Shown in pieces: positions 1 to 64,000 of a stretch of 64,000 nt of DNA. Within the stretch, counting starts at the first letter, position 1. Every line of letters begins with the position of its first letter. The translations under genes were made by a program, and so were the position numbers. The DNA comes from Chloroflexota bacterium (GTDB lineage Bacteria; Chloroflexota; UBA11872; VXOZ01): contig CATQHC010000003.1 in assembly GCA_958295775.1 (NCBI GenBank), positions 91,419 through 155,418 of the forward strand, read 5' to 3'. The notes below the pieces were generated by a model. That model was not told the origin of the DNA and searched no databases. It was given only the letters and a program-made list of their open reading frames with translations.

Positions 1-345
1 GTCAGGAGGCAGTTTTCCGCCAGGTGTCGCGAACGGGGCTACACCGACCTTTACGTGGGCATCAGAGACCGCAGTCAACTCGGCGCATACCTGATTGCAC
101 AAGGGGCGGCGGCGCTTACCCTCGACACACAGGACCTCGCTTGGGAGAAAACTATTACGTACGGGACTGCGCTTGAACACCTGCGGCTAAAGCTCCATTC
201 GGAGTACTGGGCGCTGCCTGACGAGGTGTACGATCTAGTCCTACAAGAGGTACAAGCATGGGTGCGCGCACAGTCTGAGGGCGAGAACACAGTCGAAACG
301 ATGCGACCTAATCTGGTGGCTGAAGTATTCATTATCAGGAAGTGA
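1..345 (+). CDS. C-terminal part of a protein truncated by the window edge, possibly a class I SAM methyltransferase
   Basis: Frame 1 is open from base 1 (VRRQFSARCRERGYTDLYVGIRDRSQ...) to TGA at 345. Product assignment is weak. Confidence 0.45.
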   Translation, partial: VRRQFSARCRERGYTDLYVGIRDRSQLGAYLIAQGAAALTLDTQDLAWEKTITYGTALEHLRLKLHSEYWALPDEVYDLVLQEVQAWVRAQSEGENTVETMRPNLVAEVFIIRK

Positions 346-431
346 TAGCCGACCGGCGGTACCTCTGCGCAAGGAGAGGTTTGCGTAACTCTGACAAGCA
401 CGCGAGATTAGGCCGGTACGGTAAAGACTCA

Positions 432-565
432 CCCTCACCCCGGCCCTCTCCATCGAGAGAGAGGGTGCAGAATGCGTGAAAGAGTGAAGGCGGAGCGGCT
501 CCGGTTTCCTCTCCTGGGGGAGAGGGTTAGAGCCTGCCCCGCACTTGATACGGGGTTGAGGGGAA
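432..565. repeat. REP-like palindrome cluster, family B (CCCTCACCCCGGCCCTCTCC...GAGAGGG)
   Basis: Hairpin-forming units between convergent genes. Similar copies at ~18692-18723, 39710-39746, 59347-59383, 60503-60538 and 62532-62570. Confidence 0.8.
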
Positions 566-684
566 TCTTCTCACCTGCCGGCCTGAGTTGTGCAAGAGTC
601 TCCCATGGTAAACCGCATGCGCTGGCTTTCGGCTTGAGCCGGCATGACGGACTCTAAACCAGGTTGTGACTAACCAACGGCGCG

Positions 685-1449
685 TTACACCCCGGCTTGA
701 ACCCAGGCGCAGAGCCGGCGGTCGAGGAACTCTATGAAGGCATAGAGCGTTAGTCCCATAACGGCCATGGCGACGATCCCCGCGTACATGGCGGCGTAGT
801 CCACCCGTCCCCACGACTGCACGATAATGAAATAGCCCAGGCCGTTGTGGGTGGCAAAGGTCTCCGTGAAGAAGAGCACCGCAATCGCCGTGCCGCTGGT
901 AATGCGCAGCGCGCTCAGAATAGACGGCAGCACGGCCGGGAAGTAAACATGCCGCAGCAGGTGGCGGCGGCGCGCCCCCAGCGAGCGCACGGACAGGATC
1001 AACTCCGGCCGCACCGCATAGGCGGCGTCGCGCGTGAGCACGAGGATTTGAAAATAGAGGATCAGACTGATGATGAAGATCTTCGAGGCTTCGCCCACGC
1101 CCAGAAAGAGCATGATGATGGGCAGCAGCACGATCTTGGGCACCGGGTAGATGAGGTAGATGAGCGGGCTGAAGATGCGGTCGATCATGGGCGCTTGGCC
1201 CACGGCCATGCCCGCGGGCGCCGCGAGAATCACGGCGATGATGATGCTCAGCACCACGCGGTAGGCGCTGTAGAGCACGTGCTCCCACAGGCCGCCGGCC
1301 CACTCCCGCGCGAAAGCCTGCGCCACTACCCACGGCACCGGCAAGATCGGATTCGCGAGTACCAATGCGAACAACGCCCACACCGCCACCAACGCCACCA
1401 CCGCGGCGATCAGAAACGGCAGCGTAATGCGGGAACGCGGTGCGACCAT
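685..1449 (-). CDS. ABC transporter permease, NitT/TauT/SsuC family
   Basis: 254 aa hydrophobic protein with PVPKIVLLP, an EAA-like loop (SVRSLGARRRHLLRHVYFPAVLPSI) and GLGYFI motifs. Confidence 0.9.
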   Translation of the reverse strand: MVAPRSRITLPFLIAAVVALVAVWALFALVLANPILPVPWVVAQAFAREWAGGLWEHVLYSAYRVVLSIIIAVILAAPAGMAVGQAPMIDRIFSPLIYLIYPVPKIVLLPIIMLFLGVGEASKIFIISLILYFQILVLTRDAAYAVRPELILSVRSLGARRRHLLRHVYFPAVLPSILSALRITSGTAIAVLFFTETFATHNGLGYFIIVQSWGRVDYAAMYAGIVAMAVMGLTLYAFIEFLDRRLCAWVQAGV

Positions 1450-1514
1450 AGCGATTACCTATTATCCACCCGGTGGCAGAGACACTCGTTACGCAGACCA
1501 AGCGCAAAGGTTGC

Positions 1515-1886
1515 TCACCGAGAATCCTTCCGCTCAGCATTTTCGAGCTCGGCTTGCACTTGCAACAGATGAGGCTTCACGGTGGGCATATCCACCGTTG
1601 CCACCTGCCAGACGCGTTCCACGATGACGCCAGGGTACTGATGTATCAACACGTCGCGCAAGCCGGAAATTCTACGCCATGGGATGTCAGGGTACCGCGA
1701 TCGCACGGCTTGTGGCACATGCTTTGCGGCCTCCCCAATCACCTCCAATCGGCGGAATACTGCGTCCTGCAACAAAGAATTCGCCGCGAATTCGTCTGCA
1801 GTCACGCCTGCACAGTACCTCTCTATTTTCTCAATGCACTCCAACATGTCCTGCACGTAGAGTGCGACGCTCCGTTCTCCACTCAT
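1515..1886 (-). CDS. HepT-like HEPN ribonuclease toxin (DUF86)
   Basis: DAVFRRLEVIGEAAK and IPWRRISGLRDVLIHQY (Rx4H); overlaps the MNT gene by 4 bp. Confidence 0.92.
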   Translation of the reverse strand: MSGERSVALYVQDMLECIEKIERYCAGVTADEFAANSLLQDAVFRRLEVIGEAAKHVPQAVRSRYPDIPWRRISGLRDVLIHQYPGVIVERVWQVATVDMPTVKPHLLQVQAELENAERKDSR

Positions 1887-2206
1887 AGGATCGGAACCTC
1901 ATCCCGGAGAATCCGGTCGCGCAAACGCGGCTTTATGGCAGCATATTCCACAAGGTCAACGGACCGCCCCAGTACGTCCTCCAGTTCAAGCTTTATCCCA
2001 ATGAAATCGAGCAGGCTTGCCTGCCCGTCTAGCTCGATGAGAATATCAACGTCGCTCTCCGGGGTTGCCTCACCGCGCCCATACGACCCGAAGACTCCGG
2101 CGCGCGTGACGCCGTGCCGGTGCAACACGGGCAGGACAATTTCTCGGATTTCCGCAACAGCGGTCACCTGTTCGCTATGAGATGCAGCACTCATCGCATT
2201 CCTCAC
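1883..2206 (-). CDS. Minimal nucleotidyltransferase (MntA-like) antitoxin
   Basis: VFGSYGRGEATPESDVDILIE (GSx10DxD) and LEDVLGRSVDLV. Confidence 0.92.
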   Translation of the reverse strand: MRNAMSAASHSEQVTAVAEIREIVLPVLHRHGVTRAGVFGSYGRGEATPESDVDILIELDGQASLLDFIGIKLELEDVLGRSVDLVEYAAIKPRLRDRILRDEVPIL

Positions 2207-2265
2207 TTGCCGGATACCACCGCGGCGATGCCTGCCACGGTGACTGTTCCCCGTTCAGAGACCAC

Positions 2266-2510
2266 TTACTCCCCGGTCAACTCTGGAATCCGCTCCGCAA
2301 ACTCCTGCGCCAGTTTGATAGCAGTTTCTCTGTCGCCCTGCGCCAGTTCGCCGTCTATCACAGGCTCCAGGAGATAGTCCTTTATCGGCTTGATCCACGG
2401 CCCCGGACCGCGGTCAAACATCACCATAGGATCGTTGCCGTCAAGGGGGGCTCTTCAGTTGCGCCACGTCTTCCTGGGCCTGGAGTTTGCCGCAACGGGC
2501 TTCAGGATGA
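2266..2510 (-). pseudogene. Diverged, frameshifted duplicate of the 3' end of the CCA-adding enzyme gene
   Basis: Translates as ...LQAQEDVAQLKS/PLDGNDPMVMFDRGPGPWIKPIKDYLLEPVIDGELAQGDRETAIKLAQEFAERIPELTGE*, matching the C-terminus encoded at 3413-3653. One extra base lies in the G-run near 2445-2450. Confidence 0.9.
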
Positions 2511-2565
2511 TTGCCACAGGCCACGTCATCAGGTTCGAGAGCAGCCCGGCCGCTATCCGGCGCCT

Positions 2566-2982
2566 TCATTCAACAAGGACACGCAAGAAGTCCCGCGGGC
2601 TGACGATAGCCACTCCCTGATGCCGGCCGAGCCCTTGGAGATCCCTATCTCCAGTAACCAGGTAGTCGGCTCCTCCTTTCGCTGCGGAGGCAAGCACCTG
2701 GTCATCTTCCAGGTGGGCAGCTACCCGGGGTACGCGTTCTGCTACCGAGACCACCGTAGCGTAATTGAGGACGGCCGCCGTGTAGTCGGCAATTGCCTCG
2801 CGCGACAAGCGCTCCGCAAAGTACGGCTTCATCAAGACGCGCTCTAGTTCGCCGAGAATGTACGGGGAAAGAACTACAAGAAACCCCCCAGCAAACCATA
2901 CTTCAATTACCTGCGCGATTGTGCTGTCCGAGGCTGTCGCTCCAGACGCTAAGACGTTGGTATCCAGCGTGACAGTGATCAC
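2566..2982 (-). CDS. PIN-domain (VapC-like, PIN_3) toxin
   Basis: VTLDTNVLAS, ILGELERVL and EDDQVLASAAKGGADYLVTGDRDL motifs. Confidence 0.92.
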   Translation of the reverse strand: MITVTLDTNVLASGATASDSTIAQVIEVWFAGGFLVVLSPYILGELERVLMKPYFAERLSREAIADYTAAVLNYATVVSVAERVPRVAAHLEDDQVLASAAKGGADYLVTGDRDLQGLGRHQGVAIVSPRDFLRVLVE

Positions 2983-3296
2983 GTCGATGTATCGGCGTCT
3001 CGCGCGGCTCGATTTTCTCGGCGCACTTCCTCGATTGCACGAGCAACCTCCCGCTCGATCTCCTCGCTTGGCACCCCTGTGAATGGCTCGCGCATTTGCG
3101 CAAGAACTCTAAACCGTTCCTGCCTCTCGGCCTCGATCCTCTCTAGATGTGCGAGGTCGGACGGAGAGACGAAAGCTGCAACGGGGATGCCACTGCGTTC
3201 GATTATCACACGGGTCTTCTTGTCAAAAACCTCATTGAGCAACCCGCTCAATTGCTGTCGCGCTTCCGACGCCTTCACCCTTCGCAGAAGTGCCAT
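2979..3296 (-). CDS. Phd/YefM-family antitoxin
   Basis: ASEARQQLSGLLNEV...VIIERSGIPVAAFVS; overlaps the PIN gene by 4 bp; GGAGG RBS. Confidence 0.9.
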   Translation of the reverse strand: MALLRRVKASEARQQLSGLLNEVFDKKTRVIIERSGIPVAAFVSPSDLAHLERIEAERQERFRVLAQMREPFTGVPSEEIEREVARAIEEVRRENRAARDADTST

Positions 3297-3317
3297 CAGT
3301 TGCCTCCTTTCTTTTTA

Positions 3318-3344
3318 TGTACTATATTGTACGTTATAGTACAA
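3318..3344 (-). promoter_or_regulatory. Palindromic operator/promoter of the Phd-PIN module
   Basis: TGTACTATA-N8-TATAGTACA inverted repeat with a further internal TGTAC, just upstream of the antitoxin. TGTAC cores are typical of Phd/YefM operators. Confidence 0.65.
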
Positions 3345-3412
3345 GTCTGTTCATTTGGCGACGGCTGTGGTCGGCCTAACCCTCGTCGCTGCCCAGAGCG
3401 AGTAGTATCACC

Positions 3413-4819
3413 TTAAGCCCCAAACACCTCCGAATTCTGGTCCGCGAACTCCTGCGCTAGCTTAGTGGCTGTTTCTCTATCGTCCTGCGCCAGTTCGCCG
3501 TCTATCACAAGCTCCAGCAGGTAGTCCTTAATCGGTTTGATCCAAGGCCCCGGTCGGCGGTCGAACATGATCATGAGGTCATTGCCGTCCAGGGGACTTT
3601 TCAACTGGGCCACGTCCTCCTGGGCCTGGAGCTCGCGGCAGCGGGCCTCCAGGTGGTTCACGCGAGCCACGCCGGCTTCCACGCGGGAGCGGCGGTAGCT
3701 GGTGATGTCGGCGCGGGAGAGAGCGAACAGGTCGTCTGTGATCCCCTCGGTCTCGCGCAAGAAGCGGCGCACGGCGCCGTCGGTCCAGTCCGGTGTGTAG
3801 AGGTTCGGGCGCAGATGTTCCGCCACCAAGCGTTGAATGCGCTCGCTGCTGTCCCGGTCAAAGCGCAAACGCCGTAGGATGCGCCGCGCCATGCGGGCGC
3901 CCACCGTCTCGTGCCGGAAGAAGTGCACCTTGCCGCCCTGCACCGACTTCGTTTTCGGTTTCCCGATGTCGTGCAGCAGCGCCGCCCAGCGCAGCAGCGG
4001 CGTAGCCGGCGCGTTCTCCACCACTTTGAGCGTGTGGCCGAACACGTCCTTGTGGCGCCGGTCGTCTTGGCTCGTGCCCCGCAACGGCAGCAGCTCCGGC
4101 ATGACGACTGCCGCCAGCCCCGCATCGCAGAGTATTTCCAAACTGCCCGCGGGCCGCTCCGCCACCAGCAAGCGCGTCATCTCCACGGCGATGCGTTCCG
4201 TACTTACGTGCTCCAATGCGCGCGCCTGTTCCCGCATCGCCGCGAGCGTCGCGGCATCGATGTGAAAACCGAGCTCGGCAGCAAAGCGCAGGGCGCGCAA
4301 CATGCGCAACGGGTCTTCGCGAAACCGTGCCGCGGGATCGCCCACTGCTCGAATGAGACCCCGCTGCAGGTCCTGCAGGCCGTGAAAGGGATCGAGCATG
4401 CCGCCGGTGGTCGGCTCCTGCGCGATCGCATTGATGGTAAAGTCGCGCCGCGACAGGTCATCTTCCAGATTCGTGCCGAAGGTCACGGCGGGCTTGCGGC
4501 TGGCAAAGGCATATTCTTCGCTGCGATACGTGGTGATTTCCACCACCCACTCGCCAAACGTGGCGCCAATCGTGCCGAATTTCTCGCCCACGTCGTAGCG
4601 CGAATCGGGCTGCGCTTGCGCGAGCAGCCGCTTGATAACAGGCGGGTGCGCATCCGTGGCAAAATCCAGATCGTGAGTGGGGCGGTGCAACAGCCCATCG
4701 CGCACGGAGCCGCCGACAAGATACAATTCGTGCCCGGCCTCGCCAAACTGCGCCGCCAAGGTGCGCAGTATCGGCGCATCTACCAGGTTTGCCACCACGC
4801 TTGTACCGTGTACAGACAC
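3413..4819 (-). CDS. cca: CCA tRNA nucleotidyltransferase with HD domain
   Basis: LVGGSVRD, DLDFAT, DLSRRDFTINAIA, FREDPLRMLRA and ALLHDIGKP motifs. Confidence 0.92.
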   Translation of the reverse strand: MSVHGTSVVANLVDAPILRTLAAQFGEAGHELYLVGGSVRDGLLHRPTHDLDFATDAHPPVIKRLLAQAQPDSRYDVGEKFGTIGATFGEWVVEITTYRSEEYAFASRKPAVTFGTNLEDDLSRRDFTINAIAQEPTTGGMLDPFHGLQDLQRGLIRAVGDPAARFREDPLRMLRALRFAAELGFHIDAATLAAMREQARALEHVSTERIAVEMTRLLVAERPAGSLEILCDAGLAAVVMPELLPLRGTSQDDRRHKDVFGHTLKVVENAPATPLLRWAALLHDIGKPKTKSVQGGKVHFFRHETVGARMARRILRRLRFDRDSSERIQRLVAEHLRPNLYTPDWTDGAVRRFLRETEGITDDLFALSRADITSYRRSRVEAGVARVNHLEARCRELQAQEDVAQLKSPLDGNDLMIMFDRRPGPWIKPIKDYLLELVIDGELAQDDRETATKLAQEFADQNSEVFGA

Positions 4820-5372
4820 TTTGACTCTCTTGCCCTATTACAGTGTTGCTCTTGTTCGCACCATGCCGCGCGATACTCTCAGCCGCGCCAACCGCGGGTG
4901 CCGGTTCCTCACAACCGCCCAAGCAAGGGCTTTGTGGGTAAGACGCCGCGACCTTTTCGCGGCTTTTCATCCATTCCCCGCTGCCAGCCGCCGCAGGCCC
5001 AACGCAATCTCATGATAGCACGGTGTTCGGTCTTTCCGGCTGCATAGATGGCCTGCCAAGTATCGTGTCACGCGCTCCCCCATCGGTCTGCGCCGCGGGC
5101 ACGCTGTACGCCTGCTTTTCCGGATATCACTCTAGAGCGCCATACGGGGCCGGTTCGCTGCCGCACGTCACGCGCAGGTTGCACCTGCCGCGCCGGTCGG
5201 TACAATGAGGATTGGAACACTGGCGGCGCGCCGGGGCGGCAGGCATGACTCAGAGTAGACTGGCCGGAAGAATGATGAGGCATACACTGACCGCACGCCG
5301 GCCGGCTCACTCGTGCTGTGTACCCTTGCAATACTGACGTTTCGCTGCCAACAAGCGCTAAAGGTTTGATCA

Positions 5373-7385
5373 ATGCCGCGTGACTTGCCTGTAGGAAACG
5401 GGCGTCTGCTCGTCTGCTACGACAGCAACTACCGTATCCGGGACATCTACTACCCTCACGTCGGTCAAGAGGACCATACCGGCGGACAACCCTTTCAATT
5501 CGGCGTCTGGGTGGACGGACAGTTCGCGTGGATCCATGACGCTTCCTGGCGCAAGTCGTTGCGCTATAAGGATGACACCTTAGTCACGCACGTGACCGCG
5601 CAGAACGACCGCCTGCGCCTGCAACTCACGCTCAATGACGCTGTTGATTACAGCCGGGATGTCTTCCTGCGTCGCATCACCGTGGAAAACCAGGCGGACA
5701 CCGAGCGCGAAGTCCGTCTATTCTTCCACCATAACTTCTCTCTCCGCGGCACGAGCATCGGGGATACCGCGTATTACGATCCGCGCCACCGCGCCCTCAT
5801 TCACTACAAAGGGAAGACCTTCTTCTGGATGAACGTGATGAGCGGCCCGGACATTGGGCTGGACTCTTATGCCACCGGCACGAAGAACGTCGGCGGGCTC
5901 GAAGGCACCTGGCGCGACGCCGAGGACGGCAATCTGGAAGGCAATCCGATTGCGCAGGGATCCGTTGACAGCACCGGGTCAGTGAACGTTACGGTTGCAG
6001 GACAAGAAACCGCAACCGTGTACTACTGGATGGCCGTCGGTTCCGATGCCATGCAGGTGGAAGAAATCGAACGGCACATGCGCCAGGTCGGCCCCGCGGC
6101 GGTGCTCTACCGCACACAGGAATACTGGCGGCATTGGGTACGTAAGGAAGGATTCTCCCTCGCCGACCTGCCGCCTGAAATTGGCGCGCTCTTCAATCGC
6201 AGTCTGCTCACCATCCAGACCCAAACCGACCATGAGGGCGCGATTCTGGCCGCCAACGACAATGACATTGCGCAGTTCGGCCGCGATACCTATTCCTACA
6301 TGTGGCCCCGCGACGGCGCTCTTGTCGCCTATGCGCTGAGCCGCGCCGGCTACGGCGAGATTTCGCGGCGCTTCTTCAACTTCTGCCTGCGCACCATAAC
6401 CCCCCAGGGCTACATGATGCACAAGTACAACCCCGACGGGTCCGTTGGCTCCTCGTGGCATCCCTGGGCCGCGCCCGACGGTTCCCGCCAACACCCGATT
6501 CAAGAGGACGAGACGGCGCTCGTCCTCTGGGCATTGTGGCAGCACTTTGAAAAGTACTGGGATATCGAGTTCATCAAGCCGTTCTATGCCTCGTTCATCA
6601 AGCCTGCCGCGCAGTTCATGAGTCTCTACCGGGACCTTACCACCGGTCTGCCGGTGCCGTCCTATGACCTCTGGGAAGAGCGCCACGGCGTGCACGCGCA
6701 CACGGTCGCCACCGTCTACGCGGGGCTCCAGGCGGCGGCGAATTTTACGGAAGCCTTTGGTGAGAACACTTACACAGAGAGCTACCGGCGTACCGCCGCA
6801 GAGCTTAAAGAAGCCGCATTTCGGCATATGATCAACCCGGACACCGGCCTGTTTTCCCGCATGGTGACGCCGCTTCCCGATGGTACGGTGCGGCACGATC
6901 AAACGATTGACAGCGCGACCTATGCCCTCTGGTACTTCGGCATGCTTGCCCCCGACGACCCGCTGGTGATAAAGATGATGGAGACTGTGCGGGACCGCCT
7001 GTGGGTGAAGACAGACGTTGGCGGCCTCGCTCGCTACGAGAACGACTACTACCACCAGATTACCAACAACATAGCCGTTGTGCCCGGTAACCCTTGGTTC
7101 ATCTGTACCCTGTGGCTTGCCGAGTGGTATATCGCCAAGGCCACGTCCCTAGAAGACTTGGAACCGGCCAAGGAAATCCTGCTCTGGGTCGAACAACGCC
7201 GCCTTGAGAGCGGCTGCCTTGCCGAGCAGGTCCACCCGTTCACCAACGCGCCGCTCAGCGTCTCACCACTGACCTGGAGCCATGCTACGGTTGTTATGAC
7301 GGTCAATGCGTATGTAGACAAATACAGTCAACTCCAGACACCCATAGAGTCGGAAGTCCCCACCTTGGATCCGGTGCGTCAGTAG
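5373..7385 (+). CDS. Glycoside hydrolase family 15 (glucoamylase-like)
   Basis: YSYMWPRDG, QEDETAL, YDLWEE, LAEQV and SPLTWSHA motifs. Confidence 0.92.
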   Translation: MPRDLPVGNGRLLVCYDSNYRIRDIYYPHVGQEDHTGGQPFQFGVWVDGQFAWIHDASWRKSLRYKDDTLVTHVTAQNDRLRLQLTLNDAVDYSRDVFLRRITVENQADTEREVRLFFHHNFSLRGTSIGDTAYYDPRHRALIHYKGKTFFWMNVMSGPDIGLDSYATGTKNVGGLEGTWRDAEDGNLEGNPIAQGSVDSTGSVNVTVAGQETATVYYWMAVGSDAMQVEEIERHMRQVGPAAVLYRTQEYWRHWVRKEGFSLADLPPEIGALFNRSLLTIQTQTDHEGAILAANDNDIAQFGRDTYSYMWPRDGALVAYALSRAGYGEISRRFFNFCLRTITPQGYMMHKYNPDGSVGSSWHPWAAPDGSRQHPIQEDETALVLWALWQHFEKYWDIEFIKPFYASFIKPAAQFMSLYRDLTTGLPVPSYDLWEERHGVHAHTVATVYAGLQAAANFTEAFGENTYTESYRRTAAELKEAAFRHMINPDTGLFSRMVTPLPDGTVRHDQTIDSATYALWYFGMLAPDDPLVIKMMETVRDRLWVKTDVGGLARYENDYYHQITNNIAVVPGNPWFICTLWLAEWYIAKATSLEDLEPAKEILLWVEQRRLESGCLAEQVHPFTNAPLSVSPLTWSHATVVMTVNAYVDKYSQLQTPIESEVPTLDPVRQ

Positions 7386-7469
7386 CAACGCCCAACTATC
7401 CCGCCAGACCGCCTCAACATAATCTCTCCTCTCAACCTTATGCCTACCTGTGAGTTCGCCGACAGCGAT

Positions 7470-7840
7470 TTATGTGGATAACTAGCACTTATGCGGTGGA
7501 TAAATTGCCCGAAATGGGGATATCCTAGGTCTGGAGCGGAATCTCGACGATTCTGCCAACTTGACCGTTGCCGCTGTATGCGGCGAAAAGTCTTGCGTTA
7601 CCTGGGGAAAGATACGGCTCGGATTGAGATATCAAGTGGGGAAAGAAAGCTGCCTTTTCCCCACTTCCGCGACTTTACCTGTCTTGCACCAGATTCCACC
7701 TTCCTTACCGGCATCCTTTACCCTCTTTTCAACCGACTTATCCTGTGTTCAAGACCGCTCTACGACAGTCTCTGGAGCGCTTTTCCCCGCTATCTACAGC
7801 CCTGATGAAGATTATTAAGAGATTCTTAATAATTCAACCC
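7470..7840. other. Probable chromosomal replication origin (oriC)
   Basis: Perfect DnaA box TGTGGATAA at 7473-7481. Near-boxes at 7495, 7515, 7603, 7637, 7655, 7781 and 7790. These are followed by ACAGCCC, trinucleotide repeats (CTG ATG AAG ATT ATT AAG) and an AT-rich palindrome, in a ~900-bp non-coding gap. Confidence 0.72.
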
Positions 7841-8298
7841 TTCTCAAGTCGTCTTGCCCTGTGTTCACCCTTAGTTTCAGCCCGGTATAGAACGTCCAGT
7901 TCACCCAAGCGCTGGCCGCGCAGCTAGGCAGACGCATTAGGCAGAGTGCGTGAGGTCGATTTAGGTAATTTACCTTGATCAGGGAGCGAAATAGCGGCAG
8001 CGCGGTTGACAGGAAAGAAAACAGGAGAGTGCGGACGGTTTCTACAGCAAGCGGCGGATGCATACCACGATAGTAGCTGGCAGTTATGAGTGGTCTAGGG
8101 TAGCGCTGGTGTTGGGTACACAGGAAACGCACCCGTGGTTGATCACTCAGCGTAGCAGCCGGTCGATTATACTAAGTGGTCTGAGACAAATGTTCTTACC
8201 AAGGCCGATTGGACGATACTTGGCGACCCAAGGCGATGCCACTGCGTGTGGCGGCGCATAGTGGCTCGCGCACGCGAGGTGAGGTTAGGAGCTACCGG

Positions 8299-9417
8299 AT
8301 GACGACCTCGATTAATGTGACTGAAAGGCGTGATAGCTGTGACGTGGCAGTCGCGGCCGCGGGCGCAGAGGTTGCCCGCCTGCGTATCTTAGATCGGCAG
8401 ATGCGCCTGGGCGCGGCCTGGGTGCGTATCGGCGCGATCGCTGGGGTGAAAACGAGACCGCGTCACCGCGGCCAGGGTTACGCTCGTGAGTTAATGCGGG
8501 CGACAGTCGACCACATGCGCGAGAATGGGTATGACGCCTCTATCCTTTTCGGCATACCCAATTTCTACCACAGATTTGGCTACGCGCCGGTGATGCCCGA
8601 CAAGAGCGTGGTCAGGATAAAGACAGCGGCAGGCGAAGCCTTGGCTGGAACCCTGGCGGTGCGGGAGGCACAGGCAACGGATGGGGAAGCGCTGCTCGCG
8701 ATCTATAACGCTGCGAATGTAGAGCGAACCGGAACTCTGGAACGGAAGGAATCCTCGTTCTCGCGCTGGCTTGATGACGATGACGATTGGTGGCAGGAAG
8801 AACGCCGCATAGTCGTGGCGGAGGACGGCGGCAGGCTGGTGGCGTATGCGCTGGCCGACCCCGAATGGCTGTTTGAATCGGAATGGAATATGCGCCCCTA
8901 CGAGATTGGCGTGCTGCCGGAGTATATTGGCCCTGGCACAGCGAGCTTGATCCGGGCACTGGCAGCAGAGGCAGCGGCGCGACGAGATGAGTGGCTCACC
9001 ATAGAAATGCCGGCGGATTCGCCACTGCTCGGCGTGTTGCGGCCGGTTGGGTTCACCCAGGAAATCGCATATGCGCAAAACCAGGGCGGCATGGGCCGCA
9101 TCGCGAATCTTGACGGCCTCACGCTGGCACTCAAAGACACGTTAGCAAGTCGTATGCGCAGCTCGGGACTGGCGGGGCGGGTTGGCAAGATCGAATTTAC
9201 GTGTGATACTGAGCGCGCAGAAATTGAGTTCGACGCCGGCCCGGCGCTCTCCATCAAGCTGCCCCAGCAGCACCTGCTGCAACTTCTGATGGGCTACCGT
9301 AGCATTGCGGAGTTGCGCCAGGAGTTTCCGGCCTGTGTTGACGACCAGGTTGTTGAAGTGGTCGACACGTTGTTCCCGCCGGGGCACCCGTATATGTGGC
9401 GCCTGGATCACTTCTAG
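8299..9417 (+). CDS. Eis-like GNAT acetyltransferase
   Basis: IGAIAGVKTRPRHRGQGYARELM and LFGIPNFYHRFGY motifs; AGGAG RBS before ATG 8299. Confidence 0.85.
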   Translation: MTTSINVTERRDSCDVAVAAAGAEVARLRILDRQMRLGAAWVRIGAIAGVKTRPRHRGQGYARELMRATVDHMRENGYDASILFGIPNFYHRFGYAPVMPDKSVVRIKTAAGEALAGTLAVREAQATDGEALLAIYNAANVERTGTLERKESSFSRWLDDDDDWWQEERRIVVAEDGGRLVAYALADPEWLFESEWNMRPYEIGVLPEYIGPGTASLIRALAAEAAARRDEWLTIEMPADSPLLGVLRPVGFTQEIAYAQNQGGMGRIANLDGLTLALKDTLASRMRSSGLAGRVGKIEFTCDTERAEIEFDAGPALSIKLPQQHLLQLLMGYRSIAELRQEFPACVDDQVVEVVDTLFPPGHPYMWRLDHF

Positions 9418-9424
9418 GTTGCCG

Positions 9425-10087
9425 ATGCGAATTGCTCAAGTTGCTGGAGTAATCTTCGACGTAGACGGGCTCATGGCCGATAGCGAGCCCCTGCACCGCG
9501 CTGCGTGGCGGGAACTCGGCCGCGAATGCGGCTTTCCCACATACCCGGAGGACGACAGGGAGAGCCTGGGATTGCGCGTAAGCGACAATTTGCGGCGGCG
9601 CCATGCGCAGGGTCGCTTTACCCAAGAGCCGTCGCTGATGCTCGAGCGCTACCATGAGATCCTCATCAGACTGATCAGAGCACGGCTGGTACCGAAGCGC
9701 GGGCTGAAAGCGGCGCTGGACTTCGTGCGCGGGCAGGGCTGGCGCTGCGGGACGGCCTCGTCGGGCGACAGAGTGTATATCGACGTCGTACTCGACGTAC
9801 TTGGGATACGCGCCTCCTTCCAGGCGGTTGCGACAGGAGACGAGGTAGTCGAAGGAAAACCCCATCCGGCGCTCTATCTACTTGCGGCTGAGCGATTAGG
9901 CGTACCGCCGCCGGACTGCGTGGCGCTGGAAGACAGCCCCCGTGGCGTGGCCTCGGCGAAAGCGGCCGGGATGCGGTGTATTGCGGTGCCTGAGGGCACA
10001 AGAGTGATTGCGGAAGCCGACGCGGTGTGCGAGTCGCTCCCGGCAGCGAGGGACGTGCTGCGGGAATGGAGCCAAGGGGCGCGCTGA
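9425..10087 (+). CDS. HAD-family phosphatase (beta-PGM/CbbY-like)
   Basis: IFDVDGLMADSE, GKPHPALY and ALEDSPRGVASAKAAGM motifs. Confidence 0.9.
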   Translation: MRIAQVAGVIFDVDGLMADSEPLHRAAWRELGRECGFPTYPEDDRESLGLRVSDNLRRRHAQGRFTQEPSLMLERYHEILIRLIRARLVPKRGLKAALDFVRGQGWRCGTASSGDRVYIDVVLDVLGIRASFQAVATGDEVVEGKPHPALYLLAAERLGVPPPDCVALEDSPRGVASAKAAGMRCIAVPEGTRVIAEADAVCESLPAARDVLREWSQGAR

Positions 10088-10224
10088 GCGCATGAGATGC
10101 CTCCGGGCTACCGGCGCTGCCGCCTAGCGTCCACCGCCCGCTGGGTTCTGCTAGACTGATTCCGGGCGCCTGACAGCGAATTCTTCCGGTAATCTGTGCC
10201 CACAATTTGGATAAGGATAGAAGA

Positions 10225-11019
10225 ATGGACAGAGACGCGCTGCCGAAAAAGCCTGCCGAGCTGCGGGCGCTCGTCCGCACGGGTGAGTGGGATACGACGA
10301 CCGAAGGGCTGGCGCCGGGTTTCGTGCAGGCGAATCTGGCGATTGTGCCCAAGGATCTGGCATTCGACTTTCTCCTCTTCTGCCAGCGCAACTCTCAGCC
10401 GTGTCCGGTGCTGGAGGTGCTGGAGCCCGGCGCGTACGAGCCGCGGGAGACGGCCCCCGGCGCGGACATTCGCACGGACGTGCCGCGCTACCGTATCTAC
10501 GAACACGGCGAGCTTGTGGACGAGGTTACGGACATCTCGGACCGCTGGCAGGATGACTTTGTGTCGTTCCTGCTTGGGTGCAGCTTTAGCTTTGAATCCG
10601 CCATGCTCGCCGCCGGTATTCCGCTGCGCCACTTGCAGGCGGGCAACGACGTGCCGGTCTACGTGACGAATCGGGAGACAACGGCTGCCGGCGCCTTCTC
10701 CGGCCCGCTGGTGGTCAGCATGCGCCCGATTCACCATACGCAGGTAGTGCGCGCGGTGCAGACAACGTCCCGCTTTCCGGGCGTCCACGGCGCGCCGGTG
10801 CACATCGGCGACCCGCGGGAAATCGGCATTACGGACCTCGATGACCCGCAGTGGGGCGCCCGCACCGACGTGCGCGACGGCGAGGTGCCCGTCTTCTGGG
10901 CGTGTGGTGTGACCCCGCAGGCAGTTGCGCTGGCAAGTAAGCCGCCGCTCATGATCACCCACGCTGCCGGCCACATGTTCCTCACCGACCTGCAGGACGC
11001 CCACCTGGCGGTACTCTAG
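10225..11019 (+). CDS. Putative hydro-lyase / D-glutamate cyclase-like (DUF1445)
   Basis: GFVQANL, FCQRNSQPCP, LGCSFSFE and FWACGVTPQ motifs. Confidence 0.9.
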   Translation: MDRDALPKKPAELRALVRTGEWDTTTEGLAPGFVQANLAIVPKDLAFDFLLFCQRNSQPCPVLEVLEPGAYEPRETAPGADIRTDVPRYRIYEHGELVDEVTDISDRWQDDFVSFLLGCSFSFESAMLAAGIPLRHLQAGNDVPVYVTNRETTAAGAFSGPLVVSMRPIHHTQVVRAVQTTSRFPGVHGAPVHIGDPREIGITDLDDPQWGARTDVRDGEVPVFWACGVTPQAVALASKPPLMITHAAGHMFLTDLQDAHLAVL

Positions 11020-11084
11020 CCACAGACGGTCTGGGGCAGCGTACCGAGCGCAGCAGGGACTGAAGGGAGAGGCCGGGAGGCTAT

Positions 11085-12296
11085 CTACGCGCCCACTACC
11101 GCATGTTCCTTGACGAAATCTAGAATGCGGCCGGCTCGCTGCGCCCACGTGTAGTCTTGGACATCCCGCTGCGCCTCGGCTGCCAGGTCCGCCGCCAAGG
11201 CCGGTTCCGCAAGCACGTGTTGGATGCCTTGCGCGAGGCCGGACGGGTCGTCGGGCGGTACCAGCCAGCCGTTCTCGCCGTGGCGCAGCACTTCACGCAG
11301 AGAGGGCAGGTCCGAGGCGACGACGGGCCGGCCGGCGGCCATGTACTCGAAGAGCTTGAGCGGCGAGGTATGGTCGCGCGAGATCGCTGCCTGCGCGGTG
11401 TTCGGCAGCACGAGCACGTCCGCCGCCGCCTGATAGAGCGGTACCAACTCCGGGGCCACGTGACCGATAAGGCTGACGTTGGTGAGTCCCTGCGCCCGCA
11501 CCAGCGCCTGCGCCTCCGCAAGCTCGCCGGGTGCGCCGCCCACCAGACACAGCGTGGCTTCCGGCAGCGCCGCCATGGCGGCAATGAGCGTATGCACGCC
11601 TTTCCAGCGGTAGAACTGGCCGGTGTAGCAGATCAACGGACGCTCAGTGGGGAGCTCCAGGCGGGCGCGGGCCGCCGCCGGAGCCGGCAGTTGCGCATAA
11701 CGGGCAATGTCCACGCCATCCGGCGCGGTGAGCACGCTGTCTGCCGCTACCCCAAGCTCCATATAGAAGCGGCGAATGCTCTCCGTGATGGTGACGATGC
11801 CGTCAAGGCGCGGCGCCAGCCGGCGGGCTTGGCGCAAAGACCAGGGAGTTTCCGGCGTGGTATGCGCCTCATAGAAGAGCCGCCAGCGGTGCTGAGGATC
11901 GGCCGCGCGCAGCAGCGAGAGAAAAGTAATGTCGCGTGAGTAGCAGACCCCGGCGCGATGTGCCAAGACCCGCTGCAAGGCTTTCAAGGCAAACGTCCCG
12001 GTTTGCAGATAGTGGCTGAGCCGCGGCAGCGGCGTGCGAGTGAGCTGGGGGTGGTCTATCGTGACAGTCTTGATGGGGTCGACGCACGGGACCGGCTGCA
12101 TGGCAAAGGCAGCCGGCACGCCGTAGTAAGCATAGGCGTCGTCGATTGCGCCCCATTGACCGTATGCCCGCCGCCGCGGATAGAGCAGGTCCACCTGTAC
12201 GCGGTGCGCCCCGAACGCCGCGCACATTTGCATCACCTGGTAGGCGCTGGCGCGTTCGCTGGGAATGCGGGTATTGGTGATGTAGAACAGTCTCAT
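11085..12296 (-). CDS. Glycosyltransferase family 4
   Basis: YTGQFYRWKGV and SPLKLFEYMAAGRPVVASD motifs. Confidence 0.92.
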   Translation of the reverse strand: MRLFYITNTRIPSERASAYQVMQMCAAFGAHRVQVDLLYPRRRAYGQWGAIDDAYAYYGVPAAFAMQPVPCVDPIKTVTIDHPQLTRTPLPRLSHYLQTGTFALKALQRVLAHRAGVCYSRDITFLSLLRAADPQHRWRLFYEAHTTPETPWSLRQARRLAPRLDGIVTITESIRRFYMELGVAADSVLTAPDGVDIARYAQLPAPAAARARLELPTERPLICYTGQFYRWKGVHTLIAAMAALPEATLCLVGGAPGELAEAQALVRAQGLTNVSLIGHVAPELVPLYQAAADVLVLPNTAQAAISRDHTSPLKLFEYMAAGRPVVASDLPSLREVLRHGENGWLVPPDDPSGLAQGIQHVLAEPALAADLAAEAQRDVQDYTWAQRAGRILDFVKEHAVVGA

Positions 12297-12659
12297 GATT
12301 TGATACTATGCGCGCTTTGTTAACCCAAACGCTCGGCGCTAACCTCTTTCTGTTGGGCCTAAACCGGTTGCAGGCTGAACGCTGTCGTGGATTCCCCCAA
12401 TCATGGCGCAGTTCCCGCCGCTCGCGCGGCGGCACGCCTGTGCTGGACTCATCAGTGTGCGCAACACAAACGACATGTGACGGCGAGCTTTATCATCACT
12501 GAATCCAGCCATAGTCTAGGGGCTGTGCCGTTAGAAAGCCTGTCACAGCGCCAATCTAACCGTATCACATCGATGATTCCCTGGCTGTGCACGCTTGCTA
12601 ACCGGGCGGGAATGCAGCATTCTACTATAAACTCTGACAAACACGAAAGAGAGGCAGCA

Positions 12660-13595
12660 ATGCCGCGGCGCGTGAGAATCTCGACAGTTTCCTTTCTTCT
12701 AGGCGGCGGGCCGGTTACGCAGGCCGCACGCTACGATCAGGCATTTTGCTACCTGGAGTCGGCGCTGGCGGACAGACCCGATCTCATCCTGTTGCCGGAA
12801 ATGTTCGAAACGATGGGCTGTGTGGAGTGGCAGGAGATTGGGCGGCGGGACGACCCGGAGGAGCGCTTCGCAGCCGCGCTGGCATGCGCTATGACCGAAG
12901 ACGGGCCGGTTGCCGCGCGCTTTCGACACTTCGCCGCGCGGCACAACGTGACCGTGGTCTCGAACAACCTGACGCGAGCGGGCGATGCCCTCTACAACCA
13001 GGCGACATTCTACGGCAGGCACGGCGACATTGTCGGCCGTTACCGCAAAGTGCAACCCACCGAGAACGAATACGAAGTGAAGGGGATCTCGCCCGGCGAC
13101 ACGATTGAGCCTATCGAGGTGGACGGCGTGCGTTACGGCGTCTTCATCTGCAACGACCAAGCCTTTCCCGAGATCTGCCAGCTTTATGGTTTTCAAGGCA
13201 CGGACGTGCTCCTGCATCCCACGCAGGCCGCCGGGCCGACTGAGACCATTCGCTCCGAGATGTTGCGCACCCGCGCCCACGACACCTCCTGCTTTCTGGT
13301 CACGTCTACGTTTGTCCAAGACAGACCGCTGGGGTGGCAGCACCGCCAAAGCCACGCGACCATCTACGATTTCAACGGCTTTACCCTGGCTGAGAGCGGC
13401 CATCGCGACGGCCACGTGACCGCAACCCTCGACCTGGATGAGGAACGCTGGACAAGTTGGTGCACCAAGTACGACCACCGCCGCACAATCCTGCGCCAGC
13501 ACCGCACCGACCTCTACGCCCGCGCCTACGCAACGCTGGCCCAGGGCAAAGAGAACATGATCCCGGTGGCGGAACCAAGCACGGTGAGTTCGTAA
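12660..13595 (+). CDS. Carbon-nitrogen hydrolase (nitrilase superfamily)
   Basis: E-K-C triad in LILLPEMF, RYRKVQP and VFICNDQAFPE; GAGG RBS. Confidence 0.88.
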   Translation: MPRRVRISTVSFLLGGGPVTQAARYDQAFCYLESALADRPDLILLPEMFETMGCVEWQEIGRRDDPEERFAAALACAMTEDGPVAARFRHFAARHNVTVVSNNLTRAGDALYNQATFYGRHGDIVGRYRKVQPTENEYEVKGISPGDTIEPIEVDGVRYGVFICNDQAFPEICQLYGFQGTDVLLHPTQAAGPTETIRSEMLRTRAHDTSCFLVTSTFVQDRPLGWQHRQSHATIYDFNGFTLAESGHRDGHVTATLDLDEERWTSWCTKYDHRRTILRQHRTDLYARAYATLAQGKENMIPVAEPSTVSS

Positions 13596-13659
13596 CATGC
13601 ATCGCTAAACGCCGAGTCTCGAAGAAATACGCAACTGTCGCAGGGCAGTCTCTTGTCCG

Positions 13660-14670
13660 TCATGCCCGCGCACGCGGGAAGGTGGACTCACATTTCAAGT
13701 GCAACACTTGGTTCATGAATACTTCTGCTGGCGTTTGGTAGTCAAGACACTTGCGCGGGGTGTGGTTGTAGGCCTGCACGAGTTGCGCAAAGCGTTCCTC
13801 GGTTACGGTCGCCAGATCGGTCTTGCGCGGCAGCCCGCGCCGCAGGCGCCCGATAGCATTTTCGATGCCGCCTTTCTGCCAGGGAGAGTGGGTGTCGCAG
13901 AAGAAGGTCTGCATCCCCAGGTCATGGAGGCGGTAGTGGCGCGCGAACTCGGTGCCGTTGTCGAAGGTGGCGGTTTGACGCCACTCTGGAGGCAAGGAAG
14001 CGAACAGGTCGTGCATGGCAGTGGCGATAGGTTCGGCGGCCTTGCCGGGCGGTCGCGTGGCGATGAGCAAGCGCGAGTGGCGCTCGTGCAAGGTCAAGAC
14101 GGCTTGGCCGTAGGTGCGAAAGAGCATCAGGTCCACCTCCCAATGACCGGGGGATTGGCGGTCTGCCGCCGTCTGGGGCCGTTCTGCCAGCGGTCGGCGC
14201 TGGGCAATGAACGAGGCCGGACTGCCGCCTCTGCGCCCCCGCCAGCCGCGTTTGGACTTGCCCCGCGGCAGGTAGTGCCGCCACGTGTAGTCCTTGGTGC
14301 GTGCCATTTGCGCGTAGATAAAGCGATAGATGGTCTCGTGGGAGATGACCGGGCCGCTGGCGTCCCGCGCCAAGCGTCCGGATACCTGCTCCGGCGACCA
14401 GCCAGCTCGCAAGTATCCCAGCACCACCTCCCGCAAGGCAGCATCTCGCTCCAGCTTGCCGCCGCCCCAACGCCGCGCCAACGCCTGTTCCTGGGCATAT
14501 CTCGCCTGATACCCCTGCTTCCCGGACCCATTGCGTATTACCTCCCGCGTAATGGTCGATGGCGCGCGATCCAGAGCTGTAGCAATTTTCCGCTGCGACT
14601 GCCCCGCGGCGAGAAGTCTGGCCACTTCACACCGCTCTTCAATGGTAAAATGCGTGTATCTCTTTCCCAT
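13660..14670 (-). CDS. IS30-family transposase
   Basis: N-terminal HTH (IATALDRAPSTITREV), WSPEQVSG, SHETIY and the DDE motifs GHWEVD, TFDNGTEF, SPWQKGGIEN. Confidence 0.95.
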   Translation of the reverse strand: MGKRYTHFTIEERCEVARLLAAGQSQRKIATALDRAPSTITREVIRNGSGKQGYQARYAQEQALARRWGGGKLERDAALREVVLGYLRAGWSPEQVSGRLARDASGPVISHETIYRFIYAQMARTKDYTWRHYLPRGKSKRGWRGRRGGSPASFIAQRRPLAERPQTAADRQSPGHWEVDLMLFRTYGQAVLTLHERHSRLLIATRPPGKAAEPIATAMHDLFASLPPEWRQTATFDNGTEFARHYRLHDLGMQTFFCDTHSPWQKGGIENAIGRLRRGLPRKTDLATVTEERFAQLVQAYNHTPRKCLDYQTPAEVFMNQVLHLKCESTFPRARA

Positions 14671-14714
14671 GGCAACACCTTAGCAAAGTGTTGCACTTCG
14701 TTTGTGAGTCTAGA
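13681..14714 (-). mobile_element. IS30-family insertion sequence with ~26-bp imperfect terminal IRs and 3-bp target duplication (GAA)
   Basis: IRs GGTGGACTCACATTTCAAGTGCAACA (13681-13706) and TGTTGCACTTCGTTTGTGAGTCTAGA (14689-14714); GAA on both flanks. Confidence 0.9.
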
Positions 14715-14909
14715 GAATCCAGTCTCGGCGAGGGTTGCGCAAAACCAATCGGGTTGCGGTCAAGCAACCGGAGTCTCTTGGCGGTCGCCGGCGCAGCTAG
14801 TATCAAGAGTGCAGGGCCGCACCCAGAGGCGGGTGACTTTGTTAACGGACATGACGCACGAGGCAACGGTCTAGCCGGCGAGAACAAGAAACTGCACGCC
14901 GCATAGCGG

Positions 14910-16106
14910 TCACTTTGTTGACGAGACGGCGCCAGGGGCAGCCGCGGTGACGCGATTGAAAACCTCCACGAACCGGTCCGTCAGGCCGGCGACACCGTGG
15001 TGGTCGACGACCAGCCGGCGCAAAGCGCGGCCCAACTCGCTGCGGTAGTCCGGCTCCAGCGTGAGCACCTGTGCCAGGCGCTGCGCAAGCTCCTCCGGGT
15101 TGCTGGGGGCGAACATGAGCAGGTCGGCGTGGTCGGCGAGCACCGGCGCGAACGACTCGTTGCAGGTGAGCGGCGGCTTCTCGCACGCCATCGCCTCCAG
15201 CACCACTTTATCAATCGAACCCGTGTGACTGGAGTTGATGAGCACGGCGCAGCGGCGGTATTCCTCCACCATGCGGCGATTGGGCACCTTGCCGACGAAC
15301 GTCACATGCTCGGCCAGCCCAAGCTCATCTACCAGTTTCTCCAATTCGGCAAGGTAGGCGTGGTCGTCGGCAAAGAAGGGCGTGCCGATAATACGCAGGC
15401 GCGCGTCAACCGTGGGCTTCTGTGAGCGCAGCCTGGCGAGCGCCTGGATGATAGTGCCGTAGTCCTTGGAGCGAGAAAGCCGCCCCACCGTGAGCAAGAC
15501 CTTGCTGCCTGCAGACACAGGCGCAATATCGCCGTCCGTTGCCGCGTCGCTAGGGCCGGTAGCGCGGGTTTGCAACCTGCGTCCATCCGTGGTGGCCGTG
15601 GGTTCCCGCTCGGCCGCCGTGAAATAGTCCGTATCAATGCCGTGGCCGGTGACAATCCGCTTCGGACTGTTGATACGGAACGATTCAGGTGAGGCGGTGA
15701 CCACCGCCGCCACCAGCCGGTGGGCGAGACGCAAGTAACTGCTCACGGTACCATGGGCGTTCCAAAGCACTATTGGTATGCCGAAAAGGCGGGCAAGCGG
15801 CGCGGCGAGAATTGCATAACGCGGCACCATGTGCACGAAGATGACGTCAACTTCGCGCCCCCGCAGTAAGCGCCAGAGATGACCATAGAAATTCTTGAGC
15901 AAGCTGAGCTTATTGGCGCTCCGCTCCTTGCCCATAGAGTACAACGAGACGTTATCTGGCAGGTCTGCTGTGCCGACACTGAGCGCCAACACGGCAACGT
16001 GGCCTACTTTTGGCGCGAGGTGCCGAATCCAGGTAAGGGTCACGCCGAGCAGCGCGCTATTCTCATCGATCTCTTGGGTGACGAGGAGGACACGCATGGG
16101 TAGCAC
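14910..16106 (-). CDS. Glycosyltransferase family 4
   Basis: TVGRLSRSKD and GSIDKVVLEAMACEKP motifs; AAGGAG RBS before GTG. Confidence 0.9.
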   Translation of the reverse strand: MLPMRVLLVTQEIDENSALLGVTLTWIRHLAPKVGHVAVLALSVGTADLPDNVSLYSMGKERSANKLSLLKNFYGHLWRLLRGREVDVIFVHMVPRYAILAAPLARLFGIPIVLWNAHGTVSSYLRLAHRLVAAVVTASPESFRINSPKRIVTGHGIDTDYFTAAEREPTATTDGRRLQTRATGPSDAATDGDIAPVSAGSKVLLTVGRLSRSKDYGTIIQALARLRSQKPTVDARLRIIGTPFFADDHAYLAELEKLVDELGLAEHVTFVGKVPNRRMVEEYRRCAVLINSSHTGSIDKVVLEAMACEKPPLTCNESFAPVLADHADLLMFAPSNPEELAQRLAQVLTLEPDYRSELGRALRRLVVDHHGVAGLTDRFVEVFNRVTAAAPGAVSSTK

Positions 16107-16119
16107 TGCTCCTTAGCCT

Positions 16120-17253
16120 TCACACGGCGCCAATCAGGCGCAAGTAGCCTGCCGCGTACCGCTGGATGCCCGGGCCGTACGCAAAGGGTTGGACGGCAGC
16201 ACGGGCGGCGTGGCCGAGACGCTGCAGGGACTGGCTCTCGAGCACAGTGAGCAGCCCTTCGCTCAGGCTCTCTGGATTCCAGTCTACCAGGTAGCCGTTT
16301 TCACCAGAGGCGATGACTTCCGGCATGGCGCCAACGCGAGTGCTGACGACGGGCAGTCCGCACGCCATGCCTTCCAGCGTCGTGCGCGGCCCGCCCTCAT
16401 TGAACGACGCGCAGACTACCACGCGGGCGGTATTGTAGGCCCGGGCAACCGCCGCCTGGTCGGGCAACCAGCCCAGGAACCGGACGTTCCGCTGCAGGCC
16501 GAGTTTTTCGATGTGCCGGTCGAGCGTATCCCTCAGCCCGCCTTCGCCAACAACGTGGAGAGAGATATCCGGCTTGCGCTGCTTGGCAAGGGCGAGGGCA
16601 TCCAGCAGCAGCAAAAGCCCTTTGTTCTTCACCAGCCGGCACACGATGATAGCGTCGGCTTCCTTGGCGACCGCCTGGGGCACGAACGTTTGAAGGTCAA
16701 GGTAGTGGGACGGCAAGACCAGTATCTTATGTTGCGGCACGCCCCAGGCGCGGTAGAGGCTGGGAATCTCTCGTTCGTTGCCGGCGCGAAACGCGGCAGC
16801 GCGCCCCTTTGCCCACTGCACATACAGCCAATAGAGTCTCTTTTCCACATGCTCAGTCAGGTCCGCGGCCCTGGGATGTCCCGGTACGTGAAAGATTTCC
16901 GATACGTACGGTATGCCTGCGCTGCGCGCCAGCCCGGTCGCGGCCCGCCCGTTGCTGAAAAGGCCGTAGTCGTGACTGACGATTAGCCCATAGTTGCGCT
17001 CTTGCAGCAACGCGTGGCCCTGCGCTGCAATAAAACGCGCGCGGCTGAGCTTGCCGCCGCCGCTCGGGTGAATGAAGACGTTGGGAAAGGGTTGTTGCGG
17101 CGCGGCGCCGCGCTGGGGCGGCACGATAACGTCTATGCGCTGCCAGTAGCGCCGCAACTCCGCCAGCGTGTAGTAGAAGGGGCCTTTGCGACCGCGGGAA
17201 ACGTCCCGGTCGCCGCTGAGCATGAGCAGATTCGGCCTGTTGTTCTGCGCCAT
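16120..17253 (-). CDS. Glycosyltransferase family 4
   Basis: CRLVKNKGL and NEGGPRTTLEGMACGLPVVSTRVG motifs; start set at MAQNNRPNLLMLSGD. Confidence 0.88.
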   Translation of the reverse strand: MAQNNRPNLLMLSGDRDVSRGRKGPFYYTLAELRRYWQRIDVIVPPQRGAAPQQPFPNVFIHPSGGGKLSRARFIAAQGHALLQERNYGLIVSHDYGLFSNGRAATGLARSAGIPYVSEIFHVPGHPRAADLTEHVEKRLYWLYVQWAKGRAAAFRAGNEREIPSLYRAWGVPQHKILVLPSHYLDLQTFVPQAVAKEADAIIVCRLVKNKGLLLLLDALALAKQRKPDISLHVVGEGGLRDTLDRHIEKLGLQRNVRFLGWLPDQAAVARAYNTARVVVCASFNEGGPRTTLEGMACGLPVVSTRVGAMPEVIASGENGYLVDWNPESLSEGLLTVLESQSLQRLGHAARAAVQPFAYGPGIQRYAAGYLRLIGAV

Positions 17254-17344
17254 CGAGTCCACGTGCAATGCTTGATGAGAGGGGAGGCGCCTCTCTGCGT
17301 GATGTGCCGATCGCAGGCTTCTAAAGAGCAGGCTGCGGCCGGTC

Positions 17345-18544
17345 TTACGCGGGGCCTTCTCGCTCTCTGCGTTGTTGCGGCGCTTTGGGCAGCGGTTGTT
17401 CCCCGGCGAGGCGCTGCAGCACCGCTTCCGTCTCGGCAACCAACCGCGACCACACGAAATAGTCCAGCCCTGCCCCTGCCGCCGCGCTGAGCCGCGCGCC
17501 TTCTTCCGGCGCGGCCAGCAGTTCGTTGATCGCCGCCGCCATGGCCGCAAGATCGTCGAGTGGCGTGAGGATGCCGGTCTTGCCGTGTTCGATCACTTCA
17601 AAGTTGCCGCCCACCGCTGTGGTGACAATGGGCACGCCCACCGAGCGCACCTCCAGCAGCGTGTGGGAAAGCCCCTCATACTGCGTGTTCAAGACAAAGA
17701 CATCGGCGGCGCGCAGATAGAGCGGTACCTGCGCGTGGGGCACGCGCCCTACGAAAACGACCCGGTCGGCGACGCCTTGGTCTCGCGCGCGTTGTTCGAG
17801 CACCGCCTGTTCGGGACCGTCGCCGACAATTACGAGCTTGGCATCCGGGTGAAGCTGCGGCACGAGGTCGATGAGTTGGTCCACGTTCTTCCAGGCGTAG
17901 AGGCGCGCCACAGTCATAACCGTGGGAAAGTCGAAACCAAGCCGGGCCTTGGCCGACTCTTCCGTTTCGTCCACGCGCACCGCCTCGGTGAGCGCGTTGT
18001 AGATCACCTGCACACGCTCGTCCGGCACGCCCCAGCCGACTACCAGCGACTTCACGTAGTTGCTCGGCGTAATGACGATATGGGCGTTGCGGGCGTAGAA
18101 GCGCTGCAGATTGCGGATGATCTCCACCCGCCACGCGTGCCGTTCGGTCTGAAAGGCGTCAATGTGCGCCACGTCCCAGTTGTGGCGAATGGCGTACTCC
18201 CAGGCAAAGTCGCCGACGACCTTGAGCGCCCGCGGCTTGCGCAGCAGCTTGCTCGCGATGATGGCGGGCAGGTCGGCGCCGTTGACGTAGATCACGTCGG
18301 CAGTGCGGGCGACCCGCAGGGCCGTGCGTATGAGCGACAAGTACCGCCGCCAGACCGGCAATTGCCGCGACACCTTGTAGACCGGAAAGGGAAACACGGC
18401 CGACGTGTCAGCGGGATCGTCGGCAGTGGCGATGACGGCAACCGTGTGCCCCCGCTCGTGCAGCTCCTCGGCGAGATGCGATACATAGGTGGCGGGACCG
18501 CCAATGTCCGGGGGAAAGATGTTCGTGATGAAGCAGATGTTCAC
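17345..18544 (-). CDS. Glycosyltransferase family 4
   Basis: FPPDIGGPATY, ARLYAWKNVD and YEGLSHTLLE motifs. Confidence 0.92.
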   Translation of the reverse strand: MNICFITNIFPPDIGGPATYVSHLAEELHERGHTVAVIATADDPADTSAVFPFPVYKVSRQLPVWRRYLSLIRTALRVARTADVIYVNGADLPAIIASKLLRKPRALKVVGDFAWEYAIRHNWDVAHIDAFQTERHAWRVEIIRNLQRFYARNAHIVITPSNYVKSLVVGWGVPDERVQVIYNALTEAVRVDETEESAKARLGFDFPTVMTVARLYAWKNVDQLIDLVPQLHPDAKLVIVGDGPEQAVLEQRARDQGVADRVVFVGRVPHAQVPLYLRAADVFVLNTQYEGLSHTLLEVRSVGVPIVTTAVGGNFEVIEHGKTGILTPLDDLAAMAAAINELLAAPEEGARLSAAAGAGLDYFVWSRLVAETEAVLQRLAGEQPLPKAPQQRREREGPA

Positions 18545-18802
18545 GGCAGCGCTAAACCCTACTCGTCGAAGACTGGACAGCGCACGTCGTCAGGACATCG
18601 TCGCTCTGGTCGCCGCCTGTGCGAAAGAGAACGAAGGGTCCAAAAGCTTGGCCCCATTAGGCGGGAAATTGAGGCCCTGCTGAAACCACAAGTCCCCTCT
18701 CCCCGAGGGAGAGGGCTAGGGTGAAGGTTTACGTCAGTCAACTGCCCCCGTCCTAAAGCTTTGACGGCATTGCACTTCCAAAGCGGTCGAGCGTCGCCAG
18801 GA

Positions 18803-19309
18803 CTAGCGAGAATCCCCACTCGCCCCGTCAGTCCCGGGGGAAACTCCCTCCACCCACACCTCGCCGTCGGCGTAGGCCTCTTTCTTCCAGATTGGCACCG
18901 TCTCTTTCAACCGATTAATCGCAAACTCGCAAGCTTCGAAAGACTCTTTCCGGTGGGGTGTTGCTACCGCAATTGCCACCGAGACGTCGCCGATCTCCAG
19001 CTTGCCGATACGATGCAGCATGGCCACCTGACACTCCGGCCACTGCGCATAGACTTCCACGGCGATCTTGCGCATCTCGGCCTCTGCCATTTCCGGGTAC
19101 GCCTCGTACGTGAGGCCGGTGACGTGCTTGCCTCGCGCATGGTTGCGCACCGTGCCGGAGAACGTCGCCACCGCGCCGTATGCGTCCGTAAGCACGTGCG
19201 GGATCAGTTCGTCAGCCGTGATCGTCCGCTCGAGGATGCGGAAGATACCCGCCTCGACCTTCTCCGCTGCTGTTATGGCTATAGTCATCGCGACGCTGCT
19301 CCCTGTCAA
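18803..19309 (-). CDS. moaE: Molybdopterin synthase catalytic subunit
   Basis: GAVATFSGTVRN, YEAYPEMA, HRIGKL and LKETVPIWKKE motifs. Confidence 0.95.
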   Translation of the reverse strand: MTGSSVAMTIAITAAEKVEAGIFRILERTITADELIPHVLTDAYGAVATFSGTVRNHARGKHVTGLTYEAYPEMAEAEMRKIAVEVYAQWPECQVAMLHRIGKLEIGDVSVAIAVATPHRKESFEACEFAINRLKETVPIWKKEAYADGEVWVEGVSPGTDGASGDSR

Positions 19310-19569
19310 AGACTGCCGCCGCTCACCGGCGGGATGAAGGCTACTTCGTCACCGGCCTGAAGCACCGTTTCCGCCGATGCGTACGAGCGGTTGACCGAGA
19401 AAGATACCGCTGATTCCGCGCCTGCCAAACCCGGATGCTCGGCTATGAGTTGCGCCAGCACCTGCCCTACCGTGGCGCCGCGCGGCACCTCGCGCGCAAG
19501 GGTGCTCGCGCCCAGGGTTTCGCGAAAGATCGCAAAGAGCCGCAGTGTGATCGCTACGTTCTCAGCCAT
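19306..19569 (-). CDS. moaD: Molybdopterin synthase sulfur carrier
   Basis: LFAIFRE...DEVAFIPPVSGG-SL; adjacent to moaE. Confidence 0.93.
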   Translation of the reverse strand: MAENVAITLRLFAIFRETLGASTLAREVPRGATVGQVLAQLIAEHPGLAGAESAVSFSVNRSYASAETVLQAGDEVAFIPPVSGGSL

Positions 19570-19632
19570 GGCGCGCCTTCCTCCCTTGCCGCTATGCAAT
19601 CTCAGTATACCAAAGCCGCATTCGCAGATGAG

Positions 19633-19660
19633 GTAGGGGCACGACATGTCGTGCCCCTAC
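19633..19660. repeat. GTAG-type REP palindrome, family A (GTAGGGGCACGACATGTCGTGCCCCTAC)
   Basis: Near-identical copies at 21239-21262, 47708-47735 and 62471-62500; variants at 22913-22938 and 34858-34883. Confidence 0.88.
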
Positions 19661-19937
19661 GTAGCCGGCCGGCAGCTTGGATACATTCCTGATTAGGCCC
19701 CCGGACGTTACAGGAAGCCGGTAGTGGGTTGCCGATTCTGGTTCTTGGCTGTATACCTGCGCGGGATATTCGGTCATTCGCGCTGCAAAGCGGCAGCGCG
19801 AATCGCTCCTACGGGACCGAGCCGAACTTGGTACCATGCGAATAATGGACACCTGAGGGGGTATGCAATCGAGGCAGTGCCGGCGTCGGCTGGACGTTTG
19901 GACGGGATGGCGTTGACCGCACGAAAGGACTACGACG

Positions 19938-21215
19938 ATGGAGCAAGACATAGCTTTTGAGATGGCGGCATCCAACATCCGCTTCGGCTGGGGTGTCACC
20001 CGCGAGGTGGGCATGGACCTGGCCGATCTCGGCGCAAAACGGGCGATGGTGGTCACGGACCCGGTGCTGCGGGAGCTGCCGCCGGTGGCAACGGTGCGCA
20101 CTGCGCTCGAGGAGGCGCAAGTGCCCTACGTGCTCTTCGACCGCGTGCAAATAGAGCCGACCGATGCCTCGTTCAAGGAGGCGATCGCGTTTGCCATAGC
20201 AGAGAATGTGGACGCCTTTGTCGCGGTGGGCGGCGGCTCGACGATGGATACGGCCAAGGCCGCCAATCTCTACGCAACCTATCCTGCCGACTTTCTCGAC
20301 TACGTGAACGCGCCCATCGGCAAGGGTTTGCCGGTGCCCGGGCCGCTCAAGCCGCTGGTCGCGATTCCGACGACGGCGGGCACCGGCAGCGAAACAACCG
20401 GCACGGCAATTTTCGATCTGGTTGAAATGCACGCCAAGACGGGCATCTCCCACCGCAATCTCAAGCCCACCCTCGGTATTATCGACCCGGAACACACCGC
20501 CACCCTGTCGCCGACGGCGGTGGCTTCCACCGGCTGCGACGTGCTGAGCCATGCCATCGAGTCGTACACCGCCATGGCCTACACGGCGCGACCCTATCCT
20601 GAGCGCCCAATTTTGCGGCCGGCCTATCAGGGCGCGAATCCGGTCAGCGACCTGTGGTCGCGGCAGACACTCGCGCTGGTGGCGGAATACCTGCCGCGGG
20701 CGACGGCGGACTCCGAGGATCGAGAAGCGCGGGAAAAGATGTTGCTCGCGGCGTCCTTTGCCGGCATTGGGTTTGGCAATGCGGGCGTGCATCTGCCCCA
20801 CGGCATGTCTTATCCGGTCGCCGGCATGGTGCGCGACTACCACCCGGACGGATACGTGGGCGACTATCCCATCATTCCCCACGGCATGGCGGTGGTCCTC
20901 AATGCGCCGGCAGTATTCCGCTTCACCGCAGCCGCGGGGCCCACGCGGCACATCGACGCGGCGGGCCTGCTGGGCGCCGATGTCAGCCGGGCCAAGCCCG
21001 GCGATGCCGGCAAAATCCTCTCCGACCGCCTCATCGCCCTCATGCAAGAGTTGGGCGTCCCAAACGGTCTCAGCGCCGTGGGCTACACCACGGCGGACAT
21101 TCCGGCGCTCGTGGCAGGCACGCTGCCGCAGCATCGAGTTACGAAGCTGTCGCCGCGGCAGGCAACGGCCGAAGACCTGGCCCGCCTCTTCGAGGATGCC
21201 ATGCGGTACTGGTGA
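19938..21215 (+). CDS. Hydroxyacid-oxoacid transhydrogenase (iron-containing ADH family)
   Basis: AVGGGSTMDTAK, DYVNAPIGKG, PTTAGTGSETT, RPAYQGANP and GVHLPHGMSYP motifs. Confidence 0.9.
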   Translation: MEQDIAFEMAASNIRFGWGVTREVGMDLADLGAKRAMVVTDPVLRELPPVATVRTALEEAQVPYVLFDRVQIEPTDASFKEAIAFAIAENVDAFVAVGGGSTMDTAKAANLYATYPADFLDYVNAPIGKGLPVPGPLKPLVAIPTTAGTGSETTGTAIFDLVEMHAKTGISHRNLKPTLGIIDPEHTATLSPTAVASTGCDVLSHAIESYTAMAYTARPYPERPILRPAYQGANPVSDLWSRQTLALVAEYLPRATADSEDREAREKMLLAASFAGIGFGNAGVHLPHGMSYPVAGMVRDYHPDGYVGDYPIIPHGMAVVLNAPAVFRFTAAAGPTRHIDAAGLLGADVSRAKPGDAGKILSDRLIALMQELGVPNGLSAVGYTTADIPALVAGTLPQHRVTKLSPRQATAEDLARLFEDAMRYW

Positions 21216-21513
21216 AATGCCTTGAGCTTAACCAAGGCGTAGGGGCACGACATGTCGTGCCCCGTTGTCTCAGGCGAATAACGCTCGCGCCGGCCTTCAT
21301 GCTCGGAGTTGGGCGTGGCGTGTCTCGCGGTGGAGCAATACGCGCACACCATCTCGCCGTCCTGAAGGCTGTCAATAACTCACGTCAGTGGCGGCCAATC
21401 AGGCGTCAAAGAGCCTGAATCCTATTGGAGGGACGCGATACCTACCCTATCGAGGTACCCGCGACCGCATCCACAGAAGCGGCAATAGACGTTCAAATCA
21501 TGCCCATATTCCC

Positions 21514-21565
21514 TTGACAGTGCTATATCTTGTGGTTTAGACTCCATGCCACACAATATCTAGTA
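21514..21565 (+). promoter_or_regulatory. Sigma70 promoter overlapped by tandem NrdR-box-like sites
   Basis: TTGACA(21514)-18 bp-TAGACT(21538); gtgCTATATCTTGTG (21520) and acaCAATATCTAGTa (21551), 31 bp apart. Confidence 0.65.
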
Positions 21566-21639
21566 AGCGGTGACGGTCATGCAGGGAACGGGTGGCTACG
21601 GCATAATGAGTATAGACACTCAGATTTGCGTCTGCATCT

Positions 21640-21716
21640 CTCCCTGTAGCTCAGATGGATAGAGCAGCAGTTTCCTAAACTGCGTGTCGGGCGTTCGAGT
21701 CGCCCCAGGGAGGCCA
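21640..21716 (+). tRNA. tRNA-Arg(CCT)
   Basis: Acceptor stem CTCCCTG/CAGGGAG, anticodon arm GCAGT-TTCCTAA-ACTGC, TTCGAGT T-loop and encoded CCA. Confidence 0.96.
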
Positions 21717-21851
21717 ACCGCGCCGGAACCGGTACGGCGCCGTCGGTCCGTACGGTCATCCCGACCGTGCCATCTCCCTATTCATGCGCTCTTCCCGGCA
21801 TTGTGGCAACGCCGCTTGCGCAAGATCACCCTCGTGGAAGGAAGAGACTCT

Positions 21852-22847
21852 ATGGATTCGCTTATACGTACGCGTATGCGCACGCGTCGTGCGCTGCTTA
21901 CACTGGTTTTCGCCTTGGCGGCGCTGTTGGCGGGTTGCGGCGTACAGACCGTGATTGTACCCGAAGCCGAGCGCGCCACTCGTGCTGCCCCGGCGGAGAC
22001 GGCGGCCTTTCCTCGCACGCTTACGGATGGCGCAGGGAACGAGGTAACCATCCCGCAGAAGCCTGAGCGTATTGTGTCGCTTACCTTGGGCACAGATGAG
22101 ATCCTGCTCTCGCTCGTCGCTCCGGAGCGGGTGCGCGCCGTGACCTATCTGGCAAGTGATTCAATCTGGACGAACGTGAGTGAGATTGCGCAACAGGTCG
22201 AGCATACGGTCCAGTCCGACCCCGAACAGATCATCGCCCTGGAGCCGGACCTCGTCTTGGCCGCTACTTATAACAATCCCGATCACGTGCAGTTGCTCCG
22301 CGACGCCGGTATTCCGGTGGTGGTGGTTTTGCTCTTCGATTCGATCGATCGCGTTGCCGACAATATTCGCTTCGTGGCGCACTTGACCGGCGATGAAGAG
22401 CGAGCGGAAGCGCTGATCGCGGCGATGGCAGCACGGCTGGAGAAAGTGGAAGCCCTGGTGGCCGAGGCAGAGACAAAGCCCCGTGTGCTGTTCTATAGTT
22501 CATTTGGCAGTTCGGCCGGCAAGGGCTCGACCTTTAGCGATATCGTGCGGCGCGCCGGCGGCATAAATCTGGGTGATGAGGCATTGGAAAGTCCCTTCGG
22601 CGAAATCTCGTTGGAGAAGATCGTGGAACTCAACCCGGATGTGATCATCACCGACGAATTCGCGCCTGAAGACAATGCGAAGTGGCAAGAGAGTTTCAGC
22701 AACCACCCGGCGCTGGCAAACGTCAACGCGAAGCGAAACGGTATGATTTACACCGTGCCCGCGCGGCACTTGTCCACGGTGTCCCATCATATCGTTGAAG
22801 GTGTCTATGACGTGGCGCGGCTCCTCCACCCCGATCTGGTGGAGTAG
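21852..22847 (+). CDS. BtuF/FecB-type ABC substrate-binding lipoprotein (cobalamin or iron chelate)
   Basis: Lipobox LAGC, FPRTLTD...PERIVSL...TDEILLSL and ISLEKIVELNPDVII motifs. Confidence 0.88.
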   Translation: MDSLIRTRMRTRRALLTLVFALAALLAGCGVQTVIVPEAERATRAAPAETAAFPRTLTDGAGNEVTIPQKPERIVSLTLGTDEILLSLVAPERVRAVTYLASDSIWTNVSEIAQQVEHTVQSDPEQIIALEPDLVLAATYNNPDHVQLLRDAGIPVVVVLLFDSIDRVADNIRFVAHLTGDEERAEALIAAMAARLEKVEALVAEAETKPRVLFYSSFGSSAGKGSTFSDIVRRAGGINLGDEALESPFGEISLEKIVELNPDVIITDEFAPEDNAKWQESFSNHPALANVNAKRNGMIYTVPARHLSTVSHHIVEGVYDVARLLHPDLVE

Positions 22848-22947
22848 AGGAGCGGCGCCGGGATCGGATAGGCGGCTTCACTGCCCGGGCAGGCTTGTCA
22901 CAGCAAGATAAAAGGGCAACCACAAGGGTTGCCCCTACGCCGGGCGG

Positions 22948-22971
22948 GCGCAGGTTTGCAACCTGCGCTAC
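22948..22971. repeat. REP palindrome, family C (GCGCAGGTTTGCAACCTGCGCTAC)
   Basis: Copies at 15559-15581 (inside a CDS), 38367-38390, 47917-47939, 58941-58963 and 59009-59033. Confidence 0.85.
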
Positions 22972-23109
22972 CGGGGTGGGAGGGAGGCGCTTGACTCCTC
23001 CCCATGAATTTCGGCTACCCCGGTTTATGCGACAACACGAGCGGCACCGGCTTAGGCTGCATTTTCGCGTTGGAGAAGTGAAGGCGGCAGAGAAGAGGGT
23101 CTCACTTTC

Positions 23110-24174
23110 GTGCTACGACGTATGCTGGATGTTGAAGTCCCGCTGGCGCTCAGGCTGGCGCTGGCGCTGGGCATGCTCTCGCTGCTGCTCTTCCTGTCGT
23201 TTGTCGTAACCATGGCGATTGGCGCGGTGGACGTGCCGCTCCATGTGACAGCCTCGATCGTCTTGCAGCAGATGGGCATTCCCTTGGGTGCGGCCGCGTC
23301 CGACGTACATTGGAGCATTATCAGTCACGTGCGTCTGCCCCGTGTGCTCACGGCGGCGTTGGTGGGCGCGGCGCTGGCGGTGGCGGGCGCGACCATGCAG
23401 GGCATCTTCCGCAACCCGCTTGCGGACCCCGGCATCATTGGGGTGTCCGCGGGTGGCGCCTTGGGCGCAGTAATTGCGATTCACTTTGGCTTGCGCGCCC
23501 TACACTACCTCGCCACGCCGGCGCTCGCCTTCATCGGGGCGCTGGGCGCGGTCATGGCGGTCTATGCGCTCGCCGCGACCCGGGGCGTGGACCCGCTCAC
23601 CACCATGATCTTGGCGGGAGTTGCAGTGCAAGCCTTCATCGGTTCCATCACTTCCGCCGTGCTCACGCTCACGGCCAACGTCAACGCCATGCGCGAGATC
23701 GTCTTCTGGCTGACGGGCAGTCTCGGCGCCCGGAGTTGGACTCACGTACAACTCATTCTGCCGTTCATCGTGGTTGGGAGCCTCCTCTTGCTCTTCTTTG
23801 CCCGGGACCTGAATGTGATGGCATTGGGCGAAGACGCCGCCCGCAGCATGGGCGTGGACGTGCGGCGCGTGCGGCTGATCATGCTCGCGCTGGCGGCGCT
23901 CATTACGGCGGTGGCGGTGGCCGTGAGCGGGATCATCGGCTTTGTGGGGCTGGTGGTGCCGCACATGGTGCGCTTGGTGGTAGGCCCCGATCATCGGATC
24001 GTGCTGCCCGCGAGCCTGCTTACGGGCGCATTGCTGCTCACGTGGGCGGACTTTGGGTCAAGGATGCTGTTGCGGCCGCAGGAATTGCGGGTGGGTCTCA
24101 TCACCGCCTTCTTCGGCGCGCCCTTCTTCCTCTACCTCTTGTACCGCCATAAGCGTCAGGGGACCGTGCTGTGA
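23110..24174 (+). CDS. BtuC/FecCD-family ABC permease
   Basis: RLPRVL, QGIFRNPLADPGIIGVSAG and GIIGFVGLVVPH motifs. Confidence 0.93.
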   Translation: MLRRMLDVEVPLALRLALALGMLSLLLFLSFVVTMAIGAVDVPLHVTASIVLQQMGIPLGAAASDVHWSIISHVRLPRVLTAALVGAALAVAGATMQGIFRNPLADPGIIGVSAGGALGAVIAIHFGLRALHYLATPALAFIGALGAVMAVYALAATRGVDPLTTMILAGVAVQAFIGSITSAVLTLTANVNAMREIVFWLTGSLGARSWTHVQLILPFIVVGSLLLLFFARDLNVMALGEDAARSMGVDVRRVRLIMLALAALITAVAVAVSGIIGFVGLVVPHMVRLVVGPDHRIVLPASLLTGALLLTWADFGSRMLLRPQELRVGLITAFFGAPFFLYLLYRHKRQGTVL

Positions 24175-24992
24175 ATGTCCCGTCGGAAACAGCCTCCATC
24201 AACGGCGCTGCCCTCACTGCCACCGGCATTTCCTACGCGGTGGGAATGGCGCAGTTGCTGGAAGCGGTCTCGTTGGAAGTGCGCCACGGCATGCTGCTGG
24301 GTCTGATCGGTCCCAACGGCGCGGGGAAGTCAACGCTGCTCAAGTGCATCAGCCAGATTCTTGCGCCTACGGCGGGGCAAGTGTGCCTGGATGGCAAGGA
24401 CTTGCAGCGCCAATCGCCGCGCGAGATTGCCCGGCATATCGCGTTGTTACCCCAGAGCACCACGCTCAATTTCGCATTTGCGTGCTTGGACGTAGTCCTC
24501 ATGGGGCGCAACCCGCACTTGGGCCGCTTCCAAGCGGAAGGCGCGCGTGATCGCGCCATCGCCCAGCAGAGCTTGCAGGACACAGAAACCGAGGAGTTCG
24601 TAACGCGTCTCATCACGGAAGTCTCCGCCGGCGAACGCCAGCGCGTGCTCCTGGCGCGGGCGATCACCCAGCAACCGCGCTTGCTCCTGCTCGATGAGCC
24701 AACCGCCGGCTTGGACGTGCAACACCAACTCCAGGTGTTCATGCTGATTCGAAGACTGGTCCGTGAAGGACTCACAGCCATTGCCGTGGTACACGACTTG
24801 AACCTTGCCGCGCGTTTTTGTGACCGGCTCGTCCTGCTCAATCGGGGCGTCGTGCACGCGCACGGGCTCGTGGGAGACGTGCTCACCGCTGAAAACCTCG
24901 CCCGCGTATTCAAGGTGCAGGCTGTGGTCGAGGAAGACCCGAATCTGGGAGTGCCACGGGTTACGGTGCTCGCTCCGCTTGACACTGAGTAA
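24171..24992 (+). CDS. BtuD/FecE-family ABC ATP-binding protein
   Basis: GPNGAGKST, VSAGERQR, LLLDEPT and VHDLNLA motifs. Confidence 0.93.
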   Translation: MNVPSETASINGAALTATGISYAVGMAQLLEAVSLEVRHGMLLGLIGPNGAGKSTLLKCISQILAPTAGQVCLDGKDLQRQSPREIARHIALLPQSTTLNFAFACLDVVLMGRNPHLGRFQAEGARDRAIAQQSLQDTETEEFVTRLITEVSAGERQRVLLARAITQQPRLLLLDEPTAGLDVQHQLQVFMLIRRLVREGLTAIAVVHDLNLAARFCDRLVLLNRGVVHAHGLVGDVLTAENLARVFKVQAVVEEDPNLGVPRVTVLAPLDTE

Positions 24993-25307
24993 GCAGACGG
25001 CACCTCCCTCCTTCGGCCCGGCCCACCCTCCGGCGCTCGACAAGATTGCGCGAGCCGTGAGCCGTGCTGCTCTTTCCATCCGCCAAGAGCCGCCGTCGAA
25101 TGGCAGCGGCGCAGCGCGCCGTGCCAGCGCCTTTCGTCGGCTGCCGGCTTACGCTTAGCGAGGGGACGTATAGAGTAGATGCCCGCAAACCGGCTGCTCA
25201 GCACCGCAAACGTGTGACATAATAGGGATCGAAGCGTCTCGCACGCCTGTGCGTGCGGAAGGGGCGGCAGCCTGAGGTGAGCGCAAGCGACTGGCGAGGA
25301 GCAGCAA

Positions 25308-26006
25308 TTGCCAAAAGACAAAGTACTGATCATCGAGGACGACGACAATTTGCAGGAGGCGCTGCGCTTTAGCCTGGAGCAGGATGGCTATAAGGTCCAT
25401 AGCGCGGCGGACGGCGAGGCGGGGCTGGATCTCGCGCGGGAGGTCACGCCGGACCTTATCATCCTCGACATCATGTTGCCGGTGCTGGATGGGCTGGAAG
25501 TCTGCCGCATCATACGTCAAGAGACCGCCGCGCCCATCATTATGCTCACGGCCAAAGGCGAGGAGGTGGACCGTGTGGTCGGCCTCGAATTAGGCGCGGA
25601 TGATTACGTTGTCAAGCCCTTCAGCACGCGCGAGTTGCTGGCCCGCATGCGGGCGGTACGCCGCCGCACGCGGCCGGGCAGCGATGGGCTCCCAAACTCC
25701 GCTCCGGCAACGGTGCTGAATGCCGGCGACCTCCAGGTCAATCTCTCGAGTCACACGGCCAAACTGGGAGACCGGACGCTTGCGCTCAAGCCCAAGGAGT
25801 TCAGCCTGCTCGCGCTGCTCATGTCCGGCCGCAGCCGCGTTTTCACCCGCGACCAGATCTTGGAGCGTATTTGGGGATTCGACTGGGTCGGCGACAACCG
25901 CACCGTAGACGTCCACGTGCGGCGGCTGCGGGAAAAGATCGAGGCAGACCCTAGTGAGCCAACCCGCATCGTGACCGTGCGCGGTGTTGGCTATCGGTTT
26001 GAGTGA
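25308..26006 (+). CDS. phoP: OmpR/PhoB-family response regulator (phosphate regulon)
   Basis: LIILDIMLP, MLTAK, LGADDYVVKPFS and RTVDVHVRRLREKIE motifs; phoU/ppx context. Confidence 0.85.
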   Translation: MPKDKVLIIEDDDNLQEALRFSLEQDGYKVHSAADGEAGLDLAREVTPDLIILDIMLPVLDGLEVCRIIRQETAAPIIMLTAKGEEVDRVVGLELGADDYVVKPFSTRELLARMRAVRRRTRPGSDGLPNSAPATVLNAGDLQVNLSSHTAKLGDRTLALKPKEFSLLALLMSGRSRVFTRDQILERIWGFDWVGDNRTVDVHVRRLREKIEADPSEPTRIVTVRGVGYRFE

Positions 26007-27784
26007 TGAGAGTTCCGCGCACACTGCAATGGCGCATGACGCTTGTCTACACCACTCTGCTTCTTCTCACGCTGGGTGTGGCAAGTTTCTATCTCGTCAC
26101 GTACATCCGTAGCACGAACCAAGCGAGCCTCGAAACGCGGCTGGAACACGAAGCGCGGCTGGTTGCCGAAGCGACCGCACCCTATTTCGCCGAGCAAGCG
26201 GACCCCGGCGCGCTGCACGCGGCGGTTGCGCGAATCAGTACCACCATCGGCGCCCGCGTAACCCTGATTGCGCCTGGCGGCACTGTGCTCGCCGATAGTG
26301 CGCAAGTCCCGGACGAGATGGCGAATCAGGCCGTCCAACCGGAGGTGGAGCGCGCGCTAAACGCCGGCGTAGGCGTCAACACACGGCGCAGCAGCGCCAC
26401 AAACGAGGAATTCATCCACGTGGCGGTGCCCCTGATCGCCCGGGACACCGTCCTGGGAGTGGCGCGGGTTGCGGCGCCTGCGGCGCAGGTGCAAGAGAGC
26501 ATCATTCCCGTCTTCATCGGTATCGGCATGGTTGGCCTGGCCGGCGTGGCGCTCGCGGTGCTGGTTGGGTATGGAGTCGCGGCGCGCACCTCTCGTTCTA
26601 TCGTCGCGCTCACGGAAGGCGCCCGGCAATTGGCGGCCGGTGAATTGGACTACCGGGTGCAGGCTCAGGGCAACGACGAAACCCAGGAGCTGGCGCAAGC
26701 CTTCAATCGTATGGCCGTGTCGCTGCGCGACCTCGTGCGCGATCATTCACTTGAGCAAGGGAAGCTGGCGGCGGTGCTGAATACGATGGCTGACGGTGTC
26801 GTCGTGATCGATGGCAATGGCACAATTGTGCTCGTAAATCACGCCGCGGAACAAATACTCGACATCGCGGGCGGCGACGTGCTGGACCGCCGCTTTACGG
26901 AAATCATCCGCGATCACAATCTCCTGCAACTGGTTGCGCGCTGCACAGAGCGGCAAGAAGTGCAGCACGGGGAGGTGGAAATCCCGCAGTGGCGCCGCTA
27001 CTTGAGTGTCATCACCACACCCTTGGCCGAGCACGGCGATGCGAGCATTCTGCTCACGATGCACGATTTGACGCGCATCAGGCAAGTAGAGACGACCAGA
27101 AAAGAATTCGTGAGCAACGTCTCGCATGAGTTGCGGGGCCCGCTGGCGGCCGTCAAGACACTGGCCGAGTCGCTATCGAGCGGTGCGCTCAAAGACAAGA
27201 AGCGCGCCAAGGACTTCCTGCGCCGCATCAATAGTGAAGTGGACCGGATGGCCGCCATGGTGAATGAGTTGATGGAGCTCTCAAGAATTGAGAGCGAGCA
27301 GTCCAGCCTCCAGCTCCAGCCCCTCGACTTGCACCCATTCTTAACCGAAATGCATGAAGAGAATGAACCGCTGGCGGAGAAGCAAGAGATAACACTCGAA
27401 CTCGCGCTCGCCGAACATTTGCCGTGTGTGCGGGGCGATGAGAACAAAATGCGTCAGGTATTTGGCAACTTGCTGAACAACGCTTTCAGATTCACCCCGA
27501 AAGACGGCCGCATCTCCCTCTCGGCCCAGCGAGAGAACGGCATGGTCTGTGTACGCGTGGCAGATACGGGGGTTGGCATTCCCCGCAAGCATCTGCCCCA
27601 CATTTTCGAACGATTCTATAAAGTTGACCGCTCGCGTCACAGCGAGGGTTTCGGCCTCGGGCTGGCCATCGCCAAGCACATCGTGCAAGCGCACGGCGGC
27701 GAGTTACACGCGGAGAGCGCCGAGGGGCAGGGTGCGACGTTTACGGTGGTCTTGCCCGCAGAGGGCGAAACTGCGGCCAATTAG
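26003..27784 (+). CDS. phoR: PhoR-like sensor histidine kinase (HAMP, PAS)
   Basis: RKEFVSNVSHELRGPL, NLLNNA, DTGVGIP, FERFYKVD and GFGLGLAIAKHIV motifs. Confidence 0.87.
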   Translation: MMRVPRTLQWRMTLVYTTLLLLTLGVASFYLVTYIRSTNQASLETRLEHEARLVAEATAPYFAEQADPGALHAAVARISTTIGARVTLIAPGGTVLADSAQVPDEMANQAVQPEVERALNAGVGVNTRRSSATNEEFIHVAVPLIARDTVLGVARVAAPAAQVQESIIPVFIGIGMVGLAGVALAVLVGYGVAARTSRSIVALTEGARQLAAGELDYRVQAQGNDETQELAQAFNRMAVSLRDLVRDHSLEQGKLAAVLNTMADGVVVIDGNGTIVLVNHAAEQILDIAGGDVLDRRFTEIIRDHNLLQLVARCTERQEVQHGEVEIPQWRRYLSVITTPLAEHGDASILLTMHDLTRIRQVETTRKEFVSNVSHELRGPLAAVKTLAESLSSGALKDKKRAKDFLRRINSEVDRMAAMVNELMELSRIESEQSSLQLQPLDLHPFLTEMHEENEPLAEKQEITLELALAEHLPCVRGDENKMRQVFGNLLNNAFRFTPKDGRISLSAQRENGMVCVRVADTGVGIPRKHLPHIFERFYKVDRSRHSEGFGLGLAIAKHIVQAHGGELHAESAEGQGATFTVVLPAEGETAAN

Positions 27785-28106
27785 GCGCGCCGCCCGGGCC
27801 GCGGAGGGCGCCTCCGTTTCTGCCTGACCTTAAGCACGCAGCGCAGGCCTCGCGCACTCCATCTCCCCTGCATGATTGCTCCTGGTAGCAGGCAGATGCC
27901 CAGCGGCCGCGCGCCTAGTTCCCCACGCGACGTTTGCTAAGAGACGGCCGGATTTGTGTGTCTCGTCCACCGTAGGGCAAATTCATAGCCTGTTTACGCA
28001 GCGCTAACGTGCTGTACATGCGGCCCCTCTACGCTAGACAGTGAGAGATTAACACAAAGTTGTGTGCACGGGTGGTGCACGGAAGTAAGGAACGGAAGCA
28101 TAGCCC

Positions 28107-28376
28107 ATGGCAAAGGGAGCGCTCGCGGAGCGTCGGCAAATTGACGATGAACTTCTCAGGGAGATTCTACCCGAAGACGAACGGCACTGGCTGTGTCCCC
28201 ATTGCGAGATGGAAGTGCAACTCACGAAGGACCGGGTCACCGATTGTATCAGCGCTCACCCCGCCATCATTCTGCGCGAAACGCACTATTGGCGCTGCCC
28301 GGGATGCAATGCGGTCGCCGTGCGTGAGACTTCGGACCGCGTTGAGCAGATCGAGTACATTACGGGCAATTTATAG
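28107..28376 (+). CDS. Small zinc-ribbon protein (YgiT/MqsA-N-like)
   Basis: CPHC...CPGC pair in 89 aa; AAGGA/GGAAG RBS. Confidence 0.65.
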   Translation: MAKGALAERRQIDDELLREILPEDERHWLCPHCEMEVQLTKDRVTDCISAHPAIILRETHYWRCPGCNAVAVRETSDRVEQIEYITGNL

Positions 28377-28816
28377 CTGGCGGCAGGCGCGGCGCCGCCA
28401 ATCCACGCGGATCGAAGTGTAACAAGACCACCTATCGGCGCGTAGGGGCTGGCTACCCGGAGATAGCCGACGTTGACCGCGGTGAAGCGGCTGTGGTTGA
28501 GGCTAGGCCGTGTAAAGGGAGCGACGGAGGCAGGAATACGGGTTTACAAAGCTTGTCAAAGGAATATGCGCCAACACAGGTAGTCAATAGCATGTCAAGG
28601 GTGTAGGATAGGATCGGGTACGATCTGGATTACGAGCAAGCGCGAGCCGGTTGTCCGCAGGCGGGACAGTGGTTGCAGCGCATGGTTCCTGGTACATTCG
28701 TGCTAGTAAGCAATGTCTTCGCCGCAGACAGGCAATGATGTGAGATCCTGGGCGCGCAATCGGGCAAATTGGGCGTTCGCCGGAGTTGCCGGGCAGTGGT
28801 AGAAAGGGACAGTGCC

Positions 28817-29491
28817 ATGATACGCACCAACATCGAGAATCGACTGGTTGAGATCCAAGATGACATCCTGGCGCTGGCGAGCATGGTGGAGAAGGCCATC
28901 GCCCATGCGATAGACGCCTTGCGGGAACGCGATCTGGAGGCTTCCCGCGCGGTTGTCGCGTTTGACGATGTCATCGATGAGAAACGCTTTGCCATCGAAG
29001 AAAGCTGCGTAGACTTGCTGGCTACCCAGCAGCCCGCGGCCCGAGACCTGCGCTGGGTGATCGCCTTGCTGCACATCGCGGTCGAATTGGAGCGCATGGG
29101 TGACTACGCGGAAGGCATCGGCAAGATCAGTCTCATGATGGGTGACGAGCCGCCGCTCAAACCGCTCATCGACATCCCGCGCATGGCGGAAATGTCCATC
29201 AGCATGCTCCATCGCAGCATCGATGCGCTTGTCACCCGTGACGTAGACCTCGCAGAGCAGGTGTGCGCAGCCGATGATGAGGTGGATGCCCTGCACGAGC
29301 AAATCTATAACGAGTTGCTCTTGTTTATGATCAAAGACCCGCGGAGCATTCAACGCGCGACGTACTTGCTCTGGGTCACGCATGACTTGGAGCGCACGGC
29401 AGACCGCGCGACGAATATCGCCGAGCGCGTCATCTATCTGGTGACCGGCAAGATGCAGGACCTCAACCTCTCGAAAGAACCGGAATTCTAG
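28817..29491 (+). CDS. phoU: Phosphate signalling protein PhoU
   Basis: QQPAARDLR, ELERMGDYA, DDEVDAL and LERTADRATNIAE motifs. Confidence 0.95.
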   Translation: MIRTNIENRLVEIQDDILALASMVEKAIAHAIDALRERDLEASRAVVAFDDVIDEKRFAIEESCVDLLATQQPAARDLRWVIALLHIAVELERMGDYAEGIGKISLMMGDEPPLKPLIDIPRMAEMSISMLHRSIDALVTRDVDLAEQVCAADDEVDALHEQIYNELLLFMIKDPRSIQRATYLLWVTHDLERTADRATNIAERVIYLVTGKMQDLNLSKEPEF

Positions 29492-29624
29492 CGAGAAAGA
29501 GGGCGTTGGGTGTCTGGCCATTGGGTATTCCGCGCGGCGCGAGCGGTCAAGATGCGGCGGAAGCTTGGGGTCAGCCGGTTGGCGGTACCGGACGCGGCAC
29601 ACCGCCTCGTAGGAGACGCTTGAT

Positions 29625-30020
29625 ATGAGACGGGTGTTGTTCGTCTGTGTGCACAATGCCGGGCGCAGTCAAATGGCCGAGGCCTTTCTCCGGCATCTCG
29701 CCGACGGCAGGGCGGAGGCGCAATCTGCGGGCATGGAGCCGGGCGCGCACGTAAATCCTGTGGCCGTGCAGGCAATGGCCGAACGCGGGATCAGTCTGGC
29801 GTCGCACCGGCCCAAACTGCTAACGCCGGCGCTGGCAGCGTGGGCGGATAGAGTCATAACGATGGGCTGCGCCCTCGACGATTCGTGCCCGGTCGCGCTG
29901 ACGCCGGTTGAGGACTGGGAGATTTCCAATCCCAGTGGCCAGCCACTGTCCGTGGTGCGCGGCATCCGGGACCAAATCGAGGAGAAGGTTAGTCTTCTTC
30001 TACGCGAACCGGACGACTGA
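29625..30020 (+). CDS. arsC: Arsenate reductase (LMW-PTP family)
   Basis: FVCVHNAGRSQMAE, SAG and ITMGC...CP motifs. Confidence 0.88.
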   Translation: MRRVLFVCVHNAGRSQMAEAFLRHLADGRAEAQSAGMEPGAHVNPVAVQAMAERGISLASHRPKLLTPALAAWADRVITMGCALDDSCPVALTPVEDWEISNPSGQPLSVVRGIRDQIEEKVSLLLREPDD

Positions 30021-30777
30021 TGGCCTGGGCTATCTGCCCTGTGCCTGGCTGCACACTGGGCGCATTCTGTTCCAATTGAGCCAGGTAATCGGAAACCACC
30101 GCGCTGATTTTCTTGTGAATTTTCTTTGGGCTGGGCGTCGCGTCTATCATCTTAAAGCCGTATTCGTCTCCGAGCCTGTGAAAGTTCTTCCGCAGCGACG
30201 CTTGGTACTTGAGGAAACTCTCGAACATGCTGCTGCCCATCGGCAAGTCCATGCCGGACTCCCAATAGTTGAGCTCTCCATACTTTGCCAGCGTGCGGTA
30301 GAAGAGCACCTCCGGCTCCGCGTCGAGAAATATGATCAAGTCCGGTTCCAGCGCTATGCCGAACAGACTCTTGAGCCACTTCAGGTCGGCCCCGCGCGCC
30401 AAGTCCCGGGCCATCAACGTGTAGATATAGCGATCGGCGAGCACCACGAAACCGGCCTGCATCGCCGGCACGATGCGGTTCTCCAACTGATCGGCCAGAT
30501 CGGTAGCATAGAGCAAGCTCAGAGTCGTCTTGCCCAGCAGGTTGCCTCGCTTCGCCGAGGATATGGCCTTCCCAAGCAAGTCTGACCGCCGGATGCCCAT
30601 CTCAAGCACGGCGTGTCCCGCTGACTCCAGCGACTCCTTGAGCAATTGCGCTTGGGTCGAGCGCCCGGAACAATCTGATCCTTCGATCACGATCAGCGGA
30701 CCGGCAAGGTCCAGGTCCTCGAGGTGCGGCAGACCGCAGCCGTAGAAGCGTGCATGGGTCGGAATTATGCTGGAAAT
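29989..30777 (-). CDS. Thymidylate-kinase-like protein 2 (divergent P-loop); start uncertain
   Basis: IVIEGSDCSGRSTQ and LADRYIYTLMARD motifs. The frame stays open upstream of the ORF-track start (30690) through RFYGCGLP to an ATT at 30777. Confidence 0.8.
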   Translation of the reverse strand: MSSIIPTHARFYGCGLPHLEDLDLAGPLIVIEGSDCSGRSTQAQLLKESLESAGHAVLEMGIRRSDLLGKAISSAKRGNLLGKTTLSLLYATDLADQLENRIVPAMQAGFVVLADRYIYTLMARDLARGADLKWLKSLFGIALEPDLIIFLDAEPEVLFYRTLAKYGELNYWESGMDLPMGSSMFESFLKYQASLRKNFHRLGDEYGFKMIDATPSPKKIHKKISAVVSDYLAQLEQNAPSVQPGTGQIAQAISRPVRVEED

Positions 30778-30886
30778 TTGCTCATCCCCTTATTGCTGGT
30801 TGTCATGCGTGTTGTTCTGAGTTCGCAAGCCGAGCCAAGCTTGCGCCGCGTGGAATGCGCGAGCGCGGGCCCGCGGCTGCGGCGGG

Positions 30887-31588
30887 TTAGATCTTGCCGG
30901 CCGGCGGCTCATAGTCCGCCAACTTCTCTTGCACCACCTTGTGCACCTCTCCCCAGGTTTCATGGATAGAGCGCGTTGCGTCAATAGTGACAAACTGCTC
31001 ACTGCGCGCCATCTTATCGTACTGGTCTTTGATTCTGCCCTGGAACAGCTTGAAGCTCTCCACCGGATCGAGGGAGAGGCCCACGTCCATACCGGCTTCG
31101 TAGTACTTCAAGGATGGGCGGCCGAAGAGAATGCGGGAGATTGAGACTTCCAACGGCGCGTGAAAATAGAACGCTATGGTCGGCTGCACGGCAAAGCGGT
31201 AGGTGTTGCGCACCCAAGGCAGATCGCAGCCGCGCGCGACGTCCCGCGCATAGGCGGTGTAGACGTAGCGGTCGGCCAGCACGATGCAGCCGGCATGCAG
31301 CGGCGGCAGAATGACCTTTTCGTAGCGATCGGCAAAGTCGCACGCGTGAATGAGGCTAAATGTGGTGGGCGTGAGCAGTTCTTTGCGCTTCGCCCGCCGT
31401 GTCGCCTGCTTCACGATGGCCGAGGAGTTCCACTCGGTAAACACTACCGGGTACCCCTGCGACTGCAACCAGACGCGCAGGAGGTGGAGTTGCGTACTCT
31501 TGCCGGAGCCGTCGCAGCCCTCCACAACGATCAGGCGGCCGGGGTACTTCTTGTTCATGCCTAAGCCGCGGATTTTTTTCAATGCCAC
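30887..31588 (-). CDS. Thymidylate-kinase-like protein 1
   Basis: LIVVEGCDGSGKSTQ, TEWNSS and LADRYVYTAYARD motifs; GGAGAG RBS before GTG 31588. Confidence 0.85.
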   Translation of the reverse strand: MALKKIRGLGMNKKYPGRLIVVEGCDGSGKSTQLHLLRVWLQSQGYPVVFTEWNSSAIVKQATRRAKRKELLTPTTFSLIHACDFADRYEKVILPPLHAGCIVLADRYVYTAYARDVARGCDLPWVRNTYRFAVQPTIAFYFHAPLEVSISRILFGRPSLKYYEAGMDVGLSLDPVESFKLFQGRIKDQYDKMARSEQFVTIDATRSIHETWGEVHKVVQEKLADYEPPAGKI

Positions 31589-31693
31589 TTGTAATCTCTC
31601 CCTATTAAGAATTGCTGTACGGAACGCGGGGGTTGCTGGCTGAGGGACGGGCTTCAGGCGGAGCTGAATCCTTGAAGGAAGCCTCAAGTCTGA

Positions 31694-33394
31694 CTACGGT
31701 ACGACCTCGGAACCTGCCCGTTTCAAGCGGTCATGCGTGTAGTCAAGATTAAAGTTTACACCAAATGCGGCTGCTATGTCAGTGAGCATCGCCTTAGTTT
31801 CGCGAATTTCGCACACGGCGTCGGGGTCTGCCGCAAGTTGCAGGGACACTTCGCGGCGATTGTCTGACACCACGCACGTGATGGCCTCTACTAAGCTCGA
31901 TTCGCTGCGGTCGAGCGCCTCGCTGAGTTGAAGGATTCCGCCTAGCTTGGTCACGGCGTCCACGTCTTGCTTCTTCAGGAGCGAGCGATACTCCGGCCAG
32001 CGTTTCAATGGCCCGACATTGCCGTTATGCACGGCCACCAGACAGGCAACTATGAGCAACTCGCGGTGAGAGAGACCGTCGATGCCCGTACGCGTGAGCA
32101 GATAGAAGCCGTGTTCGTCGTGGTTATAGTAGTTCACGGCAATGCCCACGTCGTGGAGGAGCGCCGCAATGTGCAGCAGCCTGCGCAAATCGGCACGCAA
32201 GCCGTGGACTGGCGCGAGCTGGTCAAAGAGCGCCAGCGCCAGATCGGATACATGATTCGCGTGGGTTTCGTCCACACTGTAGTAACGCATGAGGTTGGTG
32301 GCGGCAAAGAGCGCCGGGTCCGGCACGCGCGGTTCTATCAAGCCGCCACCGAGCACGTGATTCAGAAACAAGCCCTCGCGCAGGCCTCTCCCGCTGATGG
32401 CGAGCGCAGTGGCGCCAGCCGTCTGCGCGAGGCTGCACACGACCGCCGCTCCCGCGACAATGATGTCGGCCCGCTTGGTGGAAAGTCCGGGGACTTTACG
32501 CCGTTCCTCGAGGCTGAGCTTCCGGAGCATGGCGTAGATGTCTTCAACGGCGGCAATCGGTAGGATCATGCCGTGGAGGAGGTCGAGCGGGTAGCCCGTC
32601 CGCCGGCGGTAGATTTTGGCCAGATTGCGCGCGGTGCCGCCAATGCCGATCATGACCGGCTTGCCTTTGTGTAAGAGGGTGGCGTCTTTGCGCGGCCTGC
32701 GCGCGGCGTTTTCGCGCGGCTTACGCGCGGCGTTTTCGCGCGGCTTGCGCTTGGCGGCCTGCTTGCCGGAGCGCAAGGGCGCGGCAACGTCGTCGTGCCC
32801 GTTGAGCCAAGGGAGGGCCTGGAGATTGGTCTTGATGTGGTCCTCGAGCGTGCGCAACTGTTTGTTGGTGGGCTTATCCCGGTCGAGGAACGCGCTGGTA
32901 AGCGTGATTGCGCCCAGCGGCACGCTCGTCATGTGTGTGGCGGCGCCTGCGTGCGTGCGCACGATCTGCACGCTGCCACCCCCAATGTCTACGACGAGGC
33001 CGTTTGAGGCTGCGGCGCTGTTGGCCGCTGCGATGTAGTCGTAATAGGCTTCCTCATCACCGGATATGATGCTGATGCGCAGACCGGTCTCGGCTCTAAT
33101 GCGGTCGACGATTTCCGGTCCGTTACGGGCCCGCCGCAGGGCGCTCGTGGCAACGCCGATAACGTGCGTGACGCGATGCGCGGTGCAGAAGCGTGCGAGT
33201 ACGCGGGAAATCTCCAACGTGCGCGCGGTGGCCTCGGCAGTGAGGTAGCCGTCCTCATCGAGCTGTTCCCCCAGCCGCAGCGTCTCACGCAGTTCGTCCA
33301 CGAGCTTGAACGCACGGTCCGCATAGACCTCCAAGAGCGCCAAACGCGCTGAGTTGGAGCCGATGTCGATGACGGCCACGCGTTCTCCGGTCAT
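31694..33394 (-). CDS. ppx: Exopolyphosphatase Ppx/GppA with HD domain
   Basis: IDIGSNSARL, ATSALRRARN, DIGGGS, GLREG and AALLHDVG motifs. Confidence 0.93.
   Translation of the reverse strand: MTGERVAVIDIGSNSARLALLEVYADRAFKLVDELRETLRLGEQLDEDGYLTAEATARTLEISRVLARFCTAHRVTHVIGVATSALRRARNGPEIVDRIRAETGLRISIISGDEEAYYDYIAAANSAAASNGLVVDIGGGSVQIVRTHAGAATHMTSVPLGAITLTSAFLDRDKPTNKQLRTLEDHIKTNLQALPWLNGHDDVAAPLRSGKQAAKRKPRENAARKPRENAARRPRKDATLLHKGKPVMIGIGGTARNLAKIYRRRTGYPLDLLHGMILPIAAVEDIYAMLRKLSLEERRKVPGLSTKRADIIVAGAAVVCSLAQTAGATALAISGRGLREGLFLNHVLGGGLIEPRVPDPALFAATNLMRYYSVDETHANHVSDLALALFDQLAPVHGLRADLRRLLHIAALLHDVGIAVNYYNHDEHGFYLLTRTGIDGLSHRELLIVACLVAVHNGNVGPLKRWPEYRSLLKKQDVDAVTKLGGILQLSEALDRSESSLVEAITCVVSDNRREVSLQLAADPDAVCEIRETKAMLTDIAAAFGVNFNLDYTHDRLKRAGSEVVP
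32681..32752. repeat. In-frame 24-bp tandem repeat (x3) inside ppx
   Basis: GGCGTTTTCGCGCGGCTTRCGCGC-like units encoding KPRENAAR-KPRENAAR-RPRKDA. Confidence 0.88.
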
Positions 33395-33437
33395 GCTTCC
33401 TCCTCGTCAAGTTGCGGCGATGGCTGCGCGCGGGACG

Positions 33438-34457
33438 CTACGCCGAAGACGACACAATCTCTTGCAAGCGCTGACGGAACTCGACCCCGGTGAGACGTTC
33501 CCAGATAACCGGAAACGTATGCGCGTATGTCCGTACGCGCTCGTCGCAATAGGCGAGGTATCCGCCCAACGCTTCCTGGGCCGCGGCGGGATGACGCGCT
33601 TCAGCCTCGCTGCGCTGCCACTTTTCCAGAAGCTTGCGCAGGTCGACACCGGCCACGTACGCATCGTTCAGTTCGCCAAGATGATCTTGGGCGCGCTTGA
33701 TCTCCTCGATTGTGGCTTTCGCTTGCGGAGCAAGGGCCTCGCGGAGGAATTCCATAGCGTAGCGCAGACGCTTACAATCGATGCGCACCGCGTGCAACGT
33801 CTCTATCGACGCGCCGTGGAGCGAAGGACCGTACCTGAGCAGCTTTTCATAGCGTTTGCAGATGAGGCGCGGCGTCTCGGTGGCAACGCGCGATTCACCC
33901 TTGGGAGAGAACGGCGCCGTTTGGCCGTTACTGCCGGCGGAAGGGGATTCAAGCGGAGATTCACTGGCAAGGAGTGTGCCTACTCTTTGCTTTAGCACTT
34001 GGTACCGTTTGCTTTCCAGGTACTTCAGCATCGCTTTGCGGGCGCGGGCGCGCCGCTTCTGCCAGCGCTGCGCGAGTGGGTTCAACGCAGCCTGCCCGTC
34101 CGCCGGCAGAGTGGCGCGGTAGGCGGCCAGGTTCTCAAGCATGACGTCACAATCCCGTGCGGGTCCAAGGGCGCGTCCGAGGCGGCGCAGGTCTTTGCGC
34201 AGGTAGGCGGCGTGCTGCTTGGGGAGATAGGGGCGAAACAACAGTACTGCCGCACGCAGCCGGCGCACGGCAACCCGCATATCGTGCAGTTCTAAGCTGT
34301 CGCTGCCAGCAATGGCGCCGGCTTCATGCCGCAACACGCGGTTGAAATGCAAGCGCAGAGCCTTGCGCGCGGCCGCGTGCACGGTGTCGTGCCGCGCTAT
34401 CCCCGGACGTTTCGTGGACGGCTTGACGTTTGCTGTCGTTGTGATCGCTCTCTCCAA
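33438..34457 (-). CDS. CHAD-domain polyphosphate-binding protein
   Basis: LHDMRVAVRRLRA, LGPARDCDV, LHAVRIDCKRLRYAME and QDHLGELND motifs. Confidence 0.93.
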   Translation of the reverse strand: MERAITTTANVKPSTKRPGIARHDTVHAAARKALRLHFNRVLRHEAGAIAGSDSLELHDMRVAVRRLRAAVLLFRPYLPKQHAAYLRKDLRRLGRALGPARDCDVMLENLAAYRATLPADGQAALNPLAQRWQKRRARARKAMLKYLESKRYQVLKQRVGTLLASESPLESPSAGSNGQTAPFSPKGESRVATETPRLICKRYEKLLRYGPSLHGASIETLHAVRIDCKRLRYAMEFLREALAPQAKATIEEIKRAQDHLGELNDAYVAGVDLRKLLEKWQRSEAEARHPAAAQEALGGYLAYCDERVRTYAHTFPVIWERLTGVEFRQRLQEIVSSSA

Positions 34458-34917
34458 CCGTAACGGAAAGGTGCGGCAGTGTGAGATTCGGGTTTAGTGC
34501 GCCAATGCAGGAGGCGTACGCAGGGGCAGCCCGACACTTCGGAGTGATTGCTAAGAGTAACTCCCAAGCTCAATGCCGATGCGCGTGCGACCGTTGCCTC
34601 CAAGGGACTTTCTTCCGACCGGTCCCGGACGCACATCGCGCCTGCGCTCAACATTAACCTACCAAGGTTGGCGTGAGATTGCGAGACTATTGCCGCCGCA
34701 GTGTTGGCCGGATGGTTAAGGATGACAAACGCGTGGGCTCGAGTTCGGTGTAGTAGGGAGCAGGACTGTCCGGTCAATCTAGCAGGTGAGTGAGCCGCGA
34801 GACTACACTTGCCGCTAAATTCCACTAGCGTCGGCCGCAATTCTACGCCCAGCCACCGTAGGGGCAACCCTTGTGGTTGCCCTCTTCTCTTTCGTCCAAT
34901 TGAGGGAGACTGGCCGT

Positions 34918-36048
34918 TTACACGCCTACACCGGCAAGCGCTTCCGCCAGCGCCGTTTCACAGGCCTCCACGTCTGCGGGCGTATTGTAGAAATGCGGCG
35001 AGATGCGCACGCGCCCCTCTTTGTACCAGACCTGAACGCCGGCAGCTTGCAGCGCGTCTCCCAGCCGCTGGTAGTGCGGCGTTTCAAAGGACACGATGCC
35101 TGCGCGCTGCCGTGGGTCGCGCGGTGTCAGCGGTGTGATCCCCAGCCCTGTCAGACCGCCGTGAACCCGGCCGGAAAGCTCGAGCACGCGCTCCGTAATG
35201 TACGGCATCCCCACCTGCCGCAAGAATCCCAGCGCGGCGTGGAGCGTATAGACCGCGGTGTAGTCGAGAAGTCCGGTCTCGAACCGGCGCGCGTCGTCGT
35301 GGAACGCATAATCGAGGGTATCGACGACGGTTGGTGGTGCCGCGGCGCCGCGCCAGCCGGCATAAAACGGCTGCACCGCGTCGATACGGTCTTGGCGGCA
35401 GTACAGAAAGGCCAGCCCGTGAGTCGCGAGCAGCCATTTGCGGGTGCAGGCGGCGATAAAATCGACAGAACCGACCGCCAGCGGCACCGCGCCCACCGAC
35501 TGCGAGGCGTCAACGAGCAGCAACGCGCCGTGATCGTGAGCGCAGTCCGCCGCGGCCTCCAGGTCTGCCCGGTAGCCGGAGCGATAGCTGACGTGGCTGA
35601 TGACGACAAGCCGGGTGCGGTCGTCCACGTGCGCGGCAAGGGCCGCCGGGGTCACCACGCCGCCGGTGTGGCGCACCAACCGTACCTCTACGCCAAGGCG
35701 CCGGCCCAGGTGGAGGCACGCGATGATGGAACTGGGAAACTCCAGGTCGGTAACGACCAGGTTGTCGCCCGCTGCCCAAGGCAGGCCGTAGAGAATGGCG
35801 TTCACGCATTCGGTGGTGCTCGACAGCAGGGCGATTTCCGGCGCGCTGCACCCAATGAACGCAGCGACCCGCTGGCGGCAGTCGGCTTCGACTTCCTGCA
35901 TTTCCGTGGGCGTGATCGCGCCCTGCAGCTTTTCCTCGGTGTACTGCTGCAGCGCGGCAGCGACCGTCCGCCCCAGGCACGACCCCGCCGCCGTATTGAG
36001 ATAGACCCGTCCGCACAATCCCGGAAATTCGTCACGCCAGTCGGTCAT
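34918..36048 (-). CDS. Class V PLP-dependent aminotransferase / cysteine desulfurase-like
   Basis: YLNTAA, LEFPS, VDASQSVG, RKWLL and RISPHFYN motifs. Confidence 0.88.
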   Translation of the reverse strand: MTDWRDEFPGLCGRVYLNTAAGSCLGRTVAAALQQYTEEKLQGAITPTEMQEVEADCRQRVAAFIGCSAPEIALLSSTTECVNAILYGLPWAAGDNLVVTDLEFPSSIIACLHLGRRLGVEVRLVRHTGGVVTPAALAAHVDDRTRLVVISHVSYRSGYRADLEAAADCAHDHGALLLVDASQSVGAVPLAVGSVDFIAACTRKWLLATHGLAFLYCRQDRIDAVQPFYAGWRGAAAPPTVVDTLDYAFHDDARRFETGLLDYTAVYTLHAALGFLRQVGMPYITERVLELSGRVHGGLTGLGITPLTPRDPRQRAGIVSFETPHYQRLGDALQAAGVQVWYKEGRVRISPHFYNTPADVEACETALAEALAGVGV

Positions 36049-36329
36049 GATAGGCAGGCTCCTCACGTTGCATGAATCGTAGGACACTCCGGCAGAACCC
36101 ATGGACAGTCGACAGCCATTCAGCTTGTCACCAAGCTACCAAGTCTGCGGGCAGTATACGGTGAAGAAGAGTAGGGTGTGTACGATTTCACTGTCGTCAG
36201 GATGCCACAATGAGCGCACATCTTGCTATCAAAGGCAGCGGGCCATGGGTAGACTGAAAGGAGTAGCTTGACGACAGTCTATCTAGGCGTGGCCGCGAAA
36301 GCCATTAGAGTCCCTGAGGTTGGTGTGTT

Positions 36330-38279
36330 GTGACCCGCGAGCAGCGGCTAAGTTTTATCGGCATTAGTTTGGCGCTCTTCTTGGCGGCGCTGGATCAAAC
36401 CATTGTCACCACGGCCTTGCCGCGCATTACGCAGGAACTCGGCGGCTTGGACTATTACGCCTGGGTGGTTACGTCGTACCTCCTCGCGTCGGTGCTGGGG
36501 CTGCCGCTCTTTGGGCGTCTCATCGAATTGTTCGCTGCCAAGTGGGTGCTGTTGGCCGCGGTGAGTATCTTTCTGGCCGGCTCTGTGCTCTCCGGCCTGG
36601 CGCCGGGGATCGAGGCGCTGATCGCGTTTCGTTTCCTGCAGGGCCTTGGCGGCGGCGGCATCTTAGCCTTGACGGTCACGCTGATTGCCCTGCTCTTTCC
36701 CTCCCGCGAGCGGGGCAAGCGGCAGGGCATGATGGGCGCCGTGTTCGGCATCTCCAGTGTGGCCGGGCCGTGGCTCGGCGGTCTGCTGACCGACCTCCTC
36801 TCCTGGCGCTGGATCTTTTACATCAACGTGCCCGTGGGTGTGGTCGCCGTCATCTTCATCGTGGGTTTCATGCCGCAACTCCGGCCCGAGCAGCGCGGTC
36901 GCTTCGACCTGCCGGGTATGAGTCTGCTCGCGCTGTGGGTCATGCCGCTGGTGGTCGCGCTGTCCTTAGGCGGCACGAACTATCCCTGGCTTTCGGTGCA
37001 GGTGCTTGGCTTGGCCGCTTTCGCGGTCGCAGCCCTACTTCTTTTTGTGTGGTGGCAGCGGCGCAGCGCCGAGCCGCTGGTTCAACTCAACCTCTTTCAA
37101 ACCAAGGTCTTTCGTTGGGCGGTGGCAGGCAGCTTCTTCTTTGGCGGCGCGTTTCTTGGCTCCGTAGTCTTTCTGCCGCTCTATCTCGTGCACGTGAAGG
37201 GCTTTTCGGCAACGAATTCCGGCCTTTCCATCACGCCGCTGGTGATGGGTGTCGTGGTGGGCAGCATTACCGGGGGCCAGATTGCCAGCCGCACCGGACG
37301 TTACAAGCTCCCGCTCATCACCTCGCTTTGTATCGGTATCGTCGGCTTCGCCGCCTTCGCCCTCAATCTGCGCGTGGATACGCCCCTATGGCAGGTGATC
37401 CCGCTCATGATCGTGATCGGTGTGTGCCTGGGCCCGTCGCTGCCGCTCTATACCCTGGCCGTGCAGAATGCCGTGCCGCGCAACCGTCTCGGCACCGCCA
37501 CCAGCACGCTGCAGTTCATGCGCCAGGTAGGGTCCACGGCGTCAATTGCGCTCATGGGCGCCGTGCTCGCCGCAACGGTTACCGCGACTACCGCCACCCA
37601 GGTACCGGCGGCAATGCGCGCGCAAGTTACGGCGCTGAGCCCGGACGAGGTCGGCAACGTCGGCAACCTGGCCAGTGAAGTACAGGCGCGTTTTGCAGCG
37701 CTCGAGCAACAGGTTGCGGCAGCATTGAATGGGGACGAAGCTGCGCGCAAGGCCTTGCTGGAAGACCCGACAGTGCGCCCGGAGTTTGCGGCTCGCCTGC
37801 AGCCGAATAGCGTCCGCGATCAGGTGCGGCTACAGTTGGTCTCAACTCTTGGCCAGATCGAGGCCGCGCTCGCAGGTAACGCTGCCGCCCGCGCAGTAGC
37901 GCTGCAGAATCCCCTCATTCCGGCAGAGGTGAAAGCCCTGCTGCAAGACCCACCAACTGCTGACGCCGCCCGCAACGAACTCCTCAATGCGATTCGAGAA
38001 CGGATGCAGTCTCACGAGCAGACCCTGATACGCGAGGCAACAACACTGGCGGTTGCCCAAAGCCAAGCTGAATTGCGCAGCCAGGCAGCCGCGGTCATTG
38101 CCGCACTAACGAACGCGCTCAATTCAGGCATCACCGACGCCATTAGGCGGGTCTACTCATTCGCCACGGCGTTGATGCTCTTCAGCTTTCTCGCCGCATT
38201 GCTGCTCCCCGACGTCGAGCTTGGTGGAGCGCCGCAATCGAGGCGTGAGAAGGAGCCGCTTCCCGCTGATGCCCCGTAG
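36330..38279 (+). CDS. DHA2 (14-TM) MFS efflux transporter with a large C-terminal loop insertion
   Basis: FLAALDQTIVTTALP, RFLQGLGGG and WRWIFYINVPVG motifs. Confidence 0.9.
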   Translation: MTREQRLSFIGISLALFLAALDQTIVTTALPRITQELGGLDYYAWVVTSYLLASVLGLPLFGRLIELFAAKWVLLAAVSIFLAGSVLSGLAPGIEALIAFRFLQGLGGGGILALTVTLIALLFPSRERGKRQGMMGAVFGISSVAGPWLGGLLTDLLSWRWIFYINVPVGVVAVIFIVGFMPQLRPEQRGRFDLPGMSLLALWVMPLVVALSLGGTNYPWLSVQVLGLAAFAVAALLLFVWWQRRSAEPLVQLNLFQTKVFRWAVAGSFFFGGAFLGSVVFLPLYLVHVKGFSATNSGLSITPLVMGVVVGSITGGQIASRTGRYKLPLITSLCIGIVGFAAFALNLRVDTPLWQVIPLMIVIGVCLGPSLPLYTLAVQNAVPRNRLGTATSTLQFMRQVGSTASIALMGAVLAATVTATTATQVPAAMRAQVTALSPDEVGNVGNLASEVQARFAALEQQVAAALNGDEAARKALLEDPTVRPEFAARLQPNSVRDQVRLQLVSTLGQIEAALAGNAAARAVALQNPLIPAEVKALLQDPPTADAARNELLNAIRERMQSHEQTLIREATTLAVAQSQAELRSQAAAVIAALTNALNSGITDAIRRVYSFATALMLFSFLAALLLPDVELGGAPQSRREKEPLPADAP

Positions 38280-38456
38280 AGCCTTCGACAAAGTCAATTC
38301 AGTGTGCGTAGGTGTCACTGGGGCGCGGCGAACTATTGAACGGACCACTTCTAGGGCTGCCGGTCGGCGCAGGTTGCAAACCTGCGCTACCGGAGAACCC
38401 GGCGCTCAGTCTGGGACTGCCGTGCGCGTATGCTACAATTGGAGTGAAATCTTCCG

Positions 38457-38528
38457 GCCGACGTAGCTCAGTGGTAGAGCAATGGTTTCGTAAACCATAG
38501 GCCGCCGGTTCGAATCCGGCCGTCGGCT
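38457..38528 (+). tRNA. tRNA-Thr(CGT)
   Basis: GCCGACG/CGTCGGC acceptor stem, ATGGT-TTCGTAA-ACCAT anticodon arm, TTCGAAT; upstream TGCTACAAT extended -10. Confidence 0.96.
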
Positions 38529-38746
38529 CCTAAAACACTGACACTACCGAGTAAAGCAGCGCATTCGCCGGGTTCGTTGCGAGGCGCTGCTTCTTTAGTT
38601 GGCAACAGCATGGGTGCCGCTCTGCCGGGGGCGACGGCACCTTAGAAAGCACCGTGGTAAAGCGCGTGTTCGTGGTTCTGTACGGTACGGGAGAGCGGCG
38701 CTGCTCTCGCTGTTCCCGCTTCGGTCTCAATCGCTAGACCGCCACT

Positions 38747-39655
38747 ATGGGATCCTCCCAAGTAGCGAATCGCAACCCCGATGCCAGCATCGTCGCGCTT
38801 GTCCTGCTCCTCGCGTTGCTGTGGGGCGGCAATTCCGTTGCCATCAAGATTGGCCTGCAGGATATTCCGCCGTTAGCGCTGGCGGGATTCCGTTTCATCA
38901 TCGGACTGGCGGCCGTAACCGGCTGGGCCCTTTACCAGCGGGTACGGATCAGGCTGGAACCCGGCGAACTCGTGCCGCTCATTTGGCTTTCGCTGATCTT
39001 CCTGCTCCAAATCATTGCCCTCAACGTCGGCACGCACTACACGACCTCCTCCCGCTCAATCGTGCTCAACAGCACCTATCCGCTCTTTACCACCCTCTTC
39101 GCGCACTTCATGTTGCAGGGCGACCGGCTGACCGTGCCCAAGTCACTGGGCATCCTGCTTGCCTTCGGCGGGGTGACGTTTACGTTTATGGAGAGCATGA
39201 ATCTGGCTTCACGTGAGTACCTGCTCGGCGACGCAATTGTGCTGGCAAGCGGCGCCCTCCTGGGATTGCGTGTCGTCGCCACCAAGCGGCTGGTGCAGAG
39301 CATCCACCCCTACCGCCTCTTGATCTGGTCCATGCTCTTTAGCCTGCCCTGCTTCTTCCTCCTGAGCCTGATCTTCGAGCAGGGCTGGGAGTATCAAGTA
39401 TCGCTCTCCAGCGTCGCGGCGATTCTCTATCAGGGGCTGGTGGTGGCAGGTTTCTGCTTCGTGGCTTGGACATCGGTGCTGCAGTTCTACAAAGCGAGTC
39501 GCCTGGTGGTGCTCTTCTTTGCCACCCCGCTCTTTGGCGTGGTGCTGAGCAGGCTGCTGTTAGACGAACCGCTCGGCCTCGAGTTGATTGCGGGCGCCGT
39601 GCTGGTGGCGGCCGGGATCTATTTGGTCAACCGAACGAAGGAAGAGGAAGGGTAG
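38747..39655 (+). CDS. DMT/EamA-family transporter
   Basis: LLWGGNSVAIKIGLQDIPPLALAGFRF; two EamA repeats, about 10 TM segments. Confidence 0.9.
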   Translation: MGSSQVANRNPDASIVALVLLLALLWGGNSVAIKIGLQDIPPLALAGFRFIIGLAAVTGWALYQRVRIRLEPGELVPLIWLSLIFLLQIIALNVGTHYTTSSRSIVLNSTYPLFTTLFAHFMLQGDRLTVPKSLGILLAFGGVTFTFMESMNLASREYLLGDAIVLASGALLGLRVVATKRLVQSIHPYRLLIWSMLFSLPCFFLLSLIFEQGWEYQVSLSSVAAILYQGLVVAGFCFVAWTSVLQFYKASRLVVLFFATPLFGVVLSRLLLDEPLGLELIAGAVLVAAGIYLVNRTKEEEG

Positions 39656-39961
39656 GTGTATGCCGGGATGCCGCCGCGGTGGCGATTTGAAATCGGCATG
39701 GAGGGATCAACCCTCACCCCCTCCCTCTCCCAGGCTTGGGAGAGGGAAGATGCGGAGCGGAAAGAGGAAGAGCGAGTGCCAGCTTCTCCGTAAAGTCGTG
39801 CCGCTGCCGGTGTCCGTGAGGCTGGGTTTAGTTGCCGGGAGCAGGCTCATTCTAAGCGCCCCTAGGACAGCGAAACGGGCGCGCAAAAGGGTGACAAAGG
39901 GGCCGCTTGGCTGCTATACTTAACTGTGAGGAAGCGTATACCAGCTTGCTGCCTGATTTAT

Positions 39962-40045
39962 GGGTCGGTGGGCGAGCGGTCAAAACCACCAGACTGTAAA
40001 TCTGGCGCCGTAATGGCTACGGAGGTTCGAATCCTCCCCGGCCCA
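39962..40045 (+). tRNA. tRNA-Tyr(GTA)
   Basis: CCAGA-CTGTAAA-TCTGG anticodon arm, long variable arm and GGTTCGAATCC. Confidence 0.96.
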
Positions 40046-40079
40046 CCGCGATAGTTCTCCGCGTGATTGAGAACGCTTT

Positions 40080-40154
40080 GGTCCCGTGGTGTAGTTGGCC
40101 CAACACACGGCCCTGTCAAGGCTGAGATCGCCGGTTCGAATCCGGTCGGGACCG
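40080..40154 (+). tRNA. tRNA-Asp(GTC)
   Basis: GGTCCCG/CGGGACC acceptor stem and CGGCC-CTGTCAA-GGCTG anticodon arm. Confidence 0.96.
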
Positions 40155-40364
40155 CCCCCAAACCTAAAGGCCCGGACAGCGGGTCAATCTTGCAAAATAG
40201 TGAGAGGATCGTATTGGCACGGTCCTCTCATTTGCTTAAGGAGAGAAGGGCCCAGTAGTGCTCGTGGGCGGCGTGGCAACACCAGCGAAGGTCGCCGGGC
40301 GGCAAGTGGGCGTGAAGGAAAGAGCCGCGCGCGCTGAGGTGGCAGTGCGGATCAAGCTGCGTGT

Positions 40365-40400
40365 CGGTAGCTCCGGTAGCTCCGGTAGCTCCGGTAGCGC
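40365..40400. repeat. 9-bp tandem repeat (CGGTAGCTC)x4
   Basis: Three perfect units and one unit with one mismatch. Confidence 0.9.
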
Positions 40401-40428
40401 CGGCGTGGGCTAGGTGCCTGTGAAACGA

Positions 40429-40460
40429 GAGAAGCCGCGAGCTCAATGCCCGCGGCTTCT
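40429..40460 (-). terminator. Putative intrinsic terminator hairpin
   Basis: AGAAGCCGCG-N-CGCGGCTTCT stem downstream of the 40517-40990 gene. Confidence 0.55.
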
Positions 40461-40516
40461 TAGATTTCATGCGCTCATTCGGAAGAGCGAATATAGTCAG
40501 GTTCAGGTACGCGCTG

Positions 40517-40990
40517 CTAGCGTCCTACCGGCTGCTTTGCCGCACTCTGTGCAGAATCGACCATTTTGTGCAGCCGCGCTTCTTCACGCTTCTTCTGGGC
40601 CCAGCGCTTGGTCGTGACGAGGCGCTTGCGGCGGTATTCGGCATCGGTATGGTACTTGTTGCGGACGTAGCACTTTCGGCAGCGCAGCGCACGCTGGACG
40701 AGGGTGCCACAATCTACGCAGAACTTCGGTTCCTTGGGCTTCTTGGGTTGCTTGCTAAGGCGGATGCGGCGCAGCTCTGCCACGCGCTCCTTATTCTCCC
40801 GCGCCCACCGGCGATTCTTTTCCAGAATCTTATCTTTGTTGCGTTGGTAGTAGCGCTTGAAATACGTGGAAAGCCGCTCGGCGCGGCCGCAGCGGGCACA
40901 CAGGCCGGCTCGCTTGGACTTGCCGTCACGCTGGCCGGTAATGTCGGTCTCACAGCGTGCACAGGTGAGAACTTGAACTGTTGCCTCCAT
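40517..40990 (-). CDS. Basic hypothetical protein with four CxxC motifs
   Basis: CARC, CARC, CVDC and CRKC with K/R-rich helices; GGAGG RBS before ATG 40990. Confidence 0.75.
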   Translation of the reverse strand: MEATVQVLTCARCETDITGQRDGKSKRAGLCARCGRAERLSTYFKRYYQRNKDKILEKNRRWARENKERVAELRRIRLSKQPKKPKEPKFCVDCGTLVQRALRCRKCYVRNKYHTDAEYRRKRLVTTKRWAQKKREEARLHKMVDSAQSAAKQPVGR

Positions 40991-41635
40991 ATTAACCTCC
41001 AACGGAAATCCAACGATAGCACCAACTAGGCCAAGTACATGCTGCACACGGACGCGGTACGCAAACGCATCCACAATGCTGGTGAACTATCGCTTACTCA
41101 AGATTACTCGTACGCTTACTTTGTGTGCTTTTTCACATGCGAATACAGGATATCTAATAATGGCGGCTGCTGTCAAGCTTCTGCAAATCCGATTGATGCG
41201 CGCCATTGCAGGGAAAAGTGCCTCTCGACCCAATTCAACCTCACGAAGTTTCCTAAGAGATTGATAAGAATTGTTGCCTGTGAAGCACCACAGCCGGTTG
41301 CAGCCAAACGCTATGTAGCGTAACGGTTAATTGGATTTTCCCAAATGTGGCATACCACAATACGCAGGAAGTTGACAGGCTTGGGGTCGCCCTACACAAT
41401 AGGCGCTAGCGGGAAGACGTACTCTTTTTCCCACACATATGCACACGGCACACCGAACTATTGACAGGTGCACGTCCTGGCGCTTTTGATGTTACCTTTA
41501 TCACAAGCTTCAGCCTAGATTGCGAGTCTATGCCGGGAATCGCGGCTTCCGCTCTCGCACAGACAAGGGCCCGCAAGGTTCAAGATTGCCTTGCCAAGTA
41601 TACGTGCGCACGTATCAAGAACAAAGGCGTAGCGC

Positions 41636-42571
41636 GTGGCGCTCTCATCCACGGTTGAATATCCTGCCTGGCCGACGCTTTCGCCCAACGGTTGGAGTTG
41701 GCCGGCGTTTGCCTTGGGCGGGTTCTGGTACTTGCGGCAAGGCATGACTCAAAAGGGGCGCGTGCTGCTCGTGCCCCAAGCTATCGTGGTAGTGCTTGCG
41801 CTCTTCAACGGACTGTATCTACTCCGCCAATTGGCATTCCCGGCGGTTGTAGCTCCCGCGCTGTTCGGCGGGCTCTTGCTTTGGTCGTTCTTTGGCTCCT
41901 ACTGCGCCGCGTCGTTTCGGGGCGATGCCTACCGCCGCTGGTGCGCTGAGAGTAATCAGACGCCGCTCGTGCCGACCCAGTGGCAGTGGTGGGCGTTTCT
42001 GCTCACCGGCGGTTGGTACGTGGCTAACGGCATGCGCGTGAAGGGCCTCTGGCTGTGGCTGGCCTTCTTCACCTCGGTGGGAAGTGTCGTGGGTATACCG
42101 ATCGCGTTTGCCCTCATGTGCTTTTGCGGGGCGAATGCTCGGGCGGAACAGTTTTTGGATAAACCACCGGCGCACATCGGCCCGACGCCGCAGGAGGGCT
42201 GGATTCACCAGGATATCCTGAAGGCGCTGACCGCGGTTGCCCAGACTCCCCAGGTCTCGCTGCGCGCCTCGCTGGTGGAGACCGCGGTCCGCGGCCTGCG
42301 GCGACGGGGGTATACCGTGCGCATGGAAGATGAGCAAGATGAAGAAGCCACGGCCCTCACGCTGCAGCGCGGCGCTCGCTCTGTGGTTGTGCGTGTGGTC
42401 CCGGATTCGCCGGTAGCCGTAGCGCAGGTCGAGCAACTTGTGGCCGCTTTAGAGGATGATTCCTATCGGGTCGGCGTGCTGGTGGTGAACGGTCCGCTTT
42501 CCGGACCGGCCCAGGACGGGGCAGCGCGGGCGCACGTGCGTGTGCTCAACGTGCAGGAAGCGGCAACATAG
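41636..42571 (+). CDS. Membrane protein with two DUF2628-like repeats and a C-terminal Mrr/restriction-endonuclease-like fold
   Basis: WSWPAFALGGFWYLRQGM and WQWWAFLLTGGWYVANGM repeats; C-terminus LRRRGYTV...VAVAQVEQLVAAL...GVLVVNGPLSGPAQDGA. Confidence 0.6.
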   Translation: MALSSTVEYPAWPTLSPNGWSWPAFALGGFWYLRQGMTQKGRVLLVPQAIVVVLALFNGLYLLRQLAFPAVVAPALFGGLLLWSFFGSYCAASFRGDAYRRWCAESNQTPLVPTQWQWWAFLLTGGWYVANGMRVKGLWLWLAFFTSVGSVVGIPIAFALMCFCGANARAEQFLDKPPAHIGPTPQEGWIHQDILKALTAVAQTPQVSLRASLVETAVRGLRRRGYTVRMEDEQDEEATALTLQRGARSVVVRVVPDSPVAVAQVEQLVAALEDDSYRVGVLVVNGPLSGPAQDGAARAHVRVLNVQEAAT

Positions 42572-42695
42572 CAATGGTGTGAGCGCGCGCCGCCTGATTG
42601 CAAAGTCTTGTATTGAATTGCTGGCCTAGCGGGTGTGGGTGTGGTTTGGAATAAATAGCCTGCGTGCCACCCCGCGGGCAAGAGGAGCGAAGCTT

Positions 42696-43502
42696 GTGAT
42701 GTTACGGCGAATTGCGGCAGTTGGCCTGCTGGCAGTTGGCGCGGTCATGTTCCTGCGCCGGTTGCGGCAGTGGGCCGGCGAGCCGCCGGTGCAGCGCACC
42801 TCCCACAAAGAGGCAATTGAGCCGCCGGAACTGGTCGCGCGCTACAGCCGCTTCATGGGCCTACCTCCCATGCGGCTGATACGCGCGTACCTCGCCCGCT
42901 ACGTTGCCGCCGGTGCAGTGCAGTGGCGCATCCTCGACGTGGGGTGCGGGCCGGGGTGGTTTCCGCTGGAACTCGCGGAGGTCGCGCCCAATGCGCACGT
43001 TACAGGCGTTGATCTCTCGCATCCGATGACGGTCACCGCCGTCGCGCACGCCGCAAATCATCGCAGTGTGGAGCGCGTGCACTTTGCGCAGGCGCGCGGC
43101 GAAGTATTGCCATTCGCAGACGGCACGTTCGACCTCGTCGTCAGCACCCTGGCGTTGCACCACTTGCAAGATCCGGTAGCCGCCCTGGAAGAACTGCGGC
43201 GCGTCGTCCGGCCGTCGGGCAGGATCGTCGTATTTGACACGCGCCGCAATCTTCATCCCTGGCTGTGGACGGCGCTCAAGGTCTCGCAGGCATTCGTGGA
43301 CGGATTGGCACTCTGCGAGAACGGCGAACCGGCAGCGTCCATCGGCGCGTCATATACCGCGTCGGAAGCCCAGCGCCTGGCGCTCCAAGCCGGTTGGGAG
43401 CGGGTGCAGGCGCGCGCCGGCATCGGTTGGATTGTATTGGAGCGACGAGCTGCGCCCACGGCTTCATTGCCACTGCCCCCGGTGCCGCGCCCCAGGCGAT
43501 AG
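42696..43502 (+). CDS. Class I SAM-dependent methyltransferase
   Basis: ILDVGCGPG, GVDLS and LPFADGTFDLVVSTLALHH motifs; GAGGAG RBS. Confidence 0.9.
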   Translation: MMLRRIAAVGLLAVGAVMFLRRLRQWAGEPPVQRTSHKEAIEPPELVARYSRFMGLPPMRLIRAYLARYVAAGAVQWRILDVGCGPGWFPLELAEVAPNAHVTGVDLSHPMTVTAVAHAANHRSVERVHFAQARGEVLPFADGTFDLVVSTLALHHLQDPVAALEELRRVVRPSGRIVVFDTRRNLHPWLWTALKVSQAFVDGLALCENGEPAASIGASYTASEAQRLALQAGWERVQARAGIGWIVLERRAAPTASLPLPPVPRPRR

Positions 43503-43766
43503 CATCCTTCGTAAGAAACTGGAAGTGTTTCTGCTACCGGCCTCAGCAGAGCGGGCACGCAGGTGACGCGGCCCGTGTTGCCGCAGTTTCCTCACCGCCC
43601 AATCCGGTAAGAGGCCTACTCAGTAGTCACGCGCACCGCCTATGAGGGCGTATCTCAACGAATTTGTTCGCCGGTCGTCGACAGAGGGTATCGCAGGGCG
43701 AGCTTCTGCTAAGATTGTTGGCAACCAACCTGCGTAGCGCTTTTCCGAGAGTGAGACCGGTCGCCC

Positions 43767-45488
43767 ATGAGTCAATCTCACATGCAAGTGCGCGTGCCGG
43801 GGAGTACCCGCCGGTTCTCGCTGGGACTGAATGAAAGCTACCTTGGCTTGCGCGGGCTCTTCACCGGGCTCTTGCTTGCGGTGCTTTTCTTGGATAGAGC
43901 CTGGCCGTGGCAGGCTGCACTGCCATGGCTGCTGGCGGCGGTGATTGCGCCCGTGGGCGTTATCGGCTGGCAATGGGGTTACTGGTGGCTGCTCCGGCGC
44001 ATGGGAGCGACAGGCCCGGCGGCCGGCAGCGTCCTGAACTGGTCATTAGCGCCGCTGTGGCTGGCCGTACCGGGCCTGCTGCTATTCTACTTTTCCGATT
44101 ACGTCCACTATGTGCTTTGGAATATTGCGCTGCCCCGCATCCTGCTGGTATACGCGATCGTGGGAGGCACACTCCTCCTGCAACTGTGGGCGCTCGATAC
44201 CGCTCCGGCGTTGGACCGCTGGCCGCCGCTGCGTCTCGCGAGGTTCTTGCGCGTTTCCCGTGCAAGCGGGAATCTGCTCCAAGAAAGCTGGCGCCGGGTG
44301 TGGCAGCTCCTTTCCGCGCACGGAGCGCTCGTCATACTTCTGCTGGCGGGTCTGGCGCTGCGCATGCGGCAGTTCCTCCACGAGGGCGGCGACGTGGAGC
44401 ACTTCTATTTCTATGCCAGCACGGTTTTCACGAAGATCCACTTTCTCTACTACCACCTGACCGGAGACTTGCCTTGGCCCCAGGACCAATTGGCCACCTT
44501 TCATCTCATCATGGCGCCGCTGTGGCGCGCGGCCTACCACTTCGACTGGCCGCAGATACTCTCAATCAAGATTCCTACCTATACGGCGGATGTGCTGAGC
44601 ACGCTCGTCGTCTACGTGCTGGCGTTGCAAGCGCAAAAGCGTTTCTTAGGAGAAGCGGTTGGCGAAGAGACTCGTGATGCTGCTGGCGGAGGCGTGCGGT
44701 CGCTGCGCCAGAGGGGACAGCTTATCGCGCTGGTGGCCGCGGCGATCTGGTACTTGCAGCCCTGGCTGCTCACCGCCACCATCGATAATGCGCAAAGCCA
44801 CGCCGTCGCCCTGCTCTTCTTCGTGCTGGCGGTGGCGCGGTGGGAGAAGCCCTGGCTCGTGGGCATCTTGCTGGCGCTGGCCGCTTCCACGCGCCTGGAG
44901 TTCGGCATTGCCGGGATAGTGGCGTTCTTCTGGTACCTGCGCTGGCGCGGCCCGCGCGACGCGGGTCTCTATGCGCTCACGTCGCTCGGCTTGCTTGGGC
45001 TGATCGCAGTGCCGTACGCCCTCGCCGACTTTACGGCGTTCCGTTGGGCACTCGGCGGACACCTGCTGGACCGCGGCGAGCCGCTGCTGCTCGTGCAAGA
45101 ACTCTACCGTGCGTTCGGCGCGACGGCGCCCGCGTGGCTCGATACGCTCGACAACCGCTACGTGGGCCTGGCCAACGCGCTCTTTGCCATACTGGTGATG
45201 TTCGATCCCAGCCACCGCCGCGCCCTGGCCAAGGCCGGGCTCTTCTACATCCTCACGCTGCCGGTCATCCACGACCGCTACCTCTTGTTCGGCCTGGCCG
45301 CGCTCTTCCTCTTTGCGCTGCCCCAACGCCGCTTGGCCTACCTCATCATCGGCCTGCTCTGGGTAACTGCATTCATTCCCGTACTCTGGTTCCTCGCCAC
45401 CTTCCTGGCCGTACTGGCGCTGCTTTTCTTCACCAAGGAACCGCGCCAGAATGCAGTGGCGGTCAGACATCCCAATGTTGGGCCGTAG
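43767..45488 (+). CDS. Multi-pass membrane protein, possibly a GT-C-fold glycosyltransferase
   Basis: Many TM segments with GGDVEHF, KIPTYTADV and VIHDRYL, reminiscent of GT87/mannosyltransferase-like proteins. Confidence 0.55.
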   Translation: MSQSHMQVRVPGSTRRFSLGLNESYLGLRGLFTGLLLAVLFLDRAWPWQAALPWLLAAVIAPVGVIGWQWGYWWLLRRMGATGPAAGSVLNWSLAPLWLAVPGLLLFYFSDYVHYVLWNIALPRILLVYAIVGGTLLLQLWALDTAPALDRWPPLRLARFLRVSRASGNLLQESWRRVWQLLSAHGALVILLLAGLALRMRQFLHEGGDVEHFYFYASTVFTKIHFLYYHLTGDLPWPQDQLATFHLIMAPLWRAAYHFDWPQILSIKIPTYTADVLSTLVVYVLALQAQKRFLGEAVGEETRDAAGGGVRSLRQRGQLIALVAAAIWYLQPWLLTATIDNAQSHAVALLFFVLAVARWEKPWLVGILLALAASTRLEFGIAGIVAFFWYLRWRGPRDAGLYALTSLGLLGLIAVPYALADFTAFRWALGGHLLDRGEPLLLVQELYRAFGATAPAWLDTLDNRYVGLANALFAILVMFDPSHRRALAKAGLFYILTLPVIHDRYLLFGLAALFLFALPQRRLAYLIIGLLWVTAFIPVLWFLATFLAVLALLFFTKEPRQNAVAVRHPNVGP

Positions 45489-45583
45489 TGCTCGGGCAGA
45501 GCGTTTGTATTAGCTTGACCCAACTGCAGGGCCAAGGTGCTCTACTTGAATTGAGACCAGTGGCGTCAGAGGCTGTCAGCAAC

Positions 45584-46654
45584 TCAATTTTCCTCGATTC
45601 CAATGGGATGGGGTTCTTTGCCTAGAATTTCCACATATGTAGAAGGCACCGACAGATTCTTGACCAAGAATTCGACCCATTCGTCAGTATAGATGTAGTC
45701 TTTGTGTGGTTTGTCATATTGGCAGAATCTGGGATTCGTTATCGTGGGAGCTGTGGCATTAGTAGCTGGCCTAACTTGGTAGAATTTCCAACAAACCGTG
45801 TGATCATTGATCCTAAACCTGTACCCGAGCTTAGCTTCTACCTTACGCACTACGTCACCTGGCTTCATTTCTCCAGGATGAGCTACCGGAGTTTCACGTG
45901 TCTTGATCAGAGTTACGAACCTCTCGTACTCACTTCTCAATTCGTCATTGAGATCCTCAGGTTTGATGAATTCGACAGCTGCATCAGAGGATTTGGCACG
46001 GTTTGCAGGTTTGGGAATGAGAAACACCCTGAAACTATATTCCATGCTTTGCTCAGTGTCCGTAGATAAACCACTACGGAATCGCTCCACATAGTCCATA
46101 ACCGACGAATAACTCTTGCTCTGTAGTGATCTAAGTGCCTCTAGCTTTTTCCTTGGAACAACGGTTGAGAACTGAAGCGACACGGTTAGGCTTTCATTGA
46201 GTGCGTATTGGTCACCAAACTCCTCGCTCAGAAGTGCTTCAAAGTTCAATAGGAGTGCCTGGCATTCACCGAAAATCCGATCATCAAGGTGAGGCATGTT
46301 TCGGTGTTCTATCTTGTTCCTTAGTCCAATGAAGAACTCCAAATTCCTACGTGCTGGCGGGTTTTCGTCCTTGTAGAACTGACGCAAGCACTCTTTGAGT
46401 TCCCATGCCTTTTTGTCCCCATCCACCTTCTTGTATCGGACATACCTTTTAGTCCTTATTCTCGTGTAGAACGGTTTGACACGGTCTCTGAGAAAGACTG
46501 CATGGAATAAAGATGTCCAAGCTATAACCATCAATACTATGTATGCACCAGACCTAAAGGCGGTTTCCGGTCTGTTATAGCATCCAACAGCGAGCAGAGC
46601 AGACTCTCTGGCCTTCTCCAGGCAAGCTTTGACGTCACGGGGCAGCCTTTTCAC
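45584..46654 (-). CDS. DUF3644-family HEPN-like protein (lower-GC insert)
   Basis: KARESALLAV..YNRP, IAWTSLFHA, WELKECL and LRNKIEH (RNxxxH) motifs. Confidence 0.8.
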   Translation of the reverse strand: MKRLPRDVKACLEKARESALLAVGCYNRPETAFRSGAYIVLMVIAWTSLFHAVFLRDRVKPFYTRIRTKRYVRYKKVDGDKKAWELKECLRQFYKDENPPARRNLEFFIGLRNKIEHRNMPHLDDRIFGECQALLLNFEALLSEEFGDQYALNESLTVSLQFSTVVPRKKLEALRSLQSKSYSSVMDYVERFRSGLSTDTEQSMEYSFRVFLIPKPANRAKSSDAAVEFIKPEDLNDELRSEYERFVTLIKTRETPVAHPGEMKPGDVVRKVEAKLGYRFRINDHTVCWKFYQVRPATNATAPTITNPRFCQYDKPHKDYIYTDEWVEFLVKNLSVPSTYVEILGKEPHPIGIEEN

Positions 46655-46911
46655 AACGACCCTCTCCCGTCTCAGTGAGAATTGGGATTAGCTGGATTCC
46701 ATCGATGCTGATTGACGATGATTACAAGTAGAATGCTATACTCTATTGTCCCTCACTAGCAATGACATTGCTCAATTCACACTCGGCCTGCGTTCTTGGC
46801 ATTTTCTTGCAAAACACATAGTCTAGAGACAGGAAGGCTCGATATTCAATGCGGGCGAATGACGTTCAAGAAGCTTACACAACACGGTATGGTAGCTTTG
46901 GAAGCTCTATC

Positions 46912-47559
46912 ATGATCGCGATAATTGACTACGGCGCGGGGAATCTGCGCAGCGTCAGCCGGGCGGTGGCGTTGTACACGCAGGACTATGTGGTAACGCA
47001 GGACCCGGCTGATGTAGAGCGCGCCGCGGCGGTGATTCTGCCCGGCGTGGGCGCGGCGGGTGATACCATTCGCGGGCTCGAGCGGCACGGCATGACGGAA
47101 TTGGTGAAGGAGACGATTGCCTCCGGCAAGCCCTACTTCGGCATCTGCATGGGGTTGCAGGTCTTGCTGACTGAGAGCGAGGAGGACGGCGGCACGCCCT
47201 GTCTGGATATCTATCCAGGCACCGTGCGGCGCTTTCCCAAGGGGCTCACCGTGCCCCATATGGGCTGGAACCAGGTGCGCCAGGCCCAGGCGCATCCGAT
47301 GTTCGCCGGCGTGCCGGACGAAGCCTATTTCTACTTCGTGCACTCGTATTACACCGATCCGGACGACGCTACGCTGACGGCCGGCGCCACCGACTACGGC
47401 GTCACGTTTCCCAGCGTGCTGGCGCACGAGAACGTGTTTGCCACCCAATTTCACCCGGAAAAGAGCGCTGCCATGGGCCTGCGGCTCTACGCGAATTTCG
47501 TGGCGTGGGCGACGGGAGTAAAGTCCCGCGTGCAAAGTGGCGCCCATACTGAACCTTAG
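46912..47559 (+). CDS. hisH: Imidazole glycerol phosphate synthase glutaminase subunit
   Basis: IIDYGAGNLRSV, GICMGLQ, PHMGWN, YFVHSY and QFHPEKS motifs. Confidence 0.96.
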   Translation: MIAIIDYGAGNLRSVSRAVALYTQDYVVTQDPADVERAAAVILPGVGAAGDTIRGLERHGMTELVKETIASGKPYFGICMGLQVLLTESEEDGGTPCLDIYPGTVRRFPKGLTVPHMGWNQVRQAQAHPMFAGVPDEAYFYFVHSYYTDPDDATLTAGATDYGVTFPSVLAHENVFATQFHPEKSAAMGLRLYANFVAWATGVKSRVQSGAHTEP

Positions 47560-47619
47560 CCAGTCCCGGGGCTGCGGAATGTCCGCGGCTTGCCCGAGAC
47601 GGTAGGAGTTCTTTGCGCT

Positions 47620-47940
47620 AAAGAGCGGGAGACAAGCCCCAACGTTGTCGCGTTACAAGGAAAAGGCAATCACAAGGGTGTCCTGTTACGCATTGACAAA
47701 CGCGGTTGTAGGGGCACGACATGTCGTGCCCCTACGTGACTGCAAGGAAGTCTTGACCCCTCATGGCAATGCGTAGTCCCACGATTGTCCCACGTGAACG
47801 GTAATGCGACAGCATTGGGGACAAGCACCCGCGCTACGACGCATCGATGAGGGTCAAATGCTATACTGTCGTTTTCGCAAGATGAGAGCGGCGTACACGG
47901 ATTGACTCAAGAGGGCCGCAGGTTGCAAACCTGCGCTACC
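47620..47940. repeat. Cluster of mixed REP palindromes between hisH and hisA
   Basis: Family A (47708), family C (47917) and GGGGACAAGC...CGCGCTAC-type units, related to those at 59172 and 63814. Confidence 0.75.
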
Positions 47941-48008
47941 GGGATGTGAAAGGCCGAACGTGCAGGACGCCGCAGCGCAAGCGGCGCGCAGGCCGATAAC
48001 AAGCAAGA

Positions 48009-48734
48009 ATGATTGTAATTCCCGCCATAGACATCAAAGACGGCGCGGTGGTGCGCCTCTATAAAGGCGATTTCGGCCAGAGTACGGTCTTCTCCCACGA
48101 TCCGGTAGAAACCGCCCTTGGTTGGGAGGAGCAAGGCGCCGCGTTGCTCCACGTGGTAGACCTGGACGGCACCGAGAAGGGCGGCAGCCGAAACCTGCCG
48201 GTGGTGGCAGCCGTTGCGGACGCGCTGAACATTCCCGTGCAGATGGGCGGCGGCTTGCGCGATCTGGCCGCCATTGAACAGACGGTTGCCGCGGGGGTGG
48301 ACCGGGTCGTGTTGGGCACGGTGGCGCTGGCGGATCCCGCGCTGGTGGCCGAAGCGTGCGCGCGTTACCCCGGCCGCGTGGTGGTGGCTTTGGACGCCCG
48401 CAACGGCAAGGTAGTGACCCACGGCTGGCAGCAGCCAAGCGACGTTGACATGTTCGTTCTGGCGCAACAGATGGCGGCGGTCGGCGTCAGCCGCTTCCTT
48501 TACACCGACGTGGAACGCGACGGCACGCTGAGCCAGCCAAACTTCGCGGCCACTGCGGCGCTCGCAGAGGCCGTGAGCGTGCCCGTAATCGCCTCCGGCG
48601 GCGTGGCGACGCTGGACCATCTCACACGGCTGGCAGGGCTCGGCGTGGAAGGGTCTATCGTCGGCTCCGCGCTCTATCGGGGCGCGTTCACGCTGCCCGA
48701 AGCGCTGGCGGTGGTGAGCAGTGAGGGACAATAG
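48009..48734 (+). CDS. hisA: ProFAR isomerase
   Basis: IPAIDIKDGAVVRL, LHVVDLDG, GGGLR, YTDVERDG and IASGG motifs. Confidence 0.96.
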   Translation: MIVIPAIDIKDGAVVRLYKGDFGQSTVFSHDPVETALGWEEQGAALLHVVDLDGTEKGGSRNLPVVAAVADALNIPVQMGGGLRDLAAIEQTVAAGVDRVVLGTVALADPALVAEACARYPGRVVVALDARNGKVVTHGWQQPSDVDMFVLAQQMAAVGVSRFLYTDVERDGTLSQPNFAATAALAEAVSVPVIASGGVATLDHLTRLAGLGVEGSIVGSALYRGAFTLPEALAVVSSEGQ

Positions 48735-48869
48735 AGGACGGTCCGGTAGCCTTGTGTCACTCCTTCTGTGTCAGAACGGTCGATCAGGATGCGGAATCGT
48801 TGTGGGAAAGTTTAGCCGGAGCGGACACCAATGGCGCACAAGGGGAACTAGACTACAGCCTATTTCCCC

Positions 48870-48898
48870 TTGACATTTTTGCTCCTAATTGCTAGTAT
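48870..48898 (+). promoter_or_regulatory. Strong sigma70-type promoter
   Basis: TTGACA(48870-75)-17 bp-TAGTAT(48893-98) with extended -10 TG. Confidence 0.75.
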
Positions 48899-48902
48899 CT
48901 AG

Positions 48903-48963
48903 ATACAACCCCTATCGCTTCGCCGGTAGGGTGGAGACCGCTCTCAGAGCGGTCTCTGTCTTT
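48903..48963 (+). ncRNA. Candidate short structured RNA/leader: two hairpins, the second terminator-like
   Basis: CCCUAUCG-CUUCGC-CGGUAGGG (48910-48931) and GAGACCGCUC-UCA-GAGCGGUCUC-UGUCUUU (48934-48963). Confidence 0.5.
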
Positions 48964-48986
48964 AAGATGGCCAGATGGAGTGTCAA

Positions 48987-49619
48987 GTGAAGACCAACGT
49001 CTATGTTGACGGTTTCAATCTCTACTACCGCGCGTTACGGGACACGCCATTCCGATGGCTCGACCTCCGTAAACTGGCGCAGACGCTTTTTCCGCAAGAC
49101 ACGATCAATCAAGTCTGTTACTTTACCGCATTGCTTGATGCGCGTCCGAATGACCCTGGTCAACCTCGGCGGCAGTTGGTGTACTTGAGAGCGCTAGCAA
49201 CCCTGCCGAACCTTGAGGTCTACTACGGTACCTTTCGTTCGCGAACCAAGCACCGCCCGCTGGTCAACCCAATAGCGGGTATGCCGGGTGTGGTTAGAGT
49301 AAGAGATTCGGAGGAGAAGGGGTCTGACGTGAATCTCGTAACCAGGCTATTGGTTGACGGGTTTAGAGGCCGGTATGAACAAGCTGTTGTAATATCCAAC
49401 GATTCAGACTTTGCAAGTGCCTTACATTACGTGCGAGATAGCTTGCACCTGCGCGTAACGGTTGTGAATCCCGATCGCAAGATTAGAACGCACAAGGACC
49501 TAAAGGCCGCGGCAACGTACATCAAAAGGCTCTGGAAGAGTCATTTGCGGCAAAGTCAGTTTCCTCTTACGCTGACCGACGCGCACGGCACCATCAGAAA
49601 ACCGCCTAGCTGGGCATAG
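48987..49619 (+). CDS. NYN (PIN-fold, LabA/DUF88-like) ribonuclease
   Basis: VYVDGFNLYY, EEKGSDVNL and VISNDSDF with acidic catalytic residues intact; GGAG RBS before GTG 48987. Confidence 0.9.
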   Translation: MKTNVYVDGFNLYYRALRDTPFRWLDLRKLAQTLFPQDTINQVCYFTALLDARPNDPGQPRRQLVYLRALATLPNLEVYYGTFRSRTKHRPLVNPIAGMPGVVRVRDSEEKGSDVNLVTRLLVDGFRGRYEQAVVISNDSDFASALHYVRDSLHLRVTVVNPDRKIRTHKDLKAAATYIKRLWKSHLRQSQFPLTLTDAHGTIRKPPSWA

Positions 49620-49844
49620 GTGCAACTTAGGACATACCCCCGCAGTACGAAGTCGCCACTGAACTGACGTCCGCCAACAGCCCGCAATATTTTCCCCTTA
49701 AGGCCGGTGTGACGCCCTGAATGTCGTCCATTACTATGGTGGTAGGTAGGGCAAGATTGTCGAAGACTTTCGTAGGCCAAGCTATGCGTGAGTCCGAGTT
49801 CACGTAGTTCGTGCCGTTTCAAGCAACGAAATGATGTAAGAAGT

Positions 49845-50618
49845 ATGCTCACCACACGTATCATTCCCTGTCTCGACGTCCATCGCGGCCGCGTGGTGCG
49901 GGGACAGCAGTTTTCCGCCGATAAGGACGCCGGTGACCCCATCGAGTTGGCTGTGCGCTACAACGAACAGAGCGCCGACGAGTTGGTTTACTACGACATC
50001 ACCGCCTCGGCGGAGGAGCGCGGCATCTTTCAAGATCTCGTGGAGCGCACCGCCGACCAGCTCTTTATACCCCTCACCGTCGGCGGCGGCATTCGCACGC
50101 CGCAGGACATGCGCCGCATGCTGCAAGCCGGCGCGGACAAGGTCTCAATAAATACGGCGGCGGTGGACAACCCCAACCTCATCAACGCCGGCGCTGAGGG
50201 CTTCGGCAGCCAATGCACCGTGCTCTCCATGGACGTGAAGCGCGTGCCTCAAGCCGACGGTACGATCAAGTGGCATGTCTTCACTCACGGCGGCCGCCGC
50301 CAAACCGACGGTGAAGCGGTTCCCTGGGCTGTCGAGGGCGTGGCGCGCGGCGCGGGCGAAATCGTGGTCAACAGCATCGACGCCGACGGCACCCTGGCCG
50401 GGTACGACCTGGAACTCCTGGCCGCCGTGTGCGCCGCCGTGGACGTGCCCGTGGTCGCCAGCGGCGGCGGCGGTACCCTGGATCACCTCTTCGACGCGCT
50501 CGACAAGGGGCACGCCCATGCCGTGCTTGCCGCTTCGATTTTCCACTACGAACACTTCACCGTGCGCGACGTGAAGGAGTACCTGGCGGCCAAGGGGATC
50601 CCCATGCGCCTATCCTAG
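49845..50618 (+). CDS. hisF: Imidazole glycerol phosphate synthase cyclase subunit
   Basis: RIIPCLDV, PLTVGGGIR, GADKVSIN and SIDADGT motifs. Confidence 0.96.
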   Translation: MLTTRIIPCLDVHRGRVVRGQQFSADKDAGDPIELAVRYNEQSADELVYYDITASAEERGIFQDLVERTADQLFIPLTVGGGIRTPQDMRRMLQAGADKVSINTAAVDNPNLINAGAEGFGSQCTVLSMDVKRVPQADGTIKWHVFTHGGRRQTDGEAVPWAVEGVARGAGEIVVNSIDADGTLAGYDLELLAAVCAAVDVPVVASGGGGTLDHLFDALDKGHAHAVLAASIFHYEHFTVRDVKEYLAAKGIPMRLS

Positions 50619-50680
50619 AGTGTCGTAATTCACGTGAGTGAGAGCGTTTGCTCTCGCAACTCAATTCTGTGGAGAAGAGC

Positions 50681-51658
50681 ATGTCAGTCAAGGTGCAGAT
50701 TCGACCGTACAACCCCAATCTCGACACGGCGGCCCTGCTGCCCCTCTGGCAGGCGGCGCTCGGTGACGCGTGGCCCATGCGCGCTGACCTCTTGCGGCGG
50801 CAATTGACCGAGCATCGCTTCTATCGCGGGGACGACCATCTTGTGGCGGTTGCGGACGGGCGGATTGTGGGTTTCGTGGGCACGCAGGTGGACCGCTGGG
50901 AAGGCCTCCCCGACCAAAAGCGCGGCGGCGGCATTTCGGTCGTGGTCGTGCACCCGGACTGGCAACGGCGGGGAATCGGCACACGGCTGCACGAGGCGGC
51001 GCTGGCGCAATTGCGCTGTGAAGGCGTGCAGGAATTGAGGCTCGGCGGCGGCGGCGCGTACCGCTTCTGGCCGGGCATTCCCACGGACATTCCCGAGGCA
51101 TATGAGTTTTTTGCCGCCTGCGGCTGGCCGTTAGACCCGGAACAGCGGTCATGCGACCTGGTGCGCGACCTTGCGGACTACCACACACCGTCTGCCATGC
51201 ACGCGCGCTTGGCGCAGGAAAACGTGAGCGTACGTCCCGCCCGGCAGGACGAGGTCGACGACGTCCTTGCCTTTGAATTTGAGCACTTTCCCGGTTGGGC
51301 CGCCGGTTTCGTCTACATGGCCGAACTCGGTGACTTCCAGAATATGCTCGTCGCTCTTGACGCAGAAAAGGGCATCGTCGGCACGCTCATGCTGCACACG
51401 CCCTCGTCACGCTGGCTCACGGCAAACATCACGTGGAAGACGCTGCTGGACAATGCGCTGGGCGGCATCAGCGCCGTGGGCGTGGCCGCCCGTGAACGCG
51501 GGCGCGGCATCGGCATGGTAGCGGTTGGCTCGGAGGTCCTGCGCGAGCGCGGCGTCGGCAACTGCCACATCGACTGGACGCGCATCGTCGACTTCTACGG
51601 CAAGCTGGGCTACACGGTTTGGCGTGAGTACTGGATGAGCACGCGCACGCTCGCCTGA
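50681..51658 (+). CDS. Tandem GNAT acetyltransferase
   Basis: VHPDWQRRGIGT and RERGRGIG...FYGKLGY motifs. Confidence 0.88.
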   Translation: MSVKVQIRPYNPNLDTAALLPLWQAALGDAWPMRADLLRRQLTEHRFYRGDDHLVAVADGRIVGFVGTQVDRWEGLPDQKRGGGISVVVVHPDWQRRGIGTRLHEAALAQLRCEGVQELRLGGGGAYRFWPGIPTDIPEAYEFFAACGWPLDPEQRSCDLVRDLADYHTPSAMHARLAQENVSVRPARQDEVDDVLAFEFEHFPGWAAGFVYMAELGDFQNMLVALDAEKGIVGTLMLHTPSSRWLTANITWKTLLDNALGGISAVGVAARERGRGIGMVAVGSEVLRERGVGNCHIDWTRIVDFYGKLGYTVWREYWMSTRTLA

Positions 51659-52103
51659 CAAGCATGGGCGCAACCACGGCTGGCAGCGTCCGGCGCCAGC
51701 TCATGTGGTCGGTGGTGGGCAGTGCGCCGGAAGTCTCGTGCTGAGCGGCTGACAAGACCTTGCCATGGGTTGCGGACTCCTTAGAGTGGTTTGTGCGGAT
51801 ACGCGCAATGCACGCCGGTTGCGGTCTCGCTCCCCGCGCTGCCGCTGAACGAACTGCCGGTTAGGGCTGCGCAAAGCCTACGGCGTCCCGTAGTTGCGCC
51901 CATTCATCCGCGTGTCCGCATGCTCTTCCCTGGGTCTCCCACTTCTCTGCCTCACTCTCAGGCAGGAGCGTGATCGCCGCGCATCATGCCGTGCGCCGCC
52001 AGCAGGGGGCGCCATCTATGTGTGGCAGCCATGCTTGAGGTGACCGCTCACTTGGGTTGCTGACAACCTTTCTCAAAAAACCTTAAAAACTGCCCTAAGG
52101 GGC

Positions 52104-52167
52104 TTGCAATCGCCCAATACCGCGTATATAATATCCCCACACGGTATTGCTAATCATTTGCATTAGC
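52104..52167 (+). promoter_or_regulatory. cbiMNQO promoter with overlapping inverted-repeat operator
   Basis: TTGCAA-17-TATAAT (52104-52132); CAATACCG (52115)/CGGTATTG (52142) IR; second IR GCTAAT/ATTAGC. Confidence 0.6.
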
Positions 52168-52204
52168 TAAAAGGATACGGAAGTTTTTGGAGAAAGGGGC
52201 GCAC

Positions 52205-53005
52205 ATGATCGCTTCAATCGCGCACTCCATGCCGAAGCAGCGCGTGGCTATGATTGTCATAGCCGGACTGTTGCTGGCCTTCGGCACCGTGCGATCGGCA
52301 CACGCCATGCACATCTCAGAGGGGTTCTTGCCTCCCACGTGGGCGGTGCTCTGGTTCATTGCGGTAATTCCGTTCTTTCTTTGGGGCTTGCGCGCAATTG
52401 CCAAGCAGGTCAATCGCTCTCCGCAGAGCAAGATCACGCTCGGCATGTCGGGAGCTTATTCATTTGTTCTCTCGGGTCTAAAGCTGCCCTCGGTTACCGG
52501 TAGCTGCTCGCATCCGACCGGCATTGCCCTGGGCGCCATCCTGTTCGGCCCCACCACCATGGTGGTGCTCGGCACCATTGTGCTTTTGTTCCAGGCCATT
52601 GTCCTGGCGCACGGCGGCCTGACAACTCTCGGCGCGAATGTTTTCTCCATGGCAGTGATCGGCCCGTTCGTCGCGTATGGCGTCTTCAAGGCCTGTCGCG
52701 GCTTTGGTCTGGCGTGGGCCGTATTCTTGGCCGCCGCTCTTGCGGACTGGGCCACCTATATCGTCACGGCCGGGCAGTTAGCCTTGGCGTGGCCGGCCGC
52801 TACCGGCGGCATCTTGGAGTCATTCATCAAATTCCTCGGCATTTTCTCCATTACGCAGATCCCACTGGCCGTTGCCGAGGGCATCCTTACAGTAATCGTC
52901 TTCAACCTGCTCTTGCAGCACAGCCGCGAGGTGCTCGTGGAACAAGGCATTATCTCAGACGAATCGCCTGAGCCCGCGACCGGCCCTACCGCCGCCACGA
53001 GCTGA
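52205..53005 (+). CDS. cbiM: ECF cobalt transporter S component
   Basis: Signal peptide then AMHISEGFLP, KLPSVTGSCSHPTG and AHGGLTTLGAN motifs. Confidence 0.95.
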   Translation: MIASIAHSMPKQRVAMIVIAGLLLAFGTVRSAHAMHISEGFLPPTWAVLWFIAVIPFFLWGLRAIAKQVNRSPQSKITLGMSGAYSFVLSGLKLPSVTGSCSHPTGIALGAILFGPTTMVVLGTIVLLFQAIVLAHGGLTTLGANVFSMAVIGPFVAYGVFKACRGFGLAWAVFLAAALADWATYIVTAGQLALAWPAATGGILESFIKFLGIFSITQIPLAVAEGILTVIVFNLLLQHSREVLVEQGIISDESPEPATGPTAATS

Positions 53006-53059
53006 GGGACCGGTTCCTGGCGCTAGCGCACCTAAAGGGAATGTGAAGGAGAGTTAGCA

Positions 53060-53560
53060 ATGTCGCCGGCGAGACGCAATTGGCTATTAGCAGCAATCGT
53101 GATTCTCTTGGTTGTCGTGCCCTTGGTCTACCGGGGTTGGATTGCGGAAGGCACGGAGTGGGGCGGGGCCGACATGCAGGGCGTTGCGGCCGTGGAAGAA
53201 TTGGCCGGTGAAGACTTCGTGCCCTGGTTTAATCCCATCTATTCTCCTGAAGACCTGGAGCGCTACTATTTCGGCTTGCAGGCGTTGCTCGGCACGCTGC
53301 TTGTGGCCGGCATCGTTGGCTGGATTCTCGGCCGTTCTCGTGCCCGGCATGGCATGGCAGGCGCCGCCGACCTGGCAGTCGCCGGTGTGCTGTGCGCAGT
53401 GGGCGTGGTACTGGCTATCGGGCTCCTCTTTGTGGAGACGGAATTTGGCGAGTTGCAGGCGACAATCTCCGCCTCGCAGGGCATTGGTTTAGGGCTGTTG
53501 GCGTTCTTCATCGGGTATCCGTTGGGTAGGCGCGCCGGAGCAGCGGTAAACGCTTCGTAG
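53060..53560 (+). CDS. cbiN: Cobalt transport protein CbiN, extended
   Basis: WGGADMQG...VPWFNPIY...LERYYFGLQA; position between cbiM and cbiQ. Confidence 0.85.
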   Translation: MSPARRNWLLAAIVILLVVVPLVYRGWIAEGTEWGGADMQGVAAVEELAGEDFVPWFNPIYSPEDLERYYFGLQALLGTLLVAGIVGWILGRSRARHGMAGAADLAVAGVLCAVGVVLAIGLLFVETEFGELQATISASQGIGLGLLAFFIGYPLGRRAGAAVNAS

Positions 53561-53626
53561 CCGGCAACCGTATTGCCGCTTACGTGCGGATGCACTGTGG
53601 CGGCGTCAGCGCTGAGTAAAGAAGCG

Positions 53627-54406
53627 ATGCATCCTTTTCCCATCGATATGTACGCGTATCAGAATCGGCTGCGGGACGCACACCCGGCCGAGAAGATGCT
53701 CTTTGCCGGTCTGACCATCCTCATCTGCTTGATCGCCAGTTCGCCGCTAGTGGCGCTCTTGGCGATCGGTATTGTCACGGTTGCCGTTGTCCGTGTCGCG
53801 GGTATTCCCTTGCGGGCGTTCTGGTATTTTGTGCGCCTGCCTGCCGGCTTTATCCTCATAGGCGTGCTCACCCTGGCCATTACGTCGGTAGATCCCGCAA
53901 ACCCCGCGACGTTGCTGGCGCTGCCTATCGGCCCGTGGCACGTCGGCGTGATGGAGAGCAGCCTGGCGCGCGCGGTGCAAGTTGCGTCCGTATCGTTTTC
54001 GTGTGTGGCAAGCATGCTGGCGTTGGCGCTAACGACGCCGATGGTAGACATCACGGACCAATTGCGAAAGTGGCGGGTGCCCCAGTTGTTCATCGAGTTG
54101 ATGGTGTTGATGTATCGCTTCATTTTTGTATTCATCGAGACCGCGCAGGCGATGTATATCGCGCAGAACGCCCGCCTGGGCTATAGCAATTGGCGGCGCT
54201 CTCTGCAATCGGTGGGAATGCTCGCCGCAAACCTCTACCTGCGTTCACAGACGCGAGCCTCAGCGCTATTCACCGCACTCACCGCCCGGGGCTATAGCGG
54301 CGAATTGCGCGTGCTCACGGCGCAGCCCACCTGGTCCCGCCGCAACCTCGTTCTTATTGCCGGCGTTGAGAGCGTGCTGCTCCTCGCTGCAATTGCAACT
54401 TGGTAG
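53627..54406 (+). CDS. cbiQ: ECF T component
   Basis: HPAEK, ALTTPM, MYRFIF, ARLGY and ARGY motifs. Confidence 0.93.
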   Translation: MHPFPIDMYAYQNRLRDAHPAEKMLFAGLTILICLIASSPLVALLAIGIVTVAVVRVAGIPLRAFWYFVRLPAGFILIGVLTLAITSVDPANPATLLALPIGPWHVGVMESSLARAVQVASVSFSCVASMLALALTTPMVDITDQLRKWRVPQLFIELMVLMYRFIFVFIETAQAMYIAQNARLGYSNWRRSLQSVGMLAANLYLRSQTRASALFTALTARGYSGELRVLTAQPTWSRRNLVLIAGVESVLLLAAIATW

Positions 54407-54417
54407 GGGAGAAGAGT

Positions 54418-55431
54418 ATGAGTTCAATTGACCCCACCCATACCCATGCCCCCGGCATCGCGCCTTCTCCAGGCTTGCAGGACCCCGAGGAATTTGTCGC
54501 GGCGCGGAGCAACGGCGATCAGCTCGCGGCGCGAGAGCCGGTGGACTCCAAGACGGATGGGTCCCCTGGCGTGCTGGCGGCTGAGAGCGTCACGTTTGCC
54601 TATCCCGACGGTACCGTGGCGCTGCACGATCTCTCCTTAACGCTGCCGCAAGGCCGCAGGGTTGCCATTTTGGGCGCCAACGGCTGTGGCAAGACGACAT
54701 TGTTCCTGAATTTCAACGGCATCTTGCGGCCCTCCGCCGGCACAATCGTGCACAATGGCGAACCGATTCAGTACGACCGGGAAGCGCTGCGCGATTTGCG
54801 CCGCCGCGTGGGTCTGGTGTTTCAGGACCCGGATTCGCAACTCTTTGCCGCCAGTGTCCGACAGGACATTTCTTTTGGGCCGCTGAACTTAGGCTGGTCG
54901 GAAGAGCATGCGCGCGCCAGAGTTGAACAAATCATCGTAGACACCAATCTGACAGAACTTGCGGAACGCCCCACGCACATGCTGAGCTACGGTCAGAAGA
55001 AGCGGGTTGCCATCGCCGGCGTGCTGGTGATGGAGCCTGAAGTCATCATCGCAGACGAACCTACCGCCGGCCTTGATCCGGAAACAACCGGTCGGGTCCT
55101 CAACTTGCTCGATTCTCTGCACCATGCCGGCCGCAGCATTGTCATCTCCACGCATGACGTTGAGTTGGCGCTGGCTTGGGCGGACCACGTAATCGTGATG
55201 CACAGAGGCCATCTCCTGGCGGAAGGTCCGCCTGACGTTGTCCTCGCGGACGACCCGTTGCTGCGCGAGGCCGGGCTGCTGCAGCCAATCGTGGTTGACG
55301 CTTACCGGCAGTTTTGTGCCGCGGGACTGCTGCCGTCGTCAGAGGCTGTGCCCCGCACGGTGAGCGACTTGACCGCCCTGCTCGTGCGCCACGCCGCGCC
55401 GCGCACGCCTCCAAACAGCCCGCCCGACTGA
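54418..55431 (+). CDS. cbiO: ECF ATPase
   Basis: GANGCGKTT, FQDPDSQLF, LSYGQKKR and DEPTAGLDP motifs. Confidence 0.93.
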   Translation: MSSIDPTHTHAPGIAPSPGLQDPEEFVAARSNGDQLAAREPVDSKTDGSPGVLAAESVTFAYPDGTVALHDLSLTLPQGRRVAILGANGCGKTTLFLNFNGILRPSAGTIVHNGEPIQYDREALRDLRRRVGLVFQDPDSQLFAASVRQDISFGPLNLGWSEEHARARVEQIIVDTNLTELAERPTHMLSYGQKKRVAIAGVLVMEPEVIIADEPTAGLDPETTGRVLNLLDSLHHAGRSIVISTHDVELALAWADHVIVMHRGHLLAEGPPDVVLADDPLLREAGLLQPIVVDAYRQFCAAGLLPSSEAVPRTVSDLTALLVRHAAPRTPPNSPPD

Positions 55432-55559
55432 ACCACGTTTTGGCACTCTCGACGGTGGACGCGGCACGGGAAGCGGGCGCTGCTACTCCTTCACCTTGGG
55501 CCTCTGCGCTGCGACAGGCTCAGCGCGAACGGTTAGAGGGGGACTGCTGCACGAGCCTC

Positions 55560-56564
55560 CTACGCCATCCGATCGTACGTATCCAACGTGATCGGATAGC
55601 GCAGCGGTTCATCGTTGAGGAAGTGTTCCAGTTCGTCTACCATCGCCGCGCCCTGGCGCATTCTCGTATCATCGCTATGGCCTGCCATGTGCGGGGTCAA
55701 GAAGACGTTTTCCATCCCGCGCAGCGGACTATCCTGGGCTAGCGGTTCCGGGTTGAAGACGTCGAGGACGGCGCGGATGCGGCCGGTGGCCAGTTCGACG
55801 ACCATATCATCCTGGTTTACGGCGCGCGCCCGTGCGTTATTGATAAACACGCCGCCATCTTGAAGCAGCTTGAAATGCGTCGCTGTCACCATGCCGTCCG
55901 TCTCCGGGGTTGTGGGTGCATGATTTGCGATGACGCGGCACGTGCTGAAGAGTTCTTCCAGGGATACCCGCGTGACGTTGAGCGCGGCGGCGCGTTCGTC
56001 CGGCAGATAGGGGTCGTAAACCGCAATCGGCATACCGAAGCCCTGCAATTTCTGGATGACCCGTTGCGCGACGTAGCCGCAGCCGATCAGGCCCACTCGC
56101 TGCGCTTCCAGCAGGTTGCCGTCGGTGGCACGGCATTCCGACCAGGGTTTGCCCGCATGCATCCAGGCATTCTGCCGGTGCGGCCAGCGCAAGCCCAGCA
56201 GCATGCCGAGCACCGTAAATTCCGCCACCGCCTCGGCAATCATGGGAGCGGCGTGGGTGACGGCGATGCCTTGTACCAACGCGGCTTTTGGGATAAGTCT
56301 TCTAATACTTCCCGCGCTGTGGGCGATGATGCGCAATTCAGTAGCGGCAGCCAAGACCTCCGGTGTGATCTCCGGCGTTCCCCAGCCGGTAATCAGCGCC
56401 GTGCAGCCGCCAATACGCTCCGCGAGATCAGCGCTCGCTAGCTTGTCGTCGTGGTCGCCGCCGTGCACGGTGAATTGAGTGGCGAGGCGCTCTTCGCTTT
56501 CCGCTGAAAAGAGACTCGACCGCAGCGTCTTGGTAATGGCGATGAATACTTCTGGTTTGGGCAC
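55560..56564 (-). CDS. D-isomer-specific 2-hydroxyacid dehydrogenase
   Basis: ITGWG, HSAGSIR, GLIGCGYVA, FINNAR and LTPHMAG motifs; AGGGAG RBS before GTG 56564. Confidence 0.9.
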   Translation of the reverse strand: MPKPEVFIAITKTLRSSLFSAESEERLATQFTVHGGDHDDKLASADLAERIGGCTALITGWGTPEITPEVLAAATELRIIAHSAGSIRRLIPKAALVQGIAVTHAAPMIAEAVAEFTVLGMLLGLRWPHRQNAWMHAGKPWSECRATDGNLLEAQRVGLIGCGYVAQRVIQKLQGFGMPIAVYDPYLPDERAAALNVTRVSLEELFSTCRVIANHAPTTPETDGMVTATHFKLLQDGGVFINNARARAVNQDDMVVELATGRIRAVLDVFNPEPLAQDSPLRGMENVFLTPHMAGHSDDTRMRQGAAMVDELEHFLNDEPLRYPITLDTYDRMA

Positions 56565-56865
56565 TGGTAAAACTCCCTGTAATGCAGCAAGGTTAGGATT
56601 TCGACAGTTCTCCCGTATGCTACCAGAATGACACACGACGACATCGGCTATTTGACAACACCAATTGAATCCGAATTCTTGATGCGAAAACTGCATCGTG
56701 TTTTAGTGAGGGGGGTCAAGTATTATCTCCATTCTGAGGCAGTACATAGTTGTTGTCTTGGGCTGTGGAGCGAACATAGAATGTAATATGCCCTTTGAAG
56801 CCATCTGAATGGTCTGCTAGCTGCAAGAGGGTGAGAGTATTACAGAGAAATCGAGGAGGGAAACT

Positions 56866-57279
56866 GTGCCTGAAAGGGAGTCTCAATTGAGTGAGAGTGA
56901 GTTGCTCAATAGACGTAGAGCACTGGAGCTAATAGTAGAGATCAATGATATCGCGGCAGGATTGGGAGGATTCGTTGAAGAGATTGGGACAAAATCTATG
57001 GAACGGAAAGTTGTGGAAAACGTCATTTTTGCGATTTGCGACACTCTACCTTCTAAATGTTACCAGCTACTCAAGGTGGCTGAACGAGACCGCTACAAGG
57101 AATGGCGGTCGTACGTTCTTGCTTATGCTTCATTTGGAATATCGGGCGCCTGCGTTATCAATGGCGCGGAGTGGCCTCATTTAGAGAGGGACTTTTATAG
57201 TTCCTGTCTGTCTCACATGGCCAGACTACATTTACGATTATTGGAAATGAATAAACTTCATACTGGGGAATTACCATGA
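56866..57279 (+). CDS. Hypothetical protein, AT-rich insert
   Basis: 137-aa ORF with GAGGAGG RBS in a visibly lower-GC segment; no recognisable motif. Confidence 0.65.
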   Translation: MPERESQLSESELLNRRRALELIVEINDIAAGLGGFVEEIGTKSMERKVVENVIFAICDTLPSKCYQLLKVAERDRYKEWRSYVLAYASFGISGACVINGAEWPHLERDFYSSCLSHMARLHLRLLEMNKLHTGELP

Positions 57280-57290
57280 AGTAGGGTTTC

Positions 57291-57386
57291 GGTAATGGCG
57301 ATGAATACTTCTGGTTTAGGCACTGGTAGAACTCCCTTTGCGCTGGCTGGGCAAGATAGCCGTCAACTCTTTCGTATGCTACCAGA
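57291..57386 (-). pseudogene. Displaced duplicate of the dehydrogenase 5' end (promoter, RBS, first ~11 codons)
   Basis: 57291-57337 matches 56532-56578 at 45/47; CGTATGCTACCAGA is repeated in the same register (56614 and 57373). Confidence 0.85.
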
Positions 57387-57514
57387 CCCATAGGCAAGAC
57401 GTGGTTGGTCGTGCGTTTGACTTCCGCATGGATTCCGAGAATCTTGACGATTTGGCATTCCCTTTATATGCTACTGCTAAATGGCACGCATTCCAGAAGC
57501 AGGGAGGAAGGGCT

Positions 57515-58804
57515 ATGTCGAGAATACTGAAGACATTGACGCTGATCGTCGTGGTGAGTGCGCTGGTGCTGTTTGCAGCAGCGTGTGCCGCTGAGCCGGC
57601 CGCCGAGCCGGAGATGGCCGAGAAGGAAGAGATGGCAGCCGCGCCAGTGGTGAAGATTGGCGTGCTGCTTCCGTTTACCGGGCCTTTGGGTGAGTTTGGC
57701 GCGGCCTTTGAGAAGGCGGCAGCCCTCGCCGAAGAGCATTTGGCTGCAGGCGGCTATCCGATAGAGATCGTCTACGGTGACACCGAGACGAATCCGACGG
57801 CAGCCGTGGAGGCGGCCCGCAAGCTGGTGGACGTAGACCAGGTGCACGCGCTGATTGGCGCCGCGGCCAGTAGCTCCAGTTTGGCCGTTGCCGAGTCGGT
57901 GACCATCCCCAAGGGCGTGCCCCAGATTTCCTACGCCTCTACGTCGCCGCTGCTCACGATTCTGCCCGCTGACGAGGGCCAGGACTTTCTGTTCCGCACC
58001 GTGCCATCGGATGCGCTGCAGGGGGTGGTGCTGGCGGGCGTGGCCGCGGAGCAGGGCTATACGAACGTGGCCATCCTTTACGTCAACAATCCGTACGGCC
58101 AGGGCCTGAAGGACAACTTCCAGGCAGCATTCGAGGCTGCCGGCGGCTCGGTGAGCGCCGCGGTGCCCCATGACGAAGCGGATTCCACCACCTACGTGGC
58201 GGAACTGCGCAAAGCAATCGAAGGCGAGCCGGAGGTGCTGCTGGCGTTGAGTTATGCCGGCCATGCGACCATCTATCTGCGGGAAGCCATCGAGAATGAC
58301 TTCATTACGAAGTTCCTTTTCGTGGACGGCACCCGATCGGAAGAGATCATCAAGGCAGTCGGCGCTGAGAATCTCGAGGGCATGTTTGGCACGGCGCCGG
58401 GTTCAGCCGACACGCCGTCGCTTGAACTCTTCACGGCAGACTATCAGGCGAAGTACGGCGAGTTGCCGCCGCTGCCCTTCATGACCAACGTCTACGACTC
58501 CATCGTCATTGCGGCCTTGGCGGCACTGGCGGCGGAAGTATCCGGTGTGGAGGTCACGCCCGCTGCGGTGCGTGACATGCTGCGCACGGTCTCCAATCCT
58601 GACGGCGACGTGGCTGCGGCCGGCGCGGCCGGGGTCAAGGCGGCAATTGAAACCCTCCGCGCAGGCGGGAGCATTAACTACGAAGGCGCCGCAGGCGCAC
58701 ATGACTTCGATGCGAATGGCGACGTGGTCACGCCTATCGAGGTCTGGAAGTACGCCGGCGGCACTATTGAGAGTGTGCGCACGGAGGAAGTCACGATAGA
58801 GTAA
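57515..58804 (+). CDS. LivJ/LivK-like ABC substrate-binding lipoprotein
   Basis: Lipobox AAAC, VKIGVLLPFTG, IGAAASSSS, FLFRTVPSD and NNPYGQGL motifs. Confidence 0.9.
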   Translation: MSRILKTLTLIVVVSALVLFAAACAAEPAAEPEMAEKEEMAAAPVVKIGVLLPFTGPLGEFGAAFEKAAALAEEHLAAGGYPIEIVYGDTETNPTAAVEAARKLVDVDQVHALIGAAASSSSLAVAESVTIPKGVPQISYASTSPLLTILPADEGQDFLFRTVPSDALQGVVLAGVAAEQGYTNVAILYVNNPYGQGLKDNFQAAFEAAGGSVSAAVPHDEADSTTYVAELRKAIEGEPEVLLALSYAGHATIYLREAIENDFITKFLFVDGTRSEEIIKAVGAENLEGMFGTAPGSADTPSLELFTADYQAKYGELPPLPFMTNVYDSIVIAALAALAAEVSGVEVTPAAVRDMLRTVSNPDGDVAAAGAAGVKAAIETLRAGGSINYEGAAGAHDFDANGDVVTPIEVWKYAGGTIESVRTEEVTIE

Positions 58805-58834
58805 CTGCCCTCATTTTCTAAGGGTGTGAAAAGA

Positions 58835-58870
58835 ATGGAGGGCCGGCCGAGCGCCGGCCCTCCATCTTTC
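58835..58870 (+). terminator. Intrinsic terminator
   Basis: ATGGAGGGCCGG-CCGAGCG-CCGGCCCTCCAT followed by CTTTC. Confidence 0.75.
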
Positions 58871-58929
58871 TGCCGCGCACTGAATCAGCGCGAGTGGACC
58901 TTGAGGTTGAGCAAGCCTGTATTGACGGG

Positions 58930-59400
58930 CAAGAGCGCCGGTAGCGCAGGTTTGCAACCTGCGGCAGCTTCTCGGGAAAATGGGCGATCACGCCCTTCCG
59001 AAGGGTTGAGCACAGGTTGCAAACCTGTGCTACCGTTTACGCTTATTGAACTCCTGCGGCGGAACCCCTCGTGCAGAGCTCACCGATCCTGAGCTTGTCG
59101 ATGGGTCGATGGGTCGAATATGAACGGTTGCACTTGCGCCCATCTCCTTCTATGTCTTCTGCCGCCAAACCGTAGCGCGGGGGCTTGTCCCCCGCTCCGC
59201 ATCGAGTGCAGGGTAGGTTATGTGTACAGCACCGCACACCCCGCAAAGTCTATAGTCAAGCGCGGACGCCTGACCTTCGCCTACCGCAAAGCCGTAGCGC
59301 GGAGGCTTTTCCCCCACGCCGACGACCCTTGCGCGACTTCGCATGCTCCCTCTCCCAAGACTGGGAGAGGGCTGGGGTGAGGGTTGAGAGTTGAAACTGC
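58930..59400. repeat. Composite REP cluster (families B, C and GTAGCGCGGGGGCTTGTCCCCCGC type)
   Basis: Multiple palindromes at 58941, 59009, 59089, 59172, 59294 and 59347. Confidence 0.75.
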
Positions 59401-59528
59401 CCGTTGCGCGTGTGGGACAGGCCGTGTGGTTCAGCACCTAACACCCCGCAGAGTCTATAATCAAGGGAGAAATATACGCTCTTAACCATTACACCGAGAA
59501 CGGCAGCGCATACAGGAGAGACCACCGC

Positions 59529-60356
59529 ATGACGACCAAGTATCTTTACGGCAAAATGACGTGGCCGGAGATTAAGGAAGCGGCAGCGCAGGAGCGGGTG
59601 GCTCTGCTCCCCACGGGCTGCATCGAAGACCACGGCCCGCACCTGCCGCTGGACGTGGACGTGCTGCTCCCCAGCACCATCTGCGAGCGCACGGCAGAGC
59701 AGATTCCTGAGCAATGTGTCGTGGTTCCGGCCGTCGCCCACGGCTATGATCCGCACCACTTGGACTTTCCCGGTGTGATCCACGTGGACGGCGACGTGTT
59801 CATTCGCTATCTCGTGGATATCTGCAAATCGCTCATCCACCATGGCTTTACGCGCATCATCATGCTGAACGGCCACGGCAGCAATACGGCATTTACCGAG
59901 GTTGCCGCCCGCCTGGCGGTGATCGAAACTGAAGGCGAAGGGCTGGTTTACGCGCTGAACCACTGGGGCATCGCCGAGGTGCGCAAGGTGGTGGCCGAAC
60001 TGCGGGATTCGCCCCACGGCGGCATGTCCCACGGCGGCGAGTTGGAAACGAGCCTCTACCTCGCCATCGATCCCGATAACGTCTACATGGACAAAGCGGC
60101 GGCGGAAATCCCGCCGGACGTGCCGATGAGCCTGGGCGGGTGGAACGACTTGGTCGCCGGCCGTGCCGACGAGGCCAACCATGTGGCGGCAATGCCCTAC
60201 TGGAGCACCTTTTCCAAGACCGGCGTGCGCGGCGATCCCACGGTGGCGACTGCCGAGAAAGGGGAAAAGTTCTTGGAGGCTGCGGTACGCGGCCTGGCCC
60301 AGATGGTGCGCGATTTACGAGAGCTTGAGATCAATCCGCGCGTAGACCACCATTAG
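59529..60356 (+). CDS. Creatininase / amidohydrolase family protein
   Basis: LPTGCIEDHGPHLPLDVD, NGHGSN, HGGELETS and GVRGDPT motifs. Confidence 0.92.
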   Translation: MTTKYLYGKMTWPEIKEAAAQERVALLPTGCIEDHGPHLPLDVDVLLPSTICERTAEQIPEQCVVVPAVAHGYDPHHLDFPGVIHVDGDVFIRYLVDICKSLIHHGFTRIIMLNGHGSNTAFTEVAARLAVIETEGEGLVYALNHWGIAEVRKVVAELRDSPHGGMSHGGELETSLYLAIDPDNVYMDKAAAEIPPDVPMSLGGWNDLVAGRADEANHVAAMPYWSTFSKTGVRGDPTVATAEKGEKFLEAAVRGLAQMVRDLRELEINPRVDHH

Positions 60357-60638
60357 CGCCTGTTCAGCCCAATTCTGGCAAAGAACAGAACCCTCGTCCT
60401 GTCACCTTACCGTAATGCGGGAGAAGACTAGGCAAATAGAACTTCTGTCTTATCCCCTCTCCCGTGACGGGTGAGAGTAAGGTGAATAGAATGTCCGTCT
60501 TGTCCCCTCTCCCGCCGGGAGAGGGTTAGGGTGAGGGGGAAGCAATGGGATTGGATTTCGCCGAATAGGTGAAAGCGCCGTTTCTTCGTTCAACCTGTGC
60601 CTTTGAAATGTGCATAACGCTAGAAGGAGTACTGCCTG

Positions 60639-62369
60639 TTGGAGACCTCCGTCACCCCAGACCCGCCAATACAATCGCAGTCTCGTCAGCCCGGTGGAAT
60701 TTCCCCACCCAATCATGTCGGCGAAGAGCCCTCACCCCGTCAATCCGACCAAGGGCCCACAATCCGTCATTCCGGCAATGAGACCTCCCTGCGTCATTCC
60801 CGCGAAAGCGGGAATCCATCTTCTCTTCCTAGGAAGACCCGCGAGTGCGTCGTAGTGCTGGACTTCGGCTCTCAGTACAGCCCGCTTATCGTGCGCCGCA
60901 TCCGTGAATGCGGCGTGTATGCGGAACTCATGCCCTACGACGCGGATGAGGCAGCTATCCGCGCTCTCAATCCCCGCGCCTTGGTGCTCTCCGGCGGACC
61001 GTCCAGCGCCTACGCGCCTGGCGCGCCCCATCCGCAGCCGTACGTCTGGCAGGGCAAGCTGCCGGTGCTGGGCATTTGCTACGGCATGCAGCTCATGGCA
61101 CAGGCGTTGGGCGGCAGCGTGGAGCCCGCTGAGCGGCGCGAATACGGCCATGCCATGATCCAGGCGGAGGATGCCGCTGGAATTTTCGCAGACCTTGCCC
61201 CCGACCAGGACGTTTGGATGAGCCACGGCGACCACATCACGGCGCTGCCGCCAGAATTTCAGGTGCTGGCGTCGTCGGCCAACGCGCCCATTGCCGCCAT
61301 GGGCAACGCACAGGGCATGATCGGCATTCAGTTCCACCCGGAGGTCGCCCACACGCCCCAAGGCATGGCGATCATGCGTAACTTCCTCTTTGAGGTCTGC
61401 GGTCTGCGCGGCGATTGGACGCCCGCCGCCTTCATCGATGAGGCCGTGGCCGACATTCAGCGGCAGGTAGGCGAGCAGCGGGTGATTTTGGCCCTTTCAG
61501 GCGGCGTTGACTCCACCGTGGCGGCGGCGCTTCTCCACCGGGCCATTGGCGACCGCCTCATCAACGTATTCGTGGACAACGGCCTGCTACGCCTCAACGA
61601 ACCGGACTGGGTCGAAGAAAGCCTCACGCGCCTCGGCATTCCCGTGCGGCGGGTGGACGCCCGCGCCCGATTCTTAAATGCGTTAGCGGATGTTGCAGAC
61701 CCTGAGAAAAAGAGGCGCATCATCGGCGAGACGTTCATTGACGTCTTCGAGGACGAGGCCCAGCGCCACGCGCCGGTGGACTTCCTGGCCCAGGGCACGA
61801 TCTATTCCGACGTGATCGAGAGTCGCGCGCCGGATTCAAAAGCTGCCGCGCGCATCAAGAGCCACCACAACGTGGGCGGCCTGCCGGAAACCATGCGCCT
61901 CACCCTCGTCGAACCGCTGCGCAAACTCTTCAAGGACGAGGTGCGCACCGTGGGCGAGGAACTGGGACTGCCCCACGAACTCGTCTGGCGCCACCCGTTT
62001 CCGGGACCGGGTCTCGCCGTGCGCGTGCTCGGCGCGGTGACGGAAGAGAAGCTACACATTGTGCGTCTGGCGGATGCCATCCTCACCGAGGAACTCCGCG
62101 CCGCCGCGCTGTATGAAAAATACTGGCAGGTGCTGGCCGTGCTGCCGGACGTGCAGAGCGTCGGCGTGATGGGCGACGAACGCACCTACGACCACCTGGT
62201 CGCTCTGCGCGCCATCGAGAGCCAGGACGCCATGACCGCCAATTGGGCCCACATCCCCCACGACGTGCTGGCCCGCATCTCCAGCCGCATCGTCAACGAA
62301 GTCCCCCACGTCAATCGCGTGGTCTACGACATCACCAACAAACCTCCAGCCACCATCGAGTGGGAGTGA
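60639..62369 (+). CDS. guaA: GMP synthase (glutamine-hydrolysing) with a repeat-derived N-terminal extension
   Basis: [37 protein letters not shown] and KPPATIEWE motifs; AAGGAG 9 nt before TTG 60639. Confidence 0.95.
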
Positions 62370-62716
62370 GGCAAGGGTTTCTTAGGCGCTGCTAGAGTGG
62401 TGGGACTCGCAGGATCCCCTCTGCCCCACCTCCCCCCTTAGTGTTCCCGCAACAGTGAGATTAGTATCACGTAGGGGGCACGATATGTCGTGCCCCCTAC
62501 ACCTGCGTGCGCGTGGTTGCGGCGAATTCAACCCTCACCCCGGCCCTCTCTCCCAGTCATGGGAGAGGGGGCTATCGGAGCGGCACGAGGGTCTAGCGGA
62601 GTTTGCCGAGACTGAGCAGGGGGCGTTGCGGAGCGATGGGAGTTGGGCCGGCTCGGAATGGAGAACCGCGAGTTTTTCCGACGGTGCTCCTTATGTTGAT
62701 CTGTAGCTAGGCCACC

Positions 62717-63784
62717 CTACGCCGCAGCCAGGGTGGCTTCCATGCGGCGGCCGAGGGCGGTGACGCCGAGGAGGAACACGGCGCAGATGGCGAAGCCGAT
62801 GGCGAGGTCTACCCATACTTCGGCGAGGCCGGCGCCGCGGATGGCGATATCGAACAGCGGGGAGAGGAAGTAGTAGGTGGGGAAGACTTTCGCGATCCAC
62901 TGGGGCAGGTTCGGCCAGATGAAGAAGACGACGGGCACGAGCAGTACGATAGCGCCGGACTTCCAGATGGTATAGAGCGCTTTCGTATCTTTGGCGAAGG
63001 AGCCGAGCATCAGGCCGACCTCCACCGCCATGAGCGTCGCCAGCACGAGCACGAGCAGCAGCGCGGCGGTGTTGGTACCGAGCGCGCCGTTCAGCGCCAG
63101 GGTCACGACGCCGGTGGCCATGGCCAGGATGAAGCCCAATGCGCCCTTGCCGAGCAGGACGTCGCCCAAGCGGGTCGGCGTGACGAGCAGTGCGGTGAGC
63201 GTCCGTTTTTCCTTCTCTTCCACGAGACTAGTCGCCGGTGTCAAAGCCCCCGCAATGAGTACCGCCATGAGCACGATCAACGGCAGCAGGCGGGAGACGA
63301 TGGGCACGGACTCGCCATCGCCGACGGTGATAGTTTCCACGTCAATTGGCGCGGGAGAGCCCGCCACCTCGCGGATGAGGTCGACCATGGTCACTCCCAA
63401 CACGACGCGGTTGGCGGCCAGGCTCTGTCCGCCAAAGAAGAATTGCACGTTGGGCATCTGGCCGGCCTGCAAGGCACCGTCAAAGCCCGTGGGCAGTATG
63501 AGACCGGCGTCGAGATCGTTATTCTCTACCATCTGTTTCAGGACGGCGGCGGATTCAGGAAACGTCACTTGGACGCCCTCCATCGCGCTGGCGTTACGGA
63601 CGATCTGCGAGTCGCCTTCATCCACGATGCCGAGCCGGGGCGCGGGGTCGAAGAGGCTGCCGAACACTACGCGAATCAAGAGCGTGAGAATCACGGGCAG
63701 GGCGATGGCATACAGAAAGATGGGTGAGCGCGGCCCGACGCCCAAGTCCTTACGCAACAGGTGCCACGCGTGTACACCTACCAT
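62717..63784 (-). CDS. ABC-2 type transporter permease
   Basis: SLVEEKEKRTLTALLVTP...VLLGK and PTYY motifs; N-terminal TM plus extracellular domain. Confidence 0.9.
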   Translation of the reverse strand: MVGVHAWHLLRKDLGVGPRSPIFLYAIALPVILTLLIRVVFGSLFDPAPRLGIVDEGDSQIVRNASAMEGVQVTFPESAAVLKQMVENNDLDAGLILPTGFDGALQAGQMPNVQFFFGGQSLAANRVVLGVTMVDLIREVAGSPAPIDVETITVGDGESVPIVSRLLPLIVLMAVLIAGALTPATSLVEEKEKRTLTALLVTPTRLGDVLLGKGALGFILAMATGVVTLALNGALGTNTAALLLVLVLATLMAVEVGLMLGSFAKDTKALYTIWKSGAIVLLVPVVFFIWPNLPQWIAKVFPTYYFLSPLFDIAIRGAGLAEVWVDLAIGFAICAVFLLGVTALGRRMEATLAAA

Positions 63785-64000
63785 GGTGTCTCCGCCTTTC
63801 GCTCTATATCCTTGTAGCGCGGGGGCTTGTCCCCCGCTCCTCGTTACCGCATCTTATCTTCAGCATCTGCATAGTGCCACAGTAGCGGGACAAGCCCGCC
63901 ACGAATTACCAGCAAGAATCGCACGTATTTTGAGAATATCCAGCCTGAATTGGTAAATGGGCTCACGCGATGAAAACTGCCCCTTCGCCGCGGGGATCGG

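Follow-up and report, generated by a model that had tools for sequence, protein, structure and literature searches.

A two-hairpin small RNA linked to bacterial NYN nuclease genes: a candidate type III-like module

Between the genes hisA and hisF of a Chloroflexota bacterium lies a unit that consists of a promoter, an RNA of about 60 nt with two hairpins and a gene for a NYN-domain protein (Table 1). The question raised by this locus is whether the RNA acts on the nuclease, in the manner of the RNA antitoxins of type III toxin–antitoxin systems, or serves only to control the expression of the gene behind it. A preliminary description of this DNA, made from the sequence, had proposed the former, and had kept a purely cis-acting attenuator as its fallback. 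We examined the unit within a stretch of 64,000 nucleotides (hereafter the window), in the genomes of its genus and at homologous loci elsewhere.

Promoter, RNA and nuclease gene between hisA and hisF

The RNA/NYN unit stands out by its GC content, which is 0.52–0.53 as against 0.65–0.69 in hisA and hisF, and in this as in every element claimed for it the preliminary description proved right: all of them were recovered in place by direct reading of the sequence, folding and motif scans. The near-consensus promoter comprises TTGACA (48870–48875), a 17-nt spacer, TG (48890–48891) and TAGTAT (48893–48898), and its score of 10/12 is reached by no other site between 47400 and 50000, so that it is the sole promoter-like site in these 2.6 kb (mean for shuffled sequences, 0.7). 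Equivalent hexamers are found 5' of most of 77 RNA copies, those on the minus strand included, and their −10 elements mostly end 6–9 nt 5' of a conserved first A. This A, at 48905 in the window, is the predicted 5' end of the RNA.

Table 1. Positions of the unit and its flanking genes in the window
Feature	Coordinates	Strand	Place	Evidence
hisA	48009..48734	+	upstream flank, outside module	Pfam His_biosynth, E 9e-81
Sigma-70-type promoter of the small RNA	48870..48898	+		motif scan, score 10/12 with TG
Small RNA gene, ~60 nt	48905..48965	+		full-length covariance-model matches, covariation
Hairpin 1, 8 bp, CUUCGC loop	48910..48931	+		fold and covariation
Hairpin 2 (10–11 bp, GC-rich) and tail UGUCUUUAA	48933..48965	+		fold, covariation
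RBS GGAG, 6 nt 5' of the GTG start	48977..48980	+		direct reading of the sequence
NYN-domain nuclease gene, 210 aa, GTG start, PADLOC HEC-09 family	48987..49619	+		Pfam, PADLOC, alignment, AF2
hisF	49845..50618	+	downstream flank, outside module	Pfam His_biosynth, E 8e-77

The RNA begins with a C-rich 5' end; hairpins 1 and 2 follow, separated by a short junction, and a tail that contains U closes it. The minimum free energy of the region 48898–48995 is −39.8 kcal/mol (z −3.2), and none of 200 shuffled sequences was as stable. Both of the hairpins described earlier are present, the second with 10 perfect pairs and one G-U pair (48933–48957) followed by UGUCUUUAA. Owing to an interruption of its U tract, hairpin 2 was not reported by a simple terminator scan of the window. 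Among homologues hairpin 2 is kept together with a U tract, and the longest run of T behind it averages 3.1 in the clade of the window as against 4.0 in the others. Hairpin 2 is probably an intrinsic-terminator-like element that is leaky in the window's clade. A terminator between RNA and toxin gene is a feature that does not apply to 11 sources in which the RNA gene is convergent with or divergent from NYN (see below).

The encoded protein matches the Pfam family NYN (PF01936; E 1.7e-10, 42 bits against a cut-off of 24.2) and, over its full length, the PADLOC family HEC-09 (E 8.7e-37; residues 4–209 on profile positions 5–202 of 203). The HEC-09/NYN family has at least 7515 protein clusters. 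Six acidic residues (D8, E109, E110, D114, D139 and D141) are shared without exception by all 71 aligned homologues, in keeping with the earlier statement that the acidic catalytic motifs are intact. From this alignment (A6) nine loci had been dropped that showed early stops or a match starting before the true start codon, as had L034, whose printed upstream sequence is identical to that of L032. The homologues start at the codon equivalent to GTG 48987, and the translation start read from the sequence together with its ribosome-binding site is thereby confirmed. The AF2 model of the protein (pLDDT 94) gave its best Foldseek matches with 2qip (E 5e-9) and the NYN domains of MARF1 (E 6e-7); a sequence search of solved structures with the same protein gave nothing below E 0.05. 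By BLAST, the 256-nt region and the NYN protein are each single-copy in the source genome, which rules out a repeat or a mobile DNA element within that genome.

Conservation and surroundings of the RNA

For comparison we used 80 homologous loci, the highest-ranking ones among at least 541 matches and not a random sample. Together with the window they make 81 sources, 80 of which contain the RNA; it is present at 79 of the 80 homologous loci, from many phyla, and at the sole locus without it (L059) the contig stops 23 nt past NYN. Two covariance models (R1 and R2) cover the RNA of the window at full length with 78.4 and 67.0 bits. When 73 distinct sequences are aligned by fit to the model, 94% of the cells pair, as against 36–51% when the partners are slid, and double changes occur in 18 of 19 pairs and in 10 of the 10 pairs of hairpin 2; none of 500 shuffles matched the observed values. 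An independent run of MAFFT and RNAalifold on 26 diverse sequences again gave the two hairpins, with compensatory pairs at 15 of 17. The CCC/GGG base of hairpin 1 is conserved across phyla and the middle of this hairpin covaries, and the G-U pairs are compatible with the RNA-sense strand only. Partial matches on the reverse strand (model positions 30–54, the palindromic hairpin 2) were left out of all counts. The structure, which the preliminary description had proposed to check for covariation among homologues, is clearly conserved and covarying; the lack of such conservation, named there as grounds to reject the idea, is decisively contradicted.

No relevant match to the region 47400–50000 was found in Rfam 15 at E ≤ 1, the only match there being a human IRES model on the other strand (47546–47651, E 0.26), and 10 diverse loci gave none at E ≤ 0.1, which rules out a known RNA family. 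As judged by sequence comparison, the RNA is a well-supported new family that is absent from Rfam 15. Its conserved nucleotides lie at the bases of the helices and not in loops or tails, and its variable positions sit in the stems. A pseudoknot between the loop of hairpin 1 and a GUGGAG further downstream, which had been suggested with reservation, finds no support: the loop of the relatives is a UUCG-type tetraloop with variable closure, and the supposed partner is occupied within the stem of hairpin 2.

The proteins encoded next to the module are heterogeneous: the 79 upstream neighbours at the homologous loci represent 72 Pfam families, and the 78 downstream ones represent 73. No protein ORF beside the module is conserved across these neighbours, which agrees with the lack of an adjacent protein antitoxin seen in the window and rules out a conserved protein partner. 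At 79 of the 80 loci a non-coding RNA gene accompanies the gene of the nuclease, a putative toxin, without a protein antitoxin, as in type III systems. The neighbours include HmaA (3 of 79 upstream), HmaB (1 of 78 downstream), GajA, AriA and a SAVED effector. The family is found on 439 plasmid records; on 3.4-kb plasmids the module is nearly the sole cargo, and the RNA/NYN pair is also present on E. coli plasmids of 3.4–4.6 kb, NZ_CP091696.1 and CP057030.1 being two such small plasmids. In a mycobacterial prophage the module is placed between integrase and repressor, and one genome may hold several paralogous modules. The layout, the absence of a protein partner and the plasmids, prophage and defence islands in which the module occurs fit the type III-like module put forward in the preliminary description, from which the loop pseudoknot has to be removed.

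The preliminary description had also remarked that tandem repeats as in ToxI are absent. This holds for the window, which has a single unit, but not for its relatives. Seven loci carry the whole RNA unit at least twice, each copy preceded by a promoter, and 4.6-kb plasmids of E. coli (17 records) carry four tandem hairpin-1 units of about 30 nt each, followed by one terminator and then NYN.

A putative restraint on NYN and the alternatives

We consider it somewhat probable that the RNA of this locus binds the NYN nuclease and thereby keeps it in check, which would make the pair a new module of the type III-like kind. What computation shows is the RNA gene with its fold and its predicted promoter and terminator, an active site that is intact, and a linkage to NYN that is nearly obligate and occurs in three orientations; the binding by the RNA, the inhibition, the toxicity of NYN and the trigger are what we infer. 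The module would be self-contained and consist of two genes, one for the structured small RNA of about 60 nt and one for the NYN (PIN-like) ribonuclease. The RNA would be transcribed from its own near-consensus promoter and would mostly terminate at hairpin 2. As the arrangement in the window leaves no room for a separate NYN promoter, NYN would be expressed only by read-through of hairpin 2, and in this arrangement the RNA should therefore be in large excess over the NYN mRNA. The RNA would work in trans, as a ligand of the protein: conserved bases in both hairpins and in the junction would bind NYN and shield cellular RNA from its active site; RNA antitoxins of type III toxin–antitoxin systems offer a precedent for such a restraint. 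Should the supply of RNA fail, be it by plasmid loss or by shut-off of transcription during phage infection, free NYN would cut RNA and growth would stop. Several points speak against this reading. Hairpin 2 of the window, with its interrupted U tract, looks like a weak terminator, and the GC-rich stems and stable tetraloops may make the RNA long-lived, a poor fit with a labile antitoxin. The published phage test of HEC-09 was negative, and the conserved orphan copies of the RNA (see below) also count against it.

The genus of the window shows how the two genes are kept and lost relative to each other. The RNA is found 5' of hisF in the nine other genomes of the genus that were compared and in a near relative (L003), with NYN behind it except in one genome (G007), and all 18 full-length NYN genes of the genus have the RNA just upstream. 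Orphan RNAs account for six of 24 copies in five genomes, and orphan copies are present in 13 of the 16 other genomes of the genus. When L109 and L084 are set beside L131 and L133, the RNA is seen to be kept although NYN is gone or disrupted; it also persists beside remnants of NYN (L092 and G037:761185), and G007 has kept two RNAs without any NYN of the HEC-09 family. The source genome itself has a second RNA copy, which is 93–98% identical across seven genomes of the genus over the span of the RNA only, while the neighbouring proteins are only 81–86% identical. At this orphan site the relatives L131 and L133 retain an intact NYN, and the orphans therefore descend from complete modules. An unknown 256-aa ORF by the orphan RNA belongs to no Pfam family and has no similarity to NYN (hhalign probability 0.1). 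A third match in the source genome (C8:62537, 22.9 bits) was dropped as it resembles an ordinary terminator. The RNA often outlasts NYN, whereas homologous NYN loci nearly always keep the RNA (79 of the 80 best matches), an asymmetry that indirectly favours a toxic NYN neutralised by the RNA. Two NYN paralogues of 36–39% identity in G050 are without an RNA match.

The very stable design of the RNA would also suit a permanent subunit. The RNA might be an obligate part of the NYN enzyme, as scaffold, activator or specificity factor and not as inhibitor, with the pair acting jointly on a target, and such an enzyme is equally expected to show linkage, covariation and independent transcription. HEC-09 was, in addition, clonable, and toxicity is unmentioned in the text drawn on here (bioRxiv 10.1101/2024.01.29.577857). 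We nevertheless regard this reading as unlikely. No stretch of the RNA is both variable and single-stranded, as a guide that chooses targets would have to be, and the RNA survives the loss of NYN while NYN is not found alone, whereas mutual dependence predicts loss of either. Repeated RNA units, moreover, resemble an amplification of dosage, which fits titration better than stoichiometric assembly.

The conserved orphans and the case of G007 mean that the RNA may have a function independent of NYN. It could be a regulatory sRNA, or the terminator or 3'-end stabiliser of an upstream gene, with NYN as the enzyme of its processing or turnover or as a selfish passenger. Such a role of its own would explain why the orphans are so strongly conserved over the RNA span only, why they are so frequent in the genus and why several of them (L084 and L098 among these) follow a gene on the same strand, as a terminator would. 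We think it distinctly improbable all the same, since the RNA is found at NYN loci (79 of the 80 highest-ranking among at least 541 matches) in very different contexts that include 3.4-kb plasmids, so that it is NYN, and no host gene, with which the RNA travels. The intact NYN of L131 and L133 at the orphan site points in the same direction, and some of the orphans (L115 and L118) seem to have decayed, since they lack the U tract and their junction is changed.

The position of the RNA gene bears on the two remaining readings. Among the 80 sources with the RNA, the window included, it is upstream on the same strand in 69 (median distance to the edge of the NYN match, 8 nt), convergent and downstream in eight, and divergent and upstream in three. 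The convergent genes abut the NYN stop codon, with gaps of 4–23 nt in seven of eight cases and 364 nt at L062, and convergent RNAs also occur in a Mycobacterium prophage (E 1.6e-20) and on a Paenarthrobacter plasmid. A role confined to cis, as a leader or attenuator that limits NYN transcription, would agree with the 69 same-strand sources: the RNA lies directly upstream there, so that the level of NYN must be set by the transcription that passes hairpin 2. A cis leader, however, is always 5' and on the same strand, whereas in 11 of the 80 sources the RNA gene is convergent or divergent and yet has a promoter of its own and the structure conserved elsewhere; extra copies with their own promoters and orphan copies exist as well. 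The partnership with NYN in three orientations therefore marks the element as a separate small-RNA gene and not a leader, and excludes a purely cis-acting attenuator; the fallback of the preliminary description thus falls away, and we give this reading very little credence. That the RNA is a type I-like antisense, pairing with the NYN mRNA to block its translation or stability, is hardly believable and was rejected: although the RNA gene abuts the NYN stop in convergent loci, where read-through transcripts could overlap, the duplex energy equals that of the reversed-sequence control (−53.3 versus −52.4 kcal/mol, 80 loci), the best predicted pairing sites are scattered over the mRNA with no conserved complementarity, the RNA is sense to NYN in 69 sources and its conserved nucleotides are those at the helix bases.

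The restraint of NYN by the RNA can be put in a wider form, which we advance tentatively and with less than even confidence. The modules would constitute a phylum-spanning type III-like class of toxin–antitoxin or defence systems, NYN would be held in check by either a two-hairpin RNA or an array of hairpin-1 units, and the orphans would have been selected as immunity against incoming plasmids or phages with NYN. To our knowledge, the toxins among the PIN-like nucleases all have antitoxins that are proteins. A NYN nuclease paired with a structured RNA in at least 10 phyla would join the fields of RNA antitoxins and PIN toxins and, if the proposal is true, the module would for the first time set an RNA antitoxin against a toxin of the PIN superfamily and would possibly be among the most widespread of such systems (at least 7515 protein clusters, 439 plasmid records). 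Its presence on E. coli plasmids of 3.4–4.6 kb makes the hypothesis directly testable.

Comparison with known systems

The nearest counterparts are ToxIN, CptIN and TenpIN. The NYN modules share with them the layout of promoter, structured non-coding RNA, terminator-like hairpin and ribonuclease gene without a protein antitoxin, the occurrence of tandem RNA units in some members (four on the E. coli plasmids) and the location on mobile elements (plasmids and prophages) as well as in defence islands. Whereas ToxN nucleases have the ToxN-type fold, the nuclease here has a NYN/PIN-like fold. Unlike these systems, most NYN loci have a single RNA unit, whose 5' end and terminator are its own and make processing by the toxin unnecessary, and the RNA gene may be convergent or divergent. 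Because the protein lies outside the ToxN, CptN and TenpN families, the module would be type III-like by mechanism only. Type III toxin–antitoxin systems are taken here as generally described in PMC8860590, PMC13682666 and PMC12283969.

RNA control of effectors other than ToxN is known from AvcID, which combines the small RNA AvcI with the deaminase toxin AvcD, and from AbiF-type HEPN loci with their regulatory RNA (PMC10511110; bioRxiv 10.1101/2025.04.15.648962). As described there, AvcID and AbiF resemble the NYN module in that the RNA is non-repeat or differently organised and the effector is not ToxN, the systems being type III or RNA-regulated; they differ in that the effector is a deaminase or HEPN protein in place of NYN, and their RNAs are unrelated to the one described here. 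In the RNA-antitoxin systems compared here, the partner of the RNA is thus a ToxN-type nuclease, the deaminase AvcD or the HEPN protein AbiF.

With the PIN toxins of VapBC and with MARF1, LabA and VPA0982/2qip the NYN protein shares the PIN-like nuclease fold and the conserved acidic residues. VapC toxins are neutralised by a protein antitoxin, whereas no conserved gene for one lies beside NYN. The 2017 classification of the PIN superfamily lists bacterial PF01936 groups as "function unknown" in its relevant part (PMC5499597), and the present proposal offers a working hypothesis for this very large bacterial family. Literature searches on NYN together with RNA motifs, non-coding RNA, phage defence, plasmids and antitoxins yielded no report of an RNA partner of NYN and nothing joining NYN with type III toxin–antitoxin systems.

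Lastly, the nuclease belongs to the same protein family as HEC-09, a NYN protein embedded in Hma systems and a PADLOC candidate (Payne et al., bioRxiv 10.1101/2024.01.29.577857). In the main text of that preprint (supplements aside), HEC-09 is handled as a single-gene candidate, it gave no defence in E. coli with its native promoter region against the phages tried, and the terms "non-coding" and "ncRNA" are absent. The partner RNA described here goes beyond this published account, at least as far as the main text extends. Treating a module with an RNA component as a single gene is a possible reason for the negative phage test, and the RNA needs to be considered in the design and interpretation of HEC-09 tests.

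The module between hisA and hisF

The promoter, two hairpins, GGAG/GTG and NYN gene between hisA and hisF were all found as laid out in the preliminary description, according to sequence, fold and Pfam analysis (table below). The GC content of the intervening unit is 0.52-0.53, versus 0.65-0.69 in the his genes. Its promoter is the sole sigma-70-like site in a scan of 47400-50000, and the predicted RNA fold has z = -3.2, with 0 of 200 shuffles folding equally well. Because its U tract is interrupted, hairpin 2 was not among the matches of a simple terminator scan.

Features of the module and its his-gene flanks (window positions)
Feature	Position	Strand	Remark
hisH	46849-47559	+	his gene flank
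hisA	48009-48734	+	upstream of module
Sigma-70-like promoter (TTGACA, 17-nt spacer, TG-n-TAGTAT)	48870-48898	+	score 10/12
Hairpin 1, 8 bp	48910-48931	+	fold
Hairpin 2, 10-11 bp, GC-rich, then UGUCUUUAA	48933-48957	+	fold
GGAG	48977-48980	+	then GTG start at 48987
NYN protein, 210 aa	GTG 48987, end 49619	+	Pfam NYN E 1.7e-10
hisF	49845-50618	+	downstream of module

The NYN protein is a full-length match to the PADLOC candidate defence family HEC-09 (E 8.7e-37). All 71 aligned homologues share its acidic residues without variation, and a confident AF2 model (pLDDT 94) is similar to VPA0982/2qip and to the NYN domains of MARF1. Bacterial PF01936 groups are listed as "function unknown" in a 2017 PIN-superfamily survey (PMC5499597). 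Three plasmid matches from Cupriavidus and Xanthomonas (H53, H68, H66) are more distant NYN proteins fused to a DUF2384-type domain and annotated variously as [quoted passage not shown] or "6-hydroxy-3-succinoylpyridine hydroxylase"; these fusions are a further tie of NYN proteins to toxin-antitoxin biology.

Just upstream of hisH, a second low-GC insertion (45584-46654, minus strand, GC about 0.46) encodes a DUF3644 protein of 356 aa (Pfam E 1.6e-52), a match to the PADLOC candidate PDC-S19 (E 4e-139), so that the his operon of this genome, with the HEC-09 NYN gene, contains two candidate defence genes. The 450-nt hisH-hisA spacer (47560-48008, GC 0.55-0.59) has one terminator-like hairpin (47589-47606), no plus-strand ORF of at least 50 aa and just two minus-strand ORFs, of 50-52 aa.

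Conservation and arrangement of the RNA

The NYN protein family is very large: 7515 protein clusters were found at E <= 0.001 among 8000 candidates scored. At least 541 genome stretches match NYN, the best 80 of which were extracted as loci L003-L082. In close Chloroflexota relatives, the 150-170 nt upstream were read and have this two-hairpin element in common. A covariance model (R1) from 29 close copies (alignment A1) matches full-length in most of the best 80 loci, and a second (R2), from 77 matches (alignment A3), does so in the window and in 79 of the best 80 of at least 541 loci; the sole miss, L059, is a 2899-nt contig ending 23 nt past the NYN gene. Clearly related forms occur in Acidobacteriota, Actinomycetota, Pseudomonadota, Verrucomicrobiota, Gemmatimonadota, Deinococcota, Saccharibacteria and others. 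R2 found no copy in the hisH-hisA spacer. Of seven Pfam NYN-domain proteins in the window's own genome just the window's one belongs to the RNA-linked family, and no R2 match lies near the other six.

In its general form, the RNA begins with a conserved A and a C-rich 5' end, followed by hairpin 1 (CCC/GGG base, covarying middle, loop usually of UUCG type), a junction of 3 nt, hairpin 2 (GAG/CUC base, covarying GC-rich upper stem) and UGC plus a U run. The preliminary description had called for conserved, covarying upstream structure among homologues, and this was borne out. In an alignment of 73 distinct sequences, which is fitted to the model and biased towards it, standard pairs fill 94.0% of cells over 19 pairs, and displacing the 3' partners by 1-3 columns lowers this to 36-51%; both sides change in 18 of the 19 pairs (197 cells), and 0 of 500 shuffles match any observed pairing measure. 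An independent MAFFT and RNAalifold analysis of 26 diverse copies, among them minus-strand, plasmid, prophage and orphan ones (orphans being RNAs without an adjoining NYN gene), predicted the identical two hairpins, with pair-preserving double changes in 15 of 17 pairs. U-G and G-U pairs are frequent and compatible with the promoter-bearing strand only. A subclass of hairpin 1 (L036, L037, L039, L047, L050, L057, L058, L084) has a recurring internal loop, GUA opposite GAA, which we take to resemble a loop-E or sarcin-ricin-type motif.

A -35/-10 pair precedes most of the 77 RNA copies, with the -10 mostly ending 6-9 nt ahead of the conserved A that opens the RNA. The RNA is present in 80 of 81 sources (window and 80 loci). 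In 69 of these it shares the strand of NYN and lies upstream of it. It is downstream on the opposite strand (convergent) in eight, mostly Actinomycetota (L046, L053, L055, L062, L065, L077, L079, L081), and upstream on the opposite strand (divergent) in three (L061, L068, L071). The minus-strand copies, too, are preceded by good promoters, e.g. TTGACG-16-TATAAT, and the convergent form recurs in the Mycobacterium prophage prophiGD43A-1 (E 1.6e-20) and on a Paenarthrobacter plasmid (E 2.6e-16). From its sequence context, the RNA is thus predicted to be a gene of its own and not a leader. As its structure is kept in all three arrangements, it would not act solely in cis on NYN transcription, and the fallback of a mere cis attenuator is contradicted by the eight convergent and three divergent loci. 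In the same-strand form, where a median of 8 nt separates the RNA from the edge of the NYN match, NYN could only be expressed by read-through.

That no protein antitoxin ORF is adjacent, as claimed earlier, also holds across the loci compared: nearest upstream ORFs scatter over 72 Pfam families (79 proteins scanned) and nearest downstream ORFs over 73 (78 proteins) at the 80 loci, some of these ORFs, chosen by a simple longest-ORF rule, being spurious. Mobile or defence genes among them include integrases, TrwC relaxases, resolvases and PADLOC matches to HmaA (three upstream), HmaB (one downstream), GajA, PsyrT, PbeC, a SAVED effector, AriA (two) and AbiLi (two); many of the remainder are housekeeping genes.

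Mobile, amplified and orphan copies

The NYN family was found on 439 plasmid records, 207 of them from Klebsiella, 55 from Xanthomonas, 45 from Escherichia and the rest from elsewhere. Among these are 3461-bp E. coli plasmids with three annotated genes, NYN included, and the RNA just upstream of NYN (E 2.5e-9), where the RefSeq annotation has no RNA feature. Klebsiella and Xanthomonas plasmid homologues of only 30-33% identity still have, in this order, a consensus promoter, a C-rich/G-rich hairpin, a strong terminator and NYN, with a diverged hairpin 1. Those at L141 1080-1190 (Klebsiella) and L142 1040-1165 (Xanthomonas) have a larger first hairpin, both with AUUAAGUU inside, and may represent a sister RNA class scarcely detected by R2.

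At least two complete RNA units occur at seven loci, and the extra units within the 77-copy set have their own promoter-like hexamers. In L037 (1009-2996), three small ORFs (105, 95 and 225 aa) separate one RNA copy (1009-1076) from a second copy that precedes NYN, which may reflect an insertion between two RNA units or a further partner of the RNA. The lack of ToxI-like tandem repeats noted for the module does not extend to all its relatives: the 4.6-kb mobilisable E. coli plasmid CP057030.1 carries four tandem hairpin-1 units (L122 577-716, period 29-33), among which a compensatory change is seen. A single strong terminator and NYN come after them, and this four-unit form is found on 17 plasmid records. 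The array also points to hairpin 1 plus its C-rich 5' flank as the putative functional unit. The units are joined by A-rich linkers; we speculate that NYN, if it processes the array, could cleave it there.

Upstream of hisF, the RNA is present in the window, in 9 of 9 other genus genomes compared and in L003, a near relative; NYN follows it in all but one genome, G007 (L109). DNA identity over the NYN region is about 74% in four of these (68-94% overall), and over the adjoining hisF stretch 87-90% where aligned separately. Among the 17 genomes of the genus, a family profile search found 18 full-length NYN genes in 16 genomes, and 18 of 18 have an RNA match about 20-85 nt upstream by coordinates. 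G007 has two RNAs and no NYN of the RNA-linked family. The window's genome has a second copy 40 kb beyond the window (G000:C3:195438-195499, L084 1501-1562; E 6e-15), between a 256-aa ORF and hflX, without NYN; at the same site, genomes G002 and G004 have the RNA and then an intact NYN gene (L131, L133). In five other genomes, 18 of 24 RNA matches adjoin a NYN gene or remnant and six are orphans, and broken NYN genes lie beside intact RNAs at L092, G037:761185, L021 and L030. NYN never alone and RNA often alone is what a poison-antidote pair would predict, which is indirect support from counts in kin genomes that are not independent.

The hflX and G007 orphans do not fit an antitoxin reading well. 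In seven genus members, the hflX orphan RNA is 93-98% identical over the RNA span only, with flanks that do not align and adjacent proteins of 81-86% identity; the promoter of this RNA shows apparent erosion in the window's genome and G007. Either such orphans are under selection, whether for anti-addiction immunity, to terminate the upstream gene or in another role, or the NYN losses are recent.

Candidate mechanism and relation to known systems

The RNA is very probably a dedicated trans-acting partner of NYN. The most economical reading, which we favour with reserve, is a type III-like module in which an abundant structured RNA would bind the NYN RNase and restrain it, NYN mRNA being made by read-through only. 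The conserved nucleotides cluster at both helix bases and the junction, which would suit a protein-binding surface. Against this type III-like reading stands a published defence test, in which HEC-09, cloned together with its putative native promoter region, did not protect against any of the phages used. The preprint (bioRxiv 10.1101/2024.01.29.577857) describes HEC-09 as a NYN protein lying within Hma systems, and "non-coding" and "ncRNA" are absent from its main text. Conserved complementarity of the RNA to NYN mRNA was looked for and none was found. Lacking any variable single-stranded segment, the RNA is unlikely to serve as a guide.

No Rfam family matches the RNA in the window region or at 10 diverse loci, and no literature report was found tying a NYN protein to a partner RNA or RNA antitoxin. 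Provisionally, the putative module is best called an RNA-antitoxin variant. Membership in ToxIN, CptIN or TenpIN is ruled out by the protein fold, which in those systems differs from the NYN fold of this module's protein.
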